Shown here one piece after another: positions 1-64,000 of a DNA stretch of 64,000 nucleotides (positions are counted from its first letter, which is position 1; each line of letters opens with the position of its first letter). Source of the DNA: Macrostomum hystrix (taxonomy: Eukaryota > Animalia > Platyhelminthes); the NCBI GenBank assembly GCA_950097015.1, contig CATNEN010000039.1, forward strand, positions 4,650,001 to 4,714,000. Direction: 5' to 3'. Both the position numbers and the translations under genes were made by a program. The notes under the pieces were generated by a model. It made no database searches. It was not told the origin of the DNA and saw nothing but the letters and a program-made list of their open reading frames with translations.

Positions 1-950
1 ACACCGAACCGGCCTCAACAAGGCCTTATCGTCTGCTTCCCATGGGAGATTTTCAGTCGAAAACTCTTCGAATCTTGGAATCGCCGGTCCGAGTTGAGAG
101 GCATTTGAGTAATTTCAGGTCCCAACGGACCGGCGGGCGGCGCCCCTGGTTCAGATTTTTTCTCTCTTGAACTGCCTCCACGAATTTCCTCCATTTTATT
201 TTTGCCCCCCGCCCAAATAAATCCACAGTCTGGCTCCCTGATGAGCAAGTCCTTCTTCAACCTGGCACACTCGAACCTCCCTCAACTCAACCCCAGTTAT
301 TTTATCCCGTCTCGGCATGGGCAGTCGAGCGCGCCAGCGGTACTTCAGCAGCACGGCAATTCTGATCCGCGAACCCAGACTCGATTGGCTCCCGGTTGAG
401 GGGGCAGCGCACTCACCTCACCTTCTCTGCCTCCCTCCCAACAATCTCTTACTTTCTCTCTCTCCCTACTCTCTCATCCTTACCAATGGCCACCATTTGC
501 CTTCCTCTCATACCTGCAGGCATTCATGCCCCGCCGGCAACCTCCCAGCAACCAGCCGGCGCGACGGAGCAATGGGATGGGTGTCTGTGTGTGCTATATA
601 CTTGCGCCAGATACACGATAGCCGGTAGCCATTCAGTGTGTTTTCAGCGCAATAATTTTTATCCTCAATTTGCTTCTGCCCAGCTCTGCGCATCTCTCAT
701 CTGCTCTCCTCGCTCACTCTGTCCTCGGCGAAGGTCTTCTGGCCAATCTCAACTTGGTTCCGCTGCCCCGGCTCTTACCTATCCCCTCCCCCTTCCCCTC
801 TACTCACTGTCTGTCCATCCACAGCCAGCCCGCTGTCCGCAGACTCGGGGGACACTCAAGCCGACCCTATCAAGTCCGGGCACAATTAATACAGCCTTGT
901 ATAGTCGAGAGCAGCCACTCCAAAATCCATGCCAACTAACTCTGCAAGCA

Positions 951-988
<38 letters not shown>

Positions 989-2086
989 CCTGGGGGCGCT
1001 CGCAGTGGCAGCAGTGGAGTCAGCAAGAAAGGTGAGTTGCTTGACTGCATTTTTTCAGACTTTTTTCATTCAGTATTGTATTTTGGTTGCTAAGTGTACC
1101 AGTGGTCTAATGATGATTCAATGACACACAGCTCACCCTCACAGCTATGGTCATTCAATGACCCACTGCTATGACCCACTGCTAACCCTCACAGCTATGG
1201 TCATTCAATGACCATCTGCTTACTCTCAGAGCTATGATCATTCAATGACCATCTGCTTACTCTCAGAGCTATGATCATTCAATGACCCAGTTCTGATTTA
1301 TGAGCAATCTTTAATCTGTCAGTTAATGATCATCAACCGGACATCGCAGACATCAAAGAGATTGTCTGCCTGCATTTCTTAGAAACTTGATTTCTCTCAA
1401 GCAGCCTTTCTTGTCGTTGGTTTGAGAATAGCCAAATAATCCGCTGCCGTGATCGATTGGCTTTAGATAGTTTAGCTCGTTGAAAGCAGTTGGTGCACAA
1501 TTTCCTGGTCATTGTGAAAGCGTCTGTTCCTGGCACAATGGGGAAGAATGGGGATGGGGTGAATGGGGAAGAAAATCCCATATTGAATAGATAGCGACAG
1601 TTCCGATTGTTCACATTCTGCTTTTCCACTTGAAGCAGACAGTAATAAGTATGATAAGTACCGGTAGCAGTAAAGGACAAAGCAATATGCAGCGGGATCT
1701 TTGAGTGGAGAAGTGGGAAGTGGGAAGTGGGAAGAGGTGAAGAGAGACATTGTGGGATAGAGTTGAATTTTTTCCTTTCGAACATCTGCAGGGAATTTGT
1801 AATTAGCATGCTGCCGCTGCCGCTGCCGCTGCCGCTGCCGCTGCTTGTTAGCGCAGCCCGGTGGAGGCGGCTTCTTAGCACGGGACTCAATGTCTAGCTG
1901 TGAGCTGAGAGCTGCTTCTGGGAGAAAGTTTGCTTTCAGCCTCAGTTGGAAAACTGTACTCATATAAGCTGAGCATGAGTTTGTCTGAGTTGTGTACAGC
2001 TTCTCGTGCAGCTATGCTCAGATAACTGTGAGTCTTGCTGCTACTGTCACTGCAGCACTGTTCGCAACACTTTAGGTGACACTCAG

Positions 2087-2822
2087 TGTCTCAATGTCTT
2101 TCTCACCCTCTGTCTCACTGACTTTCTCACCCTCTGTCTCAATGTCTTTCTCACCCTCTGTCTCACTGACTTTCTCACCCTTTGTCTCACTGTCTTTCTC
2201 ACCCTCTGTCTCACTGACTTTCTCACCCTTTGTCTCACTGTCTTTCTCACCCTCTGTCTCAATGTCTTTCTCACCCTCTGTCTCACTGTCTTTCTCACCC
2301 TCTGTCTCACTGTCTTTCTCACCCTCTGTCTCAATATCTTTCTCACCCTCTGTCTCACTGTCTTTCTCACCCTCTGTCTCACTGACTTTCTCACCCTCTG
2401 TCTCACTGTCTTTCTCACCCTCTGTCTCACTGTCTTTCTCACCCTCTGTCTCACTGTCTTTCTCACCCTCTGTCTCACTGACTTTCTCACCCTCTGTCTC
2501 ACTGTCTTTCTCACCCTCTGTCTCAATGTCTTTCTCACCCTCTGTCTCAATGTCTTTCTCACCCTCTGTCTCACTGACTTTCTCACCCTCTGTCTCACTG
2601 TCTTTCTCACCCTCTGTCTCAATGTCTTTCTCACCCTCTGTCTCACTGACTTTCTCACCCTCTGTCTCACTGTCTTTCTCACCCTCTGTCTCACTGTCTT
2701 TCTCACCCTCTGTCTCACTGTCTTTCTCAACCTCTGTCTCACTGTCTTTCTCACCCTCTGTCTCACTGTCTTTCTTACCCTTTGTCTCACTGACTTTCTC
2801 AGCCTCTGTCTCACTGTCTTTC
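2087..2822. repeat. 24-bp minisatellite (TCTGTCTCACTGTCTTTCTCACCC)
   Basis: Direct tandem repetition. Confidence 0.95.
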
Positions 2823-3946
2823 TACTATCAATCCTTCTTTATTCACTATCTATCCCGAGTTATCTCTAACAATCATTCTCTCTATCTGTCTCAATCTCAC
2901 CTTAACTCTCTCTCTCTATCACCGAAGCTGTCAGCAATGCCTCCAGAGCAGTCAGTTGTGCCCCAGATTCCAGGTCATATTCGCATCTAAGCTTGAACCG
3001 AATCTTGCAACCAGCCCGCAACCTGATATGCCATAGGAACTTAAACAGCTAACTTTATGGCTAAGCCGGGGCTCAAATATCGCATGCTCTCCAACTGTCT
3101 CAGCAGTCCATCGATTGACTCTCCGCGCTCTGGCCCAGCATAGATTGCCGATTTGAGTCCATTAACTATTGCGCTACATTCCAGCTGTGGGTCTGAGAAA
3201 TGCGGTTTGAAGGACAGTGAGACAGACAGAGAGAGAGAGAGCTTTCCGCACCAGCATGGATTGCATGCTTGGCATAATATGAGACCGGCTGCTCAACTCA
3301 ACAATTTATGACACTGACCCCTTAAAATCATTCATTCGCATTTATACTGTTACTATCAGCTTATAGTGTGCCTTATGCAGTATAGTTACCGGCCTTACTA
3401 TTAACTCCACTTAACATTCCCGCTCTCAGCCGGAACTGACACAAGATTGAAGTGGACAGGAATTTTGCTCCCGCGGTTTCTGGCTCCCCCCACCCCAACC
3501 GCTTCCCCCCACGAGACCAAGCCGCTGCCTTTCGGTTTCTGCTTTTTGAAGCACTGAGCTCTAAGCTGTTCTGCTTGAGTCTCCCACCAGAGTCTAAGCC
3601 AAGAATATTTATTTCAGTACTACTGATGCGATTAGTAGGCTGGTCGCGTGTTGTTAAACAAATTTAATTTTAACAGGAGACAACAATGTCCTGTAAAACA
3701 GGAAGCCTGTCAGTTGAACAGAGAAAAGGCCAGGTGGAACTGAGCATTATGCTCTCATTGAATCAGCTTTAACAGCGGCTGCCTTCCTGCTGCCCAATGT
3801 CAGGCGAACCCAGTCTGGTTACAGAGCTCCCACGGAATCCCATTGTGCCCCATCCGATAAGAAAGGGTTCGCTGAAGTGTGATCAAGAACTGTGACCTGT
3901 GTAATATCCATGAGCGTCAGTCAGGTCAGTCAGTCACCTAAAATTG

Positions 3947-4241
3947 TCTCACCTGAGAATCGTCTCACCTGACAATCGTCTCACCTGAGAATCGTCTCAC
4001 CTGAGAATCGTCTCACCTGAGAATCGTCTCACCTGAGAATCGTCTCACCTGAGAATCGTCTCACCTGAGAATCGTCTCACCTGAGCATCGTCTCACCTGA
4101 GAATCGTCTCACCTGAGAATCGTCTCACCTGAGAATCGTCTCACCTGAGAATCGTCTCACCTGAGAATCGTCTCACCTGAGAATCGTCTCACCTGAGAAT
4201 CGTCTCACCTGAGAATCGTCTCACCTGAGAATCGTCTCACC
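3947..4241. repeat. 16-bp minisatellite (TCGTCTCACCTGAGAA)
   Basis: Direct tandem repetition; internal TCTCA-CC-TGAGA hairpin. Confidence 0.95.
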
Positions 4242-4719
4242 TTAGACTCGCCCCATCAGACCGCATGCGCCAAACGGTTTCTACTCCCCTATCCGAATCT
4301 GTTCCTATTTTTTCTAGCTCATCCGCAGTTGTTCCCAGTATAGGCCAGAGTTCGCAAGCATCGCCTAGTAGAAGCCGGAGCTGCTGCAGTCACCAGGGGC
4401 CAGGGCAGCCACCCCACCACCGCCAGCGGGGTGGAGGCGGGACTCACGATTAGCACAACTTCCTCTGCACGCGATCGGGTGGAATGCTCCCGACCCGGCT
4501 AGATGGATGGCCGCTTAGTTAGGCTGGTGTCAGAGAGCTGGAGACACGGAACACGGCACAGAGAAGATGCAGGGTCTACCCCCACTGCCCTCAAGGTTTT
4601 GAGTTCGTGACTTCAGCACTGATGATAATAAAATAAGCAGAAAACGAGACAACATTTTTAATGCTTGTTTATATAAGTTAGACAGGTTGGCAGAACACAG
4701 GCTGAATATATGACTGACA

Positions 4720-5385
4720 GACTGAGAGAGACTGAGAGAGACTGAGAGAGACTGAGAGAGAGACTCAGAGAGACTGAGAGAGACTCAGAGAGACTCAGAG
4801 AGACTGAGAGAGAGACTGAGAGAGACTCAGAGAGACTGAGAGAGACTCAGAGAGACTGAGAGAGATTGAGAGAGACTGAGAGAGACTCAGAGAGACTCAG
4901 AGAGACTCAGAGAGACTGAGAGAGACTGAGAGAGAGAATGAGAGAGACTGAGAGAGACTGAGAGAGAGACTCAGAGAGACTGAGAGAGACTCAGAGAGAC
5001 TGAGAGAGACTGAGAGAGACTGAGAGAGAGACTGAGAGAGACTGAGGGAGACTGAGAGAGACTGAGAGAGACTGAGAGAGAGACTGAGAGAGACTGAGGG
5101 AGACTGAGAGAGACTGAGAGAGACTGAGAGAGAGACTGAGAGAGACTGAGAGAGACTGAGAGAGAGACTCAGAGAGACTGAGAGAGACTGAGAGAGAGAC
5201 TGAGAGAGACTGAGAGAGACTGAGAGAGACTGAGAGAGACTGAGAGAGACTGAGAGAGACTGAGAGAGACTGAGAGAGACTGAGAGAGACTGAGAGAGAC
5301 TGAGAGAGACTGAGAGAGACTGAGAGAGACTGAAAGAGACTGAGAGAGACTGAAAGAGACTGAGAGAGACTGAGAGAGACTCACA
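4720..5385. repeat. (GAGAGACTGA)n microsatellite
   Basis: Direct tandem repetition. Confidence 0.95.
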
Positions 5386-5862
5386 GATAAAGAGAGATTT
5401 AGAGAGCTACTGATGGAGAGACAAGCAGGTTCCGAAAGCGATGCACTTCTGCTAATAAGCTTTCCGTCAGCCTATCAGGCAATTTGCGCACAAGCGGATC
5501 CAGAAAAAGTACAGAACTTTGAGTAATCTCAGCTGGTGCAGCACTGTGGAATGGCATTCAATCCATCAAATAAATTATGCTAATTCGCTAGTCCGAAATT
5601 CCGAAACCTGCATCTGCTTGCTGTCTCGATTTGTTTTAAATTCTCTTTTGGACTCGAGTGGAAGGGCCCGGGTCCTTGGGGATTTAACAAATTAGTCCTT
5701 TGTGCCTTTCTTCAAAGAGAGAGAGAGCGGGAATGAGCGGAAAGCAAAAGGAAAAGTAGAATTGCTTCCAAGAAGCAACCGTTAGTACGCTTCTGCCCCT
5801 GCTGCTCCAGTGCTTCAACGCTCGAAGATTAGATTTCATGCTAGATGCCAACCAAAACTACC

Positions 5863-6783
5863 TTGTCTACCTCTCTCTCTACCTATGTTTGTCTACCTCC
5901 CTCTGTCTACCTTCCTCTGTCTACCTCACTCTGTCTCCTTCCTCTGTCTCCTTCCTCTGTCTACTTCTCTCTGTCTACCTTCCTCTGTCTACCTCACTCT
6001 GTCTCCTTCCTCTGTCTACCTTCCTCTGTCTACCTCACTCTGTCTCCTTCCTCTGTCTACCTTCCTCTGTCTACCTCACTCTGTCTCCTTCCTCTGTCTA
6101 CCTTCCTCTGTCTACCTCACTCTGTCTACCTTCCTCTGTCTACCTCACTCTGTCTACCTTCCTCTGTCTACCTTCCTCTGTCTACCTCTCTCTGTCTACA
6201 TTCCTGTGTCTACCTCACTCTGTCTACCTTCCTCTGTCTACCTCACTCTGTCTACCTTCCTCTGTCTACCTTCCTCTGTCTACCTCTCTCTGTCTACATT
6301 CCTGTGTCTACTTCTCTCTGTCTACCTTCCTCTGTCTATCTCACTCTGTCTACCTTCCTCTGTCTCCTTCCTCTGTCTACCTCACTCTATCTACCTTCCT
6401 CTGTATCCTTCCTCTGTCTACCTTCCTCTGTCTATCTCACTCTGTCTCCTTCCTCTGTCTACCTTCCTGTGTCTACCTCTCTCTCTGTCTAACTTCCTCT
6501 GTCTACCTCTCTCTGTCTACCTTACTGTTTCTATCTCACTCTGTCTACCTTCCTCTGTCTCCTTCCTCTGTCTACCTCTCTCTGTCTACCTTACTGTTTC
6601 TATCTCACTCTGTCTACCTTCCTCTGTCTATCTCACTCTGTCTACCTCTCTCTGTCTACCTCTCTCTGTCTACCTCTCTCTGTCTACCTCTCTCTGTCTA
6701 TCTCACTCTGTCTACCTCTCTCTGTCTACCTCTCTCTGTCTACCTCTCTCTGTCTACCTCTCTCTGTCTACCTCTCTCTCTGT
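5863..6783. repeat. CT-rich 14-bp-type minisatellite (CTCTGTCTACCTTC)
   Basis: Degenerate tandem repetition. Confidence 0.9.
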
Positions 6784-7444
6784 ATACCCCTGTCTTCCTC
6801 CATTTTCCTCATTCCCGCCGGCCCCTATTATGACCGCAGTTTATCTCACGGTCTCATGCACTCTATCCCTCCAGACAGATAGCAAATTTGGCCGCTGCGC
6901 TTCGGCTGGGGTGAATTAGGCAGTCAGTAATTGTGGGTCTAATTCGGTGACTACTCAATCGAATTGCGTCCTATTGATTTCTAGTCCATGCGGCTATTGT
7001 ATTTCGAGAACGCTTTGGGGATATTTCTGTGCTTGCAGAGACTATTGATGTGGAGCTAGGCCAAGCCCTGACAACCAATCCTGGGCTAGGGATCAGCATT
7101 GCTCGCAAACTTCTCTCCTGCCCCTTCCAGCTCTGCAGCACTAATTAGGCAAGAATATGGCCAGGGCTAAACAAAGGAGGACAGGGATCGATGGCCAAAT
7201 CTTTTTGAGGCTGCAACCTCCCTTAGCCACCCGCCTCATCTCCCACAGCTGGGATCATGTTAGCAAAACTTCATCCACATGTACGCAATTTGCCCATCTG
7301 CTACTCCCAGCTGGGGGCATTGATTTCGAATGCGATGAGTTCCTTTGAGGACACTCGACACCCATTACAGCTCCTACTCAGCCCCACCTGCATCTCTGCT
7401 CAGTTATCTTACTGTTGTTCTGCCTACAGGTCAGCTGCCACTGC

Positions 7445-7790
7445 CTCATCTCTCCCCTGTCTCATCTCTCCCCTGTCTCATCTCTCCCCTGTCTCATCTC
7501 TCCCCTGTCTCATCTCTCCCCTGTTTCATCTCTCCCCTGTCTCATCTCTCCCCTGTTTCATCTCTCCCCTGTCTCATCTCTCCCCTGTTTCATCTCTCCC
7601 CTGTCTCATCTCTCCCCTGTCTCATCTCTCCCCTGTCTCATCTCTCCCCTGTCTCATCTCACCCCTGTCTCATCTCTCCCCTGTCTCATCTCTCCCCTGT
7701 CTCATCTCTCCCCTGTCTCATCTCTCCCCTGTCTCATCTCTCCCCTGTCTCATCTCTCCCCTGTCTCATCTCTCCCCTGTCTCAGCTCTC
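7445..7790. repeat. 17-bp minisatellite (CTCATCTCTCCCCTGT-type)
   Basis: Direct tandem repetition. Confidence 0.9.
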
Positions 7791-8164
7791 CCGGTTTCTC
7801 ATGTCTTCCCTTTCTCATCCTTTAGCAGAGGTCACCGCTGGAGTATACTAAAATATTGTTCGGCCCCAACAAGGTATAGCATAGCTCCTATGAGCTTATG
7901 TAAACAAATTAAACAACTGTTACATATTGTTTAAGTTTTTCTTTCCGATTCTCCTGCCGGGTCATTTAATTTGGCCCGATTAGAAGTCAGAATTTGTGTC
8001 AGATTTCAGTTTAAAAGTACATTTGTTGAATGCACTGATGACAGCGGATTAAATTACATTTTTGTTTTTAGCCCTCTCACTAATTAGCTGTTGCAGATGG
8101 AAAAGGCGACGCATGTCACTGAATATGATGAATAACACTAAATGGTTACGAGCGTAGTTACACC

Positions 8165-8385
8165 TGCCCGATTGTGCAGTCTGTTCAGTCCATGGACTGA
8201 GGAAATGCCACACTCACATTCAATTACCCTAGCTTAATTCTGGTTCCCATTTAACGGCTGGGTGAAATGAAACAGTGCATTGTTAAGTGCCTCGCTGAAG
8301 GACACAAATTGTTCCAGTGGAGTCGGGAGTCGAACCCCCGACCTTCAAGTCGCGACTCTGACGCTCTAACCAGTAGGCTTCAACC
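8165..8385 (-). mobile_element. tRNA-derived SINE family 1
   Basis: Reverse-complement copy of the 14.7-kb and 46.3-kb elements; B-box GGTTCGACTCC. Confidence 0.75.
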
Positions 8386-8461
8386 CGTCTCTAAAGGACA
8401 ACATAAAAATGTCTTTGATTTTCCTTTTTTAGCAGAAGGTGATCAACAACAACCCAGCCCG

Positions 8462-8496
<35 letters not shown>

Positions 8497-8566
8497 TAGC
8501 CAGGTCGGCAGCAGCAGCAGCAGCAGTCGGAACTGCCTGACAGTCAGGCGAGGCACCTTGGCCCGG

Positions 8567-8664
8567 ATGGCCAGCGCAGATTATCCGCCGAGTTCGTCAG
8601 CCGAAGCGGCGGCCGCCTCAGCGGTGCTGCACTCTGCCACCAGGGCGAGAAGTCTTCGTCACCA
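8567..8664 (+). CDS. Candidate upstream coding exon of the copine gene (MASADYPPSSSAEAAAASAVLHSATRARSLRH)
   Basis: Acceptor ttttag near 8432, ATG at 8567, strong donor ca|gtgagt at 8664/8665. The link to the 9.9-kb exon is not certain. A further likely non-coding exon ends at 1031 (aag|gtgagt). Confidence 0.4.
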
Positions 8665-9910
8665 GTGAGTCTGCTGTTGAGAACGTTGAGAATATTGAGC
8701 TCAGACGAATATAGGAAAACGGCAGGCAGATGATCTTAAACAACGAGTAGGTTGAGAGATATTGGAAGTGTCTTTGAAATCAGTACAGGGGTTACAGATT
8801 TCCGCATAGAGGTCTCATATGACCTTGAAATCGGTAGAGAGGTGTCAGAGATGACCTTGACATCGGTAGAGGTGGCCTTGAAATCGGTAGAGAGGTGTCA
8901 GAGATGACCTTAAACTGTGTACTTCTGTAGATAAATTCTGCACAAACGCATTGTATTTCAAATTTTTTCAACCGCCATCGCCATCGCCGCCAAAACGCGA
9001 CAGACTACTCCAGGTTTGCTTTTGCAGTAGTAGCATGAGAACATGCATTGGATTTTTTAAATTTAGGTAAAAATCAATACTATGCACATAATATTGGGAA
9101 TTCTGTCTGTTTAACTGGTAGCAGTTAACATCTCAATCGTGAAAAAACTTCCCTGTCTGCTTAGAGTCATTATTCCTCCACGCAGATCAATTAAGGAACG
9201 GACAACAGGGTTAAATTATTCATCAATAATAGGACAGCAGAATGGGACTTCACTGTCCGAACTGCAGCCCCGTCAGGTTTGATTTAGTAGAAAATATTTT
9301 CCGAGCTGTAGTTCACGCAGCGACGTTAAAAATGAAACCAGCCAGCCTATATGTATAGAAAAAGCTGTAACTCACATAAAAGTGCGGCGAATTCATGACG
9401 ATTCTCGGAGTATGTTATAAGCAAAGCCACTAATGCCTCAACGGGTTGGCGATCGCATTAGGGACCGACCAATCCTGGTCCTCTTCCCAGCTCCCCGGTC
9501 TTCCCTTTCTGCCAACCAGATTGGCAAAATTCTATCACTGTTGAAACTATTCATTTCACGCTGCACCTCCCTCTCTGTCCTACCCCTCCTGCCCAATGGC
9601 TGCTTCCCTCACTTACACCCACCCCCAGCATCCACGCAGCTCCATCTTGAAGGCGCTCATTTACACCAGCAGGTCTGAAGTACTGCACGCTGTGCAGGAG
9701 AGCATTGGCGACTAGGAGGAGACAGAGAGTGCAAGGGGACTAGCTAATTAATTTCTAGGCCGGAGCCAATTCCGCTCCGTTTCCCCATCCTTCATTCTTC
9801 CCATTGAAATCCACCTACGCGAAAATAGAATTCATTGCTGGCTCTCATTCTCGGTTTCATAAGCAGTTGAGCAGATAGATTCTAGCTAGGCAAGGCAGAG
9901 GATCATTTTT

Positions 9911-34077
<24,167 letters not shown>

Positions 34078-34689
34078 AGAATGTTATTGTGCAGCCTCCA
34101 TCGCCATCGATAAGTGGAACTATTGTTCGATACTCTGTCGCTTCTGTGTCAGTTTTTCACCTGTATGTCAACTGTCTTGTACTTTTGATTGGTTGGCTTA
34201 ATTTGCTTTAAATCAAATGCGAGATTACTGATGTGGAATTACAGATTTTTTCTTACAAGTTGTTCACTCTTGGGGTTTGTAGTTGAAGCCTACCTTTACT
34301 TTTTTGATAGGGCAACCCTTAAACTCCCGTTAGAGAGATTACTTGAGCTTACTTGATGCTTTAGGGTTGGGATTACGGGAAAATAAAAAGGGGATTCGCA
34401 AAAAACACAAACTCTATGTATAGACTTGATAAACATGTCATTTTTCTGATACTATTGCACTTGCATCGAGAGCACTTACTCTTTTTCTGATTTCAACACG
34501 AAAGCGCAGCTTCTGCCAGTCTCATTCATGCAGGTAATTCTTGTTTGTCTGATCGTCCAAGTGTTGGTTTGATTGGGCGACTTTCTTGCATGTCTACCTT
34601 TTCCCTCCCAAACATCACAAAGAGATTGTTGGCTGTACGCGCACTGGACATTTTGACTAATTTGACAGCGACGTAGCGGGCTCACAGTG

Positions 34690-35032
34690 GTACTAAAGTA
34701 CTAAAGTACCAATGTAAAAAAGTACTAACGTACTAAAGTACTAAAGTACTAAAGTACTAAAGTACTAAAGTACTAAAGTACTAAAGTACTAAAGTACTAA
34801 AGTACCAATGTAAAAAAGTACTAAAGTACTAAATTACTAAAGTACTAAAGTACTAAAGTACTAAAGTACCAATGTAAAAAAGTACTAAAGTACTAAAGTA
34901 CTAAAGTACTAAAGTACTAAAGTACTAAAGTACTAAAGTACTAAAGTACCAATGTAAAAAAGTACTAAAGTACTAAAGTACTAAAGTACTAAAGTACTAA
35001 AGTACTAAAGTACTAAAGTACTAAAGTACTAA
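34690..35032. repeat. (AAGTACTA)n 8-bp satellite
   Basis: Direct; core palindrome AGTACT. Confidence 0.95.
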
Positions 35033-36727
35033 TGTATTAAAATTCGTGATACAAAAATATTTTTTAAGCCTCCTAAAGCCCGACTGCTATAAAAAAAATT
35101 TGTCCGCAATAAACAAAATTCAAAGTAGATAGTTCTAAAATTCGAAGTAAAATTTAAACAAAATTCATCCATTCGCGCAGCATGACACCATTTGTATCGG
35201 GACGTGGTCGCCTTGGCTTTGAAAATCGAATTCAATTTTTTCGCTGTTCTTTTAGATATTTATGTTGATTAAAAATGCTAAATCTATCTAAAATAATTGT
35301 GACAGTGCTTTTGTGTTGGACTAAGTGAATTAGTGAAGATTATCTTTAAACTGGATTTTTTCTGCCTAAATTTTTTACTTAATAGTCATCGTGTCATAAT
35401 GCGCAACATCTTTTTTGTTATGCCTCTGTGCTGTCTTTTATCTCTCCTTTGCCACACACATGCTTGCTGTCTGCTGGTCCCTATCAATATATATTCCTCC
35501 GTTTCTTTGCGCTCGGTTCTCTGCGCAGTGATGAGATAAAGCAAGCACTTATATTCATATTCATTCTATTTGCCTTTTGTACCATCGCTTAATTGGACTA
35601 CCGTGGACAGTGTATAGCTCAGACAGATGGGCCATCCGATGCACTTGATTGAGGCTTAGAAAATACACTAGTGCAAGGCCTGCAACACTAGTGCAAAACG
35701 TTACAGTGGAGCTTCTACCGTACTGCCTATTCGAGTATGTGCGACCTGATTTCTTTATTATTTTCTTGCGGTGATGAAACACGTCCTGAAGTTTATCTCC
35801 TGATGCACGACTGCAAAGTACTCGTTTGAGTCTACTTTAATGTTCGTCATTTTCTAATGATTTTTTTTACTTTTGGTATTTATCTATACTCAGTTTGAGA
35901 CTTGTTGGACTGAAGCTGCTCTGCGTCGATGTTGATGGTGGTACATCTTGGGTCCAGTATTGTTCGCAGCTTGTCTATCGTCTGTTAACTCTTTCCGGGC
36001 CGTGGTGAAAAACTCGCAATATTGACAGGTGGAATTTAAGCAGCCAAGATTTACCTGGGATAATAAAATCTGACATCTAGAAGAAGATTAGTCCCGGGCA
36101 GATGCGTGGTAAGGTCACAAAAGCAGATTGGCTACTTTCAGCCACGCTTAGCGTTAAAACCCGCCATCTTGCAAGCGATCAATGAAGCAGGTGGCCTCAT
36201 CGCCATGCGAGCTGCTAGACAAATGTCAGCTGCTGCTAGACAAATGTCACATGACACGCTGAAGAAGCCGGCCTTTACTTCATTTCTTTCAGTTTGGGTA
36301 TGTGGAGGAAGAACTGCGATAAATGAGAACTTCCTTTGAAATTTGACTTGACACTGGCTGCAGCCAGCAAGCCGCCAGCATTGATGAGACATCTGATACA
36401 GACGCGGGTATCCCGTTACTCGTTACAAATTCTACGATTGTAAATTTCTTAAAGTACAGCTTTACTACCCCCGATACAAAGTAACTCTCGCATGGAAAAC
36501 AGTGGCATTTTTTCTTGATATTCTCCTGGAGAAGTCAGCCAACGCCCAATTAGCCTGCGGGCTCAGCCGCACCCAAAAGCTGGCAAGCCTTTGGACCGTG
36601 GGAAAGTTCCCATGCGGTATTTACAAGCAAGGCCACAGCAACTCGCAATTATTTCCACGCTTGTTTCTGCTCAACGACTACTCGTCAAGAATATTCTGCT
36701 CAATCTGCCAAGGCTGTCAGCTCAGAG

Positions 36728-38247
36728 ATGCTTCTTGGACCAGACGCGGGCGTCAGGCTGCCCAGCCGCGCTGGCGCCGAAGACCTGGTGGTTGTCATCG
36801 AGACGCCGGACAGACAGCAGCACCAGCCAGACCGAGTGGTGCTCCAGGACCACAAGATATCCATCGGGTACACGCCACTGCAGGTCGGGAAGCACCTGAT
36901 TGACATATTTTATCAGGGAGCGCGGATTAAAGGTGGGTTTAAGTCGCATCATGGCAATACTACTGAATACTAGATAAGTAGTGATTAGCTGTTTGTGAAT
37001 GATCTTCATACAAAGCAGTGATAATCTGACTTTATAACAGGATCCCCATTTCCATTCTTCGTCGACTCTGACGGCCTGAGGCGCCCGGATGGCCTCAGCA
37101 TGGGTCTTCGCCTCAATCAGCACCGCGCATCGAATGTATCATCTATGATGCAGCAGGGTGGCGCCTACTCCGGGCAGCACATTGTTGACGGTCGATTAGC
37201 GTTCAGCCGACAGGTGGCTCCGCTATCAGTTGTGGGGTGCTGCTATCAGCTCAGTCTTCGTTCAGCCGACGGAGGCGACCTCATGAAGTCCATGATCGTT
37301 TCGTTCGACGGCCCGGAAAAGGTCGATGTCGACCTAGAAGAACGGAGTCCTCGAGAGTACCAGCTGTCGTATACATTCTTTGCCCCGGGGGATTACCTGA
37401 TGCGTGTCTCAGCCGGTGGAACTGACATCCTCAATCCGATTCCAGTAAAAGTTGTCGGCAACGCAATCGGTGCCAGCGGGTCCTTCTTCCCAGACTCCCG
37501 CGGCCTCTTTAACTCGGATTCAAACGCTGCAAACGCTTCTTCGTCTGGCGCCTGGTTTAGTTCAGCGCGACACCTGAACCTCGGTGACAGTATGTTTACT
37601 AATGAACAGGTAGACACCGATGCGTGTGAGTTTGTGCTCAGTTGAGTGGAAAAAATGCCTCCTAGCAGGTTAATCACAAATGATGCCAGAGATGCATCAG
37701 GACCCAAACCGCTGTGAATTACTTTTATATTCCTATTTAAAGGGCAACTGATAATAAAAAATCCTCCGCAATACGAAATGAATATAATTTTCTTTTCGTT
37801 TCATTTTTGCTAATACAATCTAATTTCTTATAGTTGCCTATTTCGGTGCAAGGAACAATCATTGCTAAGCCCTAAAGAGAGTAGCCTATCCCTCAAATTA
37901 ATTTCCCCCGAACGCTGTTCACTTTCTGTCCTTCGCGATCATCAACGCAGGCGCAGCTACGCCACAGTGACATCTACGTCTACGGCGAGGGCATCGAGCG
38001 TTGCTGGGCTGGTCGCGAGACCAGCTTCGAAGTTCAGCTGCCGACGCACGCAACCAATGAGAGCGGCCCGCTGACTGTGACCATCGACGGGCCTTCGAAA
38101 GTAGATCTTCTATACAACGAGGTCGCCTACAATGTGTTCCGCTTTCGCTACACGCCCTCGGTGCCAGGAGCTTACTTTGTGGCCATCAAGCTGGGTCCCG
38201 AGATGCGCCACGTTTTGGCCTCACCCTACCGGGTGGTTGTACACTGA
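36728..38247 (+). CDS. Short filamin Ig-repeat protein (about 3 repeats, no actin-binding domain seen)
   Basis: Exons 36728-36932, 37041-37609 and 37951-38247 join in phase. Filamin motifs: IGYTPLQVGKHLIDIFYQGARIKGSPF; FDGPEKV..YTFFAPGDY; VYGEGIE..TIDGPSKV..YTPSVPGAY..LASPYRV*. Confidence 0.8.
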
Positions 38248-39242
38248 CTCCAGACTGCTTCCTGACTTCCTGGCTAACTTTTTGTATTTGGCATCCTCAG
38301 TCAGCTGGCTAATTCGCTCTTTTAACAATGCGGATCGCAAAAATTCGTTGCATTATGGTAACAAAAAGCGCACTTCACTACTCAGTTGTGCTTAATGTAA
38401 CTAAATTGTGATACTCTCTTGTTTGGTTTTTACCGCACATCGCTACAAAAAATGCGAGTTTAGTCAGCTGATCTTTTTACTTATTTCTATACACTACTCT
38501 TGGAGTTCTCTACTCAAGAGCACACGCGGCAGATGGCAACAGTCGAGCCGCACGGAGCGAGGAGGCGGTGGGGGATGTTTCCCACCAATTTTCGCTGGAG
38601 AATGGCCTGATTCATCGAAAGCTACATGCAATGTCCCTAAAGAAAGTTCACTACAAGAAAAAGCAAGCAGTGCTTGAGTAAGCCTTTGGTTTTAAAACTA
38701 GTAGACTGGACCCGAGGGACTGTCTGATGATTTCCAATTTCCAATTGTTCATCTTTAAGAAGCATCAGTCATATATCAAACTCGCAAACGTCAGCGAGAA
38801 AGCATCTTGAGGAGGCTAGCCTGCCCGTTCTGCTGACATTTTAGTACTCAAACCTGGGGTGCTGATCTCCACATAATATTTTTTCGTCAGGTACACTAGC
38901 TGCACTTGTTGTTGGCTGGCATGGTTGTCCTAGCCTAAATGTGACGCCACTCAAAAGGCCAATTAAGCAGCTCATACCGAACGTTTAACAATATCTTATA
39001 CCACATCCTGAACTACAAGTACAGTATTCTGCAAGCCTGAATTTTGAATTTTGATGGCCAGTGTTCTTTTAGCAGAGAAATTCAGAAAAAGTACAAAGAG
39101 AAATGGATAGCTGTATTCCTTTTGCACTGCATTTGTATGTTAGTTCTCAACAGAAATTACTGGCGTAAGTTTAAACATTTTTTCGAAATTCCATTCTTGA
39201 TAATTCGTTTTAAAAAAGTAGCATTTCTTCGCAACGCAGAAC

Positions 39243-41838
39243 CTAGACTGAGCGCCGACAGGTGATCAGAATTTCCGTGTAGCACTTCGCACCTGTAAAT
39301 CGAAGGAATAAATGAGTGACCTAAAGCTTATCGTCTGAAAAACGGCTGAGCAATCATTCACCCACCTCTTTTTGGTTTGAACTTCTTCAGCTTTTCCAGA
39401 GTTTTTGGAATAGCGGAGAATGATGTCTTGCCAGCGACCGCCATCTTCATGAAATTCATTACCTGGCAACAGAAGAAACAATTTGTTGTGGGCTTATTTG
39501 TTTTTTGTTTCTGTAATTTTTTAATCAGAAAAGTATCGCATTCGGCAGCCGCTTACGCTGGCAACGCCCTCTTTGCTAGTTAAAGAGATCACTTTGCCAC
39601 CGCTAGCTTTGGCCAGGTAGTCGTACTCGCCCTTGTACGCGCTGCCGCACAGGTTGCCAGTCTTCACAATGAATAGACGGGTCTTCTTCCGCTTCAACAG
39701 CGCTGCTACGGACAGCTTCAGATTGGCATCCTTGGCCGAGGCGTCTGTGAACAGGAACAGAACCGATCTGGGCAGGGCGCTGCTGGCCGCGTCACGAACG
39801 CCGGACAGGGAGAATTCGGGGCAGTCGCCGCCTCCGCTGGGGTGGATACTTTTCAGGAACTGAAGCACGGCCGACTTCTTTGTCGTAGCGCTCACCTGAA
39901 AACCGTTTGGAGGCGGAAGTCATCACTGTGCTGGATCGTATTGCAGAATCAAGGAAACAGATTTGGTCAGACAATGGTCAACAGACAATGGTCAGGCAAA
40001 TCACCTGTCGCTTGTAAGGATCGCCGAAGGTTGCCAGGACGTAGTTTTTGAAGCGACGATTGGCTGCGACAACCGAACCGATGCTGGACTTGACGGAGAA
40101 GATCTCAGTGCCCATCGAGCCGGTGACGTCAATGACGAAGCCGAGAGATCCCAGGCGGTGCGGATGAGGCCCTGGGCATCCGCCGCCGCAGGACGGGCAG
40201 ATGCGACGGCGCTTCACGACTCGGCGATAGCCACGCGGGCAAATGCCTTGCGATGGGAGGGGAGGTCTGATAGAGTCTTGGAGCCCCTCAAGATTATGTG
40301 GACAGGACATTGTTTGGTTGGCACTCACCACCCTTGTGTTTTTTGCAGATGTATTTTCCGACAAATCTACAGCACCCTGCAACGCGATTTAAATTACCGA
40401 ATAATTTTTTATCGCTAGAGCATAACGAGGCCTAAGTCGAGCAATCTACCTGGCTTGATGTGAGTCAGCTTAGCGACTGTGCTCGGCAGCTTGAATGGAA
40501 CTCTTCCTGCCGAAGCCAAGCCAATGTACCGCATCACCTTGTAGGCCATTTATAAACTATTCGTATTTCAATAGACACAGGTAAAAGCAAGTTCTCATGG
40601 GTATATTTTATCAAGAAAGTTCAATTTCCCACCGTTTTTTCTTCGAGTAGATAAACGAAAAGGATGCACCCTGCAGTGTGAAAGAAAAAATACCTACCAA
40701 TTTAACTTGCGCCTTGCTGCTCAGCTTAATGACGCTTCCACCAGAAGCCTTCGCAAGGTAGTCGTATTCACCCTTGTAAGCCTTTCCGCATAGGTTGCCT
40801 GACCGCACCACGTAGAGACGAGTCTTCTTGCGCCTGAGCAGGGCGGCTACAGCGGACTTGAGTCGAGCGTCCTTGGCCGAGGCGTCGGTGAAAAGGTAGA
40901 GCACGGAGCGAGGCCGAGCCGCGTTGGCTGCATCCCGGATGCCTGACATCGAGTACTCCGGACAGTCGCCGCCTTTGCTGGGCCGGATGGCGTTGATGAA
41001 CCTGCGCACGGCTGCCGGGTTGGCCGAGTGCAGCAAGCGACGCTTGTAGGGATCGCCGAAGCGGGCGACCATGTAGTCTCGGAACATTTTATTGCCAGCC
41101 ATGATGTCGGAGATTCTGGCTCTCACTCCGGCGATATCGTCGCCCATGGAGCCGGTGTCGTCAATGACGAAGCCCAGGCTGCCGAGCTTCGGCCGAGGAT
41201 GCGGCCCGCCACCGCCGCAGTGACCAGAGGGGTGCGGCTTGCACACGCTATGTGTAACGTACACTGGCCGCTGTCCGGGCGGGCAGTGCTTTGAACACGG
41301 CTTGCATTTGGGGCAGGAGGCAGCTGCGCGCGAAAATGAATGGCAGGTGAAGGTTTCTCAGTCTCTTACTCAGAAATTCAGTGGAGTTCAAAGTGCTACT
41401 CTCGGGGATGAGTGGCAGAGCGGTAAACACGTTTGCCTCATGCACCAAGGTCCGTCAGCTCGATTCCGCGGGAGGCCACATTCATTTTGGGGCGTAGCCG
41501 TGGAGAGAAGGCTTTGGAGGCTTGTTGCGCAATTTACACCCTTGAGGGCCAACCTCCAAGGCACACTGAAGTGTACACTGCCTGACGATGAGGAAGTCAA
41601 GGGCAGATGTACACACCTGTGTGCGTGTGTGCTCAGGAGTCAGCGGAATGGGCTGTGGGTCTAGTGTCACCAAATGATGTGTCATTGCCTGCAGCCCGCC
41701 TGAAAGTAATATTATTATGATTACTCTCTCTGGAATATTTTCAAAACATTGTTGATTTCCAAGTTAATTACCAATCGCATCGATGCCAATCAGTAGTACG
41801 AGAGTCGCAGAGCCGACTATTAGCAGCTTCAAATTCAT
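39243..41838 (-). CDS. Secreted protein with 2 vWA (hemicentin/VWA7-like) domains and Cys-rich flanks (gene A)
   Basis: Exons 41838-41772 (signal-like MNLKLLIVGSATLVLLIGIDA), 41323-40698, 40537-40450, 40376-40329, 40246-40005, 39895-39557, 39462-39366, 39292-39243 (TAG). Motifs: LGFVIDxTGSM (MIDAS), FGDP, GGDCPE, LFTDASAKD, LAKASGG. Confidence 0.88.
41404..41720 (+). mobile_element. tRNA-derived SINE family 2 (in intron 1 of vWA gene A)
   Basis: A-box-like TGGCAGAGCGG, B-box-like GCTCGATTCC, shared body, TTA-rich tail. Confidence 0.75.
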
Positions 41839-42607
41839 GCCGAGAAATCAAAAAATTGTTCTATCGTAGATAGTAGCAGCTTTTCGGTGCGCAGCTTGGT
41901 CGGACAAAACCCAGCTCTGTCATTTTTAAATGCACAGCTTGGGTGTGGAAAAATAACAACAAGCATCCCGCGGAAAGCGTGTTTCCATCCTCCATTGCTG
42001 AAAACGTGCGCCAAAAGCAAAACAACAAACCCAACTGCTATTCGGTCGAACCCTTTCTAGCTCAGGAATTGTTTTTGCACAGTTTTCAGTGGACAGAAAC
42101 ACAATAGGGCAGCAAGCAATGTCATTGCCGAATGCCCTAAAATGCTAATAGCAGTCTTGACCTTGTTTTTAAAAAATACGACTGCTGAGGCTGCGACAGA
42201 TGAGGCTTAACCGCCAACGGGTTTCTAATAATAGAACTCAGCAACTCCCTACTCGGGTAAGGCAGACTCTCACAGCTAGCGACAACAAGAGGATTTGAGT
42301 GCATTTTACGATTGTTTAAGTTCTTTGAACAAATCGGAAAACTAAAATACCTCGTATATACATGTATAATAAATTTATGTCACATTTTAAATTCACTGTG
42401 ATCGAACTAGTGCCTGCGATAATACGAGTATATTCGCAGTCGGCGTGTGGGCACTGGCATGTTCTGAGCTGAACCAAGTCCCTTGTTTTGTTTTTCGTCC
42501 TTGCCCCCTTCCGTCTAAAGTGCGCTGTGCCCTCCCGACACGTCTGGCCCACCCACCCCCAATCCTGTTCCAGCCAAGCTTGTCCTCGCAATTTTGGACT
42601 TCTCTAA

Positions 42608-43273
42608 TTGCTTATCTCTAATTCTTTAATCTCTAACCCAGAACAAAGGCGCACAATGTCCCGATTTCGTCTAGGAAACCACAAACTGGCCTGTGAGACA
42701 TTGCGCACTGTAAGACCGAAAATCGCCTATGAAAACAGAACATGCCCAAAATGTAGAGTCGAGGTAGAGAACGAAACTCATATTCTCTTTAGATGCGATT
42801 GGTCCGTTTATGTTCCAATTAGAAATAAATTCATAGAGAAAGTAGCAGGTACTGTTCGAAATTTCGAAAGCCTAACAGCTGATGACAAAATTGTGTATTT
42901 AATGACACAGGAAAGCACAGAATTAACAGAAATTTTTGTGGACTTCATAGAAAGCATAATTAAAGCTAGATAAAAAGCCACTGCCCTGAGGCCCATAGTT
43001 AGAATGCAAAAACACAATAGCTATTCTCCTTTCGGTCAGTTTTAATTTTCTCTTTAAATTTCAATATTTCATTTTTTGTTTTAATGCCTTTGTTTATTTC
43101 AAAAATTTGTTTTTTTCAAATATTTTATTAACCTAAAATTACGCATGCTACTTTTTTCCTATCGCTTTCTCTTAAAAAAATCGATTTGTTTAACCTGAAA
43201 CATAAAATAAGCAAAAAAATCAGCACCTAATCGGCGTGCGCACCTCAATAATAATAATAATAATAATAATAAT
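42608..43273 (+). mobile_element. 3' fragment of a non-LTR retrotransposon
   Basis: SRFRLGNHKLACET..RTCPKC..VENETHILFRC is a LINE C-terminal Cys/His motif. It is followed by an AT-rich 3' region and an (AAT)n tail at 43248-43272. Confidence 0.75.
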
Positions 43274-43547
43274 TGCTTATGCTTCTCTCGCGCCCTCCTA
43301 TGTGGCTCTGTGTAGGCATGCCCACCCACCCTCAGTCCTGCGTGGCTTTAGCCCCCACCAATCCAGTTTGGCTGACGCAAACCGGTTTTGCGTGTCTCCG
43401 GGTCGGCGCATGATTGGTCAGCCCGCCCCCACATTTCTCTCTCTGCCCCGTCTTAAGTGTCGCCCTGCCCCAGCGCCCACCCTCCGCCGTCTCGGTAGTG
43501 CGAGGATTTAAAGCGCACCGCACGGTTCAGGAAACAAGTAAACAACC

Positions 43548-43820
43548 CCAAGCAGCCCAAGGTCGACGCCAAGCCGCCCAAGGTCGACGCCAAGCCGCCC
43601 AAGGTCGACGCCAAGCCGCACAAGGTCAACGCCAAGCCGTTCAAGGTCAACGCCAAGCCGTCCAATGTCAAAGCCAAGCCGTCCAAGGTCGACGACAAGC
43701 CGTCCAAGGTCAACGCCAAGCCGTCCAAGGTCAACGCCAAGCCGTCCAAGGTCGACGCCAAGCCGTCCAAGGTCAACGCCAAGCCGTCCAAGGTCAACGC
43801 CAAGCCGTCCAAGGTCAACA
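43548..43820. repeat. 21-bp tandem (CAAGGTCAACGCCAAGCCGTC)
   Basis: Direct. Confidence 0.9.
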
Positions 43821-44314
43821 CGCTAATTTTGAGTTCTCAAAATTGGCCAAAAGTTGCACTTAAGAGCCACCTGAAACGCTTGTGATGGTTTGGTAGCTGG
43901 CTTGTTAGTCAAGGTCCCATTGTCTGCTCTGGGCTCGGCCAGGGAGTTCTGTGGTAGAGACTACTAAAAGTAGCTCTGCCACCATGCCTTGTTGTTCTAG
44001 ACTCCATAACAAAAATCTAATGAGGCTAGGGCCCGGGTTGCTAAGACCGTTGCTTAGGCCGAGAGTGAGAGATAATCGGCTGCTAGAGGGACACTATGCT
44101 CAACATCAACTGGGTCTCCTGGTTAGTGCCGGAAATGAGGACTTTCACATCGAGATTTCTTTTAATCAAGTTTGGATACAGTTACCTCGCAGATCGCTGC
44201 AAACCACACCTTCTACTTACGCACCTTCATGCTTAAATGAGGAGGTAAAAAACGAAATAAAAAAGAATGCTTTCGTAATCTTCACTTCCTAGTGTGCAGA
44301 ATGCGTATGAAGTA

Positions 44315-45048
44315 CGAGGTGCGGTCAAGTTCAAGTGAGACAAACGCAATATCTATGGTAAATCCCACCGATCATCTTCACAAGTGTTTCATATTTTAGC
44401 TAGACTAATAGACAATCAGTGACAACAAAATCAGTTTTTTTCATCGACTTCTGCCTTAGCTACAACTTGATAAAGTGCATCAGCCACAAGAACCAAAAAA
44501 TGGCAGAGCGGCCTAACAGGTTGTCCCGATCATCCTCCCTACTCCCCAGACCTGGCGCCAGCTGACTATTTCCTCTTCCCAACGATCAAGGGGGAGCTGG
44601 GGGGCGTCTCCATCAGCGGAGACACCGTCAAGGTGGAGTGGGAGCGAGCCTGCAGCCGCCTTTCGCCAGGTGCCTTCGCCTCAGCCTTTGACAAGTGGAT
44701 CGAGCGGCTCAAGAAGTGTGTCGACTACTGAAGGGCAACTACGTCGAGAAGGGCTCGAAGATAGCAGAGGACGGAGATGAGGCCTTTTCTGACGTTGACA
44801 TTTAGAAAATTGAAGAAGCGACAAGAACATCCAATATTTCTGGGCAATAGTACCCCATTTTTGGGGTCTCTCGATCTGTACTTTTGTTCAATGAGAAAGC
44901 GTACAGTTGTTGCTAGTTTTTTTTAACTGAAGTTTTGCTAATTGTATGTTAAAATTCATGCTCTTTTAGAATAAATCATCTGCTTTCCTCTAAAGTGTTT
45001 AATAACGAGGCTGCCGAGACTGTCTCACTTGAACTTGACCGCACCTCG
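44315..45048 (+). mobile_element. Non-autonomous mariner (keeps only the C-terminal transposase piece)
   Basis: Perfect 28-bp TIR CGAGGTGCGGTCAAGTTCAAGTGAGACA, with TA on both sides (44313-14, 45049-50). Internal HPPYSPDLAPADYFLFP motif near 44531. Confidence 0.92.
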
Positions 45049-45465
45049 TAAGTTCTACGAAATCGAGTTCAAAGCGAGGCTTGCAAATCCAAACCGTATT
45101 CGATCTCGTCAAAGGCCTGTTTCTCAGTCTCTCTCTCTTTGTTTACTCCCGATCTACTCGTAGTATTTTGGCCAGCCATTGTTTGCCTGTTCCTGTTTCT
45201 TCATTGTTAACTCGCTCCTCTCTGTCTCTGTCTGTAAGAGCTCTTCACTATTCACCTAATTTGCGAAGACGATAAAAGTAGCCAACAATGGGCCACAAAG
45301 AATGCGAGCTAGACAGCCATCACTTGTGCCACGCTTAACACTCTGAGCGCAAGATTGTTATTGCATAAAAGTTCCAAAAATAAGACAGAAAACGAAAACA
45401 TGCTCTTTTTGATGCTATAGAAAACTATTCTCGGTGACCGACTTTCCGGCAAAACAAAAAAATAT

Positions 45466-45940
45466 TGTGGTAGCTTGACTTAAGTGAGATACTCTTGTGG
45501 TAGCCTGACTTGAGTGAGATACTCTTGTGGTAGCCTGACTTGAGTGAGATACTCTTGTGGTAGCCTGACTTGAGTGAGATACTCTTGTGGTAGCCTGACT
45601 TGAGTGAGATACTCTTGTGGTAGCCTGACTTGAATGAGATACTCTTGTGGTAGCCTGACTTGAGTGAGATACTCTTGTGGTAGCCTGACTTGAGTGAGAT
45701 ACTCTTGTGGTAGCCTGACTTGAGTGAGATACTCTTGTGGTAGCCTGACTTGAGTGAGATACTCTTGTGGTAGCCTGACTTGAATGAGATACTCTTGTGG
45801 TAGCCTGACTTGAGTGAGATACTCTTGTGGTAGCCTGACTTGAGTGAGATACTCTTGTGGTAGCTTGACTTGAGTGAGATACTCTTGTGGTAGACTGACT
45901 TGAGTGAGATACTCTTGTGTTAGCCTGACTTGAGTGAGAT
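45466..45940. repeat. 30-bp tandem (TGTGGTAGCCTGACTTGAGTGAGATACTCT)
   Basis: Contiguous near-identical units, no spacers. Confidence 0.95.
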
Positions 45941-45973
45941 GCTTATGCTGGCTGGCTGCCTAATTGGAAGTTT

Positions 45974-46670
45974 TCATTTCCTGCGCCCATTTCTAGAAAG
46001 AAGCCAGAGCATCACAGACCCGCCAGTTGGACCGTCACATTCCATTAGATGAGGATGAGATGCATCCTTTTTTCTATATGTATAAGCCGCGCACACGTGT
46101 CCGTCGACCCTGATGACGAGATTCTTCAGGTACCTTGAGCAAACGGGTCCACACATGAGCAAGGGTTCTTCTGCTGCTGCGTGTGGGCGCACAACTTGCT
46201 GGGCCAGCGCTGGTTGAAGTTGTTGTCGATAGCTCATTGGCACGGCGTCTGGGTCGAGCAGTCATGCAGGGTCAGGAGGCCTGAAATGTGATTTTATATT
46301 GTTTGCAGCGAATTTCAGTTGGAGGAGTTTGTAGCCTTGAGGTTAGATCGTCGGACTCATGAATTGAAGGTTTCGGGTTCGATTCCCGACTCCACCCGAA
46401 CAATTTGTGTCCTTTAGCAAGACACTTTACTCTGCATTGCTGAAGTTCACTCAGCTGTTAAATGAGTGCTAGCATCAGCTGGGGTAATTGGGAATTGAGG
46501 GTTGGTGTGGCATCCCCCAGTCCATGGACTGAACAGCTATACGCAGCCTTCAGATGCGCCATGCAATAGGCGTATGTAAGGCGTAGTTTCCGAATACCTC
46601 AACTTCGCTCAGCATCAGGTATGTCTTCGCTCGAGACTGGATTTCCATAACCTGGCCGATTCTATTGCAG
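45974..46670 (-). pseudogene. Decayed F-type lectin (fucolectin/FTP domain) fragments
   Basis: Pieces in different frames match F-type lectin motifs: ..YLMLSEVEVFGNYAL (domain end and next start), AIDNNFNQRWPSKLCAHTQQQKNPCSCVD (AiDG..CxHT..P..VD), YLKNLVIRVDGHVCA..MECDGPTGGSV. Interrupted by stops, a frameshift and a SINE. Confidence 0.55.
46320..46552 (+). mobile_element. tRNA-derived SINE family 1
   Basis: Same head and body as the 14724 copy; inserted in the lectin pseudogene. Confidence 0.8.
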
Positions 46671-46863
46671 TCGAATTAACTTCGAATTAATTAGTTCATT
46701 TTACGATGAACTAAATAACTAAATTTCAAAGCCGTACAAGCCAGCATCATCGAGATATTCATTGATTCTTGTCGAAGACCCCGGTGACAAGGACAAAAAA
46801 GAATCTGAATAAACCTCTTTGGCAAATTCATATCGGTTCAAAAGTGTATAAATGAACATACTA

Positions 46864-47659
46864 CGGGTGTGTCATAAGTAATATCACTGTGGTTGTTGTG
46901 CGGGAACCCAAAGCAATAATCATCCAAATATATTATATTCTGAAAGTACATTTATTGAGAAGTTGCCACCACACCTGAGCAGCAATTTTAATGTCTATGG
47001 CCAAAACTGTCGCAAGAATTTGTTAATCAGATTTAGCAAGCGCAACGCGATGAAATCTTATTTTTGCAACGAGCAAAACTCAACATGAATCACGACAAGA
47101 CGCACATCCAGTTCTACGCTTTCATTCGCTTCAAGCTTGGAAAATCTGCACCTGAAGTAGAGGAGGATCTCCGGAACACACTGCCAGACAACTGCCCAAC
47201 TCGCAGGACAATTTACAGGTGGTTTCAGAACTTTACTGATCCTGGGTTCGAATTGGGAGATGCCGCCAGATCTGGACGGCCATGTTCAACCAGGACAATA
47301 GAGAACATCGAAGTCATCAGCGACCTGGTCAAGGAAGACCCGCGGCAGTCTGTCAGGGAGCTAGCGGACTGCTTGGAGATTGATTTCAAGACAGTCCATC
47401 GCATCTTGACAGAGGATCTCCATCTCACGTCTCCATCTCCAACTCACGCAAACCATGATGAGGTCAAAGAAGCCGCGTTGCACTGGTTCCGACAGCTGGA
47501 GGAAAAACACCTGCAGGCTGAGGTAGAGAAGCTGTACGAGCACTGCCAGAGGGTGATTGATATTGGGGGACACTATGTTGTTGATTGATGCAGTTTCGTT
47601 CATCTGCGATTGTTAGTTGGTCTGTTTTACCCTCAGTGACATTACTTATGACACACCCG
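46864..47659 (+). mobile_element. Internally deleted mariner with an open HTH ORF (47085-47588)
   Basis: 26-bp TIR CGGGTGTGTCATAAGTAAT(A/G)TCACTG with 1 mismatch; TA on the left. The ORF has mariner HTH motifs (TIYRWFQNF, ARSGRP, TVHRILTEDL) fused to the C-terminal CQRVIDIGGHYV. No DDD core. Confidence 0.9.
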
Positions 47660-48328
47660 AAGTATAATCAATACAATTTAGTCAAAAATAGTAGCCGTAG
47701 CTAACATGATCACATGATAAAATTTTGTGAGCAGGAAATATTCGCTTATTTTGTGGTTTTTGCCACCAGACACGCCGACGAGAATCCTTGAATATCTCGA
47801 CGATGCCGATGTTTTGTGATTCTGGAAGTTGTGTCATCAGATAGAGCGGAAAATTTTAGCCCGTGTTGCGGCTTTTCATAGCGATTCCTTTAAATATTTT
47901 AGGAGAAAGAAAAAAGAAAAATGTGGGTATTTGAAATTCCCCATGTGTCTTTCCACTGATAAAGCCTATGTTTCTCAATTGAAAGAGCAGAAAAATATGC
48001 TTTCTGTTTTATTAGTTCATTGTTGAAAAAACTAGGATTTCACTCTAAGTTTGAGCTCGGAGCTTGACTTCTGAATAAAAAGAATTGCGCTTTTCCTTAG
48101 ACACAATTTTGTTTCCGAGCTATTGTTTCGCAGCGAAGTTAAAAGTTCAACGTAGATGCGACTGGTAGAAAATGGGCAACGATAAAAATAGCAGAAGGAC
48201 TGCTCCATTGTGTCGAAACCTGTTGGAAACGAAATAAACAGCACAGAAAACGTGGTGGATAAACATCAAATGAAAATATTTTCGCGATTTGCGATTGCTT
48301 TCAGAAAAATAAAAAACAATTGGAGCGC

Positions 48329-48336
48329 CTATAAAT
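48329..48336 (+). promoter_or_regulatory. Possible TATA box of vWA gene B
   Basis: CTATAAAT about 130 nt upstream of the ATG at 48460; motif match only. Confidence 0.35.
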
Positions 48337-48459
48337 GAGCAACAACTCGATTCTCAAACTGGTTCAAAGCTGGTCTTTGATTTGCATCAATCTAGCTACT
48401 CGTAATTGTGAAGGACGGTCGTTTTTCTGAATTTGAAGCCTAGTGGAAAGTCTCCAAGC

Positions 48460-51400
48460 ATGAAGTTCTCTTCCAAGCTGCTTCCGCTGCACTTGCTGTC
48501 AGCCCTGCTAATCGTTGGAGTTGCAGCTCAACTCGGTGAGTTCTTGCTGAGTCAGCTGACGAAATTTAGGTCATCTAGAAAAACATTCATCAAATAGAAG
48601 GCTTGACTTCACTAAAAAGTTGTCGAACTTTGGGTTGTTAGTGTAATAGAATTTAGGAGCATGGCTTTTGTCCCTTTTAGAAACTGAAAACTGCCAGCAA
48701 TGCTCCGTTTCAGATCCAGCCTGCAGCTCCTGCCCCTCCAAGAACTGCACCTATGACAAAAAGCTGGTTTGCTCCTGTGTCGGTCTGAACCGCACCATTG
48801 TCATCACAAACCCTGGAGATCGCGAGTACTACAATGTGTCACTGGGATTCGCCATCGACCGGTCTGGGAGCATGTCTACGGAGATCGCGTCTGTGAAGTC
48901 GAGTATCCAGGCCGTTGTCGGTGAGTTCATCCACCGCTTTTACGCCGAATTCAGTGGCTTTCCAAGATATAGTTGAGACTTTCAGCCCATTTCAACTGAA
49001 ACGAACATAAATTGCAACCTGTTTAATTACAGCTGCCACTGTCAAAATTTTCGACAAGTTTGTGATCGGTACATTCAACGACCCATACACTGCTCAAGTG
49101 GTCCAGTCGAGTGATATCGCGACAATCAACTCATTTGTTGGCAGCATCTCAGCCAGCGGTGGCGGCGACTGTCCTGAGATGGCGCTGCACGGCATTCGCG
49201 ATGTGGCGAATCTGGTCAGCGACGGCTCCGTGATCTTCGTCTTTACCGACGCCAGCGCCAAGGATCTGGCGTTGGAGCCCAGTTTGAAAGCGTTGCTGCT
49301 GTCAAAGAACATTAGACTGAACTTGATGGCGACCGGGTCACTGTGCGGTCAAGGAGATGAATTCAGCCGGTTGACGACTGCCACGAACGGCACGATCTAC
49401 AAAACCCCGAATAAAGCCGATGTGGGCCTTGTCATGCGATACATCGAGAACTTTGCCGCATTCGGAATCCAGTTTATCCGAGGCATGCCTACCACACTAG
49501 TTGATCTGAAGGAGATCGCTAACGGAAGTGAGTCATGTCTTCTCCTTCTCTTATTGTTTCAATGACATTGTCCAAGCAACGATGAAAACTATTTCATATT
49601 GATCTCCTCTCCCTTCAGCCTGCTCATGCAAAGCTGTCGTTGAGAATCTGGTCTGCGTCCAACAGGGCGAATGCCCTTGTCCGCCCGGCTACGAACGAGT
49701 CGAAGTGAGGAAGAAGGTCTGCCGCTTGTGCAGGCCTCGGCCACCTCAGCCACCGAGATTCGGCTCTCTTGGCTTTGTGATCGATCACTCTGGATCGATG
49801 AGCAGCGAGATCAGTGCAGTTAAGGCCAACATCAATACCATTATTTCGGCCAACAAGCTATTCAAAGACTACGTGATCGGAAAGTTCAGCGATCCGTACG
49901 TGAAAAGCGTGATCCGATCCAAAAACAAAGTGACGATCGTCAACTTCCTGAATGCAATCAGTGCCTCGGGGGGTGGCGACTGCCCAGAGTACTCCATGTC
50001 CGCTCTGCGGGACGCTGTGAATAAGGCCTTGAAGAAGTCCATCATCATCCTGTTCACTGACGCATCAGCCAAGGACGCCAAGATGAAGAATTCCGTTGCG
50101 GCGCTTTTTAAGTCCAAGAAGAGTCGACTGTTCGTTGTGGCAACGGGCAATCTGTGCGGCAGTCTCTACTCAAACGAGTATCACTACTTAGCTAAGAAGA
50201 CAGGTGGCGCCGTCATGAACCTGCCTCTCAAGTCGTCAGTGTCCGAAGTGAGTTATTCATCCATATTCTGTATCAAGTAAAGCAAGATAGCTTCTAATAG
50301 CAGCGGCCTTCTGTTTTGCAGGTTCTTTCATTCATCAAGAAGGCTGCGGCAGGAGATGTATCTTTCGACGAGTTTCCTAAAGACGAGTATGGTCTCAAAG
50401 CATTGAGACCAAAACGTAAGTTCAAAGTTTTTATTACTGAAAAGTATAACTTCGGATGAAGCCATCTAAACACCTTTGCATTGAATTTAATCTAATCTGA
50501 AACATAACTTTCATAAAAACCATTCCTTCGTACATTCCAGATTGCTGCAACATGGTTGTCGAACGGAGATGCCAGAGGAAGAAACGTAAGTATACTTACA
50601 TATGCTTATGTATGCCATGCTTATGAAGACAGATATTACTGCGGAAAACTGATGAAACCGTTTCAGTGCCATGTCCTCCCGGATTCAAGCGATTGATCTT
50701 TCACCAGAAGGTCTGCCCGATGCGACACCAGTGCCCAGCAAAGAAGGCCGGCTCTCTGGGCTTCATCATCGACGACACCGGCTCGATGGCCGCAGAGATA
50801 TTCACCGTCCGCACCAACGTGGCCAATATTATTGACAAGAACGTGCGCTTTGTTGACTACGTCATAGGTAGATACGGCGACCCGTACGTCAAGAACGTGA
50901 TCCGGTCAGCAGACAAGACAGTCATAGTCGACTTCCTGAATACCATCACTGCGACGGGCGGTGGTGACTGTCCAGAGTTCGCGATGTCGGCGATTGAAGA
51001 CGCTGCCAAACTGGCTCGGTGGAACTCAGTTCTCGTCCTGTTCACAGACGCCGCGGCGAAGGACGCCGGCAAGAAGGTGGCGGTAGCTACGCTTTTGAAG
51101 TCGAAACACATCCGGCTGTTTGTGATCGCCACTGGAAATCTGTGCGGACCCGCAGTCTACTCTGGGGAGTTTCGCTACCTGGCCAAAGAAAGTGGCGGTG
51201 CGGTAATGAACCTCTCTGCTAAGACTTCTGTCAGCGAGGTGAGCACTAGCGTTTCTTGACTTCTTGACAATTTAACGAAAAGTCGCACAGAGTTATCTAA
51301 ATTTTTTCTGATTAGGTTCTGGACTTCATCGGCTTGGCTGCTTCTGGGGGAGCTTCGTTTGATCACTTCCCCAAATCGCTGAAGTCACTCAGGAAGATGA

Positions 51401-51639
51401 AAAGTGAGTACAAACGTCGAATATTAATTAATAAAAAACGAAAAGATCATAATGACAACCCACACCATTCGATTTTTTGCTGCCTTTTAGAGCACAAGTG
51501 CTGGGAACAGGAGATTTCGACATGCTGCTGCAACTGCGGTCATCAATATCATCATTACCATGAAGTCGATCATGATCCATACCATCATCACCATCACCAT
51601 CACCATCATCATCATCATCACGATCATCACAAAGGATGA
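48460..51639 (+). CDS. Secreted protein with 3 vWA (hemicentin/VWA7-like) domains and a C-terminal poly-His tail (gene B)
   Basis: Exons 48460-48535 (signal-like MKFSSKLLPLHLLSALLIVGVAA), 48681-48920, 49033-49527, 49619-50247, 50322-50415, 50541-50585, 50667-51238, 51316-51403, 51491-51639, all in phase. Three MIDAS motifs (IDRSGSM, IDHSGSM, IDDTGSM), each followed by GGGDCPE and FTDA. The protein ends CCCNCGHQYHHYHEVDHDPY(H)13DHHKG*. Confidence 0.9.
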
Positions 51640-52371
51640 TGGTCGTATCCGAAGCCATTGTGTGAATGCTGGTTGTTTTGCTACTAAATGAACAGAAACC
51701 TAACAAGAAACAGTCGCTTGTGTTTGGCTATTAATATCCAAGATATGTGATGTGATTCGATTGATGACAAACAATAGTTGCTTGTCATGTCAAATTAATT
51801 TTTTCACGGCTATGTTAAAAATCGCTTTTTAATTCACTCCCTCTTATAGCTTGTACCCATTTTTTCAACTCTAGAAAAATTCATATGAAAAAAGTACGAA
51901 TACTAATTTTTACTCTAATTGTTCTGACTCGATCAGCCCTTCAATTTCAAATGTACATTTTAGCATTACAGTTATTATCTTAATAAGAACTCTTTGTTTA
52001 AGCAAACTGTCTCGGTGGAAATCTTGTAACATCGGATCATCTAAATTCTTTAGTAATGTTCTCAAGAGTTCTTACTTTGCGCAATGACCGACTAAGCTTC
52101 GGTCATTGGGGTTGGCTTTTGCTCAGGAAATTCTATATCTCAGATTGAACGAAGATTAAGAAAATAATCGAGCTAGGACGTAGATAAAAAAACACGCTTT
52201 GGTAACGACACTTCCGATAGAGCTATGGGTTTTAAAACGTTCCAAAGGATGAAAAACCAAAGCACACAAAGACACTTCTTCGTGCCTATGCAATCCATTT
52301 TAACTGATCCTATTTATTAAACGAGGTCTCGCAGTGACAGCCTGCACTGGTCAAAAAGTTTGGTTTTTGAT

Positions 52372-55300
52372 TTACGCCGAGTTCTTGCTGGTCATCAGGT
52401 AGGGCCGGGCCTGTTTGAGGGGAAATCAGTGCAGGATTGCTGATTGAGAATCGAACATAGACAACAAGTGATAAGTGGGTGTACTGGGGAGTGGGCTCAC
52501 CTCAGAATCTAACATGGACAACAAGTGATAAGTGGGTGTACTGGGGAGTGGCTCACCTCAGAATCTAACATAGACAACAAGTGATAAGTGGGTGTACTGG
52601 GGAGTGGCTCACCTCAGAATCTAACATAGACAACAAGTGATAAGTGGGTGTACTGGGGAGTGGCTCACCTCAGAATCTAACATAGACAACAAGTGATAAG
52701 TGGGTGTACTGGGGAGTGGGCTCACCTCAGAATCTAACATAGACAACAAGTGATAAGTGGGTGTACTGGAGTGGGGCTCACCTCAGTGGGGCACGAGAAG
52801 CTTCCATCCGGGTCCCAGTTGGACGACTTTTTGCCAACCGGTTCGAGCTGGAATTGACATGAAAGATTCGTGTTAATCAATTGTTTTCACTTCCACAGTG
52901 GTTCCTTCACAAGCCAGTGACAACACGCACCATATTGTTCCACAGCCCCTTGCCGGCTGCATCGTGGCCCCGCTCGCCAAAGTGGAAGCAGTCGGGCGCA
53001 AAGAAGCTGAAGTCGATCTTGCCGTCGATGCGTGGCGGCTGGCTGTCGCGCAGGAACGGCTGGTTGACCACGGTGAAGTCTTCGCGAGTGTCATATCGTC
53101 CAGAGTCGATGAGTTCGCCAAGTAGTCGCTGGTAGTCCTTCTGCAGGTTGATAATCTCCTGCTCCTGATGTTGAAAGAGTTAAGTCGAGTCTTTCAGCTG
53201 AAGACTGGCAGGCTTTGAGGGCACGGAAAGTCTGATCAAAGGCTAGCAACTGCACCATTAAAGCTTGTAGATATTTCATTGAGAGTTGCTTCACCAATAA
53301 ATAGACATAGCTACATCACTCTGGTGGATTAGTGGCAAAGCCGTCTATAGCGTTTGCCTCTCGCACCAAGGTCCCTGAGCTCGATTTCGCTGCGAGGCCA
53401 CATTTATTTAGGGCACAGCCGCGGAGAGAAGGCTTTGTGGCTAGTCGTGCAATTAAAAGTGTACACTGCCTTGAGGAGCAAGCGCAAAAGCACAGTGAGA
53501 GTTTGAGTGACATGACTGACATGGAAAAGGTCAAGTCAGATGTACACACCTGTGTGACACACCAGCGGAATGGGCATAATTTCCTCCTCGCTGGCTGCAG
53601 GTCTAGTGTCCCCAAACGATGTGCCATTGCCCACTGCCCCATCACCAGGGTGCGTAAGTTGAGGTAGTAGCTCAGCAGGTACAGCTCCGGACTCAACCTG
53701 ACCGACAGGTCTGGAGTTCGAACTTCAGAGAACATATTCCGTCTCATTTAGCAAGACTCATTATGTGCTCCAGCATTGCCATAAATGGCATCATCTACGG
53801 ATTATTTTTCTATAGCTCAGTTGTTACTGTCAGGCTTCTAGTTCTCAGGTGGGACTCACCTGCTCGGCACTCTCCGGATAGGCCGGACACTTGCAGAGCA
53901 TGGAGCCGAGCAGCACGGAGCAGGTGGGACTGCCATCCTTCAACTCCTTGACGAGCGTCACGTCCAGAACCTCCACTACGTTGACAAAAGCCCGAGGCAC
54001 ATTGGCGTGAAGATAGTCCAGGGCCGTTCGGATGTGCTTCACGTAGTTCTCGGCGCTGAAAATTTCCTGGCGATAGCAGGGTGCTTGGCGAATCAGGTCA
54101 CTCCTTTAAAAGGAGAAATGACGAAACATCATGGAAAAGTTGCAAGTTCGCATCTACGTTGGGGCATAGAGGGTCGGGAACCAATAAACGACCCTGCTCA
54201 AACCTTGTCCTTGCAAAAGTCGCAGATGTCGTTGCCGCCGACGAACAGAGTAATCAGCTTCCAGTCATTGTTGAAGTCCACCTTGGCGTCGGCCTTCATC
54301 TTCCTGACTAGGGATTCGGCCTGCCGGGGCATGTCGCTGTGAATGGGAAAATGCTGCATCTTAGTTGACTTTGTCTACTAAGCTACGGCTCGTAAATACT
54401 CAAAACGTCTTCTGTGTAGCTTTTCGCGTCCTTTTGTTTAAAATCTACCGCTAAGGTATTCACAGACTCGGACGATGAGAAGCCGTTTGTGGGACAAGCA
54501 GCCGCACAAAACCCTTACGATGCAACTTTGCCAGGCTCGGCAACGTTTAGTCGAGACACCGCTGAGATCACGTTGCCGCTTCCGACTGAGTAGCCGTGAA
54601 GACTCTGCTGACTGTGACGCAAAATGTCTGCAACAATCGGTGAGAGAGATTTGCTTGAGTTCTCAAACAGGTGCAGAAGGTGCTGCAAAGATAGGAGCGA
54701 TAGGGATAATAATAAAAATTAAAGCAATTGCAGGAGGGCTAAGGGCTATGGCACATCAGTTGGCGACACTAGACCCGCAGTCAGCGAGGAGGCAATTCTG
54801 CCCATTTCGCTGACTCCTGAGCACACACGCACGCAGATACCGTACAAAGGCAAACACTAACTCAGGTGTGTACATCTGCCCTGACTCCTTCATCGTCAGG
54901 CAGTGTACTCTCTCTGTACCTTGGAAGTTGGCTCTCAAAGGCAAGAAATTTCACGACAAGCTCCCAAGCCTTCTCTCCGTGGCTGCGCTCCAAGTAAATG
55001 TGGCCTCACCGCGGAATCGAGCTCAGGGACCATGGTTCGAGAGGCAAATGCGTTATACCGTTTTGCCACTCACCCCCTTAAGCAATAGGAACAGAGTCGA
55101 TCAGACCAAACCAACCAAAAACCACTAAAGTGCTCACTGGGAAGAGTTGCGTGCTGATCCAACGATGGCTCGCCACCGATGCTGAAACAGCGCAATTAGC
55201 ATTTCAGAGATAGGAGATTCTAAATTCTAAACGCAGGTAGGCATCGAAGATGAACTTACCTCCAGGCGTAGCCGCGGAACTCAATCAGCAGTCCTATAAT

Positions 55301-55835
55301 GTTGGCGGCTCGAGCGCCGCTGCCAGCAGTCAGCGAGTCGCCCATCGCTGCGACGACGGCAATGTCTGCCGGGCGGAGCCGATGCACCGAAGTCGGTCTC
55401 TGCGGAGAGCGCTCCAGTTGGCACGGAAACGGAGTCCTGGACGATGCCGATTTGCCAGCAGCTTTGGCGGCCTCCTCCCTGACCAGCTGGTCCTCCTGAG
55501 CCCAACGCTGATACACGGGGTGGGCTTGCACCGCCGTCACCGCCTGCAGCAGGCGAGTGCGCCAGTCGGCGCTGTCTCGATCTTGCACTCGAGCGCTGAC
55601 GTACTCGATGGCGTTGCGAATCTCTGCATTAGAGGGCCGGCTGGCTGTAAGAGTGCAATGTGGATCATTAATGATAAATATTTATTGGTGATACTCGTAA
55701 ATGCAAGTTCGGGGAATACCAAAACTTACCTGTCGTGGCAGTGGCTACTGTTAAGCAGACACCTGAGATCGTTAGTAGGCATTGCATCAGGGACATTGTA
55801 GCCGCGAAGGCCAGAGCACTCCATGTCGAATTCAT
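52372..55835 (-). CDS. Phospholipase B1-like secreted GDSL/SGNH lipase, single catalytic domain
   Basis: Exons 55835-55730 (signal-like), 55644-55260 ([33 protein letters not shown]), 55181-55138, 54627-54519 (LNVAEPG), 54336-54204 ([15 protein letters not shown]), 54066-53860 (NVPRAFVN), 53164-52931 ([17 protein letters not shown]), 52847-52782, 52410-52372 ([10 protein letters not shown]). Confidence 0.92.
52455..52786. repeat. 56-57-bp tandem containing the PLB1 splice donor
   Basis: About 6 copies, each with CTGAG|GTGAGCC on the minus strand. Confidence 0.9.
53325..53640 (+). mobile_element. tRNA-derived SINE family 2
   Basis: Homologous to the 41404 and 54715 copies. Confidence 0.7.
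53648..53780 (+). mobile_element. tRNA-derived SINE family 3
   Basis: TAGCTCAGCAGG (A box) and GAGTTCGAACT (B box); near-identical to 63773-63910. Confidence 0.65.
54715..55077 (-). mobile_element. tRNA-derived SINE family 2
   Basis: Reverse-complement, near full-length copy. Confidence 0.75.
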
Positions 55836-56559
55836 AAAATTTTGCCGTACAGGGTGTGGCGCGATATTAGCCCACTGCTTACTGCTGCTGCTGCAAATTT
55901 TTAACTTTTAGCGGCTCGCTTTGTCAGTGCAATTACACTAGAAATACCTGAACAGCAATCTATAACTGCTCGAGCAAGCGCGATAAAAGCTAATGGTGAT
56001 ATTGAAAACACACACATTGTCGCATACCATTGCCTTGAGTAAGTAACAGCTGGACTGGGCTAACTTTGAGTGCAGAGGCGGCACTGGATAATAATTAAAC
56101 AGAAATCATTCTTCCTGTTTTCCCAGTCATTTCGGGAAGTTATGTAGCTGATAGAAGACATGGTATGGCCTGACTCGTGGGGCTTGCACTCATGGTGCCT
56201 GGGATTACTTGTTTGAAACATAAAACCGTACAGGTAACTAAATTAGCAGAAATCACGGAAAATTGTCTGCAAATTTAAGGACACAATGTTCTGCTCGACA
56301 AATAATTACTTCTAATAATACTTCGGGTGGGCGCGAAACTTGACAACCGAATCCCAAATCCAATGCAACACATCCTTGGCAATGCGGAGCTGCGGTTCAT
56401 CTACGCTCCTACGTTTTATTTTGAAGGCTTATCTCGACGGCTGCTTCAAGACCACAGCGGCCACGGGACCCCGCTCCTCGTTTACCTTGGCAGACTCGTG
56501 CTGGACGTGGGCTACGATTTAGCGAAGCGGCGCGGCTAGGTTTGGGCCGCCTGTCGATC

Positions 56560-56814
56560 AGTGCGGACGGTGCTGCTCTCAGACGCGCTGACGGATAGCG
56601 ACGGGTCGGAGCTCTTCGAGGCGGTGGTTGAGACCATGCTACTGTACAATCCGGAAACCTGGACCCCGACTGAGCCACTCGAGGGGCAGCTCAATGCGGC
56701 CCGTCTTTGTGCTACGTTTGGCGCCCGCCGCGGCCCAGGAAGAGAGACGATCGACTTCTTGTTAATGCGAGGAAGTCGGCCCGCTACATCGATCTACTTT
56801 TTGCTGACAGAGCG
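56560..56814 (+). mobile_element. Degenerate RTE-like RT C-terminal remnant
   Basis: LFEAVVETMLLYNPETWT resembles the LLYGxETW motif of the RTE-clade post-RT region. Confidence 0.5.
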
Positions 56815-56856
56815 AGGCATCTCGCAGCTGGTAGCACTCTCTCTCTCTCTCTCTCT

Positions 56857-59800
56857 CTACTGGCCCCTCGGCCAAAGGCCATACAGGGGGCGCGCCAGCG
56901 CGCCCGTTGCCTCCAGGAAATCCAGCACCCTCTCCGGGTGCTCCTGCAGCAGGGACATCGAGCCGATGCCTTCAAAGCAGCGGCGCTCCTCCTCCCATCT
57001 CGGGCAGTCCAGCAGGAAGTGTTCCGTGTTCTCGACCGGGGCTTGGCAATGTGGGCAGACCGGGCTCTCCACGCGGCCCCAGCGGTGTAGGGTGTCCCGA
57101 AGGAAAGGGGCCCGGTTGGCCCGCAGCTGATAAAGGGCCACTTCCTGGTCCCGCCGCCTCCTGTTGCTTGGCGGCAGTGGCCTGCCCCCGCAGCGCCGGT
57201 GAGGGTGCTCCGCCGGAACCTCAGCCTCGTACTGGGCTTTGGCCCGGACGACGCTCTGCCGCCGGACCGCAGCCTGAATGGCACCTGCTGAAGCCCGGGC
57301 GCCTTCCTGAGGCAGCGCGCAGCCTTCCCGGGCCAGCGAGTCGGCTTCCTCGTTCAGGTGCAGACCCGCATGTCCCGGGATCCAGATGACTGTGAGCCGG
57401 TGTTTTTCAGCCAGCTGGTGCAGCAGGGCCACTGCCTGTGCCGCCCCATGGTCGTCCTGACACCGCTCCGGGCGCTGCAGCTTATCGAAGAGCGCGCGGG
57501 AGTCGAAGAGCAGCCAGATGGTACGATGGGTCTGCCCCTCCAGCAACTCCCACGCCGCCTGCAGCCCCGCCGCTGCCGCCGCCGCCTCTGCAGATGTTGA
57601 GCACGTGAGGCGCCCTGTCGCGACTGACCCGTTGACATCCGGGCCCGGTGCCCGCCGCCGGATCACGTAGCCGCCTCCCCCGTTCCGGACTCCTTCCTCC
57701 GCTGCCCCGTCCGTCCAAATTTGCAGGTCAGGCGGGTCCTTCTGGTGCAGGTTGTCCAGAGTGATCAGGGCTTCCTGCCTCCGCCGCCACTCCGGGTCCT
57801 CCCTCTTCGTGTTGGGCGTGCAGACAAACGACACTGCCGTACCCCTCCACGGCCTCGACAGCATGGTCACAGGCACCCGCTCCTCGGGATTATCGGCACT
57901 CCTCCTGCAGCCACAACCCCTCAACACTTGCTTGGCGGTATCCCTCCAGCTGGGCCGCAAACCCCCGCCTCGCGCCTTCAGCCTGCGCGCCGTGCATGGC
58001 TCCTGGGCCAGGCCTCCGAGCGGATGGGCAGCCGGGAACTGCCGGCACCTGGTGAGCAGCGCAGCAGCCTTCTCCTCGCAGATGGGGCCCAGCGACAGCA
58101 GCTCCGCGTCCGTCGTCAGCGCCAGCGAACGCGCCCCTGCCCCGACCACCGTGATGATGCGGGCCGCTTCGGCGTTCAGCCGTTCCAACCTCTGCCGGTG
58201 AGTTGGGGCCAGGAAGCTCCACCAGACCTCCGCGCAGTAGAGTCCAGCCGGCCTGACGTAGCTGCAATACAGCTGCCGCAGCGTACGAGCCTCCGCTCCC
58301 CAGGTGCGGCCTGCAACCGCACGGAGAGCGATGAGCCTGCGGCGAATGGTGGCAGCCGCAGATTGGGCGTGCTCGGCGAAGGTCAGCTGGCTGTCAAGGT
58401 GCACGCCCAGGATCTTGACCGTGCTACTGAGCGCGATCTGCTGGCCGCCGACTGTCAGCTGCACGGGGGCCTTGCCCTTGACCTCCCCCGGGTGCGTGGT
58501 AACCAGTAGGGCTTCGGTCTTGTCGGGCGCCAGCTCGAACTGATGATCCTTGCACCAGGAAGCCACTGCATCGATGGCGGTTTGCGACAGCTCCGCCGCC
58601 TCAGCTGCAGATTTCCCAGACGCGTTGACGGTCAGATCATCCGCATACTGCACTGGCCTGGACTCCGGCGCAGCGGCCTTAACGGCCGCCGGCAACGTGG
58701 AGGTAGCGATGACGAAGAGGAGGGGGGAGAGCGGACTGCCCTGCGGGACGCCTTCCTTGAGGACCCGGCACCGACTCTCAGCGCTCTCCCAGCGAACCGT
58801 GGCACGCCTGTCAGACAGGAAGGCTCTAACCCACCTAAGCACTCTGGCCGGCGCGCGTGCCCGGGCCAACTCACGGAGGGTGCCTAACCGCCAGGTGCGG
58901 TCGAACGCTGCCTTGAAATCCATCGCCGTCACCATCGATCGGTGCATCGGCTGTTCCTGCAGGCTGTCGAACGCGGGCTGCGCAATCTGCGCAACGCAGT
59001 CAATGGTGCTGCGGCCTGTCCTGAACCCCGCCTGCTCGTCTGGGATCAGCCCGTGCAACTCGGCCCACACCGCCAGTCTCCGCTGCACCATGCTTTCCAG
59101 CAGCTTGCCGATGCAGCTCAGCAAGGAGATAGGCCGGTAGGACTTCGGGTCGCCCTTGTTCTTGCCCTTCTTCACAGCCGGCACAATGGTAGCCCGTCTC
59201 CAAGCACTCGGTAGCTTCGCTTCGACCCAGCTCCTGTTGAGCAGGGTAAGCAGCGCTACGAGCCCGCTGGACGGCAGCCGCTTCAGCAACTCGGGGTGGA
59301 CCTCGTCACCGCCCGGGGCCTTGCCCTCACTCCGCCGGATGGCCTCCTGGAGCTCCGCTAGCTGGAATGGTGCTGCCGCCGCGTCCTCATGTTGTCCTGC
59401 TGCTATTGCCCGCCGGACTTCCGCCCTGGCTGCACTCTGGTCCGCCTTCGGGACCCGGAGCCGGCTGGCCTCGGCGTAGGTCGCCGCCGCCATCTCCGCC
59501 TTTTCCTTGTCCGAGTGGGCCGTCCGCCCGTTGTGGACGAGCGGGCTGTCAGGGAGCGGGAGGCGAACGTTGCCGTCGAGCGCCCGGATGACCTGCCAGA
59601 CCTTGGTGTCCGGCGTCCTCGCATCCAGCTTGGAAACGAAGGTCCTCCAGGCCTCCGCCTTAGCTGCCCTGAATGTGCGCTCCGCCTCGATCCTGGCAAG
59701 CCTGTACGCTGCAACCTTCTCTGCGTTCCCGGGGTCGGATCTCAAGCGCTCCAGCGTCTCACGGAGGTTCGCGTGCGCCGCCCTGCACTCAGCGGACCAC

Positions 59801-60988
59801 CAGGACTTGGCCTTGGCGACCGAGCCCCTGGGTATGCTCTTGGCGGCTGACTCCAGAACCATAGAGGTGAAGCTCCTGTTGGCCAGCTCCAGGGAGAAAA
59901 AACGCGAGGCGTCCCAGCCGGCAAAGCGGGAATCAACCTCGGCCTGAAACTTAGGCCAGTCCGCCCTCTTGATGTTCAGGTGCGTGCGGGCCCTTCTGCC
60001 CTGTGGCGCGACGTACTGCACCGTCAGCAGCAGCGGGAGATGGTCGGATCCGACGGGGTCCAGGACCTGCCAGATGGCCTTGCCGGCCCAGCTAGCATGG
60101 CCCAGGGCGACGTCCGGCGCAGTGCCTACTCCAGTCGCAGAGAACCGCGTCGGGGACCCGTCGTTGAGGGCTAGCCATCCTTGCCCAGCCAGCCAGTCGT
60201 CCAGATTCTCTCCCAGGTCGTCCGGGTCGCACTCAGGGTCCCAGCTGCCATGGGCGTTCACGTCCCCGAGAACCAGGTGGTCGGCTCCCCTCGGCCAGCT
60301 GCCGAGATGGAGGTCGCCGTCTCGCTGGTCCCCGTCGCCCAGGCGGACCGGCGGTCTGTAGATGTTGACGATGGTCAGCGGCTTGGTGTTGTTGCTCCGC
60401 ACTCTGACACTCAGACTCTACAAAGCAGCCCCGTCAGGCAGGCGCAGCCCGGGCTCCACTCTCTCATGCTGAATCCCGCGGCGAACAAGGGTCAGGAGAC
60501 CCCCATGGTGCCCTGGGTTGGCACCTCTGTGCACTTGACGCTCTCTTCTGTAGGCCGTGAAGTCCTTGAAGTCGGGGATGGGATCGTTGGGATGGAGATT
60601 CGTCTCTTGCAGCACGGCCACGTCTATCCTGTGAACATCGAGCAGCCGGCTCAACGCCGGTCCCCTCGATTTCAGGCCGTTGAGGTTGAGCTGCAGGATG
60701 TTAAGCGCTCTCTTCACTTGCTGCTGCTCCGGTCGTCTCTCGCCGCCTCTCGGCGGCCCGGGGTTCGACTCAATGTCCCCCGACAGCAGGAGCCGGCGGC
60801 GCGCCCAGTCGGGGTTGGACGCCCGCCCACCCGAAAACCCGACCAGCGGGCGTGGGTGCTGGCGCTGCAGGCAGCACCAGGGGGTGGAAGCACTTGGCGC
60901 GGCTCTGTGCCGCGACGCCGGTCCCCACGAGAAGGGGGCTTCCTTGACCACAGGCCGGTCTCTCCGACCCGTTGCTCGTTGAGCAGCT
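56857..60988 (-). CDS. 2A-APE-RT-RNaseH polyprotein with one in-frame TAG (60418-60420)
   Basis: ORFs 60418-60999 and 56857-60402 are in the same frame: ..DGAAL*SLSVRVRSNN.. The stop probably replaces a GAG (Glu). Confidence 0.88.
60754..60801 (-). other. 2A-like StopGo (ribosome-skipping) peptide RRRLLLSGDIESNPG|P
   Basis: Exact D-[V/I]-E-x-N-P-G-P consensus, immediately upstream of the APE domain. Confidence 0.9.
60886..60970 (-). ncRNA. HDV-like self-cleaving ribozyme at the retrotransposon 5' end
   Basis: The minus strand reads GGTC(P1) AA GGAAGC(P2) C CCC(P3) TTCTCGT(L3) GGG GACC(P1') GG(P1.1) CGT CGCGGC-ACAGA-GCCGCG(P4) CCAA(J4/2) GT GCTTCC(P2'). This is the nested double-pseudoknot order. 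P1 is short (4-5 bp). Confidence 0.7.
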
Positions 60989-62223
60989 GCTGGTAGCACT
61001 CGAGCCCAGCCTTGGATCCTCTGACGTTACCGCGGTCGACAATGTCTGGGCCAGCCTCGGGATCCCCGGCAATGAGACGGCCGACAACATTGCTAAGAGA
61101 GGATCGTCGATGGCGCAAGACACCTTGCTCATTACGATTTCTGCGCGTAATTCGCAGAACTGCGGCGCAGTTCGCCTTCCTTCTGCACTGCCTAGACTGC
61201 TGGCGTGAGACCTACGGCGCGACTGCCAGCGGTGCACCAGCCACGAGCTCGCTGTCCTGGCACTACTGGCAACCTTCCGCCTAAGCCAGCGAAAGATCTC
61301 TCGCGGCAGCAAGAGCGGCTTATCTGTCAGCTGAGCGCCAACCGCTGCCCTGCCTGTAGGGATTTCAAAGCCTCCATCGGTCTCCAAGTGGTGCCAACCT
61401 GCCGTTTCTGAGGCGAAGACGAGGAGTCCGCGACCTACGTGCTGACCAAAACCCCGAGCCAGCGGCTATTTTCGACAAGTGCATCGATTTGATAAAAAAA
61501 ATTCCTTTGGCATTGGCCCACCCTCGCCTCAAGAAGAAGAAGAAGGCATCTCGCGAACTTGTCCTTAGGCGCACGCTTTGACGCTGCCCCTTTTCTGTTG
61601 CAAATAAATCTAATAAATCTTCAAAGTCTGGCTTTGTTCACCAGCCTGGAAATGCAGGCATTGCTTTCCAATTATTGTAAATTAAGTCAGAGATTGGAGA
61701 GACAGAGAAGAAACCCGCGGACTGGGGCAAGAGGCGGAGGCGCGGACAAATGTTACAGGCTTCATGCATTACGCGGTGCTGGGTGTCTGTGGTTGGTCGG
61801 GGTCGGATTCCTACTTGAAATTCATTCACAATCATTCCTTGCGGGACAGAGAGGCGATACGGGTCAGAGGACAGACCCTGCGTGTTGGGGGCAGAGAAGA
61901 ATGCCTAGGCTGGGTTAGGCCTGTGTTGAACAGCCTTCTGTTATTACGTAACACCACTGGCCTATGGAAATCAAGCCCAAACCCCGCATGAGTTGTCATG
62001 GCTTGACGTTGGGTTGTCGTGAATGTACATCGGCACAATCAGAGATTGTACACACGGCCCCGGCAGTTTAGAAGAGGCCCACACGGAGCCCTCACAATGG
62101 ATCGTATGAAAGCGGAGGTTTCTAATCTTGCGTTGGTCGGCACGCAGGGCTCTTATATAGTGTTAGTTAGTCGAGCTAGGCCCCGGGAAACAATCGCGAA
62201 ATCGCATTCGACCGTACACAGTC

Positions 62224-63327
62224 ATGCAGCGCTGCTGTCTGTCACCACATCGCCATCGTCACCATCAGCAGCAGCAGCAGCCGCTACAACTCGCCTCAAA
62301 CTCAAAGCGAGTTGTCGCAGCCTCTCGCGCAGCCAATGCCACAAGTAGTGCCAATGGAACTGCCGGCCTGAAGCCAGTTGTGAAGTTTAGCTTGACCGTT
62401 GGCGACTCCCCAGACACCTCGTCTTCATCGCTGTCATCTCTGTCGGCTTCTGTCGAAGACTCGGCACAATTAGCGAGTGCGCTGCCGAAAACATTTCTGG
62501 AGCCACCGCGTCCCGTCACCATGACAACTTGCTGCCACGCCGAGCAAAAGACGATCGACGATTCTCAGCCACGACAGCCATCAAACACTCGCGAGCAGCA
62601 GCAGCAGCAGCATGCTGCGAGAGTCTACTGTGAAAACAGCCTGGCAAGATTTAGACCACCGCCTCGCAGGACCCTGTCGTTTCCACCGCCACCGGTTTGT
62701 GCGAGCCGCGCCTTGCCGATTCTCGTTGAACCGCCTGCGACACTGGAGCCAGCCCGCCATCAGCCAGCAGCCGATGTGGTTGACGCCGAAATTTCGCAAA
62801 AACCTGTCGTCATCATTACCGAGCTAGCCGGACTGCCGCCAGCTGTTGCAGATATCTTGCCGTCGTCGTCGTCATCTTCGTCATCGGCAATATCGGCTTT
62901 GCAAAACGGTGCAGTGGATCGTCGTCGGCGTCGAGTTCGCTTCGCCGATGCGTTGGGCTTCGAGTTGACTAGCGTGCGCGTCGTGGCCTGCGATCCAGAG
63001 GAGCCGCCGGTCATTCCGCGCCATGTTCTGGCGGCTCTGCGACGCCAACTGTCGCTACGAGCTGCCGATGGAGACACAGACGAGTACACGTCGTGGTGTC
63101 TGGATGAGGACTCCGGTGCCAGTGGCCAGTTGGGCAGAATGCCATCTCCGCAGCAGTCGTCAAGCAGCTACTCGACCTGCTGGAAGCCGCTGTTCATCAC
63201 TCAGCCATCGGAGGCGACTGTTGTTCGACGCCTCGGCGATCTACAGATCGCCCTGGAATCGATTCGTCTGGAGACCATGGCGCTGGAGGCGACAGTTCGT
63301 GTCAGAAACCTCGGACCCGTCAAGCAG
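62224..63327 (+). CDS. PPP1R3: PP1 regulatory subunit 3 family (glycogen-targeting, CBM21), first coding exon; continues beyond the window
   Basis: RVxF motif RRRVRFADALGFELTSVR, then the start of a CBM21 domain (IALESI..TVRVRNLGPVKQV). Donor CAG|gtgggc at 63327. Confidence 0.8.
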
Positions 63328-63424
63328 GTGGGCATCACTCCTGTGCTCTTTTGCTTGGCTTGTGCTCAGGTTGCACGATTTCACAGTCTCAAATTTTTGT
63401 GTCTTCAAAGTTAAGACTTTTTGG

Positions 63425-63730
63425 TGTCATCGAGTGGCACAGGTTTCTAACGCATTTGCTTCTTCCACCAAGGTCCCAAAGCTCGATTCCGCGGCGAAGC
63501 CACATTTATTCGGAGCGCAGGTGCAGATAGAAGGGCCAAGGGCTTGTCGTGCGATTTGCTATTTACGCCCTCGAGGGCCAACTTCCAAGGCTCAGTGAGA
63601 GTGTACACAGTCTGACGATGAGAAAGTTAGGGCAGATGTAAACATCTGATTGAGCGAGTACCTGGATACAGTATCTGTGTGCGTGTGTGCGTAGAGTCAC
63701 CTAATGATGTGCCAGAGCCCACTGTGGCCT
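63425..63730 (+). mobile_element. tRNA-derived SINE family 2
   Basis: Homologous body; the family's 3' end CCTGCAGCCCTCCTGAAATTATTA resumes at about 63934. Confidence 0.7.
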
Positions 63731-63772
63731 GTGTTGCCCCATGCTAGTATTATTATTGTCACTATTATCACT

Positions 63773-63910
63773 AGGGTGCGTAAGTTGAGGTTGTAGCTCA
63801 GCAGGTACAGCTCCGGACTCAACCTGACCGACAGGTCTGCAGTTCGAACTTCAGCCCAGAGGACACTATCTGTCTCATTTAGCAAGACTCTTATGTGCTC
63901 CAGCATTGCT
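63773..63910 (+). mobile_element. tRNA-derived SINE family 3
   Basis: Near-identical to 53648-53780. Confidence 0.65.
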
Positions 63911-64000
63911 GTAAAGAAAATGAACTGCCGTCGCCTGCAGCCCTCCTGAAATTATTATTATTATTACTATTATGGTTCATGACATGAAGTGCTACTGACA

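What the first reader, a model, noticed from the sequence alone, without database searches (positions are those of the whole stretch)
60754..60988. Retrotransposon leader combining an HDV-like ribozyme, AUG-less initiation and a 2A skip
Seen: within the first ~235 nt of the element (bounded by its TSD) lie an HDV-like double-pseudoknot fold (60886-60970), two more GC-rich hairpins (about 60859-60880 and 60819-60853) and the 2A motif DIESNPG|P. The frame is open from the 5' end and has no ATG until well past the APE domain (first Met in FTSMVLES). Known: trypanosome L1Tc/Ingi elements carry a 5' HDV-like ribozyme and an N-terminal 2A, and 2A-APE fusions occur in some animal LINEs. Inference: this animal copy carries the full cassette. 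Self-cleavage would free an uncapped RNA from a host transcript, the structured leader would recruit ribosomes without AUG, and 2A would discard the ribozyme-encoded leader peptide so the polyprotein always starts at Pro. The ribozyme and the natural 2A are also possible biotech parts.
Basis: partly seen in the sequence, partly recalled or inferred. Interest (0 to 1): 0.85.

Follow-up and report, generated by a model that had tools for sequence, protein, structure and literature searches.

The report
Flatworm LINE leader: ribozyme relic plus 2A
This is a young but broken jumping gene (LINE) of a macrostomid flatworm whose front end carries a hepatitis-delta-type self-cutting RNA fold, no start codon and a viral-type 2A "skip" peptide; sister families in the genome clearly use the ribozyme to cut their own 5' end, but this copy's family has a damaged ribozyme stem and keeps 35 extra bases in front of it.

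Summary
A TSD-bounded, single-ORF APE-RT-RNase H non-LTR element lies on the minus strand (60986-56839) with a (GA)n tail. It has a canonical 2A (DIESNPG|P, 60777-54) and no ATG anywhere in the leader.

At 60951-60886 there is a 66-nt homolog of an HDV-like ribozyme. Rfam does not detect it. Two sister families in the same genome (57% protein identity) carry the same fold. Across 19 distinct sequences, 93% of cells are paired and 13 of 22 pairs show compensatory changes, including P2, which was not in my model. Their insertions begin exactly at G1 of a 7-bp P1 with a G.U first pair, directly after the TSD. That is the in vivo footprint of self-cleavage.

The window's own family differs. P1 is reduced to 5 bp (-5.5 against about -10 kcal/mol). 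All four independent insertions keep 35 nt upstream of the expected cut. The ribozyme in this copy is therefore probably weak, dead or unused.

The copy also has an in-frame TAG inside APE. Translation without AUG is implied but not shown.

The host is a Macrostomum-like flatworm. This scan had already found the same cassette elsewhere in this genome. The ribozyme+2A pairing is known from trypanosome L1Tc/ingi, so this is a new member of a known kind.

The parts
60989..61000 (-). 5' copy of the target-site duplication, AGTGCTACCAGC. It is followed by two extra nucleotides, AG (60988-60987).
   Evidence: an identical 12-mer lies at 56838-56827.
56839..60986 (-). Whole family-A non-LTR retrotransposon copy, 4148 nt, single ORF, no ORF1.
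   Evidence: A 99.4% identical full-length copy is L040. L039 is an internally deleted copy.
60952..60986 (-). Family-A-specific 35-nt 5' extension. It forms two small hairpins (60985-60973 and 60969-60953). It is absent from sister families B and C.
   Evidence: It is present in all A insertions, including a metatranscriptome contig with a different flank.
60886..60951 (-). HDV-like ribozyme homolog.
- P1 5' strand: 60950-46, weak, 5 bp including a U.G pair
- J1/2: AA
- P2: 60943-38 with 60891-86
- P3: 60936-34 with 60926-24
- L3: 60933-27
- P1': 60923-17
- J1/4: GU
- P4: 60914-09 with 60903-898
- J4/2: 60897-92, with the candidate catalytic C at 60897
   Evidence: CM hit of 60.3 bits, E 3e-14. 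Covariation on 19 distinct sequences. P1 energies.
60859..60880 (-). Conserved 9-bp hairpin just 3' of the ribozyme. An in-frame CUG (60870-60868) sits in its loop. In family C the in-frame AUG lies in its 3' arm.
   Evidence: 4 of 9 pairs have changes on both sides among families.
60795..60856 (-). Further conserved structured leader. It contains the GGGUUUUCGGGUGGG block, the family-A helix 60853-46 with 60826-19, and a conserved helix at about 60827-60795.
   Evidence: Some compensatory pairs occur in the distal helix. The middle helix is conserved but does not covary.
60754..60816 (-). 2A/StopGo peptide NPDWARRRLLLSGDIESNPG|P. The predicted break lies between Gly (60759-57) and Pro (60756-54).
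   Evidence: The motif is conserved in families B (DIEQNPGP) and C (DVEPNPGP) and in metagenomic relative P0002 (DVHPNPGP).
60031..60696 (-). APE endonuclease domain, interrupted by an in-frame TAG at 60420-60418.
   Evidence: Pfam PF03372 and PF14529. The stop codon is seen.
58396..59157 (-). Reverse transcriptase domain.
   Evidence: PF00078, E 5e-36.
57319..57726 (-). RNase H domain.
   Evidence: PF00075, E 4e-11.
57001..57105 (-). C-terminal CCHC zinc knuckle (zf-RVT-like).
   Evidence: PF13966, E 6e-4, below the curated cut-off. The motif CPHC...HFLLDCP is visible.
56839..56858 (-). (GA)n 3' tail, which overlaps the TAG stop codon (56859-56857).
56827..56838 (-). 3' copy of the target-site duplication.

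Best explanation
Shown:
- The window holds a recent, nonsense-mutated copy of a single-ORF LINE (2A-APE-RT-RNase H-zinc knuckle, (GA)n tail) of a Macrostomum-like flatworm.
- Its leader descends from a working 5' module shared by at least three families in this genome. That module is a compact (about 66 nt) HDV-like self-cleaving ribozyme, then conserved hairpins, then a 2A peptide.

Inferred for sister families B and C:
- The ribozyme cuts the co-transcript exactly at G1 of P1, so every full-length insertion starts there.

Inferred for the window's family A:
- The catalytic core is kept (P2, P3, L3, P4, J4/2 C).
- The 5' strand of P1 has decayed to 5 bp, without the G.U first pair.
- A 35-nt hairpin-forming extension has become part of the element.
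- The RNA that retrotransposes is therefore not cut at the homologous site. The ribozyme here is weak, dead or bypassed, and the 5' end at 60986 is set by something else, most simply a transcription start.
- This family moved recently with a leader that has no AUG at all, so translation must begin at a non-AUG codon or by structure-driven entry. One candidate is the in-frame CUG at 60870-68 in the loop of the conserved hairpin, 38 codons before the 2A proline.
- 2A would then release the short leader peptide, so that the enzyme polyprotein starts at Pro.

Ribozyme fold:
- I threaded the fold by hand and confirmed it with a covariance model built only from families B and C.
- The model hits the window at 60.3 bits, E 3e-14, and gives 21 hits in the genome.
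- On 19 distinct sequences, 93.3% of cells are paired, against 39-50% when partners are slid.
- 13 of 22 pairs changed on both sides, and 0 of 500 shuffles reached this.
- P2 was not in the model and still shows 3 compensatory pairs.

In vivo cleavage in B and C:
- Eleven insertions have unrelated flanks right up to G1.
- The TSD abuts G1 in L041, L042 and L043.

Family A is different:
- P1 is -5.5 kcal/mol, against -7.8 to -11.2 in the four B/C-type copies measured (-9.5 and -10.0 in the B and C reference copies).
- The CM needs a deletion or bulge in P1 to align it.
- The window, L039, L040 and an RNA-library contig with a different flank all carry 60986-60952.
- No A copy starts at 60949-60955.

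Recent activity without AUG:
- A copies are 99.4-100% identical with intact TSDs.
- Their leaders contain no ATG.

Literature:
- P1 mismatches are reported as uncommon in HDV-like ribozymes and are offered as a possible reason for the lack of in vitro cleavage (PMC3774820).
Against: - No cleavage, 5'-end or translation data exist for this organism. The only runs available were contigs, which cannot show RNA ends.
- A 5-bp P1 might still cleave some fraction of transcripts. Four insertions only bound cleavage efficiency to below roughly one half.
- Strain variants in the ribozyme region (60906, 60896) fall in unpaired positions. That could mean the fold is still under selection in family A.
- Rfam's HDV-type models give no hit.
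- No fully intact family-A copy is present in the assembly.
- The start codon is a guess.
Confidence: 0.62

Rival explanations
1. The family-A ribozyme is active and cuts at the homologous site (about 60951-60949). This frees an uncapped RNA that is translated without AUG and trimmed by 2A. The copies with the 35-nt extension come from the minority of uncut transcripts.
For: - The whole catalytic core is conserved.
- The variants seen in other strains lie in unpaired positions.
- Five contiguous P1 pairs remain.
- Sister families clearly use the ribozyme.
Against: - Four of four independent full-length A insertions keep the extension, and none starts at the cut site.
- With cis-preference, the translated RNA is the one that is copied.
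- P1 lacks the G.U first pair and is about 4-5 kcal/mol weaker.
- The extension folds into hairpins that sequester the bases next to P1.
Confidence: 0.2
2. In family A the P1 5' strand has moved to the very 5' end (60987/60986-60981, (G)CUGCUC pairing with P1' GACCGGC). The 35-nt extension has become a structured J1/2 insert, as in some R2 ribozymes. Cleavage at 60986/60987 would then define the observed 5' end.
For: - The window copy pairs 6 of 7 at exactly the element's first bases.
- R2 ribozymes tolerate J1/2 inserts of tens to hundreds of nucleotides and have shifted their cleavage sites in this way (PMC3774820).
- All A insertions start at this point.
Against: - There is a central C.C mismatch. 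The duplex is only -4.0 kcal/mol in the window and -1.5 in the other copies, which have C at 60987.
- Background 7-mers reach 6/7 at 1.3% and 5/7 at 7% of positions in this element, so the match is not clearly more than chance.
- L040 carries 30 further upstream nucleotides.
Confidence: 0.1
3. The leader is translated conventionally. A capped transcript from an internal promoter starting at 60986 is scanned to a near-cognate codon. The ribozyme-like sequence is only an inherited relic with no present role, and the conserved hairpins serve RNA recognition by the element's own protein rather than ribosome entry.
For: - The 5' end at 60986 is reproducible and not explained by the ribozyme.
- Family C and relative P0002 use an in-frame AUG 35-36 codons before the 2A break. 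This suggests an ordinary short leader ORF as the ancestral state.
- In-frame CUG codons lie at a similar distance in A.
Against: - No promoter evidence is available.
- Family C has three out-of-frame AUGs before its in-frame one, which fits poorly with simple scanning.
- This rival overlaps with the best explanation and differs from it only in cap-dependent scanning versus structure-driven entry.
Confidence: 0.3
4. The HDV-like fold is a chance arrangement of GC-rich helices and not a ribozyme at all.
For: - There is no Rfam hit.
- The whole-leader MFE is not unusual, with z = -1.2.
Against: - Covariation in all four helices, including the pseudoknotted P2.
- A conserved L3 and J4/2 C.
- Insertions that begin exactly at G1, next to their TSDs.
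- A CM E-value of 3e-14 in the window.
Confidence: 0.02

Closest known systems
L1Tc / ingi non-LTR retrotransposons of trypanosomatids (Pr77/L1TcRz plus N-terminal 2A)
   Same: - A single ORF with APE-RT-RNase H and no ORF1.
- An HDV-like ribozyme in the first ~77 nt that cleaves at +1 (PMC3185411, PMC3383444, PMC4035085).
- A 2A directly in front of APE (PMC3708506).
- A proposed uncapped RNA with a structured leader and cap-independent translation (PMC3383444).
   Different: - The host is an animal (flatworm).
- The tail is a microsatellite, not poly(A).
- The ribozyme is more compact (66 nt), and I did not test it for sequence similarity to Pr77.
- None of the named proteins among the 92 listed relatives is from a trypanosomatid; most of the 92 carry no name.
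- In the window's family the ribozyme no longer defines the 5' end, and no AUG is present.
HDV-like ribozymes at the 5' ends of animal non-LTR elements (R2, R4, R6, SART, Baggins, RTE; Eickbush & Eickbush 2010; Ruminski et al. 2011)
   Same: - A nested double pseudoknot with a 7-bp P1.
- Cleavage that creates the element's exact 5' end from a co-transcript.
- An ORF open to the 5' end without an obvious AUG.
- By my recollection of Ruminski et al., whose paper is not held in the library, such ribozymes were reported to promote translation initiation.
   Different: - Those elements carry no 2A.
- R2 uses an REL endonuclease and a specific target.
- Here the fold is followed by a 2A and belongs to an RNase H-bearing APE element that inserts at varied sites.
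2A-bearing APE-type non-LTR elements of animals (Rex1, Crack, L2, CR1, Ingi clades; Odon et al. 2013, PMC3708506)
   Same: - A canonical D(V/I)ExNPGP in the N-terminal region of the single ORF, immediately upstream of APE.
- Loss of ORF1.
   Different: - That paper never mentions a ribozyme (0 occurrences of the word) and lists no flatworm.
- By my own knowledge, only the Ingi clade among those listed has RNase H.
Twister-variant ribozymes in Schistosoma mansoni non-LTR retrotransposons (PMC8501958)
   Same: A flatworm LINE that uses a small self-cleaving ribozyme for processing.
   Different: - A different ribozyme class.
- A different flatworm order.
- No 2A is described.

Membership tests
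HDV-like self-cleaving ribozyme | Nested double-pseudoknot order: P1-J1/2-P2-P3-L3-P3'-P1'-J1/4-P4-J4/2-P2'. | tested here: met
   - All segments are placed in the window at 60951-60886.
- On 19 distinct genomic sequences, 93.3% of cells are paired and 13 of 22 pairs are compensatory.
- P2 was not part of the model and also covaries.
HDV-like self-cleaving ribozyme | P1 of about 7 bp that begins at the cleavage site, usually with a G.U wobble. | tested here: not met
   - Window copy: only 5 contiguous pairs, with a U.G pair at the outer end and -5.5 kcal/mol.
- The feature is met in families B (GUCGGUC/GACCGAU) and C (GCCUGUC/GACAGGU).
HDV-like self-cleaving ribozyme | Catalytic cytosine as the first base of J4/2, a 3-bp P3 and a 7-nt C-rich L3 able to form P1.1. 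| tested here: met
   - C60897 follows P4.
- P3 is CCC/GGG.
- L3 is UUCUCGU, and G60916 is available for P1.1.
- These columns are conserved across families.
HDV-like self-cleaving ribozyme | The element's or RNA's 5' end coincides with the predicted cleavage site. | tested here: not met
   - Family A: all four insertions begin 35 nt or more upstream.
- Families B and C: met. The TSD abuts G1 in L041-L043, and 11 insertions have unrelated flanks up to G1.
HDV-like self-cleaving ribozyme | Mg2+-dependent self-scission that is abolished by mutating the J4/2 C. | not testable with these tools
   This needs in vitro transcription and cleavage assays.
HDV-like self-cleaving ribozyme | A match to a curated Rfam HDV-type model. 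| tested here: not met
   - No HDV, CPEB3 or drz family appears even at E<=10 in 60500-61300.
- From my own knowledge, these ribozymes are usually found by structure descriptors rather than sequence models, so this weighs little.
2A / StopGo recoding peptide | C-terminal motif D(V/I)ExNPG|P. | tested here: met
   DIESNPGP at 60777-60754. It is conserved as DIEQNPGP and DVEPNPGP in the sister families.
2A / StopGo recoding peptide | A translated upstream context of about 18 or more residues with a hydrophobic/Leu-rich stretch. | tested here: inconclusive
   - The sequence RRRLLLSG precedes the motif and the frame is open.
- Where translation starts, and so whether the context is translated, is unknown because there is no AUG.
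2A / StopGo recoding peptide | Separation of the upstream and downstream products during translation. | not testable with these tools
   This needs a dual-reporter assay.
Ingi clade of non-LTR retrotransposons | The RT groups with Ingi/L1Tc in a phylogeny against reference clades. | not testable with these tools
   - No reference RT set was available.
- The named relatives found are unclassified animal proteins.
Ingi clade of non-LTR retrotransposons | A single ORF ordered APE-RT-RNase H, with no ORF1. | tested here: met
   Pfam domains appear in that order, and the ORF starts at the element's 5' end within the TSDs.

The most novel reading that the evidence does not exclude
Family A would be a natural 'after the ribozyme' state. 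It is a LINE lineage that recently stayed mobile after losing ribozyme-defined 5' processing and after losing every AUG in its leader. On this reading it relies on a newly acquired 35-nt 5' module (a promoter, or a relocated P1) and on non-AUG or structure-driven initiation feeding a 2A.

Together with sister families B (ribozyme, no AUG) and C (ribozyme, AUG), one animal genome would then hold three states of the same cassette. That would make the roles of ribozyme, start codon and 2A in LINE translation directly comparable.
Probability: 0.3. Interest if true: 0.6.

Novelty: new member of a known kind. Interest (0 to 1): 0.45.

Why it matters
Each part is already known. HDV-like ribozymes head many animal LINEs, and 2A peptides head many others. 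In the literature I could search, the two together are described only for trypanosome L1Tc/ingi. Finding the pairing in a flatworm, in several diverged families with clear covariation and exact 5' ends, has two consequences. It extends that expression strategy to animals. It also supplies compact natural parts: a 66-nt ribozyme and several 2A variants.

This window adds a cautionary and useful contrast. The same genome holds a young family in which the ribozyme stem has decayed, yet the element kept moving without any AUG. That offers a natural comparison for asking what the ribozyme and the structured leader actually contribute to LINE translation.

The value is tempered in two ways. This scan has already reported the cassette at other loci of this genome. 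Nothing here is shown biochemically.

Tried and rejected
- Rfam scan of 60500-61300 at E<=10 gave only a chance lncRNA match.
- Whole-leader MFE folding is not unusual, with z = -1.2. Nested folding cannot see the pseudoknot, so this says little.
I rejected it.
- A relocated P1 at the element's first bases pairs 6/7 in the window but 5/7 in the other copies, which is near background. I kept it only as a low-probability rival.
- I looked for a master copy carrying L040's extra 30 nt and found it only in L040 itself.
- Cross-species support:
  - The single metagenome scan returned only 24-41% identical relatives (mostly 24-32%), with no R1 ribozyme hit. One of them, L059, has a distant 2A (DVESNPGP).
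- RNA evidence: all the runs were contigs, with no raw reads, so RNA starts, strand and level cannot be read.
- 'Frame open through the ribozyme' is not evidence of translation. Family A reads the ribozyme in a different frame from B and C, and about 30 stop-free codons are expected by chance in GC-rich sequence.
- Ruminski 2011 and Kojima 2011 are not held in the library. What I say of them is from memory.
- ARAGORN found no tRNA near the outlying hit L038.
Full report
**What is there**

On the minus strand, a 4148-nt non-LTR retrotransposon runs from 60986 to 56839.

- It is bounded by a perfect 12-bp target-site duplication, AGTGCTACCAGC, at 61000-60989 and 56838-56827.
- Two extra bases (AG) sit at the 5' junction.
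- It ends in a (GA)n tail that overlaps its TAG stop.
- One reading frame covers it. Pfam finds APE (PF03372/PF14529), RT (PF00078, E 5e-36), RNase H (PF00075, E 4e-11) and a weak zf-RVT zinc knuckle, in that order.
- There is no room for an ORF1.
- The frame is interrupted once, by an in-frame TAG at 60420-60418 inside APE.
- The 2A motif G-D-I-E-S-N-P-G|P is encoded at 60780-60754 and is preceded by RRRLLLS.
- No ATG occurs in any frame in 60988-60754. The first in-frame Met is in FTSMVLES, past APE.

**The ribozyme**

Rfam finds nothing HDV-like, even at E<=10. Nested MFE folding is unremarkable, with z = -1.2. By hand, the sequence threads onto the HDV topology as follows:

| Element | Window coordinates | Sequence |
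|---|---|---|
| P2 | 60943-38 with 60891-86 | GGAAGC/GCUUCC |
| P3 | 60936-34 with 60926-24 | |
| L3 | 60933-27 | UUCUCGU |
| P1' | 60923-17 | GACCGGC |
| J1/4 | 60916-15 | GU |
| P4 | 60914-09 with 60903-898 | |
| J4/2 | 60897-92 | CCAAGU |

The decisive evidence comes from the rest of the genome.

- A DNA search found the window's family (A: two more full-length-type copies and two 5'-truncated ones, 97.5-100% identical) and two diverged families, B and C, whose leaders are 72-76% identical. Family C's protein is 57% identical to A's.
- In B the ribozyme reads GUCGGUC-AAC-GGAGGC-C-CCC-UUCCCGA-GGG-GACCGAU-GU-CGCAG-CUUUA-CUGCG-CAAAGU-GCCUCC, 66 nt.
- Family C has GCCUGUC/GACAGGU for P1, CGGAGC/GCUCCG for P2 and CACAGA/UCUGUG for P4.
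- I built a covariance model from B and C only, with P1, P3 and P4 as the nested structure.
  - It finds 21 places in the genome.
  - It hits the window at 60952-60884 with 60.3 bits, E 3e-14. The next window hit has E 0.5.
- I counted the full pseudoknotted structure on the 19 distinct sequences.
  - 93.3% of cells are standard pairs, against 39-50% when the 3' partners are slid by 1-3 columns.
  - 13 of 22 pairs have changes on both sides, and 0 of 500 shuffles reached the observed values.
  - P2 was not in the model and has three compensatory pairs.
  - The first P1 pair is G.U in 13 of the 19.

**In vivo footprint**

- In families B and C, homology between copies begins exactly at G1, and the flanks are unrelated right up to it in eleven insertions.
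- For three copies I fetched both ends. In each, the duplication abuts G1.
  - L041 (B): TSD CTGCT(T/C)GAGC, (CAA)n tail.
  - L042 (C): TSD CTGCACCATCGT, (CA)n tail.
  - L043 (C): TSD CTTACTCGGGT.
- This is the pattern known from R2 and L1Tc, where self-cleavage creates the element's 5' end (PMC3774820, PMC3185411).
- I take it as strong indirect evidence that the B and C ribozymes cut in vivo.

**The window's own family is different**

- *P1 has decayed.* All family-A copies read ...GCC-UGU-GGUC where B has GUCGGUC. The model can only align this with a deletion or bulge.
  - Five contiguous pairs remain, with a U.G pair rather than a G.U pair at the outer end.
  - The duplex is -5.5 kcal/mol, against -7.8 to -11.2 in the B/C-type copies measured (-9.5 and -10.0 in the B and C reference copies).
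  - P1 mismatches are uncommon in HDV-like ribozymes and have been offered as a possible reason for loss of in vitro cleavage (PMC3774820).
- *Every A insertion keeps 35 nt upstream of the expected cut (60986-60952).* These bases fold into two small hairpins, one of which sequesters the bases next to P1.
  - Window: TSD + AG + CUGCUC...
  - L039: TSD GGACGGAGATGCG + C + CUGCUC... This copy is internally deleted.
  - L040: TSD CTCAGGTACC + 30 further nt + CUGCUC... This copy is 99.4% identical over 4144 nt.
  - A contig from a marine metatranscriptome library matches 60795-60986 and then continues into a different flank.
- *No A copy begins at 60949-60955.*
- If cut RNA were as competent as uncut RNA, four out of four uncut limits cleavage to below about one half.
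- A possible relocated P1 at the element's first bases pairs 6/7 in the window but only 5/7 in the other copies, which is close to background. I keep it as a minor rival.
- What fixes the 5' end at 60986 is unexplained. A transcription start is the simplest guess.

**The rest of the leader**

- The 9-bp hairpin at 60880-60859 is conserved, with four pairs changed on both sides among families.
- A distal helix at about 60827-60795 has a few compensatory pairs.
- The A-specific 8-bp helix 60853-46 with 60826-19 is not conserved as such.
- From about GF(S/L)GG onward the peptide is conserved up to the 2A: DIESNPGP in A, DIEQNPGP in B, DVEPNPGP in C.
- Upstream of that, the families differ by 1- and 5-nt indels.
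  - Family A reads the ribozyme in a different frame from B and C.
  - Whatever peptide the ribozyme might encode is therefore not conserved.
  - The open frame through it is not evidence of translation.
- Family C has an in-frame AUG in the 3' arm of the conserved hairpin, 36 codons before the 2A proline, but three out-of-frame AUGs come first.
- The metagenomic relative P0002 (45% identity) starts with Met 35 residues before its DVHPNPG|P.
- Families A and B have no in-frame AUG at all.
- Family A moved very recently, with near-identical copies and intact TSDs. An AUG-less leader must therefore have been translatable.
- An in-frame CUG at 60870-68 in the hairpin loop, 38 codons before the proline, is a candidate start. 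This is inference only.

**Host and earlier findings**

- The element is 64% GC in a 45-50% GC background.
- An intronless HSP70 of the same assembly is 95% identical to Macrostomum lignano HSP70, and the best hit from any other named species is 79% identical. The genome (220 Mb, 42 contigs) is therefore a macrostomid flatworm. This confirms 'animal', and 'flatworm' as earlier notes had it.
- Earlier notes of this scan describe the same ribozyme + 2A cassette at other loci of this genome. Three of them were followed up: s1-286118, s1-300482 and s1-846771.
- The 183-bp stub of s1-846771 seems to be my L007/L023, but I could not check its coordinates.

**Comparison with the literature**

- The closest described system is L1Tc/ingi of trypanosomatids.
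  - It has an HDV-like ribozyme in the first 77 nt and a 2A before APE.
  - It has a single ORF with RNase H.
  - An uncapped RNA with an IRES-like leader has been proposed (PMC3185411, PMC3383444, PMC4035085, PMC3708506).
- HDV-like ribozymes head many animal LINEs (R2, RTE, Baggins and others: PMC3774820; Ruminski et al. 2011, cited from memory because the paper is not held).
- 2A peptides head many animal APE-type LINEs, but Odon et al. mention no ribozyme and no flatworm.
- In Schistosoma a different ribozyme, a twister variant, serves LINE processing (PMC8501958).
- My literature searches found no paper that joins an HDV-like ribozyme and a 2A in an animal LINE, and nothing on Macrostomum.
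- I therefore class this as a new member of a known kind.

**Limits**

- The metagenome scan gave only distant relatives without the ribozyme.
- No raw RNA reads were available.
- The RT clade could not be placed for lack of reference sequences.
The copies are described only as found.

**Verdict**

It probably does not hold for this copy's ribozyme.
- AUG-less initiation and 2A skipping are plausible but untested.

Noticed in passing
L040 (G000:C39:17505600-17510500), 5' junction: This family-A copy carries 30 extra nucleotides (AGTTCGTACCGACCACAAGGCCCTGACGGC) between its TSD and the usual 5' end. The stretch occurs nowhere else in the assembly. It may be a 5' transduction from an unassembled master copy, or junction filler.
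   Followed up: partly
L004 (upstream of the truncated A leader) and L014/L025 (downstream of a truncated B leader): A different repeat containing CTTGACTTAGC(T/G)GCAGGG... abuts broken LINE leaders at two unrelated loci. This suggests another mobile element, or a recombination partner that joins these leaders.
   Followed up: no
L038 = G000:C1:21385019-21388083, hit at 1501-1565 (minus strand): - This is a 31.6-bit hit of the ribozyme model in AT-rich DNA.
- It has a perfect 7-bp P1 with a G.U first pair, a covarying P3 (GCC/GGC), the same L3 and a 3-bp P4.
- It has no clear P2 and no LINE behind it.
- ARAGORN finds no tRNA nearby.
- It may be a separate minimal HDV-like ribozyme, or chance.
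   Followed up: partly
L034/L035 = G000:C5:3555465-3555532 and 3532515-3532582: Two near-identical ribozyme-like sequences (47-48 bits) lie 23 kb apart with identical flanks and no 2A or ORF behind them. They look like a segmentally duplicated solo ribozyme relic.
   Followed up: no
L007/L023 = G000:C1:2712970-2713148: A 183-bp family-B stub (ribozyme through the 2A motif) is flanked by a 22-bp duplication, ACCAGCATGGTGACAGAGTCGT. It keeps the 5' end rather than the 3' end, which is unusual for target-primed reverse transcription.
   Followed up: partly
G000:C33:3867893-3873260, 4230542-4232353 and 4642505-4644316: Four intronless, almost identical HSP70 genes lie on one contig, and two of them form a head-to-head pair. 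Their products are 95% identical to Macrostomum lignano HSP70.
   Followed up: partly
window 12327-12397: A (CTG)n-rich stretch gives a spurious weak hit (E 0.5) to the ribozyme model. It is a simple repeat, not a ribozyme.
   Followed up: no
L043 (G000:C1:9904600-9909700), C-terminal end of the ORF: This family-C copy has a 1371-codon open frame starting at the element's 5' end. Its C-terminus departs from family A inside the CCHC zinc-knuckle motif (CPHCNAPRRRH...), which probably reflects a frameshift. It is therefore not fully intact either.
   Followed up: partly
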